Position numbers and translations under genes: made by a program. The notes under the pieces are model-generated. The model searched no databases and was not told the DNA's origin. It worked only from the letters and a program-made list of their open reading frames with translations. From NCBI RefSeq assembly GCF_000315625.1, contig NW_005434663.1:310001-374000 (forward strand): a stretch of DNA of 64,000 nt, written 5' to 3'. Of this stretch, positions 1 through 64,000 are shown one piece after another (positions within the stretch are counted from its first letter, which is position 1; the number at the start of each line of letters is the position of its first letter). The DNA comes from Guillardia theta CCMP2712 (Eukaryota > Protista > Cryptophyta).

Positions 1-318
1 GGAGGACAAGGAGAGCGCCGCTCATGCATGGCAGCAACAGCTGCCGAACCAGCATGGTATGAAGAGCCGCGGGGTTAACCGGTATCGTACCCCTTTCAAG
101 AAAGCATGATATGTGGGGTAGCCAAGCATGAATTGTTGTACTTGGAACGCTGTCAAGGTACCGGTACTCCATGACCCTGAAGGAGGTGACTACCCCACTA
201 TTCTCATAACTTGAAGATGATTAGGGGGTAGGGGTGCAAAATTGAGTGGTCGACGGGGGGTAGTGAACTGAAAGAATGCGTTGACCCCATACCTCTTGAG
301 AGCGAAGGACATGGCGTG

Positions 319-3300
319 ATGGCGACAATGGCGAAGCTGCTGCTGCTGGCAGCGCTGGCGGCGATGATGGCGAATTATGGTGAGATATGATACAGAGGAA
401 AAGGAAGAGGAAGATGTGTCAGAGATCTGAGGAGGGGAGGGGAGAAAAGTAGTCAAAATGAGGGGAGAGGAAAGCCGGCAGGGGAGTTCAGTGAACTGGC
501 TGGTAGCGTTTCTGGCTAGAAAGATGTGTGTGGAAACGTTCAAGGAGAAGGTCTTTTGAGAAAATGGAAACAAAGATTCCTGTCCGAGCAAATCATATGA
601 TATATCATCTGAGATTCTCCAAAAATCTCCTGAGATGAATCTGATTGATTAAGTTCGAAATTTCACGATTTCACGATCCATGGTGGCTTGAGAACCATGC
701 TTGCTCGTCTAAGTCCTTGTTTGTGACCCTGTCTGCCATCTGCTATCTTGCACCTTGTGCTGTATTTCGTCCTGACCTGAGTTTGGTCCTACTCTCGTTT
801 CTTTCCTCATGCAAATGATTTGTTGCTGTGGTTGTCTTTAGCCCCTTTCTTGCTGCTATCAAAGCCGGCACTCTGAGATTTTTCGCAGTTTCATCCTTTG
901 AGTGTCGCTCGATGGTGCCAACCAGCGGGGACCCCTTGAAGGGGAGCTTCCTCTACGGTCACATTTATTGGACAAGGACGGCTGCCAATTCGGTTGACTT
1001 TGTTATCATCATCGCGGTGAAGAGGAGCATCTCAGTGGCAGCATACCAGAGCGCGGCAGTTGGAGATGCGGTCTACCTTCAGGGGAAGGAGCCGCCGGAG
1101 TTTCTCTTCGGAGACTCCACTGTCGCGCAGAACCTCAAGATGGTGGTGACCGACGTGTCGCTGTCTGAGGACTGGCTGCAAGGTGAGGTCAGGCTCTCGC
1201 ACTCGTACGCCACTCCGACCAACGGGGGGAAACCATGGAACGCACAGCTGCTGGGGTGCTGCCGGACGGGGGCGGTGAAGAACAACGCGAACCTCGCGTA
1301 TGCCTTGAAGACTGAAGTGAACCTGATCCAAGTGTGGAGGTCTGTGAAGGCCGTGACGCTCCCCTACGTCACTGTGGTGTGTGACTTCAGCACACCGCAG
1401 CCCAGCAACTGCACCTCCTTCTCACTTCCTGTGGCAAGTGGGGAGAACGGAGAATGGCAGGTGACGCCCCCGTACAACGTGGGTAACGCAGCAGCCTTTG
1501 AGGCCAGCCAGCATTCCAAGCTGTCAGTGACCGCAATCTCGGCTGATGGCGCTGTCTGCGACAGTCAGCAGAGCTCTGGGAAGGCCTGTCTGATCGATCT
1601 TTTAACGGCCCAGCTGCCGAATTCAGCCATCACGGTTGAAGGTTGGGTGATGATCACCCAGGAAAGTGGGGGATATGTTTTCTCGAGCTCGAACTCATCG
1701 ACGGGAAGAGCTACGATGTAAGCTTTCAATTTGAGCCTTCCGGTACCTTGTACTCACATCTTGCCAGGTTTGTACATATCAATTCTACTCATGTCAAGGT
1801 CGGGCATGAGAGCCTTACTGACACGACTTCTTACACCTCAACGTTTGTGATTGGTAGAAATGTCACCATGCAATGGGTTCACATTACTGTTGTAAGGGTC
1901 CACAAGCCATGCTCAGGCTCAACTTTGTCCTGCTGCACGTCGTCAACCAATACTGTTGAATACGAGGTGTACGTGAATGGCGTGACTGTGTTTACTGTTG
2001 ACAACTCTCGCACCTCAAAATTGATGTGTGTCCCAAGTTGTGGTGGGGGAAGTTGCGGATCGATTGTTCTCGATCTTCAATTTGGATATTGCCCATGCAG
2101 TGCCGCAGCAGCTGGAGGCCAGAGCGGATTGTACCTCTCTGGCCAGCTGGACGAGTGGAGAGTGTGGAACGGATTCAGAACTCAAGTTCAGATTCAAGAG
2201 TTCATGAAGATCTCGCTCACTTTGGACAGAGAAGGCTTCTTGGGAAACCCTACATCGATCCAAATTAATCAGTACAACTATATCTCCAATGCTGCGCTCA
2301 TGTTGCTCTATAGCATGGACTACACGTGCCCAGCTTCAGCGGCAGGCATGCAATGTACAGTCTCGCAGATGTATCCGGTGTATCCTACAGGCAATCAGCC
2401 GTGGACTCTTGCTACCGCGACGGCAGTGGTGACTGTGAATACGGACGATACGGGGGCAATGATGTGGGAGACTGCGATCGACGCGATGGGGATAATGTCC
2501 ATGAGCTCATCGAGAGTGCATGTGAACCCTGTCAAAGGTCCTGGGTTCTATCAAGCGTCCATGATGCTGTCGTTCAGCAATGGCACCGGCCGCGCACCAC
2601 TCGACTTCTTAATCCAGGTCGTAAACGCTACTTACAACAGCACTTTGAATGCATACAAGCTCGGTGCAAGCACAGATTATGCCGGAAACTCTTACATCCC
2701 AGCGCTGTATGTCGCGGCTAGGCTGATGCCTTGGGACGGGAATTTCATTTATTGGCCGAACATGACGCAGTTGAAGGACGTGACAAGCTTTTCTTACCCG
2801 TCATCCATTCAGATTGTTGCTGGATACAGTTTTGTTATGGAGTTTTATGGCGCAGATATTGTTGGTCCGGGTGAACAATCAACGGTACGTGCACGTGAAC
2901 TTGCTGCCTCCTTGTTTGTCTCTGACGCTTCTCGGCAGGTGAGCTTCGCAAACTCGACATCCATCCAGGGCTTGCAGTTGAATCTGATCAACCAGGGGAA
3001 CAGCTCCATCCTCGAGGCTTCTTGGACTCCTTGCCGCAAAGACATCGGAAGCCACGTCATCTGCGTGAGTGCCGTCGATTGTGAGGGCCCGAATGTTGCT
3101 GCAATCCCGTCCCCCATGCAGTGCGTCAAGATCGAGGTAGTCGCAAGCCCGCCTCCTCAATTCTACAGCTTACCACAAGATTCCTACACCCTCACAATGG
3201 GAAAACTCTTCCAGTTCGAGGTGACGGCGTTCGAGCACAATATGCTGGCTTCCCTTAGTATTATGGGCAACAATCTGCCGCGCTACGCTGTCTTGTCGCC

Positions 3301-3892
3301 GAAAGTAGTCAACAATGTGACGACATCTCAGAACTTGGTAACGTCAACTAGCCAGTTCTCGTGGGTCCCGTCGCATGACATGGGAGCATTCTCGGACCTG
3401 ATCTGTTTCTCGGCGGTTGATCATGGCATGGGATGCTCTCTCGAGCAGCCGCAAAGGAACGTGGCCACACTATGTGTGACGTTGACGGTGAGGAGATGTG
3501 TTTATACCGTCAGGCGGGGGCAGCAGCTGCAAGAGATTGCAACAATCTTCACCAACAACTGGATGAACTTGTGGAGTCTCAACAGTCAGATCAGGCATCC
3601 CGACTTCTTGCCGGATGAGGGTGAAGTGATCAATGTTGGTCACTTGTACCGCGCCTTGAAGCAAGACACGATCGGCACCGTGGCAAAGCGGATGGGGATG
3701 ACGCGGGATCAGGTCGCTTTGTTGAACTGGGATCTGAGGACGAAGGTAAACTTGTCCATCGACTTCGTGTTGATGCCCAACCAAGAGGTCTGCGTGATCC
3801 CGGACTCTTGCAAGGGAATGACCAGCACTGTCTACAACTCCCTCACATTCGCAGATCCTAAATCCTTCGCCGAGCAGCTGATGGGGGTCTAG
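319..3892 (+). CDS. Secreted multidomain protein: signal peptide, Cys-containing N-domain (CCR motif), LamG/ConA-like domain, two Ig/cadherin-like repeats, two C-terminal LysM domains
   Basis: Exon 1 319-379 (MATMAKLLLLAALAAMMANY) joins in phase 1 via intron 380-888 to the 828 frame. Intron 1718-1767 (GTAAGC..CCAG) joins in frame to the 1643 ORF. LamG motifs ITVEGWV, QWVHITVV, LSGQLDEWRVWN. Repeats SWTP..G..VICVSAVD / FSWVP..G..LICFSAVD. LysM motifs YTVRRGQQLQEIA..LWSLN and YRALKQDTIGTVAKRMG..VALLN. Confidence 0.85.
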
Positions 3893-4024
3893 GACATCAA
3901 GTGAGGGTATAACGTTAAGCTAGGGTAGATCTTCTTTTTCATACCAGTTCTTGCACAGTTAACGCGAGCTCGCGGCGCAATGAGTCACATGTACTGATTC
4001 TTTTTGTTGTAATGTAAACTTTCA

Positions 4025-5063
4025 TCATACACTTTCGACTACCTTAAAGGACCTTTCTGGTGATGACCCTCTAGACGATATCTGTTCCAGGGCCACACGC
4101 ATCGCTCCAGCGAACGAAATGTTTCCACAGCAAGTTCTTCTGCCAGCGCATGAGGCCCTTGCGGAACACGTCTCTCGCACGTTGCAAAGATCCCAACTTC
4201 CTGCAACAGCTGGATCAGCACAAGACAAGAAGACAAAAGAAAGTCGGACCTGTTCCTCTCGATCTTCAGTCGCTCCAAGAGAGTAAGGTAATCTACTGTC
4301 TTGCTGCCTTTGCTCAGTCCTGTAGCACCATCGTCAGGGCACAAGGAGGAGAGGAAAACAACACGATTATTACGTTGATCTCGCAGAAACTGCGAAAGAC
4401 GAAGAGGAAGCAGTTGACTCCGAGTGATTGCATTGATGAAGTCATCGCAAGGCACAGTTCCGGTCCTGCCGGCCGGTAAGTCTGGTTGATCCGAACAAGA
4501 GCAAGTGAAAGAATACTTCATCTCGTCGAGGGGAACGAGCAGCCCTTCTAACCTCTCTATCATACCTTCTTTCTGAAAGATCCTGCATTGCATACATGAG
4601 ACGGAGGTCAGGAATTGAGTGATGGGATGTACCTCAACACCTCCTCCCACAGCTGCTCGGTCTTTGCAAGTCGTGGTGTCATCAATGATTGCACATTCTC
4701 GACATCGTCGAAGTCTCCGTTGCTTCTCGCATGCGAACTCGATTTGGGTGAAACTTCGTCTTTGACCTTCACAGGGCCCATCAATGGAAACTAGAGAGGA
4801 GGAACAGGATATGCTTTCTTACCACTGCATGTTGCTCAGCGCCATTTCGGACGTGCAATTTGCTAGGCGTGTGCTGCTTCAATTGCATATGATGCTGGTG
4901 ACAATGTGTAAGGGTAACAATATTCCACTACCATTTGATTACCACGTCCTTGTGGAAGTATCGCTCTTGCGCCCAGATCTTTGGAGCTGATTCCTGCACA
5001 AGACAAATCAGAGGAGGCGAGCCTTTCTATCTCGACGATGCGCTTACCCCTATGATTGCCATG
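4025..5063 (-). CDS. Hypothetical multi-exon protein, possible degenerate EF-hand region
   Basis: Minus-strand GT-AG pattern. ORF 4039-4650 contains GTVPCDDFINAI and KTVDYLTLLERL (EF-hand-like second halves). Ends approximate. Confidence 0.4.
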
Positions 5064-7329
5064 GTACTCCTCCCTTCTTTGATGCCTTGTCCTTCAGTCC
5101 TTCCTCTCACTGGCCCTCTCACACTGACTCCGAGTTTTCTTGCTGCCGTCCGACTTCTCCCGCTCTCCTCGTTCCTCCTCCTCCTTGTCCGGCTCCTCGA
5201 CCGGGGCTCCGAGGCTATTTGACGTTCCCGCCCCCTTGGAACACATCCCTGTAGTAAAGACACAACCGCGCCCTACCGTCGAGATTTTCTACTGCAATAT
5301 CCTACCGTAGCAAGATTCAGTACAAAGGGGGAACACAGTTGAGACTATGGTAGTATCTGAGAATTGAGTCAGAATCTTGTGGTACATTTCCTACACTGGT
5401 CAGTACAAATACTGCATGCGGTACTGGTGTACCCCCGGCCCTACTCTGCCCTACCCGGTAGTACCCCTGGTCCCCACCTTTACCCCTGCATCGCTTTAAC
5501 CCCTACCACCCTCTTCGATACCCTACCTCTCCATTTTTTAATTTTACCCACCAGGTCCAAAAGAAAAAGAATTGACCTACCCCCTCTATCTACCCATTAC
5601 TACCCCCTTTTACTAAAGAGTTCGCTCACCTAGAAAATGACTACCCCTGGTATCGTGATCCACCCCCAGTCCGAGAGCCACCCACCCCTTGGCGTTGTCC
5701 GCGGGGCCCACCAGTGAAGTTATCTCTTCGCCATTTGGCAGTTTTGTGTTAAGTTAACTGATATATTGGCTAATTTAACTCAAATCGTTCTCAATTAGCC
5801 GAAGTCTCCTTGATCCAGCCTCTTTTCCTTTGTTCGCGGATTCACATTGTACTACCCCCCTTATCCAGTGTTCGTGTCAGGCATTTAAGGGGTGGGGTAC
5901 TAATGACGGTCGCTTCGTTGCCTTTCGTGCCTGAACCGCCTGCCGCCAAAAGGAGGCCCGGGAGGGGTGGTCAAACCTAGCTAATCCACCCCCGGTAGTA
6001 ACGGCCTCTTTCACCTGGTAGTCCGAGGGGTCAGTCGACGTGCGAGGGGGTGGGGTAATCCAACCGGGTACCCCCTTGGGGTCAGATGGTTCCGAAGTTC
6101 CGTCGATCAGCAAGGAGGCTCTCGTGGCAGTGAGACCGTCCGGATGACCCCACCGAGAGTCAGCCGGAAACAGTTCAAAGGGGGGGTGGGGGGTGGAACC
6201 CCTGAGATGACCATGGTCGTTTATTCAAAGTTAAGTTAAAAACAATAGTCGTGTGCAGCTACGGTGTGACCCCACCCCCATAGGACCGGTCCTAGAGGGG
6301 GGCCTTTAAGATAAGGTAGGGTGACTGGCGCCAGGACGGCGCCACTTGGGTACCAGGGGGGCAGGTAAAAGGTTCTTAACAACGGAATTAGAAAATCGAG
6401 GCCCCTGACTCGAGTAAAGCGACCATGTCACTCGGAAGTTGGTAGGAGACGGGGGTCTCCAAGAGGTAGTCTGATCACACCGGAGGCTCCGGGTACCATC
6501 CGAAGCAGTTCGGGTCTTGAGGCTAGAACGTTGTTTTTCGTGTCAGCTGCGTGCCGAGGTACCAAATTTACGAGACACAGTAGTACCACTGTACGAGAGC
6601 TTTGAATGTACCACCATACTGGTTTGACTACGAACTTTACCAGGCGCTGCCTGCTGACATTCTTGATATCACAGTACCTATATTGGGCAATTATTTGGTT
6701 TGGCAGACAACTACCCGACCCGCCCTCGTGGGGGTCCAGTGCAGGGATGATAAGGGGGTCGTTGAATTGTGACTCAGTCACGCGAGCACTCGTCACGTCT
6801 TTTGATCGGATAGGCTGCTGCGCTTGCAATGACTGGGTTTCGAGTCTTTTCGTGTCATACGAGGTGTACTGGAATACCCCAGCATCCTGACTCCGCTGAG
6901 CGATCACGAGTGCTACTACTACTAGTTCTCTCGAGGCTTTCGCGCAGCATTCCGACGACGGTTCAGTGTCCCCCTTAATTCTGCTCCCTGAAGCCCTTCC
7001 ATGGATGAGAGAGTGTACAGACGTCAACGTTCAAACGTCCTCCGGGCACGATGTCGCATCACATGCAACTGGGACACTGAGGCTCAGAGAAGAGAGCTCG
7101 GTATACGAACTTCAAAACATCATCAAAGTACCTGCTATCGCATGAGATATTCCGAGGCTCTTCGTCAGATTGGCAAGCCCGAGCTATCGAGATATCATTG
7201 TGATGTATCGTTGATCCCACATTCTCGTCCTGTCGTTGTTGCCTGGTTCAGAGAATGAGATATCTAACACCACTAAAGAATGATACAAAAAAAAATCTCA
7301 TACTTTGGCCTCCGGTAACCTGCATTGGT

Positions 7330-8870
7330 CCCAGTCAAGCTTGGCCCTCTGACAGCAAAAATCGAGTCCACGTATCGCATATCTAGAGCCTTCCTTCAGG
7401 GGGGGGGGGGACAAACTCGTGCTCTTGGTCTGGCCTGCAGGAGGCAAGCTGGAACGCCTCAGTCTCCGAAGATCCAACGGACGCAGCTCTCCGTTGGCCC
7501 TTCCTGAATCTCCCCAAGGAGTCTTACGGCGACATCATCTTATCCCTCAGTCACATCTATGAATTCATATCGCAGATTCTCACCTGCTTTCACGGCTGCA
7601 CGAGCCATCTTAACAGCATCTCCGGAAATGCCATCAAAGATCCCGCCCATCGACGGTCGTCGCTCGGGGTGGGGACGCAACAAACTCGGCGCAACCTATC
7701 TTGCTTCAGTGCTTGAGCAATGCATGGTCTACGAGACCTGAAAGATCCATGATCCTCTCATTTCGTCGGGGATGAATCTGCAGCCCTCTCTCTCGTGCTT
7801 AGGGTGTGATCGAAAAGAGTCCAACACATGAACCGTCGGCTTTCCGAGGAGGTCGTCCGATACTGATACTCCAACAGGGTGCAGCACATGCTGCAGCTCT
7901 CGAAGGACACCTTCTGTCACGATGCAAGCCTCCGAATCCCTGGAGCTCACGACAACTGAGATCTCATCGACGAGAGGCTTTCGGAAAGCTGCTTGGGCTG
8001 GTAAGACACACCTCGACAGGTCGACGAGAAGGCAGCCAACGGCCCACACCTTCGATAATCACAGCAAAATTCAGTTTCGAATGTCTCTTCAAGCATCAGG
8101 AATCACAAGATGAAGGAGATCATTACATCGGATTCTTGTTCGTATCCTTCACGAGCATTCAGCAGTATTTCAGGCGGCCTGTATTGCCTAGAGGGTCGCA
8201 CGATTGGGTACATGGTGGAAGAGCTTTCCATAGCATCGCATGTGCTCTGATTTTCTTCTTTGAATTCAAGCTGCTTCGTCTTCTTTCCACCTTGCCTGAC
8301 ACTTCCTGCCATGCCGAAGTCGCATACCCGCAAGGAAGACATGCATCCTGCCAGGCTCCTCTTCAGAAGGATGTTTTTGGAGTTGAGGTCACCATGGTAG
8401 ATAGAACAAGAATGCATGAACGAGACGCCATCTATCAGCTGTAAACTCAAGCCCTCTGCTTCTTCCCTCAGGAGCGTCTCGGACTCCTCTCCCACCAGGA
8501 ACTCCAGGAGCGTGCAAGAGCAGAGCTCCATAAGGAGGTACATCTCCATCAGCGGCTTGCAGCCTTGTTCCCCACCTCCGTGCTTCGTCCCCTCTCTCCG
8601 CACACTTCTCAGAGTCACAATGTTCGGGTGCTCCTGCATTGCTCTCATCGCCGCCACCTCCACCATCGCCCTCCTCCGAAGCAGCACGGTCGGGGTGAAA
8701 ATCTTCTTCACGGCAACTTGCTCCCCTCCTTTCTCTCTTCCCCTACAAACGTGACCATAGGCTCCTTCCCCTATCAGCTCTTCGATCACCAGCCCTGAGA
8801 CTCTCCACCTGCTCCCCCCTCCTCCCCGCGTCCTGACCCGGAATGCCTTCCCTTCCTGCGCTACGCTCAT
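7330..8870 (-). CDS. Ser/Thr protein kinase, CMGC/MAPK-like, atypical (non-RD)
   Basis: GEGAYGHV, VAVKK, HPNIVTL, YHGDLNSKNILL, DFG, YRPPE in ORF 8103-8870. Spliced D|VWAVGC (subdomain IX) at ~8050 and LLRPHPERRPS (XI) at ~7660-7690. 3' end approximate. Confidence 0.9.
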
Positions 8871-9029
8871 TCTTGGGGCGCAATACGATTGATAAGCTAA
8901 ATAAGATAAATAGAAAATCGTAAGCTAAAAGATATTTGCAGCCCCCCGGGCCATGTAAAGTACTGACCGTTATCCATGCGTAACGGTGCCATGGTAATAG
9001 CTGGCCGCCACATGGAGGGGGTGACGGGC

Positions 9030-10093
9030 ATGGAAGGGGAGACAAGAGGAGAGGCGATGGAGCAGGAGACTTGAGGAGGGATCGTCTTCAAGGAGGAAGG
9101 GGAGAGGATGGTCAGAGGCACTGTCTCTTAGTGTTGGGGAAGAAGGCTGCCGCCGAGAGAACTACCGTGACGAGGCGCTGAGCTGGTTGAACGAGGTGTG
9201 GGATCTTGTGACAGGAGGAGGAGAGGGAGGAGGAGAAGGAAGAGGCTGGTGTTTCTTGTAATGGAAGAGGAGACGATGGTATCGGATCTTCATTCAAGCG
9301 CCAGGCATGCCAAGGCCATGCTCTTTTTCAACGGGTACTCTACTTGTATTGCGCGTAGTACGACAGTCTGACGTGATTGTCATCAGAACGAACTCTAGGT
9401 GGACAGCCAGTTTCAAGAGATTTCTTCACTCGTCTGTGATGAATGAAGTCTTTTCACGTGGGAGATGGCTGTTGATCCTCCTCCTTATGCAGTCGGGGTC
9501 TTCGTTCGTACTCAACTTCTACTCAGCCTTAGTCAAAGAGCACATAGTTCTGACGCTCTTCCTGACGATGCTGGTCGGTGCCGGGGGGAATGCTGGAGCT
9601 CAATCGGCGATGAAAACAATCAAGGACATCTCTTCGGGAGAGACAGTCTGCTGGAGAAAGACGCTGTGGCATCAAATGCAAGTCTCGCTGTGGTTGGGTT
9701 TGATCATGGCAATGGTGGCGTGGGTTAGGGTTTACGCATTCTATGGAGGGATTTTGAACGCTTGTGCTATTTCTATCAGCTGCTCAATCATCGTCATCAC
9801 ATCTATCATCATCGGTGCAGGTTCGATGTTTTGATCGTGTTTCCTCGACGGTGAAAGTGACGGAGTCCCGCAGGTTTGCCCTTCCTGATGATCTACTGCG
9901 GGCAAGACCCAGTGCACTCTGGCGCTGCAGTGCAGGTGGGTGTTGAGGGACAGGTGGGAAGAAGATGCAGCTGATGACGTGAGTGCAGGTCTTGATGGAC
10001 TTGTGGGGTGTTGTTGTCAGTTGTATTGTATGTAGCATCATTCTTGGGGCGACCAAGCACCAGGTGAATGGAGAGTTTAAAATGGTTAGTTGA
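9030..10093 (+). CDS. MgtE/SLC41-type divalent cation (Mg2+) transporter membrane domain
   Basis: RGRWLLILLLMQ and FLTMLVGAGGNAGAQS (MgtE GGNxGxQ motif). Last exon VLMDLWG carries the conserved TM5 Asp. Stop TGA 10091-10093; start approximate. Confidence 0.85.
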
Positions 10094-10202
10094 AACCTTG
10101 AAGGAAGATGCATTTTTTGAGACAGATGTTCATAACAACAACTCTCTTCTCACCATCAGATGATTCTACGTGACCTTTGTTGGTCACCCAACATTCTCTC
10201 CT

Positions 10203-11691
10203 TCAGAACTCACAGTTTCCAATGATGTCGTTGTAGTTGACGAAGAAGGAGCTGAACAGCTTGATGCTGTTCTCAACATCGTGGACTCCGATGGTTTCCC
10301 TGATGCTGTGCATGCTCAAAGACGGAATCCCAACATCAACGGTGCTGATTCCAGTGCTAGCCGCAACGATCGGCCCGATAGTGCTTCCGCAAGGACAGTC
10401 GTTCCGCACCACGAACTCCTGCACGTTGATCCCCGCACGCCTTGCGAGCTCTCTGATGACGAAGCCGGTGGTGACGCTAGTGGCATACCGCTGGTTGGTG
10501 TTCGTCTTGATCACAGTTCCCTTGTTGAGCAGGGGCCCATGGTTGGACTCGTGCTTGCTGGCATAGTTGGGGTGCACGGCATGAGCCACGTCAGCTGAGA
10601 TTATAAAGGATTTCTGAAGGGCAATCTTGTTGTGCTCCACTAAGTGTTCCGAGTGATACCAGTTGTTCACGCGCTCGACCAGCTCCTTGATGATCGGGCT
10701 ACCAGCGCCATGCGCACTGGTGGAGCCAACCTCCTCGTGGTCGAAGCAAACGACGGCGGACACGTAAGGATCTTTGTTGAACTCGGGACTGCTGGTGTAA
10801 CTGACCAGGGCCTCCAAGGCGGTGAAGCAGTGGGCCTGATTGTCCAGCCTGGGAGAGCTGAGGAACTCGTTCTTGAGGCCCCAGATCTGTTCAGGTTGAG
10901 TGTCATACAGGGTCAGGTCAAGATCCTTGATGGCTGCTGCCGTGCAACCAAGCTCCTCCGCAAGAGCCGACAGCAGTTCTGGAGCATGGCGGGAGTCTGC
11001 TCCCTCCGCCGAGGTCTTGTTCAACTCCTCATTCACCATGGCAAGGATAGGTACGAGGTGGGTCTCCTTGTTGAGATCGAGCTTTGCTCGCTCATCGGCA
11101 GTCTGCAGATGAATGCACAAACTGGGAATGCGGAGGACAGGCCTCTTCATGTGGACAAGCTTCCTCCTGTACACTCCATTCTCCTCCACAATCGCACACC
11201 CTGCCAAGGACAACTCCCTGTCGAGCCAAGTATGCCAAAGTCCACCTCCTGCAGACCGGGGGGGTCAGATGTCCTATGCCAACAAAACACTCCTCACCGT
11301 AGCATTCGACTCCAAGCTGCATGTATCCAGACGCATTCTTCTTCGACACAGGCTTGACCTTCAGTACAGGGCTGTCTGTGTGGGCTCCGACAATCTTGTA
11401 TCCACTTCCCTTCTCCATGGCTGCGCTCACTGCAAAGGCCACGATGGTACTGGCGGCCCTGATGTAGAAGTACTTGCCCGGGGCCGCAGCTTGTCCTTGA
11501 AGCTTCCACACGTCGTCCTCTGGCAGTCTCTTGAAGCCTGCTCGCACAAGCATGTTCGATGCTGTCTCCACCATCTGGTAGGGCGTCGGCGACGCGCGTA
11601 GGAAGAGACCGAGTGACTTGGCTGCGTCCATCGCGGCTTCTGACACCTCGCAGTTCCCTCATCCCCACTCTGATCAAGTAACCGATGCCAT
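10203..11691 (-). CDS. DNPEP: Aspartyl aminopeptidase (peptidase M18)
   Basis: SPTPYQ, GAHTDSP, VECYG|GGLWHTWLD (intron ~11249-11297), RLDNQ, FDHEEVGS, SADVAHAVHPNY, CGSTIGP, MHSIRE. Confidence 0.95.
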
Positions 11692-11955
11692 GCAATTAAT
11701 AACGGAACGTGACCGGCGATCACCGTCACTCACCGGGCCGCAAATGAGTATCACTATGAGTCTTTTCTCTTCTCGCCGTACGGCCTGTGCGACAGTGTCA
11801 GGGTCAAGCCTCCTCTAAAACTTTGAGTAAATCACTGTGACTATACCAGATCAGAGTATGTCCGAGGCTAGAAACTTGAACCGCCGGAAATTATGATTTA
11901 CTGATAGCTACTACCAACGCGAGGACCAGTTGTATGACTACTGTTGACGATCGTC

Positions 11956-14900
11956 TCACGACATCTGGTAGGCTACCAACGCGTCGCATGTCTGCTGCCG
12001 CCGACAGATGTTGGCGAAGTCATCGATGAGCGCCTGCCGATGCTTATGAGGCTACATGAACGGGATGTAGGAAGGAGGGACGAAGGATCGATCGCACAAG
12101 GGATGGGCTAGGCAAGGAGGGAATGGAGCTGACCTGGTAGCGCCGGGGATTTCGCTCGACATTCATGTTGCCACTGAGGAACTGCTTCTACAGAGAAGAT
12201 CAGAGGCGACGGAGAGGAGGACAAGGAGCGGAGGAGGACCGGAGGACGATAGGAAGCGGAGGAGAGGAGAGGAAGAGGATCAGGAGCGGAGGAGGAGAGG
12301 AAGAGGATCAGGAGCGGAGGAGGAGAGGACGGACATTACCTTGGTGTCTTCATCGATGTCTTTTGCAGGAAAAGAGGGCCCGAAGAGAGAGTTCTGCAGC
12401 CAAGTCTACAGAAAGAGAGCGTGAGGGCTTGCAGGACCATGGCGAGGGCGAAGATGACGATCAGAGGGAGAGGAGGGCGACAAGGGGGAAATGGGGACGA
12501 GTAGCGGATGCAGGAGTAGAGATAAGCGGGAAGCAAGGGATTCAGGGAGGGGTCGGGAGTGAGGGAAGAGGTGGAACCTGATGCACGGAGCCAAACTTGG
12601 CGTTGAGGTGGAACAGAAGGTGGGCAAGTCGTACCCTAACAAAGTAGTGAGAGGAAGTGACGATCTCTCCTCCTCCTCCTCCTCCTCCTCCTCCTCCTCC
12701 TCCTCCCCGCTCTCGCTCTCAGCCCCTTGCTCCCCTGCCTCCTCCTCCTCCTCCTCCTCAAGTCTCACATAGCTTCCTTCGGTGCCGTTTCAGCCAGAGC
12801 GATGACCAAGTTCTGGACGAGGGACGAGCCGTTGGCTTCGAACCAATGAGACAGGAAGTTTTCAAAGCTGCAGGCACTTCAGGAGAGGAGACGAAGTAGG
12901 AGCGAAGATGGCAGGGGAAAGGTGTTTGAGGAGAGTGAAGAAAAGAGATATGCGAGAGGCGAGAGGAAAGGACTGCAAAGAAGTGAGGAGAATCAATGAG
13001 AAGAGAAGATTGGAGGAAACGAGAGGACGGGAGAGGTCAGGTGAGGGGACTGGAAGCGTTACTAGGGGCTGCTCGTGTTGACTACGCGCTCAAAGAAGCT
13101 CAGCACAGCCTGCAGGTCAGCGTCATCATGTGCAAGGGGAGCAAGATGAAGGTGGGAGGGAGAAGAAAAGGGAGGACAGAAGTTGCGGCAGCGAACTTTC
13201 ACCTGCACGGGATATTTCTCCCTCATCATCACAGTGACAAGTGCCAACTGAAAATGGCAGATTTCAACGAGGTGGAAAAACAAGTGGGACGATGGACCTG
13301 TAGAGTTGTTTGAAAGGAGGGTTGAGAGACGATGGCCTGGAACGATTTGGTGAGCCGGAAGCGAGCGAGGAGGAGGAGGAATTGCCTCAGGGCAGAAGAT
13401 GAGGTATCGATGACACATGTTGAAGAAGCAGGTGGTGAGATCTGGATTCGACTGTAAACAATGGTGAGCAAGAATGAAAGTGGAGGTGGCAAGGAGGGAA
13501 AGACGGGAGTGCGAAAAAGAGAATAGGAAGTTGAGAGTGTCAAGAGGAGGAGAGAGGAGGGGAGGAGGGGAGGAGGGGAGGAGGAGAGAGGGAGAGGAGG
13601 GAGGAGAGCAGAACAGAGAGCGGAAATGAGAAGAGCGGAAGGGAGGAGAAGATGGATCTCAGGAGGGGAGATGATGGCAAGGTCTTGAGTTTCAGGGAGG
13701 AGGAAACAATCGAACACCTCGTGTCCTTTGCTCTGAGCTATCTCAAACTTGACATGGCTGAGCTGATTGAACAACTCGCCGAACACCCGCGAAGCTCCTT
13801 CGATGCCCCCGAAGATCTCGACAGCTTCTTGAGCGAACTCGAGACACTTCTCGCTGTCATCATGCTCAGGCGCTCCTTCCCACTAGCTTCTCTCCCCACC
13901 TGTGCGAGCTGCGAAAGAGCGACGTTGTCAACTGGAAGAGATTCTCTACTGCTGGTTGGGTCCTGAGCTTCGCCTGTTTGATCGCCCGTATGAAGGAGCA
14001 GCTGATTGCTTCTGCTATGCTGCTGTCCCCCCCGAACCGATTTCCAAACGCCTCGAGAACTTCCCAGGCCTTGGAAATGACGGAGACGACGGGGTGAGGA
14101 CGTTGAGGGCAGGCCGAGAGCTGCTCTTCCCCCACCTCCAAGAACCTCACCGTCGCTCCCACCAAGTGGATGCAGGAAGCCGCCTCCACCAGCACGCTCG
14201 CCTTCACGAACCCAGGGTTGGAGCCGGTCTGATCGAGGATGTCAGCGAGGCGAGAGAGGAAGGGGGCCATAAGGATATCGAGGTTCGTTTCGATCGCAGG
14301 CACTTCGAGCACAGCGATCACTCTGCCCAGACTCTCCACCACGTCCTGCAGGATCTCCCGAGGGATCCTGTTCATCTCGCTCACGATGCCCTGAACCAGC
14401 TGCTGCACCAACGCCGGGTCGCGGAGGTGGAGACATCCCCTGGAGCAGACCTCCCGGAAGGCCCGAGCTCCGTACTCGCACGTGTCGGGGTTGACGAGAG
14501 AGGGGAGGACGTACTCGAGGGAGGGGCTCAGCAGGGAAGGATTCTGCGTGAGGCACCTCGAGTAGTTCTCTATGACCTTGAGGGACGAGGCGATGACCAG
14601 CTTGTGCTGCGGGATGGAGCGGGTGAAGATGAAGTGAGTCAGCAAGTTCGTCACTCCCGCTAGCACAGCTTGTCTCTCAGCGTTCCCCGTCAGAGTCGTG
14701 AGCTCCCCTCCAATGCAGGAGACCGCGAAAAGGATCCCCTCTACCACCTGCCAGCTGTTGTTCTGGTGCTTGGCGAGGAGCGAGCACAAGATCCCCAGGT
14801 TGTCTGCTTGCAGGCAGACAGAGCAGTTCTGCAGTGCGTCCTCGACCCTCCTCCTGTACATGTTGAAGTCGTCTGTATCCCCGCTGTCCCAGTCCTCGCA

Positions 14901-17021
14901 GTCTGCTGGATATAAAGCGCATCTGCCCAAGTTCGTCACTTTCGCACGTGCACTCGATTGCCGAATCACCGTGTGGCCAAAAGCTCGGAGAGGGAGGAGA
15001 AGATCTGTTTCTGAAGGAACTCATGCCTTTCTACCATCTCCACAGTCTGCCAGAAGAAGAAGGAGAGTCAATGTGGAGGCAGGAGATTCCATAATGAAAA
15101 GAGATTCCTTGATGGAAAGGAGGTTCAACACAAAGAAGAAAGGGAGTGAAAGCAAGGAGTGGAATGGTAATGAGGTTATGAATACCTGCAAGTCATCGAA
15201 ATATTCCATCGACACTTCTGATATCCCTGTTGTGAATTCGTCAAGTTCAGCTCCGAACAAACAGTGAGCATCGGAAGTCGTACATCTCAGGGTGCTCACT
15301 CAAGTAAAAAACACCAAAGATGGAGGGATACTCCGTCTTTATGAAGAGAGAAGATGCATACAGGAGTGAAGGTCAAGGTCGGAAAGATTACGAAATATCA
15401 TGAGAGAAGAGAGTGGAGGTACATGGGTCAGCATGGTAGGGGACGAGCACTGGGGTTGCAGAGGAAGTTTCGGCAGTTATCACCTCTGTTCTTGTGTGCA
15501 CAAAGCTCCAGCATCACGTTGGCTATCGCAAGGGTCTCTCCCTATCCATCATACTCAGTATTCGCCATATGTCTGAGCATATTCCCCACCTTCCCGCTGG
15601 CCATCAGCGATGGTCTCCTCAGCATTAGGGCCCTTCCAAGGTTGCAGAACCCCTGCCCATGTCCACTGCGTCAGCTGCAAGGGGCAGGAGAGAGCTCTCC
15701 AGCCTCACATCGCAGAACGAGTCGTTGTTTGACATGATGGCGTTGTGAAGCAGCGGCTGTAGCTGCGCCATGTCTGCTACCACCTCGAGTATCACCTGCC
15801 CCCCAGCAGTCAGCGGCTCCTGCCCACGTTCCCTCCTGCTGCTTCCTGCACCTGCTCCGGCTCCGGCGGATGCGTCTCATTCACAACAGCCGACTCGAAC
15901 AGCTCGAGAGCCTCCTGCACCGCCATGGCAGAGGTCAGGCAGGCAGGCTCCACCGACTCGCCGTCGCACTCACCTTCCCAACGACAGGAGAGGAGGTGAG
16001 TTGCTTCACCTGGGAGGAGAGGTCACCGACGTTGAGAGCACAGCAAGACAGACAACCATCGGGTAGATTGGGAGCTCCTTGAGGTTCGAGAGGGTCAGCC
16101 CGAACTTGCACCACCCTGACAGGGCCTGGCCAACTTGGTGTCAACATGGCACTTGAACCTCCTGCGCCTTCAAGACCTGCAGGCTTCTCTTCATCAAGTC
16201 CTCTCGGTTCGACATGGCGAGGATCGACTATCGTAATCAGTCAACGAGTCACCATTGCGATCCTCACGGAGGTTCCCAAACCTGCAGCAGCGCGACCACA
16301 TGGGATAGAAGCTGCGCAAGCTCCCCCAACGCCTTGTCCTGCCTGGCCCTCGTGACGCTCCACCTGTGTGCTGATCAGCAATGACGGCAGATGTCTTATC
16401 GCCGACCTGTCCCACTCCTGAGGGAGCAGCAAGAAGAACTCGAGCGCTATCTCAGGCTGCAACGACAGGAAGTTGGGGTTGTCAAGCATCATGGCCTTCA
16501 GCTGCCCTTCTGTCTTGGTCAGCTGCAGCCCCAGCTCCACCAGAGCAAGCGAGATCTTGGTTAGGATCTGGGGGTTTCCGGCTGATGCTGTGTTGAGGAA
16601 GACGAGGATGGCATTGAGCAGATGTGACTGGTGAGCTTGCAGTTAGCATGCTAAGCCCAAAGCTCTCATGGAAGCTGTTTACAGAGAATTCGGTGGAGAG
16701 ATCTTCTGAGTCGTTCTTCATCTTTTGGTGGAGCGTGTTGGCAGCAAAGAACTTGACCTCCTGCCGAGAGGACTGCAAAAGCCCGATGGAAATTTCCCAT
16801 GCCGACTAGAAATCCTTGCTGTCAGAACCTCTCGAGGCCATGCAGCACTATTACCTTGGTCTGCATGAACTCCACGAGCCACGCGTTTGCTTGCACGACA
16901 TTCGTCGGGTTCGTGTAGAAAGATATCACCGCATTCTCCACTTCCTGGACGGTGTACGCATGTCCGGCTGAGAAAATTGTCTCAGTTCCATCGACCACGT
17001 GACAACTCGGCTACCTTGCAT
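11956..17021 (-). CDS. Importin-beta family karyopherin (transportin-3/Mtr10/importin-13-like), multi-exon
   Basis: IBN_N-type AWLVEFMQ and EVKFFAANTLHQKMK. HEAT-like exon 13866-14969 (FNMYRRRVEDAL, WQVVEGILFAVSCIG, YGARAFREVC). Last exon ALIDDFANICRRQQTCDALVAYQMS* ends 11956. Confidence 0.85.
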
Positions 17022-17536
17022 GGCCGCTGCAGGAAGGAGGAACCTGAGCCCCAAAAGGTAAGGGATCTTCATCGCAAACAACTCAAGGATGAAAAGCTTT
17101 CCAGCACTCCAAGCACGCAGCAGTGAAAACTCACCTTGACGACTGCAAACTCCAGGCCTCGCCTCCTCTTACCCCTTGTTTCACCTGGATCTCTGTGACG
17201 AGCGCTGCTTCCTCCCTCCAGTTGTGTTGCCAACCAACTTTCACACACACGAACTGTCAGCTTCAAGTTCTTCCTGCCCTGCTCCTTCTCCCCCCACCCC
17301 CCTCATCCCGCTCCTTTCCCCTTGCCGCCATGGCGAGGTGTCCTTGGAAGGTTCCCGATCTCTGCTCTCCGGATGGTATCCGGCGAAAAATCGTAACTTC
17401 TGGCCCGGCGGCCCGAGTCCGCCGGGAGTCCCGGGCCGGGCCTGCGGCTAGTTGAGGTGACTCGATAAATTCGGCACAAGAGCTGAGCCTGACGATTTAT
17501 TGATGAAGCTACTGAGAGCTCGCAAGCTCGTCTATC

Positions 17537-20155
17537 TCAAGGCTTCAGAGGTTGACTGTTGACTCGGATCCACTGGTATGAAAGCGTCAGAACTTAAGAC
17601 AAGTGAAACTTCTAGTCACTGAGATGCCGCACCTTGGGGCTGCTGCGAAAGGTGGAGATGAAGTGCTCGTCTTGGGTAACGGATTTGACATGTCCGAGGG
17701 GCAGGAAGCATGAGACGAACGTCCCTGTCCCGAGAACTCAACAAAGCGATTGGGGGAAGTCAATCATCAGCCATACCAACAAGGGGATAGCCGTCGGTGA
17801 GAAGCTTTTCAGCATGAGGCAACTCGAAATGGTTAAAGCATCGAGAATCCTTTGTTCTCGCCTCGTACTGCTCGTCTGCCTCCATGACGATCTACAAAGG
17901 ATGTGTCAGAAGTATCGAAGAATAACGCGGATGACTCGGATACCATGTTCGCTGGCAGCAACCTCGAAAGCTCATCTTGCAGTTTAGAACCATTCTGCAC
18001 CTAACGCTGGACAATCAGTTTGCTCCCAAAAGGTATAAGAGTTCCACCGAAACAAACAACTGGTCTCGGCAATTTGTCGCAAGGAATGGGATAAGGTAAG
18101 GCCAACATCCTGAACCATAGCATTGCCATCATCAGTGGTGAAATCCTAAAAGATTTCATTCACCGTCCAAGTTCGCAGACGATTCCAGGCGGATCGTTGT
18201 GAACAAGCCCAAAGGAACTCGCTATCATTCTTGTCAGTAGTACCTTCCACCACCTGCCGATGCCTCGCCTGCAGTCCGAACAGACATAGCCGTTGACCAT
18301 AGCCCAGGTGAGGGCCTTGGCTTGCATCAGCCAGGTACTTCAGGAGCACTGCAAGCACGGGTCTGAGTTTGAGTGGCGACAAGGCACAAGCTTACGAATG
18401 CAGTATCCCCGCAAGACGTCGCAGCGAATGTGTTGGAGGATCTGGGACGAGGATCAACTCATGGAGACAGTTTCAAGGCACACTGACATCTGCAAAGTAA
18501 ACCATGTCCTTGGGTACCATACTCAAATCAACTTTCTTTAGATAATCCTTCTCGTATGTGCTGTTGTACGAAGGTGTCGGCGAAGGGATCACCATAGGGA
18601 ATCTTGTAAAATCGTGAATGATTGCTCTCGGCGGGAACTCCCCGAAACATTCTCCATCTTGAGGACGCGCTTGACAGGAGAGCGCTGGGTTTTCTGGCGT
18701 GCCTTGCGTGTAAACAACCATTGCACATTTCTCCCACAGTTGAAGCCCTGTCGCCATGTCGGCATTGACAGAAAGGGAAATCGGTTGAGTTTTGCGCAAC
18801 CATTGAGCAATCTCTTCTATCTTCTCCTTGCTCGCGATCTCTGAAGGAGTCAAGGAAGTGAAGTCGAGGTACACCTCTCGCCAGTTCTCTTCAATGTCAT
18901 CGGGAAGCGAATCATTGATTCGAAACGACACCGGAACGCCCTTGAGTTGAGAATACACTTGACTCCTATAACCACCATTCAGGTCCGAGACGAAAGCAGA
19001 GAACTCTTTCGCTTCGATCGCTTCAAGAGCGGAATTCACATGTTTTGAGTTTGAAAAGATACTGGAAACCGTCTTCTCGCCCTCATGATCAGCGGATATG
19101 GGAGCAACCACGTGCCTCAGCGCTGTGCATTGTCCAGAATTCTCGATGCATGCAGACATCCTTATCGCTTCCTGGACCTCATTTGTAAGTTTTGTCGCAA
19201 TCATGGTGTTTGGACCACCAGTGCTGGCAAGCGTCTTCGGCGAAATCTTCTTGATCTCTCTCGCAACTTCTCGACTCCCCGTAAAGTGGGTGGGGGAGGA
19301 CGGGAACATGGAGAGCAGCTTCTGCTGATTGGCCAGTGTCAGAGAAGCAAAGGTGACCAGCTCCAAGGGAACACGGTGCTTCCGCATCAGTTGCAGGAGC
19401 AGCTGAGTCCACCGGAAAGAATGCTGCTGGGTGTTACCGCGCGACAGGACGACCACGGGGATCCCGAACTCAATGTTGCGAACAACCTTGCGGAACAGGT
19501 CGAGGAAGTTGGAGAAGTTGCTCACGCAAGACACAAAGACAGGGTCCCTTCGGACGGAAATCATGCCCTTGGAGTGGTCCTCAAGGAGCAAGTCAGCAAG
19601 CCGCCTCTCCACCTTGTTGGCCTGCGCCGATTCCTCGATCTCAGTGATTCCGTCCTGCTTTCCAAAGTCGATCGATTGATTCCCAACAAGAATGGCTGCC
19701 GTGTCCAGGTCCAGCAGGTCTGCTTCCAGCTGTCTGACGGCCTCCATCAGCTCCTTGCACTTGGATACATCCTCGTACCCCAGAGCTGACGTCGACAAGT
19801 GCTCTCGGATCGCATCAAAGGCCTCTTCATCCCCAAGGATTTGCTTCCCATTGACATTGCCGATCGCATTTGTCGTGTCGGTCTCGACTCCGTTGAGGAA
19901 GTCCTTCCCCTTCACGATGGTTCGGATTGGATCCTTATGCCACAGGTGCTCGTCGAACTTCTTCATGTAATCTATTGTTCTCTCCCTGAGACCTGCGGAG
20001 TCGAAGGCTGGTGGATTCCCGAAAGCTGACTTGTAGGCTGACGTACCAAAGTTGTAGAATCGCTTGCCAGCATGACTTAGCCGAAAGACCGCAGCTGCAC
20101 CGGACGACGACGACCTCGAGAGATTTACAAGAAGCATTGAGCTGCTTGAATGCAT
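17537..20155 (-). CDS. Aldehyde dehydrogenase-superfamily protein, divergent, probable mitochondrial presequence
   Basis: HFTGSREVA, LASTGGPN, ENSGQCTA in ORF 18473-20407. Likely start MHSSSSMLL (20155) with S/R-rich leader. Spliced C-terminus ..SSPK|WIRVNSQPLKP* ends 17537. Confidence 0.8.
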
Positions 20156-20228
20156 GGGTTTCAAGATAACACACTTCGAGGGCCCCTTGTTTGCTCCTCC
20201 TTCTCTCCTACCTTCTAGATCTCCCCCC

Positions 20229-20329
20229 TCTCTCTCCTCTCTCCTCTCTCCTCTCTCCTCTCTCCTCTCTCCTCTCTCCTCTCTCCTCTCTCCTCTCTCC
20301 TCTCTCCTCTCTCCTCTCTCCTCTCTCCC
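20229..20329. repeat. (TCTCTCC)n 7-bp tandem repeat, ~14 copies
   Basis: Directly visible; lies upstream of the ALDH start and inflates the ORF N-terminus. Confidence 0.9.
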
Positions 20330-20779
20330 TGCTCTTAGCTGTCTTGCATTCCTTCGCTTTCCCCCTCCTCTCCCGATCCGCCCAGATCCTGTTCCCTCGC
20401 AACACAAACTTGCTGAGACCTCTTCCCCGCGCTGACCCTACCTTCGAGCGCACTCGGAGGCGGACCCGGCATTTGTAAAAGTATTTTTAAAAAGTCATTG
20501 ACTTGTTTTTTTTAAGGTGTTCAGGAGAGGGTAGGGGGTGGTATGAAAATGACCACCAGGCCCACCAGATGGTTAAACTAGGGTGCGTTTGAGGTAAAGA
20601 TGAAGGGTACTTGTGCTGTAGTACCCCAGTGGGGTGGTCGACTGCACCCAAAGATGGAAGCACTCGCACCGTAAATTCCCCTTTCTCGTTCCAAGGAGTC
20701 CTCCTCCTCCCTTCCGGCCTTGAGCATCTACTATCACCTTGGTTCCTCTCCTGCTCTCTAGTCAACCTTCCTCTCGGAC

Positions 20780-23128
20780 ATGCTGCAAGCGTTGCTCTTG
20801 CTTCACATCTTGGTTCCTTCGGTCTTGGCCGTACCTCGTGATCTCACTTGCGACATGGCTCTGACTCCAGGAGCCGGCTATTCACCGCATGGAGCAGTGC
20901 AGGAGAGTACAGCAGCGTCCATTCGTCTATCTTCGGGCGGCTCTGATATCGCATGCGGACAGTCTGTGGATGCTGGCTCGCAGCTGAGCTTGTCGTTCTC
21001 GTCTCCGACTCGTCAGTATCTCGTCGAGGTTGTGACCTCCACCTCTTCCTCCCCGTTGCAAGGAGGACGCTGCTCAGGAACGCGACTAAACAACCAGGTA
21101 GCGGCCGTGACGATCCCCAAGGATGGCACGATTACGGTCCGAGCTGCCTGGTCGAGCTCGCGTTCATCGCCCATCTACAGGAGCGCAGACTGCGTCTACA
21201 CCGTCAAGATGCCGGGATGCTCAACACCAGGGACATACCTCGACAACGGGTCTGATCCCCTTCCCTCATCGCATGCCTTTCTTTCTGCTTCCCTCACTTG
21301 CTCTCTCTGCTTCTTCAACCTCAACCTCTCAGTTCTGATGAACCGTCGCAGGCAGTGTGCAGATTGTCCAGCGTTCTCAACCTCTCCTGCCATGAGCACG
21401 TCGATATCGGCCTGCCAGTGTGTATCAGGATATACTCCAGCATCATCGGGCACTTGCAACGCCTGTCCCAAGGGAACTTACAAGTCGACCGTCGGATCCG
21501 ATGCTTGCACCGAGTGCCCCGCAGGATCTTTCTCGCACACCACGGCCGCAACTGCTCAGACTGCATGCACTCTTTGTCGTGACCCTTGTGCTGCTGGGGA
21601 GAAGGAGATCGTAGCATGTGAGGGAAGGAGGGGAGGAGCCGGGAGAAGCTGACCTCTGAACAGGCACGGCTACAACCAATCGTGTCTGCATCCCTGCCAA
21701 GTGAGTCTGAGGAACCTACGACGTTGGGCCGGTAATTGACAGACTCTTGGCTGGCAGCTGCACCGCATGCGCGACTGGGGAGTACCTTACCAACTGCAAC
21801 AGCGCAAGCTCCAGTGGTAGGCGAAGGGTTCTAGGGGGCTGGGAGGTGACATGAGTTGGGCAGGAGGCACCTGCGTCAAATGTGAAAAGTGCAACGGAGG
21901 AGAATATCGAGAAGGTAGAAGGCATGCTGCTTGTGAGGGGCTCAACGAAGCTCGCAGGATGTGCTGGCATATCTGCTGGGGAGTGCAAGGCTTGCACAGC
22001 TGTGAGTTGCAGAGAGGGGGGAGGAGGACGAATTCATGGATTCACAGGGATACTATTCCACTGGCGCAGAGTACACGGACTCATGTCTCCCTTGTTCAGG
22101 TCGATTTCTTGACGTGAGAGGTTGAAGAGTTTGTGACGAGATCGGCAGTTTGCAAGTCGAATGAGATTGCACAAGGAACGTGCTTGGTGTCGGATCAAGT
22201 TTGCACGACAACGTCAGTGAAGCCCTCAAGCAAGCACGTCCTTTGTGATGTTTCTTGACAGTGTCGCCGCCAAGAACATCACCTATGATGTCGTCTTCAC
22301 TGTACAGCTTCCCATGTCCTCCGGCAAGTTCACACAAGGTTTGAGGACTTTCACAATGGTGTGTCATAAAGGCCTGACCATGGGGTCGAGTAGAAATGCA
22401 GAAGAGTTTCATCTCTGCCGTCACCATCACAGTCGAGACTGTCGAGACCAATGTGGGTTGCCACCAGCTGCTGATCTCTGTCTGACTGTCCACGGCAGGT
22501 CAAGATCACGAAAGTCTCGAACCTCGTCTCAGGGTAAGAAGTTGATGTGACACGGCGGAAGCTTTGCTCCTTCTTGCCATTCAAGTGGAATGCAGGACGG
22601 GACAAGGAAGCATCATCGTGGAGTGCAAGGTACCTGAGCTTGCTTGTTAGCCTTCACCGCCGTGACTCGGCACTACAGGTGCTCTGTCACGACGAAGGCG
22701 AATCAAAGACGGTAAAGATATGTTCGATTGATCTGCTTTGATCGGAGACAATGATCGAAATATGATGATATGCCTGCCAGATTACAGCAAAGTTGACGAG
22801 CAAACGTCTCAACTCCAACTTGAGGAGCGCGGTGAGGGAGGGAGGAGGAGTAGTTTTTGTTGTTGTTGTTTCTGTCTGATCCAACCGACGAGCAGGGGCT
22901 TCCCGATGCGGTCTTGCTATCTGTTGGACTTACAAGTATGCTTTTCTCTTCTCTCTCCCGCTGCCTCTGACATGCTGAATCAGGCTCGTCTAGTCGCTTG
23001 TCGTCGTCATGGGTAAGAAATAAGAGCTAAGAGCTTCTCTGTGTGAGATTGACATCTGTTTCCTACAGAATCTGCTCGTGTTGGCCGTCTCTGTTGTTTA
23101 CGCTACCAGGATGATCTGTAATTTGTGA
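20780..23128 (+). CDS. Cell-surface protein: signal peptide, Reeler-like domain, GCC2/GCC3 (ephrin-receptor-like) and TNFR-like Cys-rich repeats, C-terminal hydrophobic anchor
   Basis: MLQALLLLHILVPSVLA; QYLVEV..GGRCSGTR..ITVRAAW; CADCPAFSTSPAMSTSISACQC, CNACPKGTYKSTVGSDACTECPAGS. Last exon NLLVLAVSVVYATRMICNL*. Confidence 0.75.
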
Positions 23129-23139
23129 TGATTAAGAAT

Positions 23140-26100
23140 GTAAATAGTTTTTCTTGTATCGCTGGCTCCTGGCTGGTGGCCTTCAATCTGAATGTTGAAG
23201 AATGACCGAAGGACAATTCTCACTCTAGTCCATGTTACTTCAGAGTCCAAAGTGGGATCTCAACCTTCATGGTGTTCTTCCAATGACAATTTCTTTACAT
23301 AACGACACTTTATACAACTTCTTCCTAGCAGCATCTGCAGCATGCAGACGATACTTGAAGCACAACCGCAAGGATTTGTGCTCACGTTCTGACAGCTGCC
23401 CCGTCTCATGTCAAACTTGACTGTGATCGACTTGCACGTTCAAGTGAGTTGCATCCTTGTGGCGAAGAACTTCAACCTTTGAGTCAACCCAGCTGTGTTG
23501 ACTTCAGCAGCAGACGACCAGAGAGCAGGAGGCAGTGGTGGTGAAGGCGAGACGAGGGAGTATGAGAGAGGACTGCGAGGAAGCGAAGGAAAATGGGAAA
23601 GGATAGAGGACGAGGAGGATGAGGACGATTGGGAGGAGGAGATGGATGGGGAGGAGGAGGAGGAGAGTGAGGCGAGAGAGGGAGAGGGATAAGGAGGAGG
23701 ATGATAACGGGAGAAGAAGAGGAGGAGGACGTGGAGGATGACAGAATGATCACGTTAGAGACTTGTGGCGAGCGAACCCGAGGAGGCTCCAGAGGCAGAA
23801 TGTGAGGAGATTCATCCCTTGAGCCGCCACGTCAGAAGCCTCCGCCCTCCTCTCAACCTCCTCACCCGCGTTGAAGAACCAAACTTGCATGGTGTACTCG
23901 GTGACTGAGCCCTTGAACTAGAGCAGCGGCAGTTCAGATCAAGAGGACGTTGGAGGATGTACCTTGACATTGTACCCTCCCAGATGCATGTTCTCCGGAA
24001 GATGCACTTTCCTCATGAATCTGCGACCAGGTGTCAGGTTTCAGATGGGAGAGGGAGGGAGAGAGGGGGGAAGAGGGAGGGAGGGCGATGGGGAGGGAGG
24101 GAGAGGGAGCGCCAGGGAGAGGAAGGGAGAGAGAGAGGGAGGGCAGGGGGGAGGGAGAGGAACGGAGGGAGAGGGAGAGGGAAGGGAGAGGAAGGAAGAG
24201 GAAGGGAGAGGTGTAGACATACCTGATGAAGAGCCATGGTTCGAGAAGGCCGACAGTGCAGACGGAGAGGATGGCGACAAGATATCGCTCGTAGCTCAAG
24301 TCGCACTCACCTCTGTAGACGTTGAAGACAGCCTGTGAGAAGAAGCACACGTAAGAGGGGAGGAAGTGAGGAAGAGGGAGGGGGGAAGGGAGGGAGGGAG
24401 GGAGGGAGGGAGGGAGGGAGGGAGGGAGGGGAGGGAGGGAGGGGAGGGAGGGAGGGAGGGGAGGAAATTCAGGAAAGGGAGCGGAGGTAGTGAATAGGAG
24501 GGCTGTCATGCCTTTCGCCGCATGCATTCGAATCGAAGCACTTCGCCCTGGGAGGTGTAGGGAGGGATAAGCATCTCCCTTGACTTGAGAACGTCGAGCA
24601 TCGCGCTAGTTCCTGCAGCAGGTCTCAACGAGCTTCTTGGCAGCAGCTGAGGACCTGGCAAGGCTTCCTGTTGGGGGGCAGGTGACGGCCAGCGATTTAG
24701 TGGGGAGCAGAGTGAAGGAGAGATGAGAAGTTGGAGGAGAGGTGAGAAGGTGGAGGAGAGGTGAGAAGGTGGAGGAGAGGTGAGAAGGAAGCGGAGGGGA
24801 GAAGGAGAGATCGAGATGGTCGGACCTGCTTCTTCGTCATCGTTGTCGACACGGCCATTCCTTCTCCTCGTCATGTTTCGGCCACCACCAACAGCAGACG
24901 CACCAGTCAGAGCTCGCTGGACTGACGTCTTGTCTGCTGTCCTCCCATCAACTCGGACGATCACATCCCCAACCAGCAGCTGCCCTGTAGCTCACATCAC
25001 ATCAGGGAGGAAGCAGACTGGTCATGGTCGACACCGCTCTCTGCCGCTGATCCTCCCTCAACGATGTACTTCACCTCGCAAGATTTGCTGCTCTCCTGCC
25101 AGCTCGTTCAAACTTCACAACCCACTCGCACTCTCAAGGCGGGAGGTCGAGCTACCACGTCGGGGTCTTCGTCCACAGCGAGGATAAGGCCAAGGGTGGA
25201 GACTGAGTTGTCAGCCCAGCAGATGTTCTCGTCAAACCACTGGGCCTCCTTGAAAGCTGCGTCTGAGCAGACCCTGTGAAGACCTAAGGTGGTGATGAAC
25301 AGGATGAAGTTCTTGAGCCACAGCCTGCCGAACTCTCCCTCCCGCAACCCGCTCCTCCCCTTGAACTTGGGCTGCTTGTTCAGCCACAGGGATCGCTCGA
25401 TCCGCTGCCGGGCGATGGCGACTTTGACCCAGGGCTTGAAGAGGAGAGGGAGGGAGGAGAGAATCATGAGGTAGCCCGAGAGGGTTTCTTTGGTGAGGAG
25501 GAGGACGATGAGGGTGATGAGACCGGCGGGAGGGAATATTTCGACGACGAGGTTCGACACGGTGAGGACGATGTCTTGTCTGACCGCGTTGTGATGGAAC
25601 TTGAGAAGCATCGTCCTATCCGCGAACGTGGGGAGTTTGGAGCTCTTGCTCTTCTTCTCCACCTGCAGCTCGAAGATCCTCTCGTTGAAGTACGAGGTCG
25701 ATGCAGCGACTCCTTGCGTCACGGTCCCGTCCCTGCTCATCAGCTTCTGCGTCAGCTTCTTGCTCCCCAGCACGTTCTGGAGGTGCTTGTCGTGGATAGC
25801 GTGCTGCAGGTCGAGGCTCGCTTGCTCGAGATGCCGCGACCGGATCTCCTTCTTCTGGTCGATGGTGCACAGCCGCTCGAGCTCTACCGCCTGGTTGTTG
25901 GCGATCTCGAGGGTCCGGATGAAGTTGTTGTAGGCAGCGTTCTTGAGCGTCAGCTCCCAAGTCCTCGCCTCCTCTTCCGTGTCTGCCAGCACCACGATGC
26001 TCCTCGCGTCCACCGTCCCTCGGATCCAGATGGCGTACGGCTCGAAGACTACAGGCCGTCCGTCGAAGTAGGTGCTCAAGGAGCTGGCCAGTCTGCGGGC

Positions 26101-28363
26101 AGAGAGTGAGGGAGGAGAGGAGAGAGCGTCTGGACGTCAGGTGGCAATAGAGGGGGATGGTCCAGTCTAACCTCTTCTTCTTCGCCTTCGTCGTGTTGGC
26201 TTTGACCGAGTTGGTTCCCTTCTTGCTGACGTACTCGAGAGACGAGATGACGGAGACATTCATCTCCTTGTTCTTCTTCTTCCTCTTCGACTTGGCCGGC
26301 AAATCTGAAGTTGTCGTCATTGCCACGTCATCATCATCATCATCATCATCTTCAGCTGCAATCTCTGCTACACACCGGCGTTGGCAATTGGTATCTGAAT
26401 GTCAAGAATCTCGTTGTCGTTGTCATTCTTCTCTTTTGTCCCCATCAGCGACAGCCATGATCGCACATAACGGCTACCTGCCTCTTCCACCTTCTTCAGT
26501 GCTTGAACCCGCTTCAGCCTCCCTCGCAGTCTCGAAACGAACACTTTGCTGTACTGGAACTCATCGTACACCCTATCATCGCCCTTGTTCCCCATCTCTC
26601 TGCTCAACACACAAGACAGTCAGCACGATCATCATGGATTCACACTCCCATCACTTTTCGCCAGCAGTGGTAGGCATAAGAGCTTGCTTTGCGAACTTGA
26701 CCAGGTCGCCTTTGGTACCATCCTGCAGCAGCATGAGGGGAGAGCAGAGCAGTTGTCTTCCAGGGCGACCTGTCGGTCACACTCGATGTCTGAAATCTCC
26801 TTGAGCTGATTTACTAAAGTTTCAACCTCCGCAAGGTGCATGATCCGAAGTCTGTCAGGCAACAACATCAGTACATAACCTTCTCTACATGCTTGTACCA
26901 CCGTTGCGAAGGGGAGAACTCTGACCAAACTTGCCCGTTCTTTTCCAAGTCATCCACCTTGCACAGAGTTTCTTCACACCGGCAGCAGCGCTTGCACTCA
27001 CTCTTACCAGGTTGTACCAGATGCGCTGGTCCAACTTCGCCTGCCTCTCCTCAACAAGCTGCTCCATCGTCTCCTCGTCCAGCATCTCATCCTCGTCTAC
27101 CTCTGCATCGATCTCTTTCACCCGGTGCGCACATATCGACCGCAGCTTCTGCATCCAGTCAAGCCTGTCCCAGGACACTTCTTTGTCTCCAAGAGCATTC
27201 AGCTCGTTTGCCACCTTCCTCCTAAAGTTTGGATCCGTGTCCATTACTTTCAGCCTCGCCGCCTCCACGATGGCCACTCGCAAGCTCTCCTTCTCATCAC
27301 CCCCCACCACTATGTGATCTTCAGAGTACACCCCATCCCCGTCCGACGTCGAGCCCTCCAGGTCCCTGAACAAGAGACTCCAGTCCTCCCTCATCCCAGC
27401 AGGAATCTGTTCCAACTTCATCGGCTCCAGCCGGACTATATCCGCCATGCCCAGCATGATCTTCCAGTTCCTCTTCCCTCGCACGTTGATGTCGTAGGAC
27501 CAGGTCAGCTTCTGCGCTTGCGTATCTAGTAGGAAATATCGTTCCTTCCAGAACTGAGGGTCCCTTGTAGACTGTACCTTCAGCCATCCTTTCTTTTGTA
27601 GCGCATACCCCTGCCTCTCCTCCTCTGCCTGGATCTCGTTCCTGGTCTTCAGCGTCGACCGCTCCCATCGATCGTGACTTCCTGGTCGTGCTGCAAAGTG
27701 GCTTCAACAGAAGATTCACCCAATCACTTGCTCTCTCACCATCGCCTATCACCCTCATGGTTCCTGGAGCAAAGTTCCTGTATGTGTTTCTCACGTCCAG
27801 CTCCTGCAGTTCAGTAGAGCATGAGAATGCTGAGTTTGATGGTTACAGTTGTGTAGGTGCTGTCCTGGTTGTAGTGGCTATGGTTATGTTGTTGGTGATG
27901 ATGGTGATGGTGATGGTGATGGTGTTGGTGTTGGTGTTGGTGATGGTGCTGGTGGTGGTGATGGTGGTGGTGTTGGGGATGGTGCTGGTGGTGGTGATGG
28001 TGGTGGTGTTGGGGATGGTGATGTCGACGATGAAAATAATGTTGATATGATATGATATGATGGTGATGAAACATCGAAGGATGATGATGCCGACAACAGA
28101 GATGACTATGATAACAATCTTTCGAGGAGAGATACCATCTGCGTCCTCTCATTTCCGTGCCTGTTCTCCTGCGCATGAAACGCCTGTTCCAGGGAGCCTT
28201 CTTATTAGTATTCCATGCAGAGATTTCGCAAACTCAACATACAGGAACGAGCCTGCGATAGATGGCAGCGATGTACTCGTCATCGATGTTCCTCTTGGTC
28301 TCGTCGTCACGATAGAGCTCCAGCTTCTTCCTCTTCCCTCCCTCCATGTCGCTCTGACCCATC
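23140..28363 (-). CDS. Membrane protein with two PH domains and C-terminal DUF898/YjgN-like repeats, multi-exon
   Basis: PH start QKKGWLKVQSTRDPQFWKERYFLLDT (~27600-27510, frame of ORF 26885-27484). PH end VLADTEEEARTWELTL. DUF898-like FKGR..EFGRLWLKNFILFITTLGLH..QWFDEN, plus similar exons at ~24220-24335 and ~23760-23920. Ends approximate. Confidence 0.7.
27890..28030. repeat. Intronic (GGT/GAT)n low-complexity tract with a 30-bp internal duplication
   Basis: gatggtgctggtggtggtgatggtggtggtgttggg repeated; lies between exons of the PH gene. Confidence 0.8.
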
Positions 28364-28596
28364 GATGACGCTGGTGGCGTCGACATGGTCCCTGGTTGAA
28401 AAATCCAGACAGAGACGGAGGTGGTTCTCCGATTGGGGTCACTACCCGTACTTAATAGTGGTTTCAGATGGGTAGGGGTATATCAAAGTAGGGGGTACTG
28501 TGATCAAGTTTGACAGCCATCAAACCCGAAAATGAAAACATCAGGGGGAGGAGAGTGGGAGCGAGGAGCGGGAGGATAGTTGGGGCAGAGAGGATG

Positions 28597-29184
28597 GAGG
28601 AGAGGAGCACAAGTGATAGCAAGGAGCAAGAGGGAGGAGAGGAGTACAAGTGATAGCAAGGAGCAAGAGGGAGGAGAGGAGCACAAGTGATAGCAAGGAG
28701 CAAGAGGGAGGAGAGGAGCACAAGTGATAGCAAGGAGCAAGAGGGAGGAGAGGAGCACAAGTGATAGCAAGGAGCAAGAGGGAGGAGAGGAGCACAAGTG
28801 ATAGCAAGGAGCAAGAGGGAGGAGAGGAGCACAAGTGATAGCAAGGAGCAAGAGGGAGGAGAGGAGCACAAGTGATAGCAAGGAGCAAGAGGGAGGAGAG
28901 GAGCACAAGTGATAGCAAGGAGCAAGAGGGAGGAGAGGAGCACAAGTGATAGCAAGGAGCAAGAGGGAGGAGAGGAGCACAAGTGATAGCAAGGAGCAAG
29001 AGGGAGGAGAGGAGCACAAGTGATAGCAAGGAGCAAGAGGGAGGAGAGGAGCACAAGTGATAGCAAGGAGCAAGAGGGAGGAGAGGAGCACAAGTGATAG
29101 CAAGGAGCAAGAGGGAGGAGAGGAGCACAAGTGATAGCAAGGAGCAAGAGGGAGGAGAGGAGTACAAGTGATAGCAAGGAGCAG
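28597..29184. repeat. 37-bp minisatellite, 16 copies (GAG[C/T]ACAAGTGATAGCAAGGAGCAAGAGGGAGGAGAG)
   Basis: Period 37 (28608, 28645 ... 29163). Copies 2 and 16 carry T, the others C. No spacers. Confidence 0.97.
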
Positions 29185-29279
29185 AAGGTTTTACGTAGCC
29201 CAAAGTTGTGTGACGAAGCCCTTTCTGAATCCCCTCCCCCGTATGCTGCAGGACCCTAAAGGATCTTTGTGATTTTGCA

Positions 29280-32200
29280 ATGAGGCCTTCGGCTAGGATG
29301 CTTCTCTTGTTCGTCTCCTTGATCTGCTTTCAAGACCACTTCAGCTCTGCGAGGAGACGTCAAAGTGATCCTTTCCTGTCTGTTCTCCTCTCCGCTCTAA
29401 CGTCTTGTCAAGGTCACGAAGAGCTGCTAGGAAGGATACGAGAGCAGAAGACCGATTATTTCCAGATCCATTCCATCCTCAGCGAGTTGCATAGCCGGCA
29501 GCCTGTCTACCTGACTTCATTTCTAAGGGATCACATTGAAGAGATGGCGAAGTACTATCATGGACATGCTATGCAGGTGCCTCCCGATCGACTCTGCATG
29601 GACTGACATCTGTCGCCAGACTGCTTGCGAGCATTATGGAGAGATCCCTGAGAAGGCGGAGGCGATTCATTTTGACATGTACCATGCTCGACAGATAGAA
29701 GGAGTGAGTCTTGAAGGACATGCGAGCAAGGGCGGTTATTATCCTGCAAGGTGCTGGCAAGCCACGTGAGCAGGATCAGAGAAGAGACGAGCAGGGGAGA
29801 GCTGCAGACGATAGTGGTTACTGACGGGGAGGACACGCTGGATGTCGGAGATGTTGGGACCTGGTCTGCTGGTTAAGATTCTTCCACTGATTCCTTGATG
29901 CCTCCAAGTGAAATACCTTCAGGGCTGGGAATGAGCAAGGCGATGATGCACGCTGCCATGGCAGGGTTTCATCCGAAGGCCATCCTCTGCGTCGTACTTG
30001 GTGACGTGTCAAGCTCGGATGACGTGTCGATGGAGATGCTGATGGTGGTGGAGGAGGAGAATGTGGTTGAACAGGATGTGGTGGTGGTAGTGGTGGTGCT
30101 CACGATGATGATGATGACGACGGCGGTGATGATCATAATGATTCTGACAATTGTGTATTTGCATCTCTCAGACTCTGGCACTGACAACGAGCGGTTGAGA
30201 GGCCATTCTCACTATCGTGGGAACGCACACAGACGGTTTCGAGATAGCTCTTGTCTTTGCTTTTGCCTCTGCAGATTCTCCAGTGCCATTCCAATCCCCT
30301 TTTCCTCTCCCCCCCCTCTCTCTCTTCCCCTTGCCCCTCCCTTTCATCTCCCTCCCCTTCCTTTGGTTCCTCTGCCTCCTTCTTTTTCTCGTGTCACTCG
30401 GATCGCTGGCTGCAGACGTCGAGGGGAGGAGATCGCCTTTCTGTGGCACGAGCTCTTGCGAGCTCTGAGAACTTTGACACCCAACGTGCTCATTCACATC
30501 GACTGTCCGAACCCTGGCAGCAGGTGTCTGCGGTCTTGCCCGCGGAGGTTGGGAGGTGACGCAGCTTTGTCAAGCATCATGCAAGTCATCGAGGAACATT
30601 CCAAGTCCTCTCCGGTCTTCAACGACGGGCTGGATGGTCGAGCGACGATAGTAGCAACCAGGCCCAGCAGTTGTGTCACGCTGATACATCTGTCAGGTCC
30701 TGTCTGCTATTCTTGCAATGACGAGGGTCCGATCGAGCGATAACAAGGATTTTCATATGGACCATGTTGATCTCTTGTATGCGATGTTTGCTGTTAGAGT
30801 AATCCTGATGAAGGTTTGGAAGCCGCCAGTGCCGATGATGATGAAGGATGTGTACTTGTTGTATGGTGAACTACTGCTGTTGTACATCTGGTGAAAGTGA
30901 AAGCCTGAAAAGGCCCTCGACATCTCATCGAGCACATCGCAAACTTGCTGGGTGAGATCTGATGCTCAGCTTACATCCATGTCATGTGGTTTGAGTTTGT
31001 TGTTGCAGTCTTCACGCTTGAGAGCATCGGGGTTCCGACTCCGATGGCGATGAAGGTAACGGTCAGTTGTGCATCTGTGAGGAGCTAAGGCATGAACAGG
31101 GCATTTGGCTGATGGATCCAAAGATGGTCCCGAATGATTGTTTGCTTCACCTCTGACCATCTCGCACAAAAGGGACTTTACACCCTTGAAGACAGGCATC
31201 ACTACGTAAGGAGTGTGCTACGTTAGCATTAGAAGGTGATTGAAGTTGGCAGAAATCAAAGTTCAGAAAGCCCCTGCCGGCGAGACTGAGAGGTTGGTTG
31301 TCAAGGACAACTTCTCTACACGAGCTCAAAAGCTCATCATGCTTGCTAGGACTCCATCGAAATGTGTCAACAGTCGTGGAGGTCTGTGAACTCCGTGGGA
31401 ACAGAGGAGGAGACATTTCTGACATGTGACAAAGGGGATCCGAGCGACGATCTTGATCGGAGCCTCGGGGATCAGGTCAGTGCAAGCATTGCGATGCTTC
31501 CAAATTGTATGACGAGAGGGGATGGAAGGGGAGCGTTCGATCGGGATGTGCTGCGAATCTTGCACAAGAACCATGAGAGGTGTGTATCTTATTTGTTTTG
31601 GTTGCGAATGCTTGCTTCCTTCTGCCTTCAACAATCTCCGAGAGTGAAAACCACTCTTCATCTTCAAGGCCCGGCATTATCGTCCTCTCCAACACTCAGG
31701 GGAAGGCTGAGTGTTCGTCAGCGGATACTTGGCATCATACGACAGGTCGGAGATTGTTACCCCTGCTTGCTTTCCCTTGTTTCTTTCTTTCTGCTCGCCT
31801 TCCTCTCCATCTCCTGCTCTCCTGTCGTTCGCTCCTCCCATGCCCCTCTCCTCCGCTTCTCCCGCCCTCCCCACCCCTGCTCTCCTCCGCTACTTCGTAC
31901 CTTCATCTCGTCTGCTCTGTGAACTCCTCCTCCTCGTCTTGTCCTGTGGTCGGCCCAACTCCAGTCATCTCCTCCCAGGCAACGGCAAGACCCTCTACGT
32001 GGGAGGAGACGACCCTCTGCCGTATCGTCCACTCGGCTATGAAGGAGTCGCTCTCATCCCGTCGAGGGTGAGGAGCGATTGCTGAGATCGATGGATCCAT
32101 CCATCATGAGAGCGGCACTGACATCACTTTGACATCTGTGTTGAGCTGTCTGTGTCATGACACGTGTGGAACTATCTTCTCATCTTCAGACCACCTTGAC

Positions 32201-33144
32201 ATCATGTGTTGATGACTCTCAGACTTGTTCGATGATGATGCTGAACTGGTCTCAACAATGTCGGCAGGCGACCTCTCTGTTTGTCTATCCAGGAATCTCG
32301 CTGGCGACTTTCGGTGAAGTCACGCAAGGTCGTTGATGTGGGAGTGAAGGTTCTTGCAGCTGCTGGCATCTCGAGCATTACTCCCAGCATGTTGCAGGTG
32401 ATTGCAGATCTTGTTATCACTTCGTCTTCTTCTTTCATCTTTACTTTGTTGCACTTTGTATTTTGTTTCTCGCATCTTGGCTCAGGTCGCTGCTGAAACT
32501 TTAGCTCGCATGGCATCGATCGGTACGTCCAAGATCAAGTAAGATAACAGATCTGATGCTCGTGCCATCAACAGATGAAATCTCTTACGGGAGTCTGTTT
32601 CCTCGCCTGTCTCTGCTCAAAGACATCTCAGGTAGAAGAGACGGCAGGACAAGACATGAAAACATGAGAGATGAAGATCATCATGGTCATTTTCACTTTG
32701 ACTTGTCGCAGTAAGGATCGCTGCGGAAATCATCAGGGTAGCACAGAAGGAGCAGGTCTGAAGGAGGACAAGTTGCAAACCGTCGCTGCTGACGTACAAG
32801 CGCAGAAGACAAACAAGGTCGTTCCGGAAGGATACAAAGAGCTTCTCAGCTTCCTACAAGTGGGATCGGGTTTTCAGACCCATCGCTGCGATTCTCACGC
32901 CCGATGCAGAGCTTGCAAGACCTGGATGCTGATGACGAGCTTGTATCGTCGTACAGGTGAGAGTTCGACATCTCCCCGTGTCTCATGAAGGTGTCGCAGC
33001 TGGCAGGAGGGTGAGAAGGTGGAAGTCAAGGTCGGAGGAGAGGAAGGAGCCTTCCTCGCTGGAGCAGGAGGTCTGACGGTGATGATGGCGAGAAGGGGGA
33101 AGACGCGACAAGTGACATGATTGCAGAAGAGGATCGAACTGTGA
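29280..33144 (+). CDS. Malic enzyme-like protein with N-terminal signal peptide and degenerate catalytic/NAD-binding motifs (probable pseudoenzyme), many short exons
   Basis: Spliced segments are colinear with malic enzyme: LSELHSRQPVYLTSFLRDHIEEM, TACEHYG, IVVTDGEDTLDVGDVG, GMSKAMMH, VLDSGTDNERL, PNVLIHIDC, VFNDGLDGRATIVLSAIL, IRATILIGASG, GAFDRDVLRIL, RPGIIVLSNTQGKAECS, LFVYPGISL, GSLFPRLSLLKDIS, VRIAAEII. Confidence 0.85.
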
Positions 33145-33236
33145 GACGTCGACCTCCTGTACTGAGTAGTGCAGCTTTGACAAGATGAGCATGATATTCG
33201 AAATGAAACAATCTTCTGACCGACTACCGAAACGAG

Positions 33237-34242
33237 ATGGAGGGACGTGGGATGAATGCAACCTGCTTGAGGGAGCGACATTCCACCCTCCCTCCCCTGG
33301 CGAAGGTTGACGAGGTGAGTATGGTAGCACCTGGGCAGCCCGAGGATGGAGGATCTCGATGGAGCGAGTACGAGAGAGCAATCCCCCCAGACAAGTGAGG
33401 AGGCAATGTTCCGAAGAAGGCGACAAGACTTGGAGTCCGTGACCCTGCTCAAGATACGTAAAATGATGTTCCGAAGAAGGCGGACGCCCGATCACGATAC
33501 CTCGAGCCCCCAATACGTCACGATTCGGCGAGGAGACGCACATGCGCCTGCTTCGTCCCAAGAAGACTAAACTTGGAGTCCGTGACCCTGCTTTCCCCCG
33601 GCTTCTCGACGACTCAAGATCCTTCTCGATCTCAGCAGGCAGCAGGCATGGAGCAGAAAAGAAGCTCTTATGGAGTCTGCTTGCGAGATATGTGAGGTCT
33701 CGGGGCTGACCGATCTGATATGGAGGCTTTTCGGATCTCAGGTCCCTTCATAGCCCCCTCGTCGTCTCCTTGCGTCACCCTCGCTGTCCGCCGCTCAGCC
33801 CGACACCATGTGCTCTGCTCGTCCGCGATCCTCCCGGTCCTGCTCCTGCTCGTCCCGCGCTCCCTGCCCCTCTTGTTCCTCTGCATCTCCGGACGCCATG
33901 AGCTCTCCTCCCCGGCGCCTCTCGGACAGCGACCCGCCTGCGTCGCCCTCGTCGCACTTGTCCTGCTCCTGCTCCTCTGCCTCTCCCTGCTCCTCTTGTT
34001 CCTCGGTCTCTCCCTGCTCCTCTTTGTCCTTGTCCTCGTCCCCTCCTCCTGTCTGCTCCCTCAAGGCCCTCCAGCTCGCCCGCCTCCGCGCCGCCATCGC
34101 CTACATCGAGCGCCTCCAGCGCCTCCACGGCGGCAGCGTCGACGGGGAGCGTCTGCCTTGCGTGATCCGACGGGACGAGGCGGCGAGAAGGGAGGAGGAG
34201 GGGGGATGTGATAGAGTCGAGGATACAAGTAAACTACGATAA
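33237..34242 (+). CDS. Hypothetical protein (copy 1), last exon LARLRAAIAYIERLQRLHGG
   Basis: Strong GC3 codon bias at 34060-34200. Possible first exon MEGRGMNA..VDE|gtgag. Internal structure unresolved. Confidence 0.4.
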
Positions 34243-34291
34243 GCCAAGCAGACGAGTCAACTTGAGTCAGTGACGGGAAAGTCAGTGACGG

Positions 34292-36310
34292 GGTCCCGAA
34301 TGATTGTTTGCTTCACCTCTGACCATCTCGCACAAAAGGGACTTTACACCCTTGAAGACAGGCATCACTACGTAAGGAGTGTGCTACGTTAGCATTAGAA
34401 GGTGATTGAAGTTGGCAGAAATCAAAGTTCAGAAAGCCCCTGCCGGCGAGACTGAGAGGTTGGTTGTCAAGGACAACTTCTCTACACGAGCTCAAAAGCT
34501 CATCATGCTTGCTAGGACTCCATCGAAATGTGTCAACAGTCGTGGAGGTCTGTGAACTCCGTGGGAACAGAGGAGGAGACATTTCTGACATGTGACAAAG
34601 GGGATCCGAGCGACGATCTTGATCGGAGCCTCGGGGATCAGGTCAGTGCAAGCATTGCGATGCTTCCAAATTGTATGACGAGAGGGGATGGAAGGGGAGC
34701 GTTCGATCGGGATGTGCTGCGAATCTTGCACAAGAACCATGAGAGGTGTGTATCTTATTTGTTTTGGTTGCGAATGCTTGCTTCCTTCTGCCTTCAACAA
34801 TCTCCGAGAGTGAAAACCACTCTTCATCTTCAAGGCCCGGCATTATCGTCCTCTCCAACACTCAGGGGAAGGCTGAGTGTTCGTCAGCGGATACTTGGCA
34901 TCATACGACAGGTCGGAGATTGTTACCCCTGCTTGCTTTCCCTTGTTTCTTTCTTTCTGCTCGCCTTCCTCTCCATCTCCTGCTCTCCTGTCGTTCGCTC
35001 CTCCCATGCCCCTCTCCTCCGCTTCTCCCGCCCTCCCCACCCCTGCTCTCCTCCGCTACTTCGTACCTTCATCTCGTCTGCTCTGTGAACTCCTCCTCCT
35101 CGTCTTGTCCTGTGGTCGGCCCAACTCCAGTCATCTCCTCCCAGGCAACGGCAAGACCCTCTACGTGGGAGGAGACGACCCTCTGCCGTATCGTCCACTC
35201 GGCTATGAAGGAGTCGCTCTCATCCCGTCGAGGGTGAGGAGCGATTGCTGAGATCGATGGATCCATCCATCATGAGAGCGGCACTGACATCACTTTGACA
35301 TCTGTGTTGAGCTGTCTGTGTCATGACACGTGTGGAACTATCTTCTCATCTTCAGACCACCTTGACATCATGTGTTGATGACTCTCAGACTTGTTCGATG
35401 ATGATGCTGAACTGGTCTCAACAATGTCGGCAGGCGACCTCTCTGTTTGTCTATCCAGGAATCTCGCTGGCGACTTTCGGTGAAGTCACGCAAGGTCGTT
35501 GATGTGGGAGTGAAGGTTCTTGCAGCTGCTGGCATCTCGAGCATTACTCCCAGCATGTTGCAGGTGATTGCAGATCTTGTTATCACTTCGTCTTCTTCTT
35601 TCATCTTTACTTTGTTGCACTTTGTATTTTGTTTCTCGCATCTTGGCTCAGGTCGCTGCTGAAACTTTAGCTCGCATGGCATCGATCGGTACGTCCAAGA
35701 TCAAGTAAGATAACAGATCTGATGCTCGTGCCATCAACAGATGAAATCTCTTACGGGAGTCTGTTTCCTCGCCTGTCTCTGCTCAAAGACATCTCAGGTA
35801 GAAGAGACGGCAGGACAAGACATGAAAACATGAGAGATGAAGATCATCATGGTCATTTTCACTTTGACTTGTCGCAGTAAGGATCGCTGCGGAAATCATC
35901 AGGGTAGCACAGAAGGAGCAGGTCTGAAGGAGGACAAGTTGCAAACCGTCGCTGCTGACGTACAAGCGCAGAAGACAAACAAGGTCGTTCCGGAAGGATA
36001 CAAAGAGCTTCTCAGCTTCCTACAAGTGGGATCGGGTTTTCAGACCCATCGCTGCGATTCTCACGCCCGATGCAGAGCTTGCAAGACCTGGATGCTGATG
36101 ACGAGCTTGTATCGTCGTACAGGTGAGAGTTCGACATCTCCCCGTGTCTCATGAAGGTGTCGCAGCTGGCAGGAGGGTGAGAAGGTGGAAGTCAAGGTCG
36201 GAGGAGAGGAAGGAGCCTTCCTCGCTGGAGCAGGAGGTCTGACGGTGATGATGGCGAGAAGGGGGAAGACGCGACAAGTGACATGATTGCAGAAGAGGAT
36301 CGAACTGTGA
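34292..36310 (+). pseudogene. 5'-truncated duplicate of the malic enzyme-like gene (C-terminal half only)
   Basis: The duplication starts inside the gene, so copy 2 lacks the signal peptide and N-terminal domain exons. Confidence 0.75.
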
Positions 36311-36402
36311 GACGTCGACCTCCTGTACTGAGTAGTGCAGCTTTGACAAGATGAGCATGATATTCGAAATGAAACAATCTTCTGACCGACTACCGAAACG
36401 AG

Positions 36403-37468
36403 ATGGAGGGACGTGGGATGAATGCAACCTGCTTGAGGGAGCGACATTCCACCCTCCCTCCCCTGGCGAAGGTTGACGAGGTGAGTATGGTAGCACCTGG
36501 GCAGCCCGAGGATGGAGGATCTCGATGGAGCGAGTACGAGAGAGCAATCCCCCCAGACAAGTGAGGAGGCAATGTTCCGAAGAAGGCGACAAGACTTGGA
36601 GTCCGTGACCCTGCTCAAGATACGTAAAATGATGTTCCGAAGAAGGCGGACGCCCGATCACGATACCTCGAGCCCCCAATACGTCACGATACCGGTCACA
36701 GCACCCCGTAGTGACACCTTTAGATGTTCACCCGGGGCTATCCCAGAGATTCGGCGAGGAGACGCACATGCGCCTGCTTCGTCCCAAGAAGACTAAACTT
36801 GGAGTCCGTGACCCTGCTTTCCCCCGGCTTCTCGACGACTCAAGATCCTTCTCGATCTCAGCAGGCAGCAGGCATGGAGCAGAAAAGAAGCTCTTATGGA
36901 GTCTGCTTGCGAGATATGTGAGGTCTCGGGGCTGACGGATCTGATATGGAGGCTTTTCGGATCTCAGGTCCCTTCATAGCCCCCTCGTCGTCTCCTTGCG
37001 TCACCCTCGCTGTCCGCCGCTCAGCCCGACACCATGTGCTCTGCTCGTCCGCGATCCTCCCGGTCCTGCTCCTGCTCGTCCCGCGCTCCCTGCCCCTCTT
37101 GTTCCTCTGCATCTCCGGACGCCATGAGCTCTCCTCCCCGGCGCCTCTCGGACAGCGACCCGCCTGCGTCGCCCTCGTCGCACTTGTCCTGCTCCTGCTC
37201 CTCTGCCTCTCCCTGCTCCTCTTGTTCCTCTGCCTCTCTCTGCTCCTCTTTGTCCTTGTCCTCGTCCCCTCCTCCTGTCTGCTCCCTCAAGGCCCTCCAG
37301 CTCGCCCGCCTCCGCGCCGCCATCGCCTACATCGAGCGCCTCCAGCGCCTCCACGGCGGCAGCGTCGACGGGGAGCGTCTGCCTTGCGTGATCCGACGGG
37401 ACGAGGCGGCGAGAAGGGAGGAGGAGGGGGGATGTGATAGAGTCGAGGATACAAGTAAACTACGATAA
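36403..37468 (+). CDS. Hypothetical protein (copy 2 of 33237-34242, with an extra 60 bp)
   Basis: Duplicate of copy 1. Confidence 0.4.
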
Positions 37469-37689
37469 GCCGAGCAGACGAGTCGACTTGAGTCAGTGAC
37501 GGGAACCTGGAGGAGGGAGGGAGGGAGGGAGGGAGGGATGTTGGTACGAATGTACATGAATAGTTTTCAATGGACTTCTTCAATACTTTGACATCATATT
37601 AGCTTTTTCAACCTGTTCTCACATTTCTTTCTCTCAATCTCTTGTCGACTTCTCCGTCTCCGATCATTTCTAGAAAGTTTCTCTCCTCC

Positions 37690-40600
37690 TTATGTCACAT
37701 GATGGACGCGTGTGTCTGCAATCGCACCAGCCGTCTCAGCAACCCGCCTCCACCTCTACTCCTCTCCTCTCTCTCTTCTGCTATCCTCTCCTTCTTTCCC
37801 CTTCTGCTCTGCTTCTCGTCTCCCCTCTTGCTATCGTCACCTCCTCTCCTCTCCCCACCGCACCGCTCCTCTCCTCCCTCCCCTCCTCTACTCCTTTTCT
37901 TCTTGTCACCTTGCGCAAGTTGACGCTGCCGCCCTGCGGATTATCCACGACCACCTTAAGTGCGTCATCTGCTATGAGCACGAAGCAGAGGAGGGGAGGA
38001 GAGAGGAGAGGAGGGGAGGGGAGGGAACAGGTGAGAAAGAAAGAGGAGGAGACGGGTGAGAAGGGGAAGTGGAGGGGAGGGGAGGGGAGGTAGGGGGGCA
38101 GGGGAGGAGAGGAGAAGGAGGAGAGAGGAGAGGAGGATAGAAAGGAGAAGCAATAAGTAACAATGACAAGTTTCTTACAAACTCTGAGTTCGAGACATTT
38201 CTTGTGCGCGAGGAAGTCTTCAAACTTGAATGTTTGCCAGCGGGCAAGACGCGATCAATCTCTGACAACCAGGCGTTCCTGAACATGATCTGAGTTGTTG
38301 ATACCACAAGGGAGTAGGAGTAGGAGTAGGAGGATGAGAATAAGCAAGAGTAGGAGTAGGAATAGGAGGAGGAAGAGTAGGAGTATGAGGAGGAGGAGGA
38401 GGAGGAGGAGGAGGAGGAGGAGGAGGAGGAGGAGGAGTAGGAGGAGGAGTAGGAGGAGGAGTAGGAGGAGTAGGATTAAGAGCCGATGATGATGATTGAA
38501 GGGATGTTGATGGCAATTTGCTGAGCATTGCGGATGATTGTAGCATGAAAAGATGAGGCAAAGACAGAAGTTCACATGTCTATGGGTTCGTCCTTCGGAT
38601 CAGAATGAGTTGGTCGTATCGAATTCATGAAGTTGTCTTCTTGCGGATCAGAATGAGTTCGTCGTATCGAATTCATGAAGTTGTCTTCTTGCCGCTGAAT
38701 CGCAATCATGATCGATGTTGAATCGTTTCTTCTCATCTTCTTACCTCATTCTGTGCTGCAGGGTGAATTTGGAAGAGATTGTGAAAACCCTGGAAAATGA
38801 CCATCAAGACCTTCAGCATTAAGATTGCTATCATATCAGCATAACATAGATCCTCTCCTCTTCATCTCTGTCTTATCAGGATGGCATGAAGCAGCAACAT
38901 ATTGCTGCTCACGTTGGTGCTCGAACGTCGTCCTTCCGGCTTGTTGAGTTTTCGTCTCTCGGTGTCAACTTCTCTCGGCATGGTTCTCCTCGTCTTCTTT
39001 GCTTCCTCCTTTGTATGTTTCGACGACAGATTGTCGATCTTGTTTTCAAGCGCTTCCAATCTGCAATCATCGAGGCAACTTCATTACTATTGCCTTTGAT
39101 ATGTTCCCCTCCTCCCTTCCTCCCCTAATCCTCCTCCTCGAATTGCAATTTTCATCACCATCGTTCTCAAACCGAATAGACTCGATCAACAACAATCAGT
39201 ACATGTAACCATCCTCTTCATGATCAGGATCAGGATCAGGATCAGGATCAGGATCAGGATCAGGATCAGGATCAGGATCAGGATCAGGATCATATAGCTG
39301 TGAAAGCAGGAGAGAGCAACCTTTCCATGATAGCAGTATTATGCTTGTTCACAGCAGCCATGAATTGCATCATCATTTCCTGCATGCCGTCAGGTCAGCA
39401 TAGAGTTTCGATCGACTTTGAAACCTTGGATTCATCTCCTCCCCTTGACGTCTTTGAGTCTTCCACGTGCGATATGCTCGAGCTTTGCTGCTGCTCCTCT
39501 TCCCTCGTCCTCTTGCTGACGTCAACCCCAAGCGTTCTCTTCGTGATGTCTCCCACCGCGAGCTTCAGCGCGAACATGACGAAGCCGAAGTGCTGGTCGT
39601 CCCTCATGACAGCTGGGAGAGAGTTGGCCAGGTTTCTCTCGGCGAAGCTCAACATCTGGATCCGCAAAGTCCTCTCGAACGCGTCTTTGTCCAGCTCGCC
39701 ATCAGCATCGCACAGAGAGTGCTGGAGGGTGATGGCGTTGTACTCGTCCTGGGAGAAATTGATCCTGGGCTTGAACTCCATCTTCTTAAGCCCCTCATAG
39801 AGCTCCTGCCAGCTCAGCGCGCCGGATCGGTCGACGTCGAGGCGGTCGAAGAGGTCGGAGCAGCGTTTCTTCATCTCCTCATCGGACTTGACGTTGATGA
39901 AGGTCTGAAGGAGCGGGTCGATGGATGTTGTTGTCCCCTCCCCCCTTTCTCGCTCCAGCTTCTCCCGCTCGTTCTTGTCCTTCTCCCTCCTTGTCGCCGT
40001 GGTGAAGTTGTCTAGGAGGACGGCGATGACGACGGGGAGAAGGGTAAAGGAGACGATGATGAGGAAGGAGACGAAGAACAGAGCCGATCCTGGAGTCATC
40101 GAGCCATCCGCGTTGAAGAGATCGCGGGAGATGCTTGCCCAGTCATCGAACGTTGACACCTGACAACTGATTTACATCTCCCCTCCTCCTCTCTACCTCT
40201 ATCCTGCCTTCTTTCCTCTCCCTCCGCCTGCCTGCCTGCCTGCATGTCTCCTTCCTCCTTCCTTACTCTCTCTCTGCCTTTCTCACTCGTTCCCCAGCAT
40301 CTCTTGATCACTCACTTGAAACATGGTGAAGATTCCCTGCGAAGAACAATTAAAGGCGAGGCTCCCCTAAGACGCGAGACGATCGCAGGACCTGGGCGAA
40401 GGTTTTGAAGTGATTCTCGTCTCGCTTGCGGAAGAAGCTCACTCCCAGCACCTTGCAAGAGTTTCAGCGGAGGGACAGGGCAGTCAGAGAGACAACTGAC
40501 CGCATAGATGGCCATGACGAGAAAGACGATCAGCATCGCGTTGAGAACAGGCCTGACGTGTCAAAGTCAATCTTGACCATGGCTGACCCTCCTGTGTTGT

Positions 40601-42978
40601 CGTTACAAGATGGAGGCCGTGAGAGCATTGATCAACATCCTTAAAGATTTCAGCCTGAAGAATCAAATCATCAGCCTCACCTCCTCCTCCTCCCCTTTGC
40701 CTTCTATTCCTCCTCCTCCTCCTCCTCTTCGCTGTCCATTCATCCTCCTTTTTCTCCTCCTCCTCCTCCTCCTCCTTGCTTTCTCCATTTTCTTCTCCTT
40801 CTCTTCCTCGCCTATCGTCCTCTCTTGTCCCCTCTCCTGCTCTCCCTCTCCTGCTCTCCCCCATCTTCACTCACCTCGCAAAGATCCTCATCACTCGAAA
40901 CGCTCGGAGCAATCGAAGAGTCTTGATGAAGGGCAAACTCACTGCGCCTAGTCGTCACAAGGCAGCCTGCAACGTGACGACCATGAAGACCTGGTCCGAG
41001 CGAGACGATGGTGACTGAGACTACAATAAAGTCGAACACGTTCCAACTGGAAACAGGAATGTGAGTCACTTCGACCCTCCTGCTTGGTTCTCCTACTTGT
41101 CTCTCCAGAATTCAAAAAACCAATGGGCACACATATTGACCAGCAGCTCGAACGCAAACACGAGCGTGAAACCCTGTTCACACCCGCCAGTCAGAAAGTT
41201 TTGCATAAGTCATGATGACAGTCATATCACCACGTCGAGCATCTCAAACATGTGCGATGTACTCGATCCCTCCTCCGGCGTCACCTTCACATTCATTTGC
41301 ATCTGCAATGTAGCGCGCACCTTCCTCTCTTTACCTGCAGCTCTGCTGCTGTAGCACAGAAGTTCAATGCAATGAGAAGAGCGAAGAATGTTTGTGTTAT
41401 GTTTGAATCGTAGACTCTTGATAGGTTTTTCTACATTACCATGCAATAGTCATCATCTACCAGGATGCAGAAACCTTCACTGCTTACCCTTAGAGTCGTC
41501 CAGAAGTTGTTTCTCTTCCACGTTTTGGTTGCACTATACAAGCAGGTTGAGAAGTCTACTAACTCCACATGTCAAATCTTACACAGTAATCTGATGCTCC
41601 ATGGTTGAGATCCACTCCTCGACAAACTGCAGAAGAAAAGTCCTTCAGAAGCATCGGCAAGGCAGCATCATTGGCGAGAGGGTTGCAATAATGAGAAGAA
41701 TGAAGAGAATAGTACATAAATCACACAGTACATCACCTTGATCTTGTAATCCTCCGACAACTTATCAAGACTGAAGATTCGAAATGAATATGTTCTTCCT
41801 GTAGTATGCTTCACTTCCCTTCCACCACATAAGGTATAAACAAGTGCCTGAGTTGTACCCATCAGCAATCGTCCTGACATGCAGAATCTCCTGATTTTCC
41901 AAGCTCATTGGCATAAATCAAGTAGAGCTAACAGTTGCGAACCTTGCTCTCCATCAGGATTGCTGGCAGAATCGATCTCTGAAACTCTTCGAACTGAATG
42001 CTTCCTGCAAACAAACATTTCAACGCTTCGTCTGGCAGATTCGAACTTCCTGACCGTCCTTGTTCATGTCAGCTTCCTGTCAAGCAAGAATCTCAGAATT
42101 TTCAGAAGACAGCCTGTAGATTGTCTGACCTCGTAAATGGCTGCGATCCTCCTGGAACTGATCCCAAACCTCGACATCGCTAGGTTCAACTTCGGGAATG
42201 GCCATAGGTCAAGAAAGAGGCAGCGTGAAGAATCCTCCACCTCTTGCAACGACAGACATCCATTCCCGTCGGTATCGATCTCGTTGAAAAGCGCTTGGAT
42301 GTCATGATGACCGTTTTGCACAACCTCGATCTTCGAGTTCTTGTCAGCTCCGAGAGACAAGGTAACCCCAACCTCACCTCATGTAGGGGGATGTAATCCA
42401 ACATCACATCGTCGCCTTCTAGAGCGATAGCAAGACGATCTTTGAGCAACACAATCTGTTCAACGATTTCAGAAAAACAAAGAGAGCGAGTCAGGTCCAA
42501 ACCTTTCGTCTTTGCTCTCCAGCACCATAATAAAAGGTGTCTGGTGGATTCATTGATAGGCGTCACACATAAGGCAGCTGTTTGATCTGTTCACCTGATT
42601 TGACGATTTGAAACTGTGAGATCAGAGGATTTGTATTGTCAATCTTGGAAATTCCCAGGCTATTTCACGCAAGGTGAGATTGGCACTACGGGGTTGGTCG
42701 CAATGCTCACCCGACTTGGGCTTTGAGCATCTTCCGTGCACCATTCGCTGCTGTGCTTGCCACGAAAGCCATACTTGTGTAGGAATATAGCTTCCTCCTC
42801 CCCTAGAGGCGAATGACAAAAAGACGAAAGATCAAATCACTCGCCAAGGCGACAAAATAGAGACATGACTGATGCTCTCACTTCGACTCTATCCTACAAA
42901 CACCCTTCAGTCTTCTCTCACTCTCTTCGTATCTTCTTCTGCTCCCTCTTCACTCTCTCTCCTCTCTTCTGCCGCCAT
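37690..42978 (-). CDS. Single-domain (6TM) voltage-gated cation channel, BacNav/CatSper/EukCat-like, with N-terminal PH-like + EF-hand region and C-terminal EF-hand/coiled coil
   Basis: S2 FTLVFAFELLVN; S3 WNVFDFIVV; S4 exon 40875-40947 IKTLRLLRAFRVMRIFAR; S5 PVLNAMLIVFLVMAIYA; pore GIFTMFQ|VSTFDDWASISR; S6 FFVSFLIIVSFTLLPVVIAVLLDNF; EF loops DTDGNGCLSLQE and DVDRSGALSWQE. Ends approximate. Confidence 0.9.
38596..38692. repeat. 48-bp direct repeat, two copies
   Basis: cggatcagaatgagtt[g/c]gtcgtatcgaattcatgaagttgtcttcttg at 38596 and 38644. Confidence 0.9.
39222..39292. repeat. (GATCAG)n microsatellite, ~12 copies, intronic
   Basis: Directly visible. Confidence 0.95.
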
Positions 42979-43627
42979 CCTTCGACCCCTTGCACCATGT
43001 CGCCACTTGTTGTTTGACGGAGTGACGTTCTTTTTTTTACGAGTAATTGTACCCCACCCCCTCCAAATCAAAATATCCTCAAACGTTTCCACCAAACACC
43101 ATCAAATTCGAGTCAAATTCACCCGTACATCATGACCCCTACCCCCCTTCTTGAATGTGGTTCTAAAATTTTCAGAGTCCATTTGACCATCACCCCAACC
43201 TCCTCGAATGACCACTAGAGTACCCCTCCTCAAAGAGGTCTTGACCACCCCTACCCTGTGATGAGAAGTCATGATATATCCTCCAAGTTGACATTCACAG
43301 ACCACTCATCCCCCTCATTCCCTTCACCTGTGATTTTTTTTTGGTCCGCATCAACGGCCGGGCTGGCGGCATGGCGGGCATGGTGGCCGCGCTCGGGGTG
43401 GCCATGGCGCGCGGCAAGGAGGAGGCGCTTCCTCGAGTCACTCACGTGAGCTGGTTGATGATGGGGATGAAGATGAAGGTTGCCCGCAGGTGGTCGAGCA
43501 TGGAGCGGCATGGAGGTCGGGGAGAATATTCAAGGGCGACGCCTTGGTCTCCATAGCAGGACATAACGTGTAATCTGAGAGGATGAGGTGGAGGGAAGAA
43601 ACATGACTTCACTTTCATAGGTCTGGG

Positions 43628-46600
43628 ATGAGCATGGAAGAGATTTCTCGTGTTGTTGATAGCATTGAGCGGCAAGACATCAACGTTGAAATGTTGTGTC
43701 TCGATGGAAGGTCAAAGTTTGTGATGTTAAACACAAGCGCAGAAGACCGCAGGCATCCATCGCAATTCACTGAGCATGAGAGGGGAACACGACAATCAAA
43801 TCAGAGATGGCTCAGTCAAGGTCAAGGTCAGGATACGGCCATGGTAGATATGATGACCAAGCTTGTTCGCCTTCAGAAGTTTGTGAAAAGGAAACCAGTC
43901 ATCTCAGCATTCGAAGCATGGATCGACAAGACTCACGAGCTGATACGCGTGCGAGAATTATGCAATAGAATAGTTCATCGTATGAAAGGCTCGTCAACTG
44001 CGAGATACTTCATGGGTTGGATGTACCTGGTCCAAGAGCGGATTAGAATCAGGGAGTGGTATGCAGGACATGAGGAGAAGATCAGGAGCAAGAGACAATC
44101 TTCTCTGGGGTTCGACTCCTTTTGTCGTTGGCGGCTAGGCTGTGCAGTCAGCAATCCTTGGGGTCTTGTTTTCAGCTGGGAGCTTGACACGTCTGAGGTA
44201 GACTTCGTTGTGACAGCAATACAGCGCAGGAAGGCATTTGGTTCCCCATATGAGGAGTGTGCAGTTGGACTAGACTTTCCTGCCTTGGAAGGAATGACAG
44301 TGAGATTGAGTTCTCAGGGTCGCTCTGCGCTCAATGGCATGAACTTTCGAACTCGAGGAGAGGAGGGGCCTGGGGTTGTTCTGCAAGCCAACGAGGGGGA
44401 GGTAGTCGTAGTGCAGTGGATAAACAGCGGGAGGATCAAGAGCTACTGCACAGGACACTGCTTTCAATTCTGGTTGACACCTGCCACCGCAAGCATGAGT
44501 GAAGGGACAGGAAATCTTCATCTTGTCTTAAAGTTTCCAAGGTCGACTCCATGGTCGATGGGACAGTACGAAGATGAGGATGGTTTCCTTCATTCGCCGA
44601 TAGGCTGCTCACCAGAGAAGGCAAGAATCTTGCAATACGTGAAGGCGAGATTAATCAGAGATCACTACTTGAGACAGAAAGCGTCGAGTGTGCTGCAGAG
44701 CTTCTGGGTTGGAAGAATGTGCCGGCAACGCTACATCCTGATGGCCAGACAAATATGCGTGCTGCAGAGGATAGCTGTGTCTTGTGCGACAAGGAGCATC
44801 GTTCAACTCCCTCTCCTGTTGGAAGAGCGAGACAAGATCAGGAACGAGTCGGCAAGCACGCTGCAGGCAAGCCTGCGAGCAGAGATGGCTTCCAGGAATG
44901 TTGTGAAGTTGAAGGCTGTTGTGAACTCGGTGGTGAGAAGAAGGAGCTTCGTCGAAAGGCAAACGAGCGCAAAATCGTTGACAAGAGCTTGCTCAAGAGC
45001 GCTGGTTCAAATCCTTACGCGGAGGATGATAGTCGTCGAGCGGTCCGTTGAGATCATAGGTATCAGTGCGTTGAGAACAATCAGCCGCAGGAGACATGCG
45101 GAGACGATTGAAAGTTCTGCTCTACTCGTGTCCTTGGCCCGGGCAAGACAGTCAAAGAGTGACTACCAGCGGACTCGGTCTGCAGTATCCTCCCTCCAAG
45201 CAATGGTACGACGGGGTAGCGCAAGCAGGAGGTACTGCGATGGTTGGGTGGAGGCTGCAGTGAAGGGGATGGTCGAGGCTGTCGCATCCTCGTGTGCTAC
45301 CGTCCTCCAGGCTGCGGTCAGGAGGCGACTCGCCATCGACAGGAAGGAGAAGCTGCGGATTTCTGTGAAATTTCTCTCCGTCTGTTTCGTCCGGACGAAA
45401 TTCCGTCTGCAATGGCTGACCATCGTCCGTGCTGCCGTCCGCCTGCAGGCCAGCTGCAACTTCGCGCTGAACAGGATTGGAGAGGACGGGATTCGTTTCC
45501 TGAGCAGATTCTTGTGGAGGCGAGTGAGGAGGACGAGGCTCCTTTGCCGGCTGCAGGCAGCGCTAAGGATGGGTGTAGCTTCGACTGAGCACAGGGCTCG
45601 ACGAGCGGGGACCTGTGTGCTACAGGCGAAGCTGAGGAGGACGGTGAACAGGCTCGACTTCTCGATGCAGGTGAGAGGAAGGCATGAGCTTGCTGCCAAG
45701 GTCTGGCCGGTAGAGCGACTGCAAGCGTGCGCGAGGAGGAGGATAAGTCCTCCGCTGCTGCTCAAGTGGTCGTTCATGAACCCCCACGCTGTGATGAGGG
45801 TCCTTCAAGCAGCTGCGAGGAGAACAGAGAGGAGGAGCAGGTACGCGCTACGTTTTGCTGCCTCGATCACTCTCCAGGCCTGCCTGCGGTGTCGGCTGAT
45901 CCGCCTTCACTTCCTCTCTGCTCGGCTGTGGTGTGAGAGGAGGAAGCAGCCGTTCGACCGGCTCTTCTCCCGAGTCGTCGGGCATTCGGTAGGGAAGGAG
46001 CAGCTGCGGGTCCAGGCAGGGAAGCAGCGGGGGATGTGGATGACGGAAGTCCCGCAAATCCGGGAGAGAGCTCGAAGCCTGCTGGGGTCGGAGGCGGTCG
46101 GGGAGACTCTGATGCAGACGGTGGAGAGGAGCGGGAGGGTGGAGGAGGCGAAAGTCTCCTGCCTCCTTCCCGCCATCCCACACGCTTCGCTGCCCCACCA
46201 GGTCCGAGTCGTCAAGAGGAGCTTGATGAAGCAGCAGCTCCCCTTCCTCCACGTGCCCAGGGACAGCACCATCGTGAGGAGGCTGCGGGAGCAGGAGGCA
46301 GAGGTCGACCGCTGCTCGCACCGAGAACGCGAGCAAGGGAAGATGGCGAGAGCGCTGCTGGAGGGCCAGGAGTCGCGAGTTCTACACTGCGAGCTGAGCA
46401 TGGCGGAAAGGCTGCAGGAGAGGATCCAGAGCTCGATGCTGGAGGAGGAGGTAGCGAAGCTGGAAAGGACCAGAGCTCTCAGCCAGACCGTCACCTTCAT
46501 GCCGCAAGGGCCGAGGGGCAACTCTCCCTGCTTCTCCCATCCTCGTCGCAAGATCAGTCTTCCTGCACCCGCAGAGGGGAAGCGTGTGCGTCGTTGGGAG

Positions 46601-46712
46601 AGGCAGGAGGGAGGAGAGGAAACGGATGGGCGGCGGGGAGACAAGCACTCTCGTGAAGGTCAAGAACCTCTGGATGAGGAAAACAGGCTCCTTCAGCAGA
46701 AGGAAGTGCATG

Positions 46713-46755
<43 letters not shown>

Positions 46756-46756
46756 A

Positions 46757-46821
<65 letters not shown>

Positions 46822-47770
46822 AGTACGGCCTTCATCAGCAGCTATCCGTTACAATGCCCTGAAGAGGAGGAGGCTGCAGATCCAGCGGGAGGCGGAAGAG
46901 GCGAAGGAGAGGAGGCTGAAATGGCTGCTGGCGGAGCTGGAGCAGGAGCAGGGGGGGCAGCAGCTGACGGTGAAGAGCGGGCAGGTGATGCGCTGCCTTG
47001 CAGAAGCAGAGATCGTAGAGGAGAGGATGCGAACGATGGTGCGAGGAGGAGCCAACGTCACGCTCCTGCTGAGGCTGTCGGAGCTGGTGCAGGAGAAGAG
47101 GGCCGAGGCAATGCGGCTGAGCGCAGCGATCAAGATCCAGCGATGGTTCCACAGCACCGTGAAGGGCTGGAGGGAGAAGAAGAGGAGGAGGGAGGAGGAG
47201 GTCAAGACCGCAAAGAGTAGGACGACGGTTATGAGGACGCAGCGATGGCTGGAGCAGCACGACGGGGAGGAGGCGAGCAGGGGCGCTTTGTCGCTGGTGA
47301 ATATCAGGAGGAGCAAGATGAATCACGCGAGGATAACGCGCAACGCCCCGACGGTGAGGAAGAGGGCGGCAGCGAAGCTGCAGGCGGCCGTGAGGATGGA
47401 GGCGAGGAGGAGCGAGTTCATGGAGTCCTTCTCCTCCCTCACCTTCCGCCGCCTCCTCTCCTCCATCGTCACCCTCCAGTCCGCCTGCCGCCGCCTGCTC
47501 CTCCAGCAAGAGGCCCGCAGAATCGCGCCAGCCATCATGATCCTGCAAGGAAAAGTCCGGTGCTTCCTCGAGCGAGACGCATACCACGAGAGCGTGAGGA
47601 GGAGGATAGCAGAGGAGACGCTGCAGGTCAAGGCGAAGGCGGCAAGGCTGCTGCAGGGAGGGCTGAGGAGGCAGCTGATGCGGCTGCGGAAGGAGCAGGA
47701 GAAGGTTCGGTTTGAGTCCGCCATGAGGATCGGAGATCGGATCATCACGTATGAAAGCATCTTCCGGTGA
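43628..47770 (+). CDS. Large IQ-motif-repeat (calmodulin/centrin-binding, ASPM/Sfi1-like) protein with a Mib/HERC2-like SH3-fold domain; major exon
   Basis: 1380-aa uninterrupted ORF with many LQAxxR motifs (LQAAVRRR, LQACARRR, IQRWF). GPGVV..EVVVVQWINSGRIKSYCTG resembles Mib/HERC2. Probably has further small exons (GTGAG donor at ~47767). Confidence 0.75.
46715..46821 (+). repeat. (GAGCAG)n coding repeat, poly-EQ tract
   Basis: Directly visible inside the IQ ORF. Confidence 0.9.
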
Positions 47771-48068
47771 GCAGGGCACGGACAACGTGAGACAGGTCGA
47801 GGAGGAGGAGGAGGAGGAGGAGGAGGAGGAGGAGGAGGAGGAGGAGGAGTGAGATGATAGCAGAGCGGGTGAGAGGGGAGTGCAAGAGGGGAGGAGGGAA
47901 GGGAAGGATGGCTGGAAGGGCGAGGAGAGGCAAAATCAGTGCGGTATGTACAATAACAAGATGATTTGTCCTCATCATATCCCCGAAAGCGCCAAGATTG
48001 CACGTAGTCTTGGTAAGTCCTGGAAACTTCTCAGCAACGAAAGTGGAAGGGAATGAAAGCGATGCAAG

Positions 48069-48115
<47 letters not shown>

Positions 48116-48215
48116 TAGAAGTACATTTTCTAGCCGCTCGATGGCTTTGATGGTCCTTTTCAAACAATCCGAGCTCTGATTCAAAACAAACAACGATTTC
48201 ACCATCATCATCATT

Positions 48216-48260
<45 letters not shown>

Positions 48261-48354
48261 AGCAACAACAACAACAAACTGCTACCGCCTCCTCTTCCTC
48301 CTCTTCCTGTTCCCCTCCTGTTCCCCCTCTTCTCCCCATCGTCATCGATCGTGA

Positions 48355-49971
48355 GGGCAGATCAAGTCACCTCCAAAAGAGCTTTTCTCTCTCTAGAGTC
48401 CATGTCAAACGTTCTGCCGTTCCGTCAGCTGACTGAAATCATCCGACACGACAACCGCAGGACTAGGAACGAAGTCATCTCTGCTTGCAGCAGAGCTCGA
48501 TCTTGCACGTCCCTCGTATCCTCCCAGGACACGGGGAGGGAGGAGAGACTGCGAGAGATTGGATCAGTCTAGACGAGAGGAAAAGGAGGGAGGGGGGGAG
48601 GACAGAAGAAAGAGAACGAAGGACTTCAACACCATCAACCTTGCAAGAAGCTCGTCAAGTTGTTCCCCGAGGCTTCTTTGATCAACAGATTGAAGAATGC
48701 CCTCTGCGATTCCATCAGAGCCAACAAAGAGGTCGACATCAACAAGAAGCCTGACAGTCTGAACTTGAAGACACAACCAGAATACATCGCAGCAGCAAGC
48801 ACAACAAGACGGCAGCACAACAGAACAGCACATTCATGAAATTTCTGCCACCTTATGACATGACGAACCTGCAGTTTTTCTGCCCGTGGAACGTTCTCTG
48901 GCCGTGGAGTTGACGAGTTTCATGTGCTCGTCGAAGGGAATATCCGCGAGGAAGGCGCTATCCCTGACCTCTTCCATCTTCTTCTCGAATCTTTTCTTCA
49001 CTATCGCCGCCTGCACCTGCTTGTACTCTTCGTACAGCTTGGTCATCTTCTCCTGCGGACTGAGATTTACCGTTGCAGCCCCCATGTGAAAATGGAAAGA
49101 TGTTGAGAGACGTCGTGGGTGTGGAAAGACATGTAGGAAGACATGTAGAAAGACTTGTTGAAAGACATGTTGAAAGACATGTTGAAAGACATGTTGAAAG
49201 ACATGTTGAAAGGCATGTTGAAGGACATGTTGAAGGACATGTTGAAAGAAATGTCGACATGTATTTCATCACCTGCAAGCTCTTCAGGATCTCAACACTC
49301 CTTGCCGTCATCACAGCATCTCGTTTCGGAACCGCCGACGCCACGATGTACGGCTTGTCATGTACGAGAGCAAGGAGCTGCAGCCGACCAAACGCTCTCA
49401 CCAGACTCCTCGTCTCCTCTGCAGCCACAACTTTGACCAGAATGGCCGTTGACCCGGACAGAAAGCCGACGTTGCCACCCGTCGGCTCTCTGCTGTTTGC
49501 GCCGGACACGTATGCCATGCTCGCATTCTTGGCGAGAGTTTCGCGCAGGAGAAGCTCATCGGAGGGTTTGCTGGCTGAGATCCACTTCTCCTCTCCCGGA
49601 AAGATTTCTTCTCCGAACACTTTGACCAGCACAGGTATGTCTATAGCGTTCTTCTTGGAAGCATCGTAGCCCTTGGCCGACGTGAACATCCATTCATCGC
49701 TCCCTGTCATTCTCAGCATAACCTGAGAAGATCTCAAGCTCGCTCTCCTATGATTCTTGTCTATCCTTCCTATCAGGCAACATCGTCGTCGTTGACCCTG
49801 GCACCTTGCCACCTTGCATGGCAGATATCCCACGAACCCAGCACAAGGCTGCATCCTCCCATCTCCTCTCATCGTCTTTCCCTGCAAGCTCTCTTCTCCC
49901 ATCGTCGCTCCAACCGTCATCATCCCCCCTGCCATGGCTACTAACAAACACAGCCCCAGCACACCTTGCAT
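48355..49971 (-). CDS. Lon N-terminal substrate-binding (PUA-like) domain protein, predicted bipartite (plastid-type) targeting
   Basis: IPVLVKVFGEEIFPGEEKW..ETL..AILVKV..LVRAFGRLQLL..KPYIVASA resembles Lon-N. Hydrophobic MQGVLGLCLLVAMAG plus an AGF..R-rich segment. No AAA+/protease exons seen. 3' end approximate. Confidence 0.7.
49120..49260. repeat. 12-bp tandem repeat (GTTGAAAGACAT)n in an intron of the Lon-N gene
   Basis: About 11 degenerate units; yields STCL/ERHV/LKDM ORF repeats. Confidence 0.85.
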
Positions 49972-50086
49972 TTTTTCGGCCCCTACCCCCTTCTCAGTAC
50001 CCCACTAGTCCCATTTTACTCCGTACTAATTAACCACCCCCACCCCTCCATCATGAGCTCCCATTAGTCGGGGAATTTTATCAACG
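49972..50086. promoter_or_regulatory. 115-bp bidirectional promoter region with TACCCC/CACCCC motifs
   Basis: Lies between divergent ATGs at 49971 (-) and 50087 (+); contains ctaccccc, gtacccc, cacccccacccc. Confidence 0.6.
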
Positions 50087-51820
50087 ATGCGACGCCTGGC
50101 GGTAGCGGCGCTCCTGAGCCTCATGGCGCCCTCAGCCTTCTCCTCCTCTTTGTCCCCCCCTTCTCCTTCTTTGTCCCCCCCTTCTCCTTCTTTGTCCCCA
50201 CCCTCTCCTTCACTCTCCTCCTCCTCTCCTTCACTCTCCTCTTCCTCCTCTTCAAAGTCCTGCTCCTCCCCTTCACTCTCTTCCTCCTCGCTCTTTGCTT
50301 TCTTCGCACCTCCTGCTCCTCCATCACCTCTAACAAGGTATCGACGCTGCTCTCCTCGTGCTGGAGCCCTCCCCAGCTTCTTTGCCTTACCAGGCAGTCG
50401 TCGATCTCCCCTTTGCAGCCCCCTCCAGCACAGCCATGGCACTGGCGAAGGTGAGGAAGGAGGAGGGCAGGTCCATTGGAGTGTGGAGGACCTGGAATTG
50501 CTCTCGAGGAAGGAGCTTCAGGACCTTGCGAAGCAGTGGGGGATCAGAGCCAACAAGAAGAACGAGGAGATCAGAGCAGAGCTCCTCTCCCTCAGCAGCG
50601 GAGGAGCCAGCGAGCAACCGATCGCAACAGAGGACAACTCCGTCATGACGGGAGAGGAGGAGGACCAGAAGCTGCTGAGCTTGCCCAAAGCTCATGCGTT
50701 AGACGGTATCGGCTCGTTGACAGTGGACGACACAGTCGAGCTCGCTTGCGTCCGCGCCTCCTTCGGTCCCCGCTGGACCAGCATTTCTGGATTTGCTGCC
50801 TTCGAGGAGGACAAGGAAACAACGGAGGGACGCGGCAAGAACAGCCGAAAGATCATGATCATGCGCAGAGGAGGAGAATCGTTCGTAGCGAAGGCCTTGC
50901 GAGCTCAGGTGATGTATAGAAGTTACGCAGAGCCTGTAGTACTAACGAACGAGCAGCAGTCGGCGTCGGACGCGCTTCTGATCTTGAACTCAGACGACCA
51001 ACTCTTCGCTCCCGGCGACCCGAACAACATCGGAGGCGACGTCAAGATTCCTGTGTTTCTTACATCCAAGGATAGCGAGCAGTACATCCAACCGGTGAGA
51101 ACATCTGCCACGTGCAGGATGCTGCGGAAATGATGATGATGTTGTTGTTCTTGTTTCCAGGATTCTTTCTTGGAAATCTTCGTATTCGATGCAGAGACGC
51201 TGGAGGAGGAGATTATACAAGAGAATAAGATCAAGCGTAGGCGCAACGTGCTGATCCTGCCTCATCAATTGCTAACTGGGTCTGTGCAGCAAAGCGGGAG
51301 AAGCCTGAGAAGAAAATTCGCGAGCTCGTCGATGCTGAACGAGCGGACGCTAGCGCTGGGTCGGCTGAGCGGCCAACGGCACAGCCAAGGGAGGACACAC
51401 GTGCCCCGATTGGCCGAGTGGAGGAGAGGAGAAGACCTGCCCCGATGGAACCAGGGGAGGAGAGGAGAAGACCTGCCCCGATGGGACCAGGGGAGGAGAG
51501 GAGGAGACCTGCAGCAGGGAGCGACATGAGAGAGGTGGCTTCCCTTGGACGAGAGAGAGCTCCGAGAGAAGCTCGCTCCTCCTCCCAGATGCCGATGGAC
51601 AAGCCGAGCAGGAGAGACAGAGAGCCCCCGGCAGAGAGGAGGGAGAGGGTGGAAAGGAGACCCGGCAACGCAGGTGAGATCTAGGTGGACATCTTTCCTA
51701 CCCTCGTTCTCATCCCTTGCCAGACTCCTCGAGACGTCCTCGGCGGGTCGACCGATCCCAGCTGGAGGGCGTGACCTTGAAGGATATGGTGACGTGGCTA
51801 GCGACAGACATCGGGTATGA
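50087..51820 (+). CDS. Signal/transit-peptide protein with SAP/HeH-like motif, PA (protease-associated) domain and R/G/E-rich tail
   Basis: MRRLAVAALLSLMAPSAF + S/P-rich segment. LSRKELQDLAKQWGIRANKKNEEIRAEL (SAP-like). RASFGP, KIMIMRRGGESFVAKALRAQ, ALLILNS, KIPVFLTSK (PA domain). Confidence 0.7.
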
Positions 51821-52131
51821 CGAGATGTTTCAGAGTGAGTAGGAGAGCGCGGGGACGTTCGATCCTCACCCTGACGCAGGGACTGGCATCCGCTGCTTCG
51901 GGAACGATCCCTCCCTGTCCTCGAGCCTCAAGTTCCTCCGGAAGAAAGAGAACGAGTGGGGCAGGAAGAAGATTGAGGACCTCTACTTGGAGGTCATGCA
52001 GAGCAGAATGTGACGTGGTCGCAAGAAAAGAGGGGAGGGAGGGAGGGAGGGAGGGAGGGAGGGAGGAGATTTCTCGGGAGCGGGACAGACGAGGCAGAGC
52101 ACTGGGCTTGATGTTCTTTATCGTACAAGGC

Positions 52132-55100
52132 CTATGGTGCGTTCGACTCTCTCTTGCAAATGAAAGGCAACCTTGAGTCACAGCGGACCGTCTGCTCATG
52201 GTGTCACCTTTCCTTCCTCCCTTCTCCCCTCCACCTCCTCCTCACCTGCATCTGCGCCTGCCACACCATCTCCGTGCACCACTGGTTGCCGCCTGCATTC
52301 GACGGCTGGCCGGACTGCCACCTTGTGTTGGCGTACGTGTTGTCGGTGCTGTCGGTGAAGCGGTACATCCCGTTGAGACCACCTGCCCGACGTCAGCTGG
52401 GCTGTTGCGCCTCCGACGGGACCATCTCACCCGAGTCGGACATCCTCCTGAGACCCACCCAGAAATGAGTGTGGCCGAACAGCCGCACCGCCATCTCCAT
52501 CTCGTCCACCGACTGGTAGCTGGGGGGGAGACGGTCAACGACGGCAGGTCGCCTCCTCGCGGCCTACCTGAACACATGCCCCCCCCAGGCCCGACAGACG
52601 TGCTCGGCCTCCTCAAAGGTCCGGGCCTCCTGTCGGGGGGTGTAGCACCATCCTCCGAAGCGCTCCTGCGAGTCTGTCAGAAGCGCCGGGCAAGGCAGGT
52701 TGCCTATCACCGTGTCGGTCCCCCAGAAGTGAGGAGAAGGGTACAGGTCTCCAATCTGCTCATCGTCAGACTGAAGGAGAAAGTCCTCCACCCTCACCTT
52801 GCACGAGGCAGCCCTGAGAGACGCGTCTCTTCCGTCGACTCCCTGCACCACATTCAGCAGTCGTGCATGCTACCCACCCACGTCCACCTGGATGCCAGGA
52901 ACTCCAGGATTTCCGTTCTCCCCTGGCGCGCCGTTGCTGCCTGCACGCGAAGGAAGTTAGTGAGGCTTTTCCGGTCCACAACCCTCCGATGCTCTCACCC
53001 GCTGCGCCAGGCGAGCCGTCGGATCCTGGAGCTCCTGCAGCTCCGTTCTCTCCGGAGTCACCCGGCACGCCTGCCATAGGAATCAATGAGCCCCATCAAC
53101 GGCTGAATCATTAAAGACCGTTTTCGCCGTTATCTCCGGGCGGACCGATGACGGCAGTCCCGGGGATCCCAACAATTCCTGCAGGCCCAGAACAATTCAC
53201 TTCGAGCCAATCATATCCATCCTAATCGTCACCTTGGGCTCCGTTGACTCCCTGAGGGCCAGGAATGCCCGCAGGTCCGAGCTGTCCAACAGCACCCTCG
53301 GCTCCGTTCTGCATCAGCCAAGTCATGGGAGCTCGGGGGACACGAACAGCACTAGTGCAGTCAAACTCACAGGTCCATTAGGTCCCGGCGCTCCCGGCAT
53401 TCCATCTGGTCCAGGTGGACCTGCTGCACCCTAGCACGAGAAAGCCTATCAGGTCTCGACGAAGCCACCAGGATCGTTGTGCTCTTACCCTAGCTCCAGT
53501 TCTTCCGGGCAATCCCTGGTTGCCCCGAGGTCCCGTGGGTCCCGGCCAACCCTACAAGACGTCTCAGCAAGCGTCTCATGACGACAGTTCTTTGACCTGG
53601 ATGCCCCGAATGCCTTGTGGACCCGGCGGACCCGGAGGGCCAACCTACACGCGGGCATATCAGCTGCGGCCATGCTGGGCCAGGCATTGCAAACACGATT
53701 GACTTACCTGCCCTTCAACTCCATCGGTCCCTGGGAATCCTTGCCGACCTCTCAGTCCAGGAAGACCCGGGAACCCTGCAAGCCAAACAAGGTCAGCGCG
53801 ACATCCAGACGCCAACTGATTCCTACCTGATGGCCCCCTGAGGCCAGGTGGACCCATCGCTCCACGAGGTCCAGGACGACCCTGAACGTTCAGTCACGAA
53901 TGTGTGCAAAGAAGACTTGGATCCAACGACGAGCGACACTGGAGAGTCGATTACCTCGTCACCGTCGACGCCGGTGAACCCAGGCTTCCCTGGCAACCCC
54001 CGATCTCCTGGAAGCCCTCTTGGTCCTCTGGGTCCTCGAGCTCCACGGGGACCCGCAGGACCTGCCAGCATCCTGTCATCCCTTCCGTCATGCGGCAGAT
54101 ACAAGTGCCCACCAGGGTTTCCAGGTACGCCAGGGTCACCTTCTGGACCCTGCGGCCCCTGCTTGCCCGGAGGGCCTACGATGCTCTCGCCCGCGGCACC
54201 CGGAGGTCCGGGTTGACCTGGAAGGCCTCGAGGACCAGGGGGGCCAGGAGACATGCGCTCTTGCCGAACCTTCTCCATCTCGAGCTTCAGTTGACGATCC
54301 TTCTCCCTCAAGCCGTGGATTGTATCTTGCAGGCTCGACTCCCTACTCGTCAACTTCACAAGATTCTGTCTCAGATGCTCCAGATGGTCCAGCTGACGCC
54401 TGAAGTGCCACCGATCCTCGATCTTCAGCGTCTTCAGTTTGTCCTTGACAACAGACATGACTTGAGCCGCAGCTTCGTGGGACGCCGTGGGCAGCAAAGT
54501 GCCATCAACATCCCTGACAACATTGCTCGGGTGTTGGGGCGGGACAGAGCCAACCAGGTAAGGTGGTGGAAGTGATGAAGCAACCGAGAGATCCTAGCAA
54601 TCGAAACCATCAATCGACGCTGTTACGACGTTGCCGCTAGACATTACCTGCCAAGTATGGTATGGCGTGTCCTCCATATCTTGTCCGATGGTAGACACCG
54701 CAGCTAAGGACGACTGTGTTGGAGATGTTGTCTGGTCGTGATTAATTTCATGTCAACGAGAAACATTCGCTAATGGAGAGCATCATTTGCAACCTTGATG
54801 GTGACGTAGAGAACGAAGACGGCAGCAGTGCAGCTCAGAAGAAGATACTTCATTCTTCCATTTCGCCACAGTCCTGGAGTCATGAAAAAGATAAGAGTGA
54901 TATAATTGATCAAAGCCTCGACATAGACACAAGACATCGCCATCATCCAATAATCAACGAGGTGCTCTGTCGATTTCACCCCTGATCGAGACCGGCATGG
55001 CAAGAAGTGAATTGACGAGTTACCGCCGGAGCACGCAACTCATCTCAAGGAGCACATGACAATGTGCTTATGGCAGATAACATGTAAACTCGTTCAGCAT

Positions 55101-55150
55101 CTTCACCTCTGCCGCCTTCACCTTCCGCTCCTGCCGCCACCGCCGGCATG
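52132..55150 (-). CDS. Collectin/class A scavenger receptor-like protein: TM or signal anchor, coiled coil, Gly-X-Y collagen region, C-terminal C-type lectin domain
   Basis: [19 protein letters not shown] (~54795-54850); coiled coil ~54255-54460; Gly-X-Y exons ~52840-54250. CTLD spliced through introns 52520-52567, 52383-52430 and 52192-52245: [73 protein letters not shown]. 5' end approximate. Confidence 0.88.
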
Positions 55151-55739
55151 GCGGCTCTTCGCTCCAAAGCCCTCATACCGCAATTCGCACACAGCACCCT
55201 CCATGGTTGAGACCCCTACCCACCCAGAAAACCTGAAAAGTATGACGATGAAGGGTACCTTCTAGTACCCCCACCCTTAGTAATCCCAACAAATAGAGGC
55301 TCGTAACCTAAATGCGAAAATCTTTAGTGTAGCGCCACGCTGAGCGCAACCGGCGCCGGGCCCGGAGCGGGGATGAGGGGGGTTGGGGCCGTAACTGTCA
55401 AGTTGTTGAGTGATCACTTCTGTTCCCCACTACCCACGGGCCCCACCCACCCCCCTGATAGTACCCCGGAGCATACAGTCTAATATACCCCTACCCCACT
55501 GTCATCCCTCAAATCACCCCCGGTTCCCAGTTCTACAGGCAGTCCCGGGTGGTACAACCCTACCCCTCAGAGTCCATCAACCGACGATCAGTGACCCCCA
55601 ACACCCCTGCTGCCAATACTGAGAATTTCATACCCTACCCTACCCTACAATACCCAGGAGTTTGTTCCGTGTACTACCCCTATATGACAAGGAAAAATAC
55701 CATACCAGCAGCTACCCACTACCCACCCCTGTTAGGAAC

Positions 55740-57651
55740 ATGCCGTCCCCTTCGCTCTATGCAGCCAGATATCAGATGCATTTCTGGGACAGTCTGCGCT
55801 GACTTGCGATCATGCTACGAGGCACTTCATGATGCATACAAAATCATGAGCACATCGTCGTATCCATGGCAGAGGCACATAGGAGGACAAGCCCATCCAT
55901 TGTTCACTCCCTGTTTCCTGCTCTGTTGCTCATATTTACTTACTTTTCATTCACGTTTCGTTTCCGATGCGTTTTCCCATTTCCTTTTCCTGTATTCCAG
56001 CGGCTGATTTCTTCGAGTAGGTCTACTAGGATGAGCTGAAAACAGATGGAGATATCTTGTTGCAAACTGGAAGATCACAGGAGAATGGAGCCAGCCGGGG
56101 TAGCCTTTCCATGTTTAAACAGGCATGAGGAGGCCGAGATGCCCTTCAAATAAGTATGCGATCAGCTCTACAGGGTCAGTTATACAAGCTGCATGATCCA
56201 TCCACGTATGGATCCGGAAGTCCTCTTGGCAAGAAGGTGAGGAGGCCGTCCAAAGCCTCTCTGGTCAAAGAGAAGATTTCCAGAAAGCTCGACAACGAGG
56301 AGGAGGATGCGAATGGCCTCCCTGCCCTCCCCGTTCGCTACTGCCAAGAGGAGCCCCCCCTCCTCGGTTACTCCTTCCAGGACTGGCACCACAGGCTCTG
56401 CGAAGTTTGTCCCAACGTTGCTGAATTCCGCTATGCTAGCAAGAGCCAATTGGATCCTAAAGACCCCTCGATGAGTCGTCATGCGCCGAGGATGAAGCGC
56501 GTGGGATACATCCAGGCGTCAACAGAAGTAATGAGTGGAGACAAGGTGAGCTTCCGCCTAGTGCCCTCTGAGTCCTTCTCCAGTCCGAGCGCAACTGGTT
56601 TTAGTGGTCTTTGAGTGTTTTTCAGGTTGAAGTTCAAGATTTTTCAACGGGGGAGAAATTAGGACTGTGGACGTTCGAGATCACTTTCTACAACTTGGAA
56701 TCTGCATTTGTTGGCAAGAGGACGTACGTGTTTGGCCATCCCCAGGTATCAAAGGTCACACCTTTTCTGTTCGATGGGATGATTCTGTTATCGAGGTTTC
56801 GACAAGGCAGAGTTGGATCGATTTCATCATGAGCATCATCGCAGACAAGCAAAGGCTCTCCAACGACAACTACTTCAGCTATCTCGCAAAAAGTCTGAGC
56901 ATCACCGGCGAGATTTGGCAGAAGGGAGACACAGGGTGCACGGGGATCGACAAGACCGCATGGAAGAAGGTAAGGGTCGTACCTCGGCAGCAAGTGCATA
57001 CAGTCAATCTGTCTGGTGGCAGGCGAGATTGAAGAACGGGAAAGTCTTCACAGATTGCCAGAAAGTCTTCGACCGCTTCGCAGTTCCAGCCGCTCATGCA
57101 TCAACGATGGAACTTGCAAGCAGCGACGAGGAGCATCTGGTCAGTCAAACTGGCGAGATTGGATGTTTCTGATGTTGGAGGAAGATGTTGGCAGAGAACA
57201 AGCTGATTTCTGCCCTCTCCGACCTTGGATTGGATGTTTCGGACGGTCTGGCATGACTGGCAATAGAATTCTCCTCTGACAGTCAATTGCTTGCAGATCA
57301 GGTTCAAGGAATCACAAAGGAATTGAATCTAAAGAGAACTTACGAGTCTGGCTACACTTTTTCAGGTGTGAATGCTCTAAATATTGACTCGATCCCGTTG
57401 CTTGTTTTTGGACAAACTAATTGGTTTTTCCTTCTTCGGCTCCTTTCATGGCTCTTTCTTGCCAACAGAATTCTTCCTTGTGTTCAAAAGTTTCTATCAG
57501 AATCAGTCAATGGCTCCTTCCGAGATTGTTAAGGTTGAAATATCCCTCATCATTCCTGTCGTTTGGTCTCCGACATGTGAAACAGGAGAAGCTCATGCAA
57601 ATCATGCACAAATCGAAGAACACCTTCCTTAAGGTGTTCTTATACAGATAG
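55740..57651 (+). CDS. Hypothetical multi-exon protein
   Basis: Chain of ORFs 56156-56614, 56611-56832, 56667-57032 and 56813-57172 linked by GT-AG introns; no family recognised. Confidence 0.5.
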
Positions 57652-57677
57652 AACGATGAGAGATCAACGAGATTTTC

Positions 57678-59030
57678 GTGATGCCCAAGACAGATGTTGA
57701 GCGAGGAAGAGCAGCGTACGCTGATCGAAGGATTTGGCAAGGTGTGCTCTCCCACCGAGACCTCTATAACCCATCGTTGACCTTTGGCAGGATGGCAAAC
57801 CGAACTGCGTGTTCAAGACCTTCAACTGCGGCGCAGTTCTTGTTCATCAGGTGTGGACAACAGGCCAGTAAAACTTGGCTGACGGCAAGCAGGGAGACGA
57901 AGGAGACTCGATGTTCATCGTTGTTGAGGGACAGGTGGCTGAGAAGTGGATAAACTGTCTTCCTCCTTCCTCATTTTCCCCTTCAGCTCAGTGTGCTCGT
58001 CTCCTTCGGGTCCGGGGCTGAGGCGTACAGGAAGGAGGTATCAGCTGCCACTGTCCAGCTGTGCTCCTCGTTGATGGGCATCACCTCAGGTTGCTGTACT
58101 GCCTAGCGGAGCTGTAATGGGAGAGATGAGGTTTCCTTTTCCCTTCCTCATTCTACTCGTTCTCACGTACCGACCTTCGTCGAGCAGTCTTGTGCTGGGC
58201 AAACCCAGGAGCGCAACATGTCTAGTCAAGTCCGACACTTGTTCTGTAGCCGAGATCACCAAAGGTTTTCCTCGTCAGTGTCTTCCCCCGCAGCATTGAC
58301 AGGTTGACTTGCGTCCCGAGCAGGCGCCCTCACCGCCCTTCTGCAATCGCGACCCTATCTGGCCCGAGAGCTGGAAGAGATCGTACACCGACGTGACACT
58401 TCGAACTATCTCCTCGGTGAGAAGAGGACGAAGGAGGAGGACGAAGGGGGGAGAGAGGGACGGAAGGACGAGGACGAGGACGAGGACAAGGAGGGTTGGA
58501 GCGGAAGGAGCAGGTTGAGGTGACTTTTGATTGCCTGCTAGCTGGATCCGCTGCCGCCATGCTCGCATATCGTTCGCGGGCGCGCGACAAGTTTAGCTCG
58601 AAGGGGAAGGAAGCGGAAGAAGACGATGGGGACAAGCTTAAGCAACCCAGCGAGAGAGGCTCCACCGGCATCCTGCCGCGGTACAACAGGGTGGTGACAA
58701 GGAAAAACAGGAATCAACGATCCAAGTCCCAGGTCCTCCCTGTGCTGCTGACCCCTGTTGTCTCATGCTCCTTCATAGATGAGCTCTTATCCTGAGAGCG
58801 TCACTGAATCCCTTCCCCTGATCAAGGGACAACCGCGCAAGGTCAGGACGGGCGTCTGGGTACGATGCAGGGATGGATACCTCCTCTCCTTCGATTAGGC
58901 CACTCCGATCCTCTGCACAGCAGATCCCTTCGCTCGTGGACACAGGCTCGACTGTCCTCCCTCTCATGATCCTCAAGGCTCTTGTTATCTTATCCTCAAT
59001 TGCCTTTGTTTTCATCTCCCTTGCCCCTTA
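57678..59030 (+). CDS. Hypothetical multi-exon protein (may be part of the preceding gene)
   Basis: Plus-strand exon-like segments (VDLRPEQAPSPPFCNRDPIWPESWKRSY; AGSAAAMLAYRSRARDK) with donors and acceptors. Confidence 0.4.
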
Positions 59031-59149
59031 GCTCTGTCCCATGTCGAATATTTGACTGTCAACCTTCATGATTTTGTTTATTCCATGTTCTGTTCTTCAA
59101 AATCAACGTAATGAATGTGTCTATGTATAAGAAGTGTATGGCCGATTCA

Positions 59150-61100
59150 TTAAGGAATGTTGTGTTCCCTCAAACTTCCCCGTGTAAGAACTCGATCTCG
59201 ATGAGCCTGCCGGCCTCAACAAGTTTCCACGAGTCCTTGCTGGAAAACTTCACAGTCAGTGCATGTCACCACCATCACAATTGATCTTGTACCTAGCGAT
59301 CTAGAGCTGCTCGACTGATTGCTGTGGCACAACACGTCAACAACTGCAGTCAGCTAGCCAGCAAATCACCATATGAAGGAAGGCGGGTGCGATCCCATCG
59401 TTCTCTGCATGTCGACGTCTCTGCTCCTGTTGACAGTCGTCAGGTTTCCTCATCGCAGGTACAAGTGCATGACCATCGTCGCAGCTGGATCAGCGAAGGG
59501 TCGATCTTCTCCGACTTGGACAGGAGGTTGTGGATGGCGGTGAGAAACTCATGGAAGGTGATGGTGGTGCGAGCAATGCTGTCGATGTCCGGGGAGGCCT
59601 GGAAGGCCAGCGAGCTCTCCGACGGCAGGAAGAGGTGGACTGAAGTGTTCCCCGGTTCCTCCTCACTATCAGCAGCGTCCCCTCGTCGGGCGTCAGTGAT
59701 GAACACTCGCTCCTCCTCCTTGGTGTCGTTGGAAACTATCGCCGACTCCTTGTCGAAGGTGAGGAAATGGTCCTCTGGATTCACCGCTGACTCTTGTTGC
59801 ACACGTGATGATATCCTCTCCTCGAATTCCTCCCTCAGGTGCCGCAGCCGCACTTGTCCTGGCACGCTCCTCGTTATGCTCAGTCCAAAGTGAGTGTCGA
59901 AGATGCCACTTGTCTTAATGCATGCGATGAAACCAGAGAAGTCGAGCCGTTTCCGCATGAAAGCATTCCTCACAAACAGCTGATACAACGCCCTCTCCCA
60001 CGTCCTGCGCACTCAGGTGAGACACAGAAGAACGAGACGGAAGTCGATGAGGACTTACGGATCAAAGATGCTGTGAGATGACGAAGAGGGTCGAGCTGAC
60101 TTGGGTCCTGTTGAGCTCGTTGAGATCCTTGAGGTCTGTAGGCTGTCAGGTCTTGCCGGCTTGCTGTAGACAAACTTGAGGAAGTCTTCGATCTTGATCC
60201 TTCCGCTTCTGTCCAGATCGAACGCCTGGAACACATCTTGCAGCTCCTCCCACGTCAGCTGATCCTCGTGAGAGTCTGGCTCGTGATCCTGGTCTCGAGT
60301 GGACACGCTTTCAATCTCCGACTCCTCATCCTCCATCCCTTCCATCTTGTTCATCTTCTGGTGATTTCTCTCCAAGATGCCCATCGACGTCGCAGCTCGA
60401 GTTCTCTTTGGCATTGGAATGTCGAACGCCTTTGCAAGAGCATCCAAGCTGACAGTCCCATCGTGTCTGTAATCAGCCTGCCGGATGCGCTTAAGGGTGA
60501 TCTCTTTCACCCGGATCCTCCTGATGCTGTCGTAGTTCATGTCTCGGGAACCAACGTCCTCCCTCGTCTTGGGCTTCATCTTCGGAGCAGGCAGCAGGTT
60601 CTTCAGCTTCTGCCTTATCTCGGTCTGCGACGTCAGCCAATCTTTTGCCGCTGACTGCATCCTGATATGATCTTTCCACATCTTTGGAGGATCTTTCCAC
60701 GAGGACCTTACTTCCCTCAGCTCCTTCCTCCTCAGGTTGTGAGGCTCATACACATGCCCAGACAGGCTGGTGCTCGACCTCCTCGACCTCTCTAGCTGCC
60801 CCTTCGGTCGATTGGCAGGGTTGTGCTGCATTCCTCGATCCAGCCTACGCTTTCAGTGCTGCGAGCAGTCTATCCGCAATGATCACGTTTGGTCCCGTAT
60901 CCAGGCTGAGCTCTCGGAAAATATGTTCATGCTTGCCTCCCACAACACTGATCTCATTTCACAACACTGATCTCATTTCACAACTAATAGACCAGGTTCA
61001 CTCGGTTGTTTTCACCGCTCTCGATGTTCTGCTGACTCCGACGTGACGACGCTCTACCTCTCAGTGTCATCTGAACTCCTCCTGTGCCTGTTGTTGCCAT
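59150..61100 (-). CDS. EF-hand protein
   Basis: ELQDVFQAFDLDRSGRIKIEDFLKFV (canonical EF-hand). Degenerate EF-like DYRHDGTVSLDAL, RLDFSGFIACIK, ITFHEFLTAI. Ends approximate. Confidence 0.7.
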
Positions 61101-61711
61101 CTTGGTCGCCTTTATCTCCTTCCCTCCTTCCCTCCTTCCTGTCTTCCTCTCATGGCCCTTCTCTCTCTCTCTGTCTTTCCATTCCTGCTCTCACAATCTC
61201 CTTCCTCTCGTAGCAACGCACAACGGAGCAACTGATGCCCCTCATCCCACCTCATCCGGGCCCTCCCGCGGGCGGCCGGGCCTAGGGCCGGGCCCCCCTC
61301 TGGGCCGGGCCCTGGTGGAACTCCCAATAAAAGGGTATAGTACGGTACCCGGTCCTTTACTCCGGTATTTCAAGTTGTATGCCATCGTGGCCCCCACCCC
61401 CCCCCCCCTAGGGCCAAGGGCCCCGGGGCCGGGCCGGGACCGGGTACCGTGTCAGTCCCCCTGGGGCCGGCCGTGCGCCGCCGCGCAGTGGGTCATCCCG
61501 CCGAATCTCAAGTGCCCGGGTACGGTAGGGCCCCGCATTCAATAATTGCCAGCGGCGGTGGCGGAACATGATATAACCGTTAATCAGATTAATTTCAAGT
61601 TTAGCCTGCTAGCTAGATCAAGAGCCCGGCCGCCAATTCACGTTTAAAGGGCGCGGCAGAGTCTCCAACGCATCAAGCTATAGTCACGTGTACAACTCTG
61701 TGAGCAGCTGA

Positions 61712-63235
61712 TCACTTGTTCTGCCTGTTTAAATGTAGTCTCTCAGCGCCATCAAGGCATTCATCAGCCGTCATAAATTCACCTAGCTTGCATTGCCATC
61801 TCCAAGATTTTGGCCATGGCCTCCTTCTCTTTGGCTTGATGCCTACAAGGATCTTAGAACGTCGGAGCATACACAAGGAATCATACTGGTAGGAGAGTGC
61901 CGCCAACTCATCACCATATTGTTTGGTAGCCTGTTAAATCGGAAGCTCTCAACCGAAATGTAAGCAATCACGCAGCGTCAGCACCCTTGCTTGACGTTCA
62001 GCCGCAATCTCTTTGGCTCTGATGAACATCCATTCAGCCTTGGTGGTAAACCGGTTTTCAATGCAATTTCACCTGATATCTTCATCTCTCTCCATGACCG
62101 TATCCTTCTCATTCTTTTTCTTTTTCTTGTCCTTCTTCTTTCGGTCATCTTTGCTCTTTTTGCTGGCAGATTGCACTTCCCACGCACGGAGATTGTAATA
62201 TTTCACCTTCACCAACAAATTAGAAGCTCATGCCGAAATCAACTAAAAGAAAGTTATCACGTGAGGTAAAGTCGCTGTATTGAAGTCTTCAACAAACGTT
62301 GCCCACATGTCATCCAATTCTTTCGCTGGTCAAATGATCAACGGAAACCAGCACATCTGCAGACATGCACGCACGTGCCAGCATCCCGTAATCTATTCCT
62401 TTGTGCTCACATAACCATGCTCGGAATTCCTCCTGAGAACAGTGGTTTGTGAAATGGACAGGTATATTCCTGATTACCTGTTTCACAAACTTTTCTGAGA
62501 CTCGAATGAAACCATATCTAAAGAACATCAGACCCTCAGATTTTAGCATGATACTCGCGCTCACTGTCCACACTGGTCGTTAAGATTCGATTTTCTCTTT
62601 TCCTGGGTAGGAGCGATCAAAAAACAGCGATCCAATCTCTCCACGTCATTACTTTCTTGTCCTTCTTCTTCTTCTTGTCCTTCTTCTTCTTCTTGTCTTT
62701 CTTCTTCTTCTTGTCTTTTTTCCTCTTGTCTGCCTTCTGCTGATGTATCACAAGGCAGGCCGCAAGCATCCACATCGCAACCTTGTGCTTCTTGCGAGAG
62801 TGAGATTTGTCCTCACTCGACGAGCTGCTTTCTGATCCACTGTCACTGTCACTGCCCAGAGTTGAGTGAGTCCAAAGGTGAGATCGTGCAGCATCGGAAC
62901 CTGCTGGAGCTGCTGCTGGAGCTGCTGGAGCTGCTGGATTCGCTTCTCTCGCGCTTCTTCCTCTTGCCTGCAGCCCCGGCAGTCACTTACCAGCCCAGCA
63001 AACTTGCAGGTAGGGAGATGTAAGGACTTGATGTTCCAGCCTTACCTTCTGTGCTGTGTCGTTCGGACCTGCCCCTTTCCCCATCACCCCGGTGTCCACT
63101 TCTCTCCTCCCGCTCGTCGTCGTCGTCGGAGGGATCTCTATCTGATCTCTTTCTTTCTTCTCGGTCTGACATCTTGTCTGGTTCACTAAGAGCATCAAGA
63201 ATCAATGCTGGGGTTGCTAACATAGTATGTGCCAT
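61712..63235 (-). CDS. Conserved uncharacterised K/E/R-rich eukaryotic protein with EDFNTATLPH-KYYNL motif
   Basis: Spliced RYGFIR, QEEFRAWLCEHKG, ELDDMWATFVEDFNTATLPH, KYYNLRAWE; Lys-rich (KKKKD)n at ~62655-62730. Confidence 0.65.
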
Positions 63236-63616
63236 CCAGACATAGTTGTTCTCTACTCAAAGTTTTTCTCACTTCACTGGTTCTACTGCACAACCTCCTC
63301 TGTCATTGCTTCTCTTCCATCATAACATCGAACCAACATGATCAATACCATTCAGATTCACCATCTCAAGAATCTCTCTCCGCCTCTCTCTTTCATCTCT
63401 CTTCCCTCCCCTCAAACCCTGGCCTGACCCTGCATTGATCCTGCAGCCGCTGGCCGGGGCCCGGCCGCGCCCGGTTCAAGCCTTGAGGCTAGCTAGTAAA
63501 ACCCCACTGCTAAGACTGGAGTCTGAGAGCTGCAGTAGTGTGCACGGACAGGGTAGGGACATATTCGCTTTAAATTAGGACTTGACTCAATGATTCTCAT
63601 GGCTTGAGCACCCCTC

Positions 63617-64000
63617 TCAAGAATTCGCTTGCAGCCCGACACAGAAGGGAATGTAATACAAGCCTGTCAGCCGCAATGGGCGTTGCCGGCGTTTTGGGCA
63701 TACGCGATTGAGGAGGGGGGAGAAACAACGGAAAGAGAAGGAGAGTTGGGAAACAGGCTCTTGGAGCTCAAGACAGACCTCTTGCACCTCTTCTTGCGAA
63801 GCTCGGAGGATCAACTTGGTTCTGAGAGCAGAGGTCCAAAGAGTGAAACTCCTCAGTCGTTCCTTGCAAGTTTCCAGCTCCACAACACTATTTGACGTTG
63901 AACGCACACAACGAATCTTGTGAGATTCTCCCATTGCCAGTTTGTGCCCCATTAAATCCCACACGAACATGATTTATCGCGTTTTGCACGCAGCTAAGTT
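63617..64000 (-). CDS. Probable 3' part of a gene continuing beyond the window
   Basis: ORF and splice-like pattern only; strand and product uncertain. Confidence 0.25.

What the first reader, a model, noticed from the sequence alone, without database searches (positions are those of the whole stretch)
29280..33144. Secretory-pathway malic-enzyme pseudoenzyme
Seen: short exons reconstruct a full-length malic-enzyme fold with most catalytic motifs altered (human ME2 numbering). YTPTVG->HGHAMQ (Tyr112), DGERIL->DGEDTL (Arg165), QFEDF->HIDCP (metal ligands Glu255/Asp256), NDDIQGT->NDGLDGR (Asp279), Rossmann GAGEAG->GPRHLI and NN->TS; Lys183 (MSKA) and LSN are retained. It starts with a hydrophobic signal peptide (MRPSARMLLLFVSLICF). 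One splice reading ends in KRIEL*, a KDEL-like ER-retention signal; an alternative GTGAG donor gives a different tail. Inference: a metabolic enzyme repurposed as a non-catalytic scaffold, sensor or subunit in the ER or periplastid compartment.
Basis: partly seen in the sequence, partly recalled or inferred. Interest (0 to 1): 0.75.

Follow-up and report, generated by a model that had tools for sequence, protein, structure and literature searches.

The report
Secretory malic-enzyme-like pseudoenzyme, Guillardia theta
This is an intact 27-exon gene of the alga Guillardia theta for a malic-enzyme-shaped protein that has lost its cofactor, metal and substrate sites, carries secretory and ER-retention-type signals, and belongs to a small, conserved, undescribed family, although it is almost silent in the RNA data checked.

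Summary
On the + strand, 29280-33144 splits into 27 exons, all with GT-AG introns. They give an uninterrupted 633-codon frame ending KRIEL-stop. It is collinear with malic enzyme (ME) over the whole fold.

The genome is Guillardia theta CCMP2712. The gene is the mis-spliced model GUITHDRAFT_134382, annotated as hypothetical.

It is not a decaying pseudogene:
- A Hanusia phi transcript carries the same altered motifs at 78% identity.
- About five lineages from marine and other metagenomes form one clade with it (SH-aLRT 100).
- Those lineages evolve at dN/dS 0.11-0.25.

All members examined lack GxGxxG, two of the three metal ligands, Arg165 and the Asn-Asn pair. All N-termini that could be read are signal-peptide-like. 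The two metagenome lineages whose C-terminus could be read end HIDL, next to KRIEL here.

Expression in G. theta is almost nil: 2 reads, and no RNA contigs.

Best reading: a non-catalytic ME-fold protein of the ER lumen or secretory pathway, ligand unknown. The periplastid alternative has no support. It is a new variant of a known kind, of moderate interest. The scan had noted this same stretch before (s1-450828), not other DNA.

The parts
29280..33144 (+). Whole coding span of the ME-like gene (27 exons, 633 codons). It corresponds to the JGI model GUITHDRAFT_134382, corrected.
29280..29576 (+). Exon 1. It encodes the signal-peptide-like N-terminus (29280-29351, MRPSARMLLLFVSLICFQDHFSSA), the conserved N-terminal helices, and HGHAMQ (29559-29576) in place of YTPxVG (Tyr112 -> His).
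29620..29703 (+). Exon 2 (TACEHYGEI...).
29751..29871 (+). Exon 3, with DGEDTL at 29823-29840 (Arg165 -> Asp).
29923..30000 (+). Exon 4, with the Lys183-equivalent codon at 29937-29939 (this position is Arg in Hanusia).
30172..30235 (+). Exon 5 (DSGTDNE...). The join to exon 6 is confirmed by the Hanusia transcript (NAHRRRRG).
30416..30523 (+). Exon 6, with HIDCP at 30495-30509 (Glu255 -> Asp, Asp256 -> Cys).
30575..30650 (+). Exon 7, with NDGLDGR at 30621-30641 (Asp279 -> Gly).
30697..30765 (+). Exon 8, the start of the family-specific insertion before the Rossmann strand.
30814..30865 (+). Exon 9 (VWKPPVPMMMKDVYLLY-).
30913..30951 (+). Exon 10, with GPRHLI in place of the GxGxxG dinucleotide-binding motif.
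31009..31055 (+). Exon 11 (VFTLESIGVPTPMAMK, a family signature).
31100..31126 (+). Exon 12, a 27-nt micro-exon (GIWLMDPKM). The tandem duplication starts at its last base.
31173..31205 (+). Exon 13.
31253..31381 (+). Exon 14.
31435..31475 (+). Exon 15 (GIRATILIGASGI-).
31529..31579 (+). Exon 16.
31669..31745 (+). Exon 17, with LSN at 31685-31693.
31979..32067 (+). Exon 18.
32268..32313 (+). Exon 19, with Thr-Ser at 32271-32276 in place of Asn466/Asn467. I use the GTGAAG donor at 32314 instead of the JGI model's 31-nt intron.
32360..32397 (+). Exon 20.
32486..32522 (+). Exon 21.
32575..32631 (+). Exon 22.
32712..32755 (+). Exon 23.
32806..32859 (+). Exon 24.
32910..32956 (+). Exon 25.
33000..33078 (+). 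Exon 26.
33127..33144 (+). Exon 27: KRIEL plus stop, an ER-retrieval-type C-terminus. It is reached only if the 48-nt intron 33079-33126 is spliced out.
34292..37505 (+). Tandem second copy of 31126-34279. It holds exons 13-27 and the downstream sequence, at 100% identity over 2399 nt and then 99.2% over 758 nt, with about 57 extra nt. It is a partial gene copy, modelled by JGI as GUITHDRAFT_102720, which also ends KRIEL.

Best explanation
The locus is an intact, single-copy gene of Guillardia theta. It encodes a malic-enzyme-fold protein that can no longer carry out the ME reaction.

What is lost:
- The GxGxxG NAD(P) motif.
- Two of the three Mn/Mg ligands.
- The catalytic Tyr.
- Arg165 and the Asn-Asn substrate contacts.

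These losses are shared by a monophyletic family that also includes Hanusia phi and several unidentified eukaryotes from marine and other metagenomes. The loss is therefore old, and the protein has been kept by purifying selection for another role.

Inferred mechanism:
1. The N-terminal signal peptide takes the protein into the ER. Cleavage is most plausibly after SSA at residue 24.
2. The result is a soluble protein of about 68 kDa.
3. When the last 48-nt intron is removed it ends in RIEL. That motif matches the experimentally defined KDEL-receptor motif and would keep the protein in the ER lumen, which in cryptophytes is continuous with the outermost plastid compartment.
4. There it would act as a binding or structural module built on the old ME scaffold. 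The ligand or partner is unknown.

Shown: gene integrity, homology and fold, motif losses, family conservation and selection.
Inferred: signal-peptide function, ER retention, the non-catalytic role.
Unknown: the ligand, and the conditions of expression.
For: - Gene integrity: 27 GT-AG exons and an open 633-codon frame.
- No hidden canonical motifs in the locus.
- ME homology and fold. A model of family member P0028 has pLDDT 79, and its 50 best PDB matches are all malic enzymes (E about 1e-22). The Atlas model of P0151 matches ME at TM 0.75.
- Orthologue transcript in Hanusia phi with the same altered motifs, at 78% identity over 188 columns. The in-frame retained-intron stretches of that transcript are unalignable with the G. 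theta introns.
- Family clade with SH-aLRT 100 on a long stem, and a large score gap to canonical MEs (E <= 1e-87 against >= 1e-26).
- Shared derived insertion and motifs.
- dN/dS 0.11-0.25 among the metagenome members.
- Signal-peptide-like N-termini in G. theta and in four metagenome lineages, the latter followed by NAT, NST or NCT.
- C-termini HIDL in two lineages, KRIEL here and in the JGI model P0229.
- G. theta BiP ends HDEL and an ERD2 gene is present.
- In the human reporter screen, position -3 of KDEL signals tolerates every residue except Pro, and Asp at -2 works partly (PMC2140024).
Against: - Expression in G. theta is almost undetectable. Two 60-nt reads were found in about 764 million letters of one RNA run. 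One of them lies in a bin where it must touch a predicted intron. No contig was found in three other runs, and 13 runs carrying the species label hold next to none of the sampled words. I could run no positive-control gene.
- The splice pattern, including the KRIEL tail and introns I4, I8 and I26 (all multiples of 3), rests on homology and gene prediction, not on G. theta cDNA.
- The signal peptide was judged by hydropathy and the -3/-1 rule only.
- HIDL and RIEL are non-canonical compared with the organism's own HDEL.
- No partner or ligand is known.
- The Hanusia transcript is a fragment with apparently retained introns.
Confidence: 0.68

Rival explanations
1. In G. theta itself the gene is a recently silenced relic. 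The family is functional elsewhere, but this copy is no longer used and has simply not yet picked up disabling mutations.
For: Near-absence of reads and RNA contigs. The 3' half sits in an unusual, very recent tandem duplication. A 588-nt satellite lies about 100 nt upstream of the ATG.
Against: There is no stop, frameshift or broken splice site across 1902 coding nt and 26 introns. The protein is 78% identical to the expressed Hanusia orthologue, while the intron-derived stretches are unalignable. Low expression in batch culture is common for condition-specific genes.
Confidence: 0.13
2. It is still an enzyme that uses the ME scaffold for different chemistry, or a different cofactor or metal geometry. 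The kept Lys/Arg at position 183, the DGE and GTDN motifs, and Asp in place of Glu255 would serve this.
For: Several pocket-lining motifs stay strongly conserved in the family: DGE, GD[LV]G, K/R183, AAMAG, D.GTDN. The strength of purifying selection is compatible with catalysis.
Against: All three classes of ME functional residue (dinucleotide fold, metal ligands, substrate contacts) are replaced, and replaced differently in the two subclades: DGED against DGEH, IDCP against YDSL, NDGLD against NEALD, LSN against LRH. That pattern is typical of relaxed catalytic constraint. No NAD(P)-dependent chemistry is expected in the ER lumen (established knowledge, not tested here).
Confidence: 0.1
3. 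It is targeted beyond the ER, to the periplastid compartment or the plastid, by a bipartite signal. The KRIEL tail would then be a chance or unused reading.
For: Cryptophyte plastid and periplastid proteins start with a signal peptide. About 20 residues rich in Ser and Arg lie between the hydrophobic core and the conserved domain. Phe follows Cys16, so an alternative cleavage site would expose Phe.
Against: In the metagenome relatives the conserved domain follows the signal peptide almost directly, with an N-glycosylation sequon and no transit-peptide-like extension. x-I-[ED]-L C-termini recur. The -3/-1 rule favours cleavage after SSA, which exposes Arg, not Phe.
Confidence: 0.07

Closest known systems
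Canonical eukaryotic malic enzymes (for example human ME2, and the G. theta paralogue at G000:C1:34534-35073)
   Same: Same two Pfam domains (PF00390, PF03949). Collinear over the whole fold. The predicted structure matches ME crystal structures. The Lys183 position is basic.
   Different: Tyr112, Arg165, Asp256, Asp279, GxGxxG and Asn466/467 are all replaced. There is a 16-residue family-specific insertion before the Rossmann strand. The protein has a signal peptide in place of a mitochondrial or plastid presequence (or none), and a C-terminal extension ending x-I-[ED]-L.
Trichomonas vaginalis AP65 (a hydrogenosomal malic enzyme reported as a secreted, surface adhesin; PMC2222631, PMC1079839, abstracts listed)
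   Same: An ME-fold protein reported in a non-metabolic role outside its usual compartment.
   Different: By my own knowledge (not taken from those abstracts), AP65 is a catalytically competent decarboxylating ME that moonlights. It has no signal sequence (abstract of PMC2222631). The protein here has lost the active site and has a classical signal peptide.
Soluble ER residents with non-PROSITE KDEL variants (Raykhel et al. 2007, PMC2140024; carboxylesterases with x-I/T-E-L tails)
   Same: An N-terminal signal peptide plus a C-terminal basic-x-Glu-Leu tetrapeptide. Position -3 is permissive.
   Different: Unrelated fold. Retrieval of RIEL or HIDL by a cryptophyte ERD2 has not been tested. The organism's BiP uses HDEL.
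Other pseudoenzymes derived from metabolic enzymes, including a G. theta glutamine synthetase II paralogue noted earlier by this scan (s1-430534, an unchecked AI note)
   Same: An intact gene with catalytic residues replaced and a conserved orthologue in another cryptophyte.
   Different: A different enzyme family. The GS II case is reported as expressed, whereas this gene is nearly silent. This one is a secretory-pathway protein.

Membership tests
Malic enzyme superfamily (homology; Pfam PF00390 + PF03949) | Significant sequence match to both ME domains, in the canonical order | tested here: met
   Single G. theta exons fall below the Pfam cut-offs (19.9 and 16.3 bits). Family members reach 69.8 bits (PF00390) and 85.7 bits (PF03949).
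Malic enzyme superfamily (homology; Pfam PF00390 + PF03949) | ME three-dimensional fold | tested here: met
   AlphaFold model of family member P0028: pLDDT 79.3. Its 50 best PDB matches are all MEs, at E 1e-22 to 4e-15 and TM by query mostly 0.54-0.64. This was tested on a relative. The spliced G. theta model was not folded.
Catalytically active malic enzyme (EC 1.1.1.38-40) | GxGxxG dinucleotide-binding motif | tested here: not met
   GPRHLI in G. theta; GHFQVT, GPSNVV and GPLHVT in relatives.
Catalytically active malic enzyme (EC 1.1.1.38-40) | Divalent-metal ligands Glu255, Asp256, Asp279 (ME2 numbering, from established knowledge) | tested here: not met
   Asp, Cys and Gly in G. theta and Hanusia; Asp, Ser and Ala in the metagenome members.
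Catalytically active malic enzyme (EC 1.1.1.38-40) | Catalytic Tyr112 / Lys183 pair | tested here: not met
   Tyr is replaced by His (Gln in relatives). Lys is kept in G. theta and the metagenome members but is Arg in Hanusia.
Catalytically active malic enzyme (EC 1.1.1.38-40) | Substrate contacts Arg165, Asn421, Asn466, Asn467 | tested here: not met
   Arg165 -> Asp (His in relatives). Asn466/467 -> Thr-Ser (Ala-Ser in relatives). Asn421 is kept here but is His in the relatives.
Catalytically active malic enzyme (EC 1.1.1.38-40) | Measured oxidative decarboxylation of malate | not testable with these tools
   Needs recombinant protein.
Soluble ER-lumenal residents with KDEL-type retrieval | Cleavable N-terminal signal peptide and no other membrane span | tested here: inconclusive
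   Residues 7-17 form the most hydrophobic window (Kyte-Doolittle 3.01), preceded by a basic n-region, and SSA is a plausible cleavage site. No 19-residue window exceeds 1.6. The same layout occurs in four relatives. No trained predictor such as SignalP was available.
Soluble ER-lumenal residents with KDEL-type retrieval | C-terminal tetrapeptide accepted by the KDEL receptor | tested here: inconclusive
   RIEL fits the rules found for human receptors: Arg at -4, any residue but Pro at -3, Glu at -2, Leu at -1 (PMC2140024). It depends on splicing the 48-nt intron 33079-33126, for which there is no cDNA. The relatives end HIDL.
Soluble ER-lumenal residents with KDEL-type retrieval | The organism has the retrieval system | tested here: met
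   PF00810 (ERD2) hits at G000:C18:779241-779805. The BiP-type HSP70 at C52 ends HDEL.
Soluble ER-lumenal residents with KDEL-type retrieval | Observed ER localisation | not testable with these tools
   Needs tagging or fractionation.
Unprocessed pseudogene | Stops, frameshifts or broken splice sites | tested here: not met
   None in 27 exons and 26 introns.
Unprocessed pseudogene | Neutral evolution (dN/dS about 1) | tested here: not met
   dN/dS is 0.11-0.25 among the metagenome members. The exons are 78% identical to Hanusia while the intron-derived stretches do not align. The G. theta-Hanusia ratio could not be computed because no Hanusia nucleotide sequence was available.
Unprocessed pseudogene | No transcription | tested here: inconclusive
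   2 reads in the RNA run sampled and no RNA contigs. No control gene was laid. Hanusia has a transcript.
Cryptophyte plastid / periplastid proteins (bipartite targeting signal) | Signal peptide followed by a transit-peptide-like extension (Phe at +1 for stromal import; established knowledge) | tested here: inconclusive
   Only about 20 residues lie between the hydrophobic core and the conserved domain. The favoured cleavage site exposes Arg. The relatives have no such extension. No dedicated predictor was available.

The most novel reading that the evidence does not exclude
GUITHDRAFT_134382 is the first named member of an undescribed, ancient family of ER-lumenal malic-enzyme-fold pseudoenzymes. 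The family is shared by cryptophytes and by abundant, still unidentified marine algae. It keeps the ME scaffold (a basic residue at the Lys183 position, the DGE, GD[LV]G and GTDN motifs) for a new ligand-binding or chaperone-like role in the secretory pathway.
Probability: 0.5. Interest if true: 0.6.

Novelty: new variant of a known kind. Interest (0 to 1): 0.5.

Why it matters
Malic enzymes are textbook cytosolic, mitochondrial or plastid enzymes. I found no description of a conserved, catalytically stripped ME derivative that enters the secretory pathway: there were no relevant papers for 'malic enzyme' with 'pseudoenzyme', for 'malic enzyme-like', or for the locus tag.

If the reading is confirmed, it adds a metabolic-enzyme fold to the short list of lumenal pseudoenzymes. 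It would also give a handle on ER or chloroplast-ER biology in algae with complex plastids.

Practically, it shows that both public gene models at this locus are wrong in parts, and that the 'hypothetical protein' belongs to a definable family with diagnostic motifs.

Tried and rejected
- RNA support. One read-laying run on 29200-33400 with one raw RNA run and three runs kept as contigs gave 2 reads, no joints and no contigs. The splice sites therefore could not be confirmed from G. theta RNA.
- Close paralogues in the genome. Exon-based searches found only the locus itself. A search with metagenome member P0028 found only canonical MEs and exon 1. There is no second family member in G. theta.
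- Apparent frameshift between 30659 and 30697. I rejected this reading: family alignments place a canonical 46-nt GT-AG intron at 30651-30696.
- The JGI model's 31-nt intron at 32329-32359. I replaced it with a 46-nt intron starting at the GTGAAG donor (32314). That restores the family's length and matches JGI's other model, P0229.
- Hidden canonical motifs (YTPxVG, FEDF, NDDIQGT, GAGxAG, GNN) in any + frame of 28000-38000: none in the gene.
- The search for related loci with the mixed alignment A1 failed because it had no conserved stretch. With A2 it found only two loci, one of them the organism of P0028.
- Identity of the metagenome organisms. Pfam scans of neighbouring genes, the Atlas and exact cluster look-ups gave no named taxon. 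ABA4-like and Peptidase_S28 neighbours say only 'probably a photosynthetic eukaryote'.
- Search for a C-terminal Hanusia fragment. It found only the second G. theta model.
- Literature on RIEL as a retrieval signal. The hits were author names.
- No complex prediction was run, because no binding partner is claimed.
Full report
**Where we are.** The window is G000:C11:310001-374000 of an 87.1-Mb, 669-contig genome. An exact cluster look-up names the protein model at this locus as GUITHDRAFT_134382 / XP_005838432.1 of Guillardia theta CCMP2712. It is annotated as a hypothetical protein; UniRef calls it 'Malic enzyme NAD-binding domain-containing protein'.

- Taken exon by exon and by reference, the Pfam matches are weak: PF00390 E 7e-4 for 29715-29873, E 0.017 for 29877-30740, and PF03949 E 6e-3 for 31577-32068.
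- tblastn with the canonical ME of the same genome (a 510-aa open exon at C1, locus L001) gives collinear matches down to E 1e-5.
- The word search with the open stretch 29877-30740 found one relative, a 239-aa EukProt transcript protein of Hanusia phi (P0001). It carries the same unusual motifs (HGHAIQ, DGEDTL, HIDCPNP, NDGLDGR) and matches solved MEs at E 1e-10.

**Gene model.** I placed 27 exons using three guides:
- the Hanusia protein;
- the metagenome relatives;
- the parts of the JGI model that map exactly to the genome.

All 26 introns are GT...AG. Twenty of them are 43-57 nt long. The coding sequence is 1902 nt, or 633 codons, with no internal stop, and it ends KRIEL-stop at 33127-33144.

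Three points needed care:
- An apparent frame change between 30659 and 30697 is a canonical 46-nt intron (30651-30696). It gives GRATIV-LSAILAM, the same length as in all relatives.
- The Rossmann region consists of exons that the JGI model skips: 30697-30765, 30814-30865, 30913-30951 and the 27-nt exon 31100-31126.
- A 31-nt JGI intron is better read as a 46-nt intron starting at the GTGAAG donor at 32314.

The junction of exons 5 and 6 is directly confirmed by the Hanusia transcript (NAHRRRRG).

No canonical ME motif is hidden in any + frame of 28000-38000 within the gene.

*Procedural note.* The joined translation was built only inside scripts, in /scratch. It was used for the frame check, a local MAFFT alignment and a tree. 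It was not sent to any search or folding tool. Those tools received exon references or database proteins only, so a search or fold of the joined G. theta model itself was left out.

**Motifs.** In the alignment with canonical MEs, using ME2 numbering from established knowledge:

| Canonical | Here | Change |
|---|---|---|
| YTPxVG | HGHAMQ | Tyr112 -> His |
| DGERIL | DGEDTL | Arg165 -> Asp |
| FEDF | IDCP | Glu255 -> Asp, Asp256 -> Cys |
| NDDIQGT | NDGLDGR | Asp279 -> Gly |
| GAGEAG | GPRHLI | dinucleotide motif lost |
| GNN | ATS | Asn466/467 -> Thr-Ser |

The Lys183 position is Lys here but Arg in Hanusia. LSN is kept here but reads LRH in the metagenome relatives.

**A family, not a one-off.**
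- The exhaustive representative search with P0001 found only a handful of close hits above the mass of ordinary MEs.
- The profile word search shows a gap between family members (E <= 1e-87) and canonical MEs (E >= 1e-26).
- Members are G. theta, Hanusia phi and about five lineages from ENA/JGI metagenomes, including TARA Oceans scaffolds.
- They share derived states:
  - [HQ]G[HQ] in place of YTP;
  - DGE[DH];
  - [IYF]D[CS] in place of FEDF (Glu255 -> Asp);
  - N[DE][GA] in place of NDD, followed by LD in most members;
  - a single Gly left of GxGxxG;
  - a roughly 16-residue insertion before the Rossmann strand;
  - LESIGVP;
  - SLF[VL]YP.
- In a tree with 43 canonical MEs the seven family rows form one clade (SH-aLRT 100) on a long stem. 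Inside it are a G. theta + Hanusia pair (99) and a metagenome group (99).
- G. theta has no second family member.
- A model of member P0028 (pLDDT 79.3, pTM 0.75) has malic enzymes as all 50 of its best PDB matches. The Atlas's own model of P0151 matches ME at TM 0.75.

**Dead gene or living protein?**
- Among the metagenome members, pairwise Nei-Gojobori dN/dS is 0.11-0.25 wherever dS could be estimated. Examples: 0.25 at dS 0.08, and 0.14 at dS 1.5.
- G. theta and Hanusia are 78% identical over 188 aligned columns. The in-frame stretches that the Hanusia transcript retains at the positions of introns 1 and 4 have no similarity to the G. theta introns.
- No disabling change is seen in the G. 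theta gene.
- Against this, expression in G. theta is close to nil. The sampled words of the stretch are held only by four 2011 runs of one study, evidently DNA. Thirteen runs under the species label hold next to none of them. Laying one raw RNA run (about 764 million letters read) gave two reads, and three runs kept as contigs gave nothing. One of the two reads lies in the bin 30751-30891. A 60-nt read there must touch a predicted intron, or else I8 is not an intron.
- I could not lay a control gene.

I therefore regard the gene as functional but condition-specific or very weakly expressed. I give a recent-relic reading about one chance in eight.

**Targeting.**
- Residues 7-17 (MLLLFVSLICF) are the most hydrophobic 11-residue window of the protein. 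They follow a basic MRPSAR and precede SSA, a plausible -3/-1 cleavage site. No later 19-residue window looks like a membrane span.
- In four metagenome lineages the gene starts with a comparable hydrophobic segment, followed within a few residues by NAT, NST or NCT. That is what one expects of proteins translocated into the ER.
- The two metagenome lineages whose last exon is on the contig both end ...ADLVHIDL, although the residues before it differ.
- In G. theta, removing the 48-nt intron 33079-33126 gives ...GGLTKRIEL. JGI's second model at this locus (P0229) makes the same join.
- G. theta BiP ends HDEL and the genome has an ERD2-type receptor.
- In the human reporter screen of Raykhel et al., position -3 accepts every residue except Pro, Arg or His work at -4, and Asp at -2 works partly (PMC2140024). 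RIEL therefore fits well and HIDL fits less well.
- ER residence is thus a reasonable but unproven inference.
- I see no positive sign of a transit peptide for the periplastid compartment or plastid. In the relatives the conserved domain follows the signal peptide almost at once.

**Comparison with what is known.** By homology and fold the protein belongs to the ME superfamily, but it fails every tested criterion of an active ME. The nearest functional analogies are:
- ME moonlighting outside its compartment (Trichomonas AP65, a surface-associated adhesin reported to be secreted without a signal sequence);
- lumenal proteins with non-PROSITE KDEL variants.

I found no paper on an ME pseudoenzyme or on this locus.

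**Surroundings.**
- A 37-nt satellite (15.9 copies, 99% matches) lies at 28596-29183, about 100 nt upstream of the ATG.
- The segment 31126-34279 is repeated in tandem at 34292-37505. Identity is 100% over 2399 nt, then 99.2% over 758 nt, with about 57 extra nt in the second copy.
- The second copy therefore holds exons 13-27 only. It is either a very recent partial duplication or an assembly artefact. A transcript could splice exon 12 to either copy and encode the same protein.

**Verdict.** It is a new variant of a known kind, of moderate interest. The interest is limited by the near-silence of the gene in G. theta and by the lack of any clue to the ligand.

Noticed in passing
window 31126-34279 and 34292-37505: A 3.2-kb tandem duplication covers exons 13-27 of the gene plus about 1.1 kb downstream. 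Identity is 100% over the first 2399 nt, then 99.2% over 758 nt, with about 57 extra nt in the second copy (36691-36747). JGI modelled a truncated gene there (GUITHDRAFT_102720, P0229). It is either a real recent duplication or an assembly artefact; this was not resolved.
   Followed up: partly
window 28596-29183: A 37-nt tandem repeat (15.9 copies, 99% matches, purine-rich on the + strand) ends about 100 nt upstream of the start codon. Its role is unknown. A TGATGG hexamer array lies at 27899-28023.
   Followed up: partly
window 29544-33395 (JGI model P0002): The public model GUITHDRAFT_134382 has several faults. It lacks exon 1 (the signal peptide). It reads exon 6 in the wrong frame after an alternative donor inside intron 4. 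It skips exon 5, the Rossmann-region exons and the 27-nt exon. It uses a 231-nt final intron to a different tail (...AIPPDK).
   Followed up: yes
window 30001-30171 (intron 4) and 29577-29619 (intron 1): Intron 4 is 171 nt, open in frame, and would encode a very hydrophobic stretch. The Hanusia phi transcript holds unrelated in-frame stretches of 26 and 15 residues at the positions of introns 4 and 1. These are most simply retained introns in a weakly expressed message.
   Followed up: partly
G000:C1:34534-35073, C3:404132-404748, C39:35032-35598, C41:269031-269673, C11:27878-28571, C45:276959-277255: Six other ME loci exist in the genome (PF00390 search). The one read through (C1) has all canonical motifs. 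The weak C45 match was not examined.
   Followed up: partly
L032 (Ga0209491_10219757) 517-615: A further metagenome contig (GC 0.37, full of CA/TA microsatellites) carries a single short exon encoding VVLSDGEHVGHAGDLGVWCA. This suggests another, intron-rich member of the family in an AT-rich genome.
   Followed up: no
L026 1521-1925 (-) and L031 4859-5401 (+): Neighbours of the metagenome family members include an ABA4-like protein (PF14108) and a Peptidase_S28 exon. This is compatible with photosynthetic eukaryotes, but no taxon could be named.
   Followed up: partly

What the first reader, a model, noticed from the sequence alone, without database searches (positions are those of the whole stretch)
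37690..42978. Single-domain voltage-gated channel with Ca2+-type filter TFDDWAS plus split PH and EF-hand modules
Seen: one 6TM unit with an RxxRxxRxxR S4 and pore FQ-VSTFDDWAS; the P-helix GIFTMFQ is a 21-nt micro-exon (40316-40336). Established: Na-selective BacNavs have TLESW, whereas TLDDW is the filter of CatSper1 and engineered CavAb; eukaryotic single-domain EukCat channels are known in algae. Also seen: a PH-like domain (IVLLKDRLAIA..DYIPLHE ... GRTYSFRI..EEWIST) interrupted by an EF-hand, a second EF-hand after S6, and Pro in place of the conserved S6 Asn (LLPVVIAV). Inference: a homotetrameric Ca channel regulated by voltage, phosphoinositides and Ca feedback.
Basis: partly seen in the sequence, partly recalled or inferred. 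Interest (0 to 1): 0.7.

Follow-up and report, generated by a model that had tools for sequence, protein, structure and literature searches.

The report
PH-fused one-repeat voltage-gated calcium-type channel
This is an intact 22-exon gene of the alga Guillardia theta for a one-repeat voltage-gated cation channel; it has a calcium-type (Asp-Asp) pore, a PH domain split by a calcium-sensor pair in front and a second calcium sensor behind, a domain layout I found in no paper.

Summary
On the minus strand, 42772 to 39395, lies a frame-consistent 22-exon gene of 640 codons in Guillardia theta CCMP2712. It encodes one S1-S6 voltage-gated channel repeat. The parts are:
- an S4 with Lys/Arg at every third position;
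- the pore sequence GIFTMFQ|VSTFDDWAS, with GIFTMFQ on a 21-nt micro-exon at exactly 40336-40316;
- Pro at the S6 Asn position;
- a C-terminal EF-hand domain.

That these parts form one gene rests on a tandem paralogue with the same exon order and on complete transcript-derived ORFs from other cryptophytes. No RNA data could be read for this locus.

The closest solved single-repeat channel is NaVEh (EhEUKCATB1) of Emiliania huxleyi. G. theta holds at least 30 paralogous loci. Most have TGDxW filters; only this gene and its tandem copy have TFDDWAS. Calcium preference is plausible from NaChBac and EhEUKCATB1 mutant data but untested. Phosphoinositide control and homotetramer assembly are inferences. 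The N-terminus also looks like the NaVEh inactivation ball.

This scan had already noted the PH-fused family at other loci of this genome. The gene is a new variant of a known kind.

The parts
42716..42772 (-). Exon 1: start codon and N-terminus MAFVASTAANGARKMLKAQ (small/hydrophobic run followed by basic residues; ball-like).
   Evidence: Conserved in the tandem paralogue (MAFVASIAASGRSRRQK). Similar N-termini occur in homologues. The donor is uncertain: 57 nt here versus 62 nt in the paralogue.
42595..42613 (-). Exon 2, a 19-nt micro-exon (FQIVKS), putative PH beta1.
   Evidence: AG/GT flanks and consistent phase. The paralogue has a 17-nt equivalent (LILKT). This is the least certain join in the model.
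42503..42540 (-). Exon 3 (TFYYGAGEQRRK), PH beta1/beta2 loop with basic RRK.
   Evidence: Nearly identical in the paralogue (FYYGAGEQVRK), with the same acceptor phase.
42378..42455 (-). Exon 4, PH beta2-beta4 (IVLLKDRLAIALEGDDVMLDYIPLHE).
   Evidence: Aligns to the family motif D.IPL.EI.
42241..42330 (-). Exon 5: PH beta5 (IEVV), then the EF-hand 1 helix and loop DTDGNGCLSLQE.
   Evidence: Pfam EF-hand_6 E=2.6e-5. Canonical 12-residue loop.
42130..42189 (-). Exon 6: EF-hand 1 exit helix and EF-hand 2 entry helix (LNLAMSRFGISSRRIAAIYE).
   Evidence: Conserved in the paralogue (LTVALSKYGFRANKITAIFE). The preceding 51-nt intron keeps the frame.
42055..42076 (-). Exon 7, a 22-nt micro-exon (EADMNKD + first base of Gly): first half of the EF-hand 2 loop.
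   Evidence: The paralogue has the same 22-nt exon (DADVNLD). AG/GT flanks.
41943..42004 (-). Exon 8: second half of the EF-hand 2 loop and its exit helix (SIQFEEFQRSILPAILMESK).
   Evidence: With exon 7 it completes the loop DMNKDGSIQFEE. Conserved in the paralogue.
41848..41890 (-). Exon 9: PH beta6 and loop (EILHVRTIADGYNS). It is followed by a GC-AG intron.
   Evidence: Matches the family motif F.I.T...G.N.GR. The donor is GC here and GT in the paralogue.
41737..41798 (-). Exon 10: PH beta7 (RTYSFRI) and a linker.
   Evidence: Matches the family motif GR.Y..R.
41583..41626 (-). Exon 11: PH C-terminal helix with the signature Trp (FVEEWISTMEHQIT).
   Evidence: Aligns to the nearly invariant Trp of the family.
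41488..41533 (-). Exon 12: basic linker before S1 (ATKTWKRNNFWTTLR).
   Evidence: The paralogue has an equivalent 46-nt exon (AKKKWKKLNRINKLQ).
41335..41430 (-). Exon 13: pre-S1 and S1.
   Evidence: tblastn colinear matches to P0073, P0066 and P0086.
41231..41284 (-). Exon 14: S1-S2 loop (VTPEEGSS...). An alternative in-frame acceptor lies at 41302.
   Evidence: Matches the family motif P..GS. The intron is 50 nt with this acceptor and 32 nt with the other.
41097..41173 (-). Exon 15: S2 with the conserved Phe/Glu (FAFELLVN).
   Evidence: Invariant F and E of the family. tblastn.
40991..41046 (-). Exon 16: S3 with the conserved Asp (WNVFDF).
   Evidence: Pfam Ion_trans partial hit. Invariant Asp of the family.
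40875..40947 (-). Exon 17: S4 voltage sensor (KTLRLLRAFRVMRIFA+R).
   Evidence: Lys/Arg at every third position, read directly. The family Arg columns are nearly invariant.
40607..40654 (-). Exon 18: S4-S5 linker (LKSLRMLINALTASI).
   Evidence: tblastn to several homologues.
40501..40552 (-). Exon 19: S5 (PVLNAMLIVFLVMAIYA).
   Evidence: tblastn.
40392..40451 (-). Exon 20: end of S5 and turret (VLGVSFFRKRDENHFKTFAQ).
   Evidence: 50-55% identical to P0006 and P0009. Identical protein in the related strain.
40316..40336 (-). Exon 21, a 21-nt micro-exon: pore helix GIFTMFQ.
   Evidence: AG/GTGAGT flanks. The two differences in the related strain are both synonymous. The paralogue has a 21-nt equivalent, SFFTMFQ.
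39395..40159 (-). Exon 22: selectivity filter STFDDWAS, S6 with Pro (LLPVVIAVLLDNF), the LDPLL-type motif, the C-terminal EF-hand pair (DVDRSGALSWQE canonical; the second loop degenerate), tail and TGA stop.
   Evidence: Pfam Ion_trans 28.1 bits plus EF-hand. AF2 model pLDDT 82 with an EF-hand-like C-terminal domain. 17 synonymous versus 7 non-synonymous codon differences to the related strain.

Best explanation
This is a complete, probably functional gene of Guillardia theta CCMP2712. It encodes a subunit of about 640 residues of a PH-domain-fused, single-repeat voltage-gated cation channel.

Shown here:
- One S1-S6 repeat with a charged S4 and the S2/S3 counter-charges.
- A pore loop TFDDWAS.
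- A PH domain in front of S1 whose beta5/beta6 loop holds two canonical EF-hands.
- An EF-hand domain directly after S6.
- Membership of a large cryptophyte gene family whose nearest solved relative is the coccolithophore channel NaVEh/EhEUKCATB1.
- Placement in a subfamily marked by an S6 Pro and a hydrophobic residue at filter position 2.

Inferred:
- Four subunits, either identical or mixed with the tandem paralogue, form a depolarisation-activated pore.
- The eight Asp carboxylates of the pore make it prefer Ca2+.
- The three canonical EF loops per subunit let cytosolic Ca2+ feed back on gating.
- The N-terminal segment (small and hydrophobic residues, then Arg/Lys) plugs the open gate as in NaVEh (N-type inactivation).
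- The PH domain holds this cytoplasmic assembly at the membrane, possibly through acidic lipids.
For: Gene model:
- 22 exons, 20 GT-AG introns and 1 GC-AG intron, consistent phases, 640 codons.

Organism:
- GUITHDRAFT_98923 (P0073) matches the window's own assembly (G000) at 100% identity.

One gene:
- The tandem paralogue shares every exon in order, including the 21- and 22-nt micro-exons.
- Transcript-derived ORFs of Hanusia phi and Proteomonas sulcata carry PH + Ion_trans + EF-hand.

PH domain:
- Pfam PF00169 scores above its cutoff in P0021 (32.9 bits) and P0092 (29.2 bits).
- An AF2 model of paralogue P0073 residues 30-262 (pLDDT 80) has five strands, then a helical insert, then two strands and a helix. 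All top Foldseek hits are PH domains, with TAPP1 at TM 0.80.
- The window exons align to both halves.

Channel kinship:
- The family profile scores 247 bits against NaVEh (7x5v), versus 167-192 bits for NaChBac, NavAb and NavMs.

Filter:
- Only this gene and its tandem copy have DD among about 30 paralogues.
- NaChBac LEDWAS has PCa/PNa 35 and LDDWAD 133 (PMC2229573).
- EhEUKCATB1 E305D becomes Ca/Ba permeable.

Purifying selection:
- 17 synonymous versus 7 non-synonymous codon differences in exon 22.
- Both changes in the micro-exon are synonymous.

Ball idea:
- The NaVEh N-helix is described in PMC9114117.
- The N-termini of this family are listed.
Against:
- The exon 1/exon 2 join is uncertain.
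- One intron has a GC donor.
- The filter lacks the third Asp of CavAb/CaChBac (Ser at position 7). Diatom EukCatA with TLDAWAD is non-selective.
- Pfam finds no PH domain in the window's single exons, so the PH call rests on homologues and per-exon alignment.
- The PH lipid-binding signature is only loosely kept (K ...
- The NaVEh N-helix sequence itself was not compared residue by residue.
- The S6 Pro replaces an Asn that is conserved across NaV and CaV channels (my own knowledge), so gating could be unusual or the channel could be silent on its own.
Confidence: 0.72

Rival explanations
1. The channel is a non-selective Na+/Ca2+ (or monovalent-preferring) voltage-gated cation channel, like diatom EukCatA, rather than a Ca2+-selective one.
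For: - It has only two of the three acidic filter positions of CaChBac/CavAb, with Ser at position 7.
- OsEUKCATA1 with TLDAWAD conducts both Na+ and Ca2+.
- NaChBac LEDWAS is described as Ca2+- and Na+-permeant.
Against: - Asp at both filter positions 3 and 4 gives eight carboxylates per tetramer.
- Calcium preference rose with each added Asp in NaChBac.
- A single E-to-D change already made EhEUKCATB1 Ca/Ba permeable.
Confidence: 0.35
2. The subunit works only as part of a heterotetramer with paralogues, for example the tandem copy 174 kb away, as CatSper subunits do. The filter ring would then not be a uniform DD ring.
For: - At least 30 paralogous loci in the genome.
- A tandem paralogue of the same subfamily with the same exon layout.
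Against: - NaVEh and the BacNavs are homotetramers.
- The tandem copy has the same TFDDWAS filter, so a mixed channel of these two would keep the DD ring.
Confidence: 0.3
3. The PH domain is not a phosphoinositide sensor. It would instead be a structural or protein-binding platform, for example part of the chain that positions the N-terminal ball or docks the EF-hand modules.
For: - The window copy has Gln where the family has the beta2 Trp, and a very short beta1/beta2 loop.
- The PH loops of this family tolerate large inserts at two different sites.
- Most PH domains lack specific lipid binding (my own knowledge).
Against: - A Lys in beta1 and RRK at the start of beta2 resemble the K-Xn-(K/R)-X-R signature.
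- The top structural matches of the paralogue model include lipid-binding PH domains such as TAPP1, AKT and BTK. Fold similarity alone does not show binding.
Confidence: 0.5
4. The locus is a decaying or silent gene copy.
For: - GC instead of GT at one donor.
- No RNA data obtained.
- The tandem paralogue has GA at another donor.
Against: - All 22 exons stay in frame with no stop.
- Synonymous changes outnumber non-synonymous ones 17 to 7 against a 95.5%-identical strain, and the micro-exon and its splice sites are kept.
- GC-AG is the commonest non-canonical intron class (my own knowledge).
Confidence: 0.07

Closest known systems
NaVEh / EhEUKCATB1 of Emiliania huxleyi (EukCatB; PDB 7X5V; PMC9114117; bioRxiv 10.1101/2020.04.29.068528)
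   Same: - Single S1-S6 repeat from a red-plastid alga.
[quoted passage not shown]
- An N-terminus of small and hydrophobic residues followed by basic residues.
- Best solved single-repeat match of the family profile (247 bits).
   Different: - NaVEh has the filter TGESWSE and is Na+-selective; this gene has TFDDWAS.
- NaVEh has no PH domain and no N-terminal EF-hand pair.
- This gene has Pro at the S6 Asn position.
- Only the last exon of this gene was scored directly against NaVEh, and it scored weakly (24 bits).
CaChBac (TLDDWAD) and CavAb (TLDDWSD), engineered Ca2+-selective bacterial channels (PMC2229573; PMC8677417)
   Same: Single-repeat channel with Asp-Asp at filter positions 3 and 4, before the Trp.
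   Different: - Those are laboratory mutants of NaChBac and NavAb with a third Asp at position 7. This is a natural eukaryotic gene with Ser there and Phe instead of Leu at position 2.
- Those channels have no PH or EF-hand domains.
Four-repeat CaV channels, especially CaV3 repeat IV (STGDNW)
   Same: - Best raw PDB sequence matches of the pore/S6 exon (E=1.5e-14).
- An EF-hand-like domain follows the last S6 in CaV and NaV channels.
   Different: - Those have four fused repeats with an asymmetric EEEE/EEDD ring; this gene has one repeat.
- The best single repeat scores about 115 bits against the family profile, versus 247 bits for NaVEh.
Split PH domains (PLC-gamma, syntrophin, ROCK II)
   Same: A PH fold interrupted by another folded module. 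The ROCK II split PH and PLC-gamma1 appear among the Foldseek hits.
   Different: - The insert here is an EF-hand pair in the beta5/beta6 loop.
- PLC-gamma and syntrophin are split in the beta3/beta4 loop (my own knowledge).
- None of these proteins is part of an ion channel.
Other PH-fused single-repeat channels of G. theta (e.g. GUITHDRAFT_98923 = P0073) noted by this scan at other loci
   Same: The same overall layout of PH + 6TM + EF-hand. P0073 also has an EF pair in the beta5/beta6 loop.
   Different: - P0073 has the filter SDGW, Gln in S6, and an intronless gene.
- This gene has the DD filter, Pro in S6 and 21 introns with three micro-exons.

Membership tests
Voltage-gated ion channel superfamily, single Ion_trans repeat (PF00520) | Profile match to Ion_trans above the curated cutoff. 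| tested here: met
   The last exon alone scores 28.1 bits against a cutoff of 25. Full-length homologues score 99-136 bits.
Voltage-gated ion channel superfamily, single Ion_trans repeat (PF00520) | S4 with basic residues at every third position, plus acidic counter-charges in S2 and S3. | tested here: met
   S4 is K..R..R..R..R in exon 17. Glu is present in S2 (FELL) and Asp in S3 (FDF). These columns are invariant or nearly invariant in alignment A1.
Voltage-gated ion channel superfamily, single Ion_trans repeat (PF00520) | Only one pore repeat in the gene. | tested here: met
   Own-genome searches find a single pore match in the window. The upstream neighbour is on the other strand. Homologous complete ORFs have one repeat.
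EukCatB (Helliwell et al. 2019/2020) | Placement inside the EukCatB clade in a tree with the reference EukCatA/B/C, CatSper and BacNav sequences. | not testable with these tools
   The reference sequences and protein-ID tables are not held. As a proxy, the family profile scores NaVEh/EhEUKCATB1 above all BacNavs.
EukCatB (Helliwell et al. 2019/2020) | Occurrence in haptophytes, cryptophytes or pelagophytes, with optional C-terminal EF-hands. | tested here: met
   The genome is G. theta CCMP2712. A C-terminal EF-hand domain is present.
EukCatB (Helliwell et al. 2019/2020) | Na+-type filter TGESWSE of the characterised coccolithophore members. | tested here: not met
   The filter is TFDDWAS. The paralogues mostly have TGDxW.
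PH domain (PF00169) | Seven-stranded beta sandwich capped by a C-terminal helix with a conserved Trp. | tested here: inconclusive
   Met for homologues: Pfam is above its cutoff in P0021 and P0092, and the AF2 model of P0073 hits only PH domains. For the window itself the exons align to strands 2-7 and to the Trp helix. However, single exons give no Pfam hit, and the joined protein was not built.
PH domain (PF00169) | Phosphoinositide-binding signature K-Xn-(K/R)-X-R in beta1/beta2. | tested here: inconclusive
   By sequence the window has K (exon 2) and RRK (exon 3). The position is judged by eye, because the short exons misaligned.
EF-hand | Canonical 12-residue loop (D-x-[DN]-x-[DNS]-G-x-[ILV]-x-x-x-E) between two helices. 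| tested here: met
   There are three canonical loops: DTDGNGCLSLQE, DMNKDGSIQFEE and DVDRSGALSWQE. Pfam E-values are 2.6e-5 to 2.8e-5, with scores just under the cutoff for isolated exons. The fourth loop, after S6, lacks the ligands at positions 1 and 12.
CavAb/CaChBac-type Ca2+-selective filter | Acidic residues at filter positions 3, 4 and 7 (T-L-D-D-W-x-D). | tested here: not met
   Positions 3 and 4 are Asp, but position 7 is Ser. The relative P0004 has TFDDWGD, with all three.
CatSper | Sperm or flagellar heterotetramer of four distinct subunits, forming a clade separate from the EukCats. | not tested
No CatSper chain appeared among the 60 best PDB matches of the family profile.

The most novel reading that the evidence does not exclude
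This would be a natural eukaryotic, single-repeat, truly Ca2+-selective voltage-gated channel combining four control devices in one 640-residue subunit: the voltage sensor, three Ca2+-binding EF loops, a membrane-lipid-reading PH domain, and an N-terminal ball for fast inactivation. It would be a minimal all-in-one excitability module and a compact structural model for CaV selectivity and Ca2+ feedback.
Probability: 0.2. Interest if true: 0.8.

Novelty: new variant of a known kind. Interest (0 to 1): 0.6.

Why it matters
Single-repeat voltage-gated channels of algae (EukCats) are the nearest living models for how four-repeat NaV and CaV channels arose. Only a few have been studied.

A PH domain fused to a voltage-gated channel appears in no EukCat or NaVEh paper I could search. 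It would link membrane lipids or cytoplasmic partners directly to a voltage sensor.

This copy adds two features. The first is a natural Asp-Asp filter of the kind previously made only by mutating bacterial channels. The second is Ca2+ sensors on both sides of the membrane core. If the channel is Ca2+-selective, it would be a small homomeric eukaryotic CaV suited to structure work and to dissecting Ca2+-dependent gating.

The expansion to 30 or more paralogues with varied filters suggests that cryptophytes, which are motile and phototactic, have a rich electrical signalling repertoire.

Tried and rejected
No splice junction is confirmed by reads.
- The 97%-identical database protein P0001 comes from a genomic Logan contig that is colinear with the intron, not from a cDNA.
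- The word search with the last exon found only 3 proteins because of its length window.
- Supplementary ID tables of the EukCat papers are not held, so no tree with reference EukCatA/B/C sequences was built.
- Pfam on single exons gave no PH hit.
- Foldseek of the last-exon model gave only weak EF-hand matches (E about 0.01).
- One listing of cluster members timed out.
- MAFFT fragment alignment misplaced the shortest exons, E2, E3, E6 and E7.
- The CatSper1 TLDDW claim was not verified.
- I first read exon 12 in the wrong frame (CNQNVEE...). I rejected that reading because the paralogue and the homologues support ATKTWKRNNFW..., and the GT donor falls one base later than I had first placed it.
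The spliced model was only checked for frame consistency, exon by exon. Folds were made on the last exon by reference and on a database paralogue.

Full report
**What is there.** The window has about 52% G+C and its coding potential is broken into many short pieces, as in a eukaryote. The whole assembly (G000) is 87.1 Mb in 669 contigs, and the window is contig C11:310001-374000. The protein GUITHDRAFT_98923 of Guillardia theta CCMP2712 (P0073, EKX55140.1) matches that assembly at 100% identity over 901 residues. The organism is therefore this cryptophyte, as earlier notes of the scan also say.

**Gene model.** I read the minus strand and compared it with a paralogue 174 kb away on the same contig (L011).
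- This gave a 22-exon model from the ATG at 42772 to the TGA at 39397-39395.
- A script that checks each exon, its flanking dinucleotides and its phase finds 20 GT-AG introns and one GC-AG intron. All phases are consistent, no exon contains a stop, and the total is 640 codons.
- Seventeen of the 21 introns are 43-57 nt long.
- Three exons are micro-exons of 19, 22 and 21 nt.
- The least certain joins are exon 1 to exon 2 (57+19 nt here, 62+17 nt in the paralogue) and the acceptor of exon 14 (41284, or in frame at 41302).
Searches used single exons by reference.

**The channel core.**
- Exons 13-22 encode S1-S6.
- S2 has the Phe/Glu pair (FAFELL) and S3 has the Asp (NVFDF).
- S4 reads KTLRLLRAFRVMRIFAR, with Lys/Arg at every third position.
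- The pore helix GIFTMFQ is followed by the filter STFDDWAS.
- S6 reads LLPVVIAVLLDNF.
- The last exon alone passes the Pfam Ion_trans cutoff (28.1 bits, cutoff 25).
- HMMER against 1.84 billion representative proteins finds 1034 relatives, 317 of them below 1e-10.
- Only one pore repeat lies in the window. The next gene upstream is on the other strand (43628-47770). The gene is therefore single-repeat.

**One gene or several.**
- The paralogue has the same exons in the same order: the N-terminus, both PH halves, the EF pair including its 22-nt micro-exon, S1-S6 including its 21-nt micro-exon, and the tail.
- Many full-length database relatives carry the same layout in a single ORF.
- Among them are transcriptome-derived proteins of the cryptophytes Hanusia phi (P0019, P0066, P0068, P0069) and Proteomonas sulcata (P0086, marked as a complete ORF).
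- This is strong indirect evidence.

**PH domain.**
- Pfam PH (PF00169) is above its cutoff in homologues P0021 (32.9 bits, whole domain) and P0092 (29.2 bits), and is sub-threshold in others.
- The family consensus has the usual G.L.K ... W..R...LT ... D.IPL.EI..V ... F.I.T...G.N.GR.Y..R ... E...W pattern.
- An AlphaFold model of the G. theta paralogue P0073 (residues 30-262, pLDDT 80) shows five strands, a helical insert, two more strands and a long helix.
- All top Foldseek hits of that model are PH domains: TAPP1 (TM 0.80), AKT3, evectin-2, BTK and the ROCK II split PH.
- Added as separate fragments, window exons 4, 9, 10 and 11 align to strands 2-4, strand 6 with the GYNS loop, strand 7, and the Trp helix.
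- The insert sits between strand 5 (IEVV, the start of exon 5) and strand 6. This loop ranges from about 12 to more than 100 residues across the family.
- In this gene the loop holds two canonical EF-hands whose spacing resembles that of calmodulin (my own knowledge).
- P0100 carries an EF pair in a different PH loop (beta3/beta4), and P0126 carries one ahead of the PH domain. EF-hands therefore appear to have been acquired repeatedly in this family.

**C-terminal domain.**
- After S6 come a charged helix, the family motif (I/L)DPLL, a canonical EF loop (DVDRSGALSWQE) and a second, degenerate loop.
- The AlphaFold model of the last exon (pLDDT 82; 87-96 over this domain) folds as an EF-hand pair followed by long helices.
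- Its Foldseek matches are all EF-hand proteins but weak (E about 0.01).

**Relatives and family structure.**
- A profile of 23 full-length relatives scores the Emiliania huxleyi channel NaVEh (7x5v/8j7h/8j7m) at 247 bits.
- NaChBac, NavAb and NavMs score 167-192 bits, and the best single repeat of any CaV or NaV scores about 115 bits.
- NaVEh has the filter 303-TGESWSE-309. EhEUKCATB1 has the same TGESWSE filter with the same Glu305 numbering, and the NaVEh paper cites the EhEUKCATB1 study. I therefore take NaVEh and EhEUKCATB1 to be the same protein.
- EukCatB is the class reported for cryptophytes.
- I could not build a tree with the published reference set, so clade membership stays a proxy result.
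- G. theta has at least 30 paralogous loci (31 matches at E<=1e-20 with P0073; 51 matches with the last exon).
- Their filters are mostly TGD[SGAN]W with Asn or Gln in S6.
- The window gene belongs to a subfamily with a hydrophobic residue at filter position 2 and Pro in S6.
- In a tree of the pore plus C-terminal region, the S6-Pro rows lie on one side of a branch (support 89/78). The window groups with its tandem paralogue (100/97), then with P0004 (TFDDWGD, 94/79), then with P0006 (99/95).
- Only the window gene and the tandem copy have TFDDWAS in this genome.

**Is it under selection?**
- A Logan contig from a related strain (95.5% identical, genomic) covers exons 20-22.
- Exon 20 encodes the same protein in both.
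- The micro-exon has two changes, both synonymous, and its AG and GTGAGT flanks are kept.
- Exon 22 has 17 synonymous and 7 mostly conservative non-synonymous codon differences.
- A 1-nt indel 22 nt before the stop alters only the tail.
- This pattern argues for a working gene.

**How it probably works.**
- By analogy with NaVEh and the BacNavs, four subunits form a depolarisation-activated pore.
- With Asp at filter positions 3 and 4, the ring has eight carboxylates.
- In NaChBac, LEDWAS gave PCa/PNa 35 and LDDWAD gave 133, against 0.15 for wild type.
- CaChBac and CavAb are TLDDWAD and TLDDWSD.
- Changing the single Glu of EhEUKCATB1 to Asp let Ca2+ and Ba2+ through.
- A preference for Ca2+ is therefore likely. 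The missing third Asp and the non-selective diatom TLDAWAD channel keep a non-selective pore in play.
- Three canonical EF loops per subunit make Ca2+ feedback on gating likely. EhEUKCATB1, which has C-terminal EF-hands, needed external Ca2+ to conduct.
- NaVEh inactivates by an N-terminal helix whose first two turns are small and hydrophobic, followed by an Arg cluster.
- This gene starts MAFVASTAANGARKMLK. The paralogue starts MAFVASIAASGRSRRQK. About half of the complete relatives start in the same style, for example MAAVVSAAVRRM and MAAAAQAGNRRRR.
- I therefore propose N-type inactivation, with the PH-EF module as part of the chain. This is inference only.
- Lipid binding by the PH domain is possible, given a Lys in strand 1 and RRK at the start of strand 2, but it is untested.
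- The S6 Pro is a marker of the subfamily. Its effect on gating is unknown.

**Comparison and novelty.**
- Single-repeat algal channels with C-terminal EF-hands are known (EukCatB/NaVEh).
- None of the EukCat or NaVEh papers I read mentions a PH domain, and a full-text search for the combination found nothing.
- The ESM Atlas does hold a 219-member eukaryotic cluster with Ion_trans in all members and PH in 12%. The proteins therefore exist in databases without having been described.
- Two earlier follow-ups of this scan reported the same PH-fused family at other loci of this genome and also found it in no paper. My results agree with theirs.
- Specific to this locus are the natural Asp-Asp filter, the EF pair inside the PH domain, the S6 Pro subfamily, the ball-like N-terminus, and an intron-rich structure with three micro-exons. 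By contrast, the paralogue P0073 is a single uninterrupted ORF.
- I class it as a new variant of a known kind.

Noticed in passing
L011 (G000:C11:172500-182499), minus strand, about 175.2-179.6 kb of contig C11: The tandem paralogue has the same exon layout, the same TFDDWAS filter and the same S6 Pro, and shares the 21-nt and 22-nt micro-exons. Its donor equivalent to window exon 11 reads GA instead of GT. This could be a non-canonical intron, an assembly error or a damaged copy. A metagenome protein (P0002) is almost identical to its last exon.
   Followed up: partly
window 41846-41847 (minus strand donor after exon 9): This is a GC-AG intron. The paralogue has GT at the same phase-1 position inside the Gly codon of the GYNSG|RTY motif.
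   Followed up: partly
L014 (G000:C1:75955-78657): The paralogue GUITHDRAFT_98923 is one uninterrupted ORF, whereas the window gene has 21 introns. Intron content therefore differs greatly within one gene family.
   Followed up: no
Proteins P0100, P0126, P0073 (alignment A2): EF-hand pairs sit at three different places relative to the PH domain in different family members: in the beta3/beta4 loop, in the beta5/beta6 loop, and N-terminal to the domain. This suggests repeated independent insertions.
   Followed up: partly
window 43628-47770, plus strand: A 1380-residue uninterrupted ORF lies divergent from the channel gene. It is Arg-, Leu- and Ala-rich, contains an (EQ)n run, and matches no Pfam family at E<=0.01.
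   Followed up: partly
window 38258-38600, 39199-39290 and 40655-40874: Simple repeats: a CT/CTC-type low-complexity tract, a (GAT)n-type microsatellite just 3' of the stop codon, and a GGA/GAG-rich tract filling the 220-nt intron 17.
   Followed up: no
Cluster of P0126: One member of this eukaryote-type PH-channel cluster is deposited as 'MAG: ion transporter, partial [Promethearchaeia archaeon]'. It is probably a eukaryotic contig binned into an archaeal genome.
   Followed up: no
L009 (Logan SRR23967302 contig), equivalent to window 39236-40454: A related strain or species is 95.5% identical at the DNA level. It has a 1-nt indel 22 nt before the stop, which changes only the C-terminal tail of the protein.
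   Followed up: yes

What the first reader, a model, noticed from the sequence alone, without database searches (positions are those of the whole stretch)
52132..55150. Animal-style collectin / scavenger-receptor (CL-P1/COLEC12-like) architecture in an apparent unicellular alga
Seen: splicing three 48-54-nt introns reveals a complete C-type lectin domain that the ORF track hides, with all four core Cys, FWVGL and WxxGQP. It follows many Gly-X-Y exons, a coiled coil and a 19-aa hydrophobic segment. Established: TM-coiled coil-collagen-CTLD is the domain order of vertebrate CL-P1/COLEC12, and collagen+CTLD defines collectins (MBL, SP-A/D), which are innate pattern-recognition molecules. The sugar/Ca site is non-canonical (QPS instead of EPN/QPD, MQT instead of WND), so ligand specificity may be new. 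Inference: a convergently assembled trimeric microbe- or prey-recognition receptor.
Basis: partly seen in the sequence, partly recalled or inferred. Interest (0 to 1): 0.85.

Follow-up and report, generated by a model that had tools for sequence, protein, structure and literature searches.

The report
Collagen-stalked C-type lectin receptor in cryptophyte
A cryptophyte alga (Guillardia theta) expresses a single gene whose protein has the same layout as animal collectin and scavenger-receptor immune proteins (membrane anchor, coiled coil, long collagen rod, C-type lectin head), conserved across cryptophytes, but in this species the usual calcium/sugar-binding site is gone.

Summary
Confirmed. 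The finding is a real, expressed, single gene on the minus strand (CDS 55149..52132, 20 exons, 607 aa). It is identical to GenBank XP_005838438.1 (GUITHDRAFT_161527, Guillardia theta CCMP2712, "hypothetical protein"). Transcript contigs from three studies carry the introns spliced out in one RNA.

Domain order: 21-aa tail, one hydrophobic helix, disordered linker, 80-residue helix, 89 Gly-X-Y triplets with two conserved kinks, then a long-form C-type lectin-like domain (Pfam Collagen 1.2e-41, Lectin_C 2.5e-11). The CL-P1/collectin-like architecture in a cryptophyte alga therefore holds.

New here:
- Orthologues with collagen plus CTLD exist in Hanusia, Teleaulax, Baffinella and marine metagenomes.
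- The genome has two more coil-collagen-CTLD paralogues and a collagen + H-type-lectin locus. The scan had already noted such genes on other pieces of this genome (s1-434834, s1-432891).
- All five canonical Ca2+/sugar ligands are replaced in G. theta (Q/S/Q/Q/T), whereas the Baffinella orthologue keeps EPN-E-ND. Classical Ca2+-dependent sugar binding is probably lost here rather than "new".

Still inferred: function (surface recognition/adhesion receptor versus surface-coat component), trimer state, membrane topology and independent origin. No paper on this gene was found.

The parts
52103..55162 (-). Whole transcribed unit as seen in assembled RNA (20 exons, 19 introns)
   Evidence: the X1 contig (1865 nt) is laid from 54872 down to 52103, and its first 56 nt lie in the bin 55092-55205. 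The X8 and X7 contigs cover most of the same span. All 15 printed joints read CT..AC on +.
52132..55149 (-). Coding sequence, 607 aa = GUITHDRAFT_161527 / XP_005838438.1 / UniProt L1JTQ1
   Evidence: model; 607/607 identical to P0132. Pfam Collagen + Lectin_C.
55107..55162 (-). Exon 1: 13 nt of 5' UTR plus the start codon (55149-55147, context GCCGCCATGC), encoding the first 14 residues of the cytoplasmic tail
   Evidence: depth: 56 nt of the X1 contig lie in bin 55092-55205, none in 54978-55091; a donor at 55106 keeps the ATG in frame; matches the public protein.
54874..55106 (-). Intron 1 (233 nt), the only long intron
54794..54853 (-). Single hydrophobic segment (aa 22-41), a probable type II signal anchor, preceded by R14, R18, R21, K23
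   Evidence: the only 19-aa window with Kyte-Doolittle mean above 1.6; helix 16-42. Orthologues have a 7-10 aa basic tail plus 19-23 hydrophobic residues.
54516..54731 (-). Ser/Thr/Pro-rich disordered linker (aa 42-95; includes intron 54647-54594)
   Evidence: pLDDT below 50 for residues 43-91; mean column identity 0.60.
54489..54515 (-). Invariant motif R-DVDG-x-LLP (aa 96-104) just before the long helix; function unknown
   Evidence: D97 V98 D99 G100 L102 L103 P104 are invariant in 10 sequences; mean identity 0.93.
54252..54491 (-). 80-residue alpha-helix with heptad Leu pattern (aa 104-183), the putative trimerising coiled coil, two residues before the collagen
   Evidence: H104-183, pLDDT 87-97; best heptad register has 13 of 21 a/d positions as L/I/V/M/F; weak coiled-coil families only.
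52825..54245 (-). Collagen domain, aa 186-456: 89 Gly-X-Y triplets over 12 exons (4 to 15), with 25 Pro in X and 32 in Y
   Evidence: Pfam Collagen E=1.2e-41. Every splice junction keeps the Gly-X-Y register.
54177..54182 (-). First 2-residue interruption of the triple helix (G-E-S-I-V-G), conserved in all orthologues
53147..53152 (-). Second 2-residue interruption (G-T-A-V-I-G), conserved in position in orthologues
52135..52803 (-). Long-form C-type lectin-like domain, aa 464-607 (6 Cys), split over six exons by introns of 42, 45, 48, 48 and 54 nt
   Evidence: Lectin_C 494-602, E=2.5e-11; 66.6-71 bits against own-genome CTLDs. PDB CTLD matches; fold of the 94%-identical Hanusia domain.
52300..52308 (-). 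QPS at the EPN/QPD position (aa 568-570)
   Evidence: aligned to EPN of human MBP and SP-D..
52189..52251 (-). M-Q-T at the W-N-D position (aa 587-589), split by the 54-nt intron 52245-52192

Best explanation
This is GUITHDRAFT_161527 of the cryptophyte Guillardia theta, an expressed nuclear gene for a 607-aa collagen-stalked C-type-lectin-like surface protein.

Shown:
- One spliced mRNA carries the whole protein.
- The domain order is a short basic N-terminal tail, one hydrophobic helix, a disordered linker, an 80-residue helix, 271 residues of Gly-X-Y with two conserved kinks, a 7-residue link and a long-form CTLD.
- The collagen-CTLD core of this layout is conserved in at least four cryptophyte genera (Guillardia, Hanusia, Teleaulax, Baffinella), and the anchor and helix in every relative whose N-terminus is known.
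- The G. theta genome holds two distant paralogues of the same kind.

Inferred:
- The hydrophobic helix acts as a type II signal anchor (N-terminus in the cytoplasm).
- The long helix nucleates a homotrimer from which the collagen triple helix zips towards the C-terminus, as in class A scavenger receptors and membrane collagens.
- The result is a rod of about 90 nm (80 x 0.15 nm + 271 x 0.29 nm) that holds three CTLD heads far outside the plasma membrane and periplast.
- It works as a multivalent surface recognition or adhesion molecule.
- The five canonical Ca2+/sugar ligands are Q/S/Q/Q/T in G. theta. They are the least conserved columns of the domain, while residues 485-513 and 543-561 are almost invariant. 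The G. theta protein therefore most likely binds its partner without the classical Ca2+ site, whereas the Baffinella orthologue (EPN-E-ND) may still be a mannose-type lectin.
For: - One transcript: contigs from runs X1, X7 and X8 (three studies) carry the introns spliced out in one RNA.
- Identity: the model is 607/607 identical to XP_005838438.1.
- Domains: Pfam Collagen 1.2e-41 and Lectin_C 2.5e-11. The own-genome CTLD HMM scores 66.6 bits against at most 8.4 bits for 2000 shuffles.
- Fold: the AF2 model of the 94%-identical Hanusia CTLD (pLDDT 72, core 80-92) matches at least 500 solved CTLD chains, with langerin, MGL, CD23 and MCL at TM 0.75-0.83.
- Helix: residues 104-183 at pLDDT 87-97, and helix 16-42. 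Heptad pattern, single hydrophobic segment and flanking basic residues.
- Orthologues: Hanusia phi, Teleaulax amphioxeia, Baffinella frigidus and metagenomes all carry Collagen + Lectin_C. The kinks and the DVDG-LLP motif are conserved.
- Paralogues: L008/P0004 and L010.
- Site analysis.
- Hydroxylation capacity is plausible: at least 15 loci match PF13640.
- Nearest large protein clusters by language-model features are MBL, SP-D, collectin-12, MARCO and SR-A.
Against: - No experiment shows localisation, topology, oligomer state or any ligand.
- The trimer test gave no verdict.
- The hydrophobic segment is only 17-19 residues long and N-terminal, so cleavage as a signal peptide is possible. 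If translation started at the internal AUG 54853, it would look like a classical signal peptide.
- Loss of all Ca2+ ligands argues against lectin activity in the strict sense.
- G. theta is, to my knowledge, not a known phagotroph, so a prey receptor is doubtful in this species.
- The genome has at least 137 collagen matches, so many collagen-like proteins here may simply be surface or matrix components.
Confidence: 0.6

Rival explanations
1. Secreted, soluble collectin-like protein. The N-terminal hydrophobic segment is a cleaved signal peptide (or the ectodomain is shed), and the trimer acts in the medium or the surface coat as a soluble agglutinin or opsonin-like molecule.
For: - The hydrophobic stretch is short (17-19 aa) and lies within 40 residues of the N-terminus.
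- Orthologue tails are only 7-10 aa.
- The internal AUG at 54853 would give an MK + h-region start.
- The nearest clusters by features are soluble MBL and SP-D.
Against: - The first AUG of the RNA (55149, GCCGCCAUGC) puts 21 residues, four of them basic, before the segment.
- There is no small-x-small cleavage motif after the h-region.
- Orthologue segments are 19-23 residues with Kyte-Doolittle means of 2.2-2.9, which is transmembrane-like.
- Paralogue L010 has about 60 residues of open frame (45 from its first ATG) before its hydrophobic stretch.
- There are no N-terminal Cys for inter-trimer disulfides as in soluble collectins.
Confidence: 0.25
2. Structural surface-coat or periplast component. 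The collagen rod is building material of the cryptophyte surface periplast or fibrillar coat, and the CTLD is an assembly or cross-linking module rather than a sensor of foreign ligands.
For: - Collagen-like genes are very numerous in this genome (at least 137 matches).
- K-mer depth of the transcript contig is high in some runs (up to about 1029 in X8), though the tool calls this a poor measure of expression.
- The canonical sugar site is degenerate, while another surface (aa 485-513) is invariant in 9/9 members, as expected for a fixed endogenous partner.
- Cryptophytes have a proteinaceous surface periplast component (PMC7486100).
Against: - The membrane anchor, kinked stalk and lectin head recur with different heads (CTLD three times, H-type lectin once). 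That is the logic of recognition molecules.
- Some orthologues keep complete EPN or QPD sites.
Confidence: 0.3
3. Animal origin: either contamination of the assembly by metazoan DNA, or a horizontally acquired animal collectin/CL-P1 gene.
For: - The architecture and the best feature-space neighbours are chordate collectins.
- The 45-aa exon aligns best with MBP, SP-D and CL-11 around GEPNNAG.
Against: - The gene lies on a contig of about 1.1 Mb (length) that also carries a cryptophyte phycoerythrin-alpha gene.
- It has 19 short introns and is expressed in cultures from several studies.
- Orthologues occur in two cryptophyte orders.
- The family profile hits many animal CTLD groups equally (Endo180, langerin, SP-D, selectins all about 1e-13 to 1e-14; CL-P1 1e-12), with no special affinity.
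- There is no PF26004 or PF09006 domain.
- In the tree, the vertebrate CL-P1 and SP-D sequences do not join the cryptophyte clades, although deep nodes are weak.
- Contamination is excluded. An ancient transfer cannot be excluded.
Confidence: 0.08
4. Two genes: the collagen exons and the CTLD exons belong to separate transcripts.
For: None beyond the ORF track, where the CTLD is invisible.
Against: - Single contigs in three runs join the last collagen exon to the CTLD exons and carry the signal-anchor exon as well.
- Orthologous cDNAs or ORFs in four species have both domains.
Confidence: 0.01

Closest known systems
CL-P1 / collectin-12 / SCARA4 (vertebrate membrane collectin)
   Same: Same order of parts: short N-terminal cytoplasmic tail, single membrane-spanning helix, extracellular coiled coil, collagen-like domain, C-terminal CTLD. 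[quoted passage not shown] Collectin-12 clusters are among the nearest by features (0.87), and solved CL-P1 CRDs match the family profile at 1e-11 to 1e-12.
   Different: - No COLEC12-specific domain PF26004, which the Pleurodeles collectin-12 hit carries.
- A much shorter coiled coil and a longer collagen (89 triplets).
- The canonical Ca2+/sugar site is abolished.
- CTLD identity to vertebrate collectin heads is only about 25% (SP-D).
- The gene structure has many short introns.
- The lineage is a cryptophyte alga.
Soluble collectins (MBL, SP-A, SP-D, CL-K1)
   Same: Collagen stalk plus C-terminal CTLD. There is a kink-like interruption early in the collagen. The exon with the sugar-site loop aligns without gaps to human MBP and SP-D (G-x-P-x-N-A-G ... 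C spacing identical). MBL and SP-D clusters are the top feature-space neighbours (0.92-0.93).
   Different: - No alpha-helical neck between collagen and CTLD (7 residues only) and no PF09006.
- The coiled coil lies N-terminal to the collagen.
- No N-terminal Cys-rich oligomerisation segment.
- Probable membrane anchor.
- EPN to QPS, the E193 equivalent to Q, and WND to MQT.
Class A scavenger receptors (SR-AI, MARCO) and membrane-associated collagens (types XIII, XVII, XXIII, XXV)
   Same: Type II orientation, with an N-terminal coiled coil that nucleates a collagen triple helix folding from N to C (established knowledge). MARCO and SR-A clusters appear among the feature-space neighbours (0.78-0.79).
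   Different: The head is a CTLD rather than an SRCR domain or none. There is no PF03523 match.
Type II trimeric CTLD receptors (langerin, CD23, MGL/ASGPR)
   Same: These are the best structural matches of the modelled CTLD (TM 0.75-0.83 by target). They are also N-terminally anchored, trimerised by a coiled coil, and carry long-form CTLDs.
   Different: They have no collagen domain, and their coiled coil directly abuts the CTLD.
Cryptophyte paralogues and orthologues (P0004/GUITHDRAFT_153388 locus, L010 locus; Hanusia A0A7S0EX77, Teleaulax Tamp_11290, Baffinella T484DRAFT_1926054)
   Same: True relatives. Orthologues are 62-94% identical in the CTLD, with the same kinks and the DVDG-LLP motif. 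Paralogues share the anchor-coil-collagen-CTLD plan.
   Different: - Paralogue CTLDs are only 27-30% identical.
- Paralogue B has a Cys-rich linker and a short collagen.
- Sugar-site residues differ between species: EPN, QPD, QPN, QPS.

Membership tests
Pfam Lectin_C / CTLD superfamily | Score above the curated gathering threshold of PF00059 | tested here: met
   44.7 bits against a cut-off of 22.6, E=2.5e-11, residues 494-602 of the exact window protein.
Pfam Lectin_C / CTLD superfamily | Four core cysteines plus a WIGL-like motif (Zelensky and Gready criteria as quoted in PMC4362344); CTLD fold | tested here: met
   C487/C504/C578/C592/C600 plus C464 (long form) and FWVGL. The fold was shown for the 94%-identical Hanusia domain, not for the window protein itself.
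Pfam Collagen (triple-helix repeat) | Uninterrupted Gly-X-Y repeats above the PF01391 threshold, rich in Pro | tested here: met
   140.7 bits, E=1.2e-41; 89 triplets, with Pro at 25 X and 32 Y positions. Triple-helix formation itself was not tested.
Collectins (soluble, MBL/SP-D type) | Collagen-like region followed by a C-terminal CTLD in one polypeptide | tested here: met
Collectins (soluble, MBL/SP-D type) | Alpha-helical coiled-coil neck between collagen and CRD | tested here: not met
   Only aa 457-463 separate the last triplet from the first CTLD Cys. No PF09006 hit. The long helix is N-terminal to the collagen.
Collectins (soluble, MBL/SP-D type) | Ca2+-dependent sugar site: EPN or QPD, plus Glu, plus Asn-Asp of WND | tested here: not met
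   The window protein has Q568/S570/Q576/Q588/T589. The site is met by the Baffinella orthologue (E/N/E/N/D) and partly by Teleaulax (Q/D/E/K/D).
Collectins (soluble, MBL/SP-D type) | Secreted, with an N-terminal Cys-containing segment that links trimers | tested here: not met
   The only Cys before the CTLD is C29, inside the hydrophobic segment. Secretion itself is not testable here.
CL-P1 / COLEC12 | Type II membrane topology (cytoplasmic N-tail, one TM) | tested here: inconclusive
   Sequence features fit: one hydrophobic helix at aa 22-40, basic residues on the N side, and the first AUG 21 codons upstream. Cleavage as a signal peptide cannot be excluded by computation.
CL-P1 / COLEC12 | Extracellular coiled coil before the collagen domain | tested here: met
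   helix 104-183, pLDDT 87-97; heptad pattern. Oligomer state was not shown (one search gave no verdict).
CL-P1 / COLEC12 | COLEC12 family domain PF26004 | tested here: not met
   No hit at E<=0.01 on P0132, whereas the Pleurodeles collectin-12 hit carries PF26004.
CL-P1 / COLEC12 and collectins | Common descent with the metazoan genes | tested here: inconclusive
   In the small CTLD tree, deep nodes are weak (34/64) and the vertebrate sequences do not join the cryptophyte clades. The profile hits all animal CTLD groups about equally. Broad sampling was not possible with these tools.
Class A scavenger receptors (SR-A, MARCO) | SRCR head or Macscav_rec domain | tested here: not met
   Only Collagen and Lectin_C were found.

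The most novel reading that the evidence does not exclude
Cryptophyte algae evolved their own family of membrane-anchored "defence collagens", independently of animals: an anchor, a coiled-coil trimeriser, a kinked collagen stalk and interchangeable lectin heads (three CTLD genes and one H-type-lectin gene in G. theta). These would serve in recognition of bacteria, prey, predators or mating partners. The species-to-species turnover of the five Ca2+/sugar ligands (EPN in Baffinella, QPD in Teleaulax, QPS with no carboxylate in Guillardia/Hanusia) would record changing glycan targets, or loss of glycan recognition in lineages that gave up feeding on bacteria.
Probability: 0.3. Interest if true: 0.75.

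Novelty: new variant of a known kind. Interest (0 to 1): 0.55.

Why it matters
Collectins and class A scavenger receptors are treated as animal innate-immunity inventions. Here the complete plan (anchor, coiled coil, long collagen, CTLD head) is encoded by an expressed gene with many short introns. It is conserved across two orders of cryptophyte algae, and several sister genes use the same stalk with other heads.

If the proteins are surface recognition molecules, the collagen-stalked trimeric lectin solution was reached at least twice in eukaryotes. That would give a tractable entry point into how algae sense bacteria, grazers such as Mesodinium, or mates.

The natural series of sugar sites (EPN, QPD, QPS) within one orthologue group is a ready-made experiment on how CTLD specificity is gained and lost.

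Practical points:
- The public annotation is "hypothetical protein".
- A paralogue is mis-modelled in GenBank as a 103-aa fragment.
- A relative is filed under an Asgard archaeon MAG, which could mislead comparative studies.

Tried and rejected
- Pfam on single CTLD exons gave nothing useful because the pieces are too short.
- The six-frame PF00059 search of the genome did not list the window's own CTLD, because introns split it. This says nothing against the domain.
- Searching the genome with the 45-aa CTLD exon and the coiled-coil piece found no close paralogue. The paralogues emerged only from co-location of Collagen and Lectin_C hits.
- The exhaustive representative search with the coiled-coil piece returned only three fragments. 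It did not return the genome's own protein. That protein was reached later through an alignment query and a cluster look-up.
- Complex prediction with three copies of aa 110-229 (coiled coil plus first triplets) scored 0.53, but one control scored 0.45, so there was no verdict. I do not count it for or against trimerisation.
- The CTLD tree of 23 sequences has unresolved deep nodes and long branches. It cannot decide convergence versus ancient homology.
- The CTLD-only homologue search found orthologues only, so no nearest non-cryptophyte relative could be named.
- The 30-nt loose end of the X7 contig at 54836 is not in the window. I treat it as an assembly chimera.
- C1q heads: none found. 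Fibrinogen-C: one weak hit, not near collagen.
- Plastid or periplastid targeting of the protein was considered and dropped. The residues after the hydrophobic segment soon become acidic, and nothing supports it.
- A MASP-binding-like PGKQGP after the first kink was considered. The Lys is Met in Hanusia, so it is not conserved.
- The spliced protein was never typed into a tool. Until P0132 was found it was used only inside scripts.


Full report

The gene lies on the minus strand. Translating the three minus frames showed Gly-X-Y pieces, a heptad-rich piece and CTLD-like pieces in separate short ORFs. Joining them at GT..AG sites of about 50 nt gave one open frame in which every junction keeps the Gly-X-Y register.

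Public RNA settles the matter.
- Eleven runs of the organism hold about 0.40 of the 31-mers of the locus, as expected for exons only. DNA runs hold 0.53-0.92.
- When laid on 51900-55300, assembled transcript contigs of 1865, 1957 and 1817 nt from three studies lie across the locus as one spliced RNA. The X1 contig runs from about 55162 to 52103; X7 leaves the genome at 54836.
- All 15 joints printed read CT..AC on the + strand, which is GT..AG on the minus strand. Four more joints were not printed; I read them from the contig pieces in table 8.
- The RNA corrected my model in one place. The real introns are 52797-52756 (42 nt) and 52710-52666 (45 nt), not the 27-nt intron I had guessed.
- It also revealed a 56-nt 5' exon in 55092-55205. 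A donor at 55106 puts an upstream ATG (55149, context GCCGCCATGC) in frame.

The final model has 20 exons and encodes 607 aa. It is letter-for-letter identical to P0132. That is hypothetical protein GUITHDRAFT_161527 of Guillardia theta CCMP2712 (EKX51458.1 / XP_005838438.1 / UniProt L1JTQ1), which UniRef names "C-type lectin domain-containing protein".

**2. Are the domains more than chance?**

- Pfam on the exact protein gives Collagen 140.7 bits (E=1.2e-41) and Lectin_C 44.7 bits (E=2.5e-11; cut-off 22.6; residues 494-602).
- Before that protein id was available, I built an HMM from eight Pfam-positive CTLDs elsewhere in the genome. It scored the spliced C-terminus 66.6-71 bits, against 8.4 bits for the best of 2000 shuffles.
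- Single exons retrieve almost only solved CTLDs. The 45-aa exon hits human mannose-binding protein (E=0.004), SP-D, collectin-11 and langerin. The 32-aa exon hits DEC-205 and snake-venom CTLDs.
- A profile of the cryptophyte family matches 179 distinct PDB CTLD sequences.
- The AlphaFold model of the Hanusia orthologue's domain (94% identical to the window's) has the beta-alpha-alpha-beta CTLD topology. It matches at least 500 solved CTLD chains, with langerin, MGL, CD23 and MCL on top at TM 0.75-0.83.
- The window protein's own N-terminal 200 residues model as a helix at 16-42, a disordered stretch at 43-91, and one 80-residue helix at 104-183 with pLDDT 87-97.
- That long helix has a Leu-rich heptad register, with 13 of 21 a/d positions as L/I/V/M/F.
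- There is only one hydrophobic segment, aa 22-40.
- The collagen domain has 89 triplets, with 25 Pro in X and 32 in Y, and two 2-residue breaks.

**3. Whose gene is it?**

- The assembly is 87.1 Mb in 669 contigs.
- It has 23 matches to the cryptophyte phycoerythrin-alpha family PF02972, one of them on the window's own contig, and none in the control genomes.
- The protein is identical to a G. theta CCMP2712 entry on a 1.1-Mb contig.

The contig is not metazoan.

**4. Relatives**

*Orthologues.* They have 62-94% identity in the CTLD, the same two collagen kinks and an invariant DVDG-x-LLP motif before the long helix. They occur in:
- Hanusia phi (A0A7S0EX77);
- Teleaulax amphioxeia (EukProt Tamp_11290, complete, 615 aa);
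- Baffinella frigidus (T484DRAFT_1926054, on a 1.55-Mb contig);
- MMETSP and Logan transcripts, and Tara and other marine metagenomes.

All carry Pfam Collagen plus Lectin_C. By NCBI taxonomy this spans Pyrenomonadales and Cryptomonadales.

*Paralogues and related genes within G. theta.*
- The L008 locus has Collagen and Lectin_C in one 257-aa ORF. Its full-length form from MMETSP is 430 aa: tail + TM, Cys-rich linker, coiled coil, collagen, CTLD. The GenBank model GUITHDRAFT_153388 is only a 103-aa fragment.
- The L010 locus has about 60 residues before its hydrophobic stretch, then coiled coil, collagen, and a CTLD with an EPN motif.
- Collagen hits at C175:3335-3807 lie upstream of two H-type-lectin repeats at C175:5713-6297 on the same strand.

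Earlier first-stage notes on other pieces of this genome described the same two kinds of gene (s1-434834, s1-432891). My co-location and Pfam results agree with them, although I cannot tell which locus each note refers to. Collagen repeats are abundant (at least 137 matches) and CTLDs number at least 15, so the parts for domain shuffling are plentiful in this lineage.

**5. The sugar site**

The loop aligns without gaps to human MBP and SP-D. The spacing is identical from the Gly before EPN to the next Cys (12 residues), and from that Cys to the following Cys (15 residues).

| Species | MBP-A ligand positions E185 / N187 / E193 / N205 / D206 |
|---|---|
| G. theta | Q568 / S570 / Q576 / Q588 / T589 |
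| Hanusia | the same, with A at the last position |
| MMETSP/Logan relative | Q / S / E / Q / D |
| Teleaulax and two metagenome forms | Q / D / E / K / D (QPD type) |
| Baffinella | E / N / E / N / D (a complete mannose-type site) |

These five columns are among the least conserved in a domain whose mean column identity is 0.83. Residues 485-511 are invariant in all nine members, and 543-561 is nearly invariant. Baffinella sits at the base of the orthologue clade in the small tree and in a different order by taxonomy. A canonical ancestral site with later decay in the Guillardia/Hanusia line is therefore the simplest reading, but rooting is weak. With no carboxylate left, classical Ca2+ coordination in the G. 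theta protein is unlikely. This is an inference from established CTLD chemistry.

**6. Mechanism**

*Shown:* one mRNA, the domain order, conservation, and family context.

*Inferred:*
- The first AUG gives a 21-residue tail with four basic residues before the hydrophobic helix, so the positive-inside rule favours N-in, C-out (type II).
- The 80-residue helix ends two residues before the first triplet. That is the arrangement in which class A scavenger receptors and membrane collagens nucleate a trimer and fold the triple helix from N to C.
- With 0.29 nm per collagen residue and 0.15 nm per helical residue, the stalk would reach about 90 nm, with two conserved flexible points.
- The three CTLDs follow the last triplet after only seven residues, so they would be held together by the collagen itself rather than by a neck.
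- At least 15 loci carry the PF13640 oxygenase domain, which includes prolyl 4-hydroxylases, so hydroxylation is possible.
- The k-mer depth of the transcript contig differs widely between runs (41, 136 and 1029). The tool warns that this is a poor measure of expression.

I judge a multivalent surface recognition or adhesion molecule most likely (about 0.6 for the whole picture, about 0.9 for the architecture alone). A structural surface-coat role and a secreted form are the live rivals.

**7. Comparison with known families**

It works like CL-P1/COLEC12 and class A scavenger receptors in layout, and like collectins in combining collagen with a CTLD. Language-model neighbours are MBL, SP-D, collectin-12, MARCO and SR-A.

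It fails defining features of membership:
- no PF26004, PF09006 or PF03523 domain;
- no neck between collagen and CTLD;
- no N-terminal Cys;
- no functional EPN/QPD-WND site.

The family profile shows no preference for collectin heads over other animal CTLDs. It should be filed as a CTLD-superfamily, collagen-repeat protein of a cryptophyte-specific family that is analogous to membrane collectins. Independent assembly is plausible but untested.

**8. Novelty**

The gene model and its automatic domain annotation are public. Searches of the paper library for Guillardia or cryptophyte together with C-type lectin, collagen or collectin, and for the gene's four identifiers, found no description. 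One paper merely used a G. theta CTLD as a tree taxon (PMC4362344). The library lacks many subscription journals, so absence is not proof.

**9. Limits**

- The spliced protein could not be given to the tools until the identical database entry was found.
- The CTLD fold model is of the Hanusia orthologue.
- The trimer test gave no verdict.
- Raw-read coverage in the one true RNA-seq run was thin and 3'-biased: 63 reads, with two junction reads.

Noticed in passing
Genome-wide (G000); e.g. C23:262365-264846, C24:186463-200008, C60:63638-64141: At least 137 matches to Pfam Collagen (395 candidates) in this cryptophyte genome. Collagen-like Gly-X-Y genes form a large family here.
   Followed up: partly
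L008 = G000:C48:498363-501683 (ORF 1489-2262, minus): A paralogous tail/TM, Cys-rich linker, coiled coil, collagen, CTLD gene. MMETSP gives a complete 430-aa protein (P0004), but the GenBank model GUITHDRAFT_153388 is only a 103-aa fragment, so the public annotation is truncated. Orthologues at 50-58% identity in the CTLD part occur in metagenomes.
   Followed up: partly
L010 = G000:C214:27033-30101 (ORFs 26-943 and 1121-1459, plus strand): A third gene of the same plan: about 60 residues of open frame (45 from the first ATG) before a hydrophobic helix, then coiled coil, collagen (Pfam 1e-16), and a CTLD whose later exon reads W-A-P-G-E-P-N-G (mannose-type EPN).
   Followed up: partly
G000:C175:3335-3807 and C175:5713-6297 (plus strand): Collagen repeats lie about 2 kb upstream of two H-type lectin (PF09458) repeats on the same strand. 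No C1q domain was found in the genome.
   Followed up: partly
L014 (NCBI GCA_049617835.1, contig JBMZKA010001069.1, 2156 bp), gene 79-1131: A 350-aa collagen + CTLD protein is filed as "MAG: lectin-like protein [Promethearchaeia archaeon]" (MGB1594057.1). It belongs to a cluster whose representative is 71% identical to the Hanusia CTLD, and it lies next to a MORN-repeat gene. It is probably cryptophyte DNA mis-binned into an Asgard MAG.
   Followed up: partly
window 54836 (minus-strand exon 2): The transcript contig of run X7 leaves the genome at 54836 and continues with 177 nt whose first 30 nt do not occur in the window. It is a chimeric assembly or an unexplained alternative 5' end.
   Followed up: partly
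window 52023-52072: A (GGGA)n-type simple tract lies between the convergent 3' ends of this gene and the plus-strand gene that ends near 52012. The reads tool skipped it as a repeat.
   Followed up: no
window 54162-54176 (aa 210-214): P-G-K-Q-G-P directly after the first collagen kink recalls (from memory) the MASP-binding O-G-K-L-G-P of mannose-binding lectin. The Lys is Met in Hanusia and absent in Baffinella, so it is probably coincidence.
   Followed up: partly
window 54489-54515 (aa 96-104): The motif D-V-D-G-x-L-L-P is invariant in all ten relatives and lies at the start of the long helix. It matches no known family and its role is unknown.
   Followed up: no
window 55200-55760: The region upstream of the gene is rich in short C/A/T motifs (variants of CCCTACCC and TACCCC), with no long ORF. 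It may be a promoter or a degenerate repeat.
   Followed up: no
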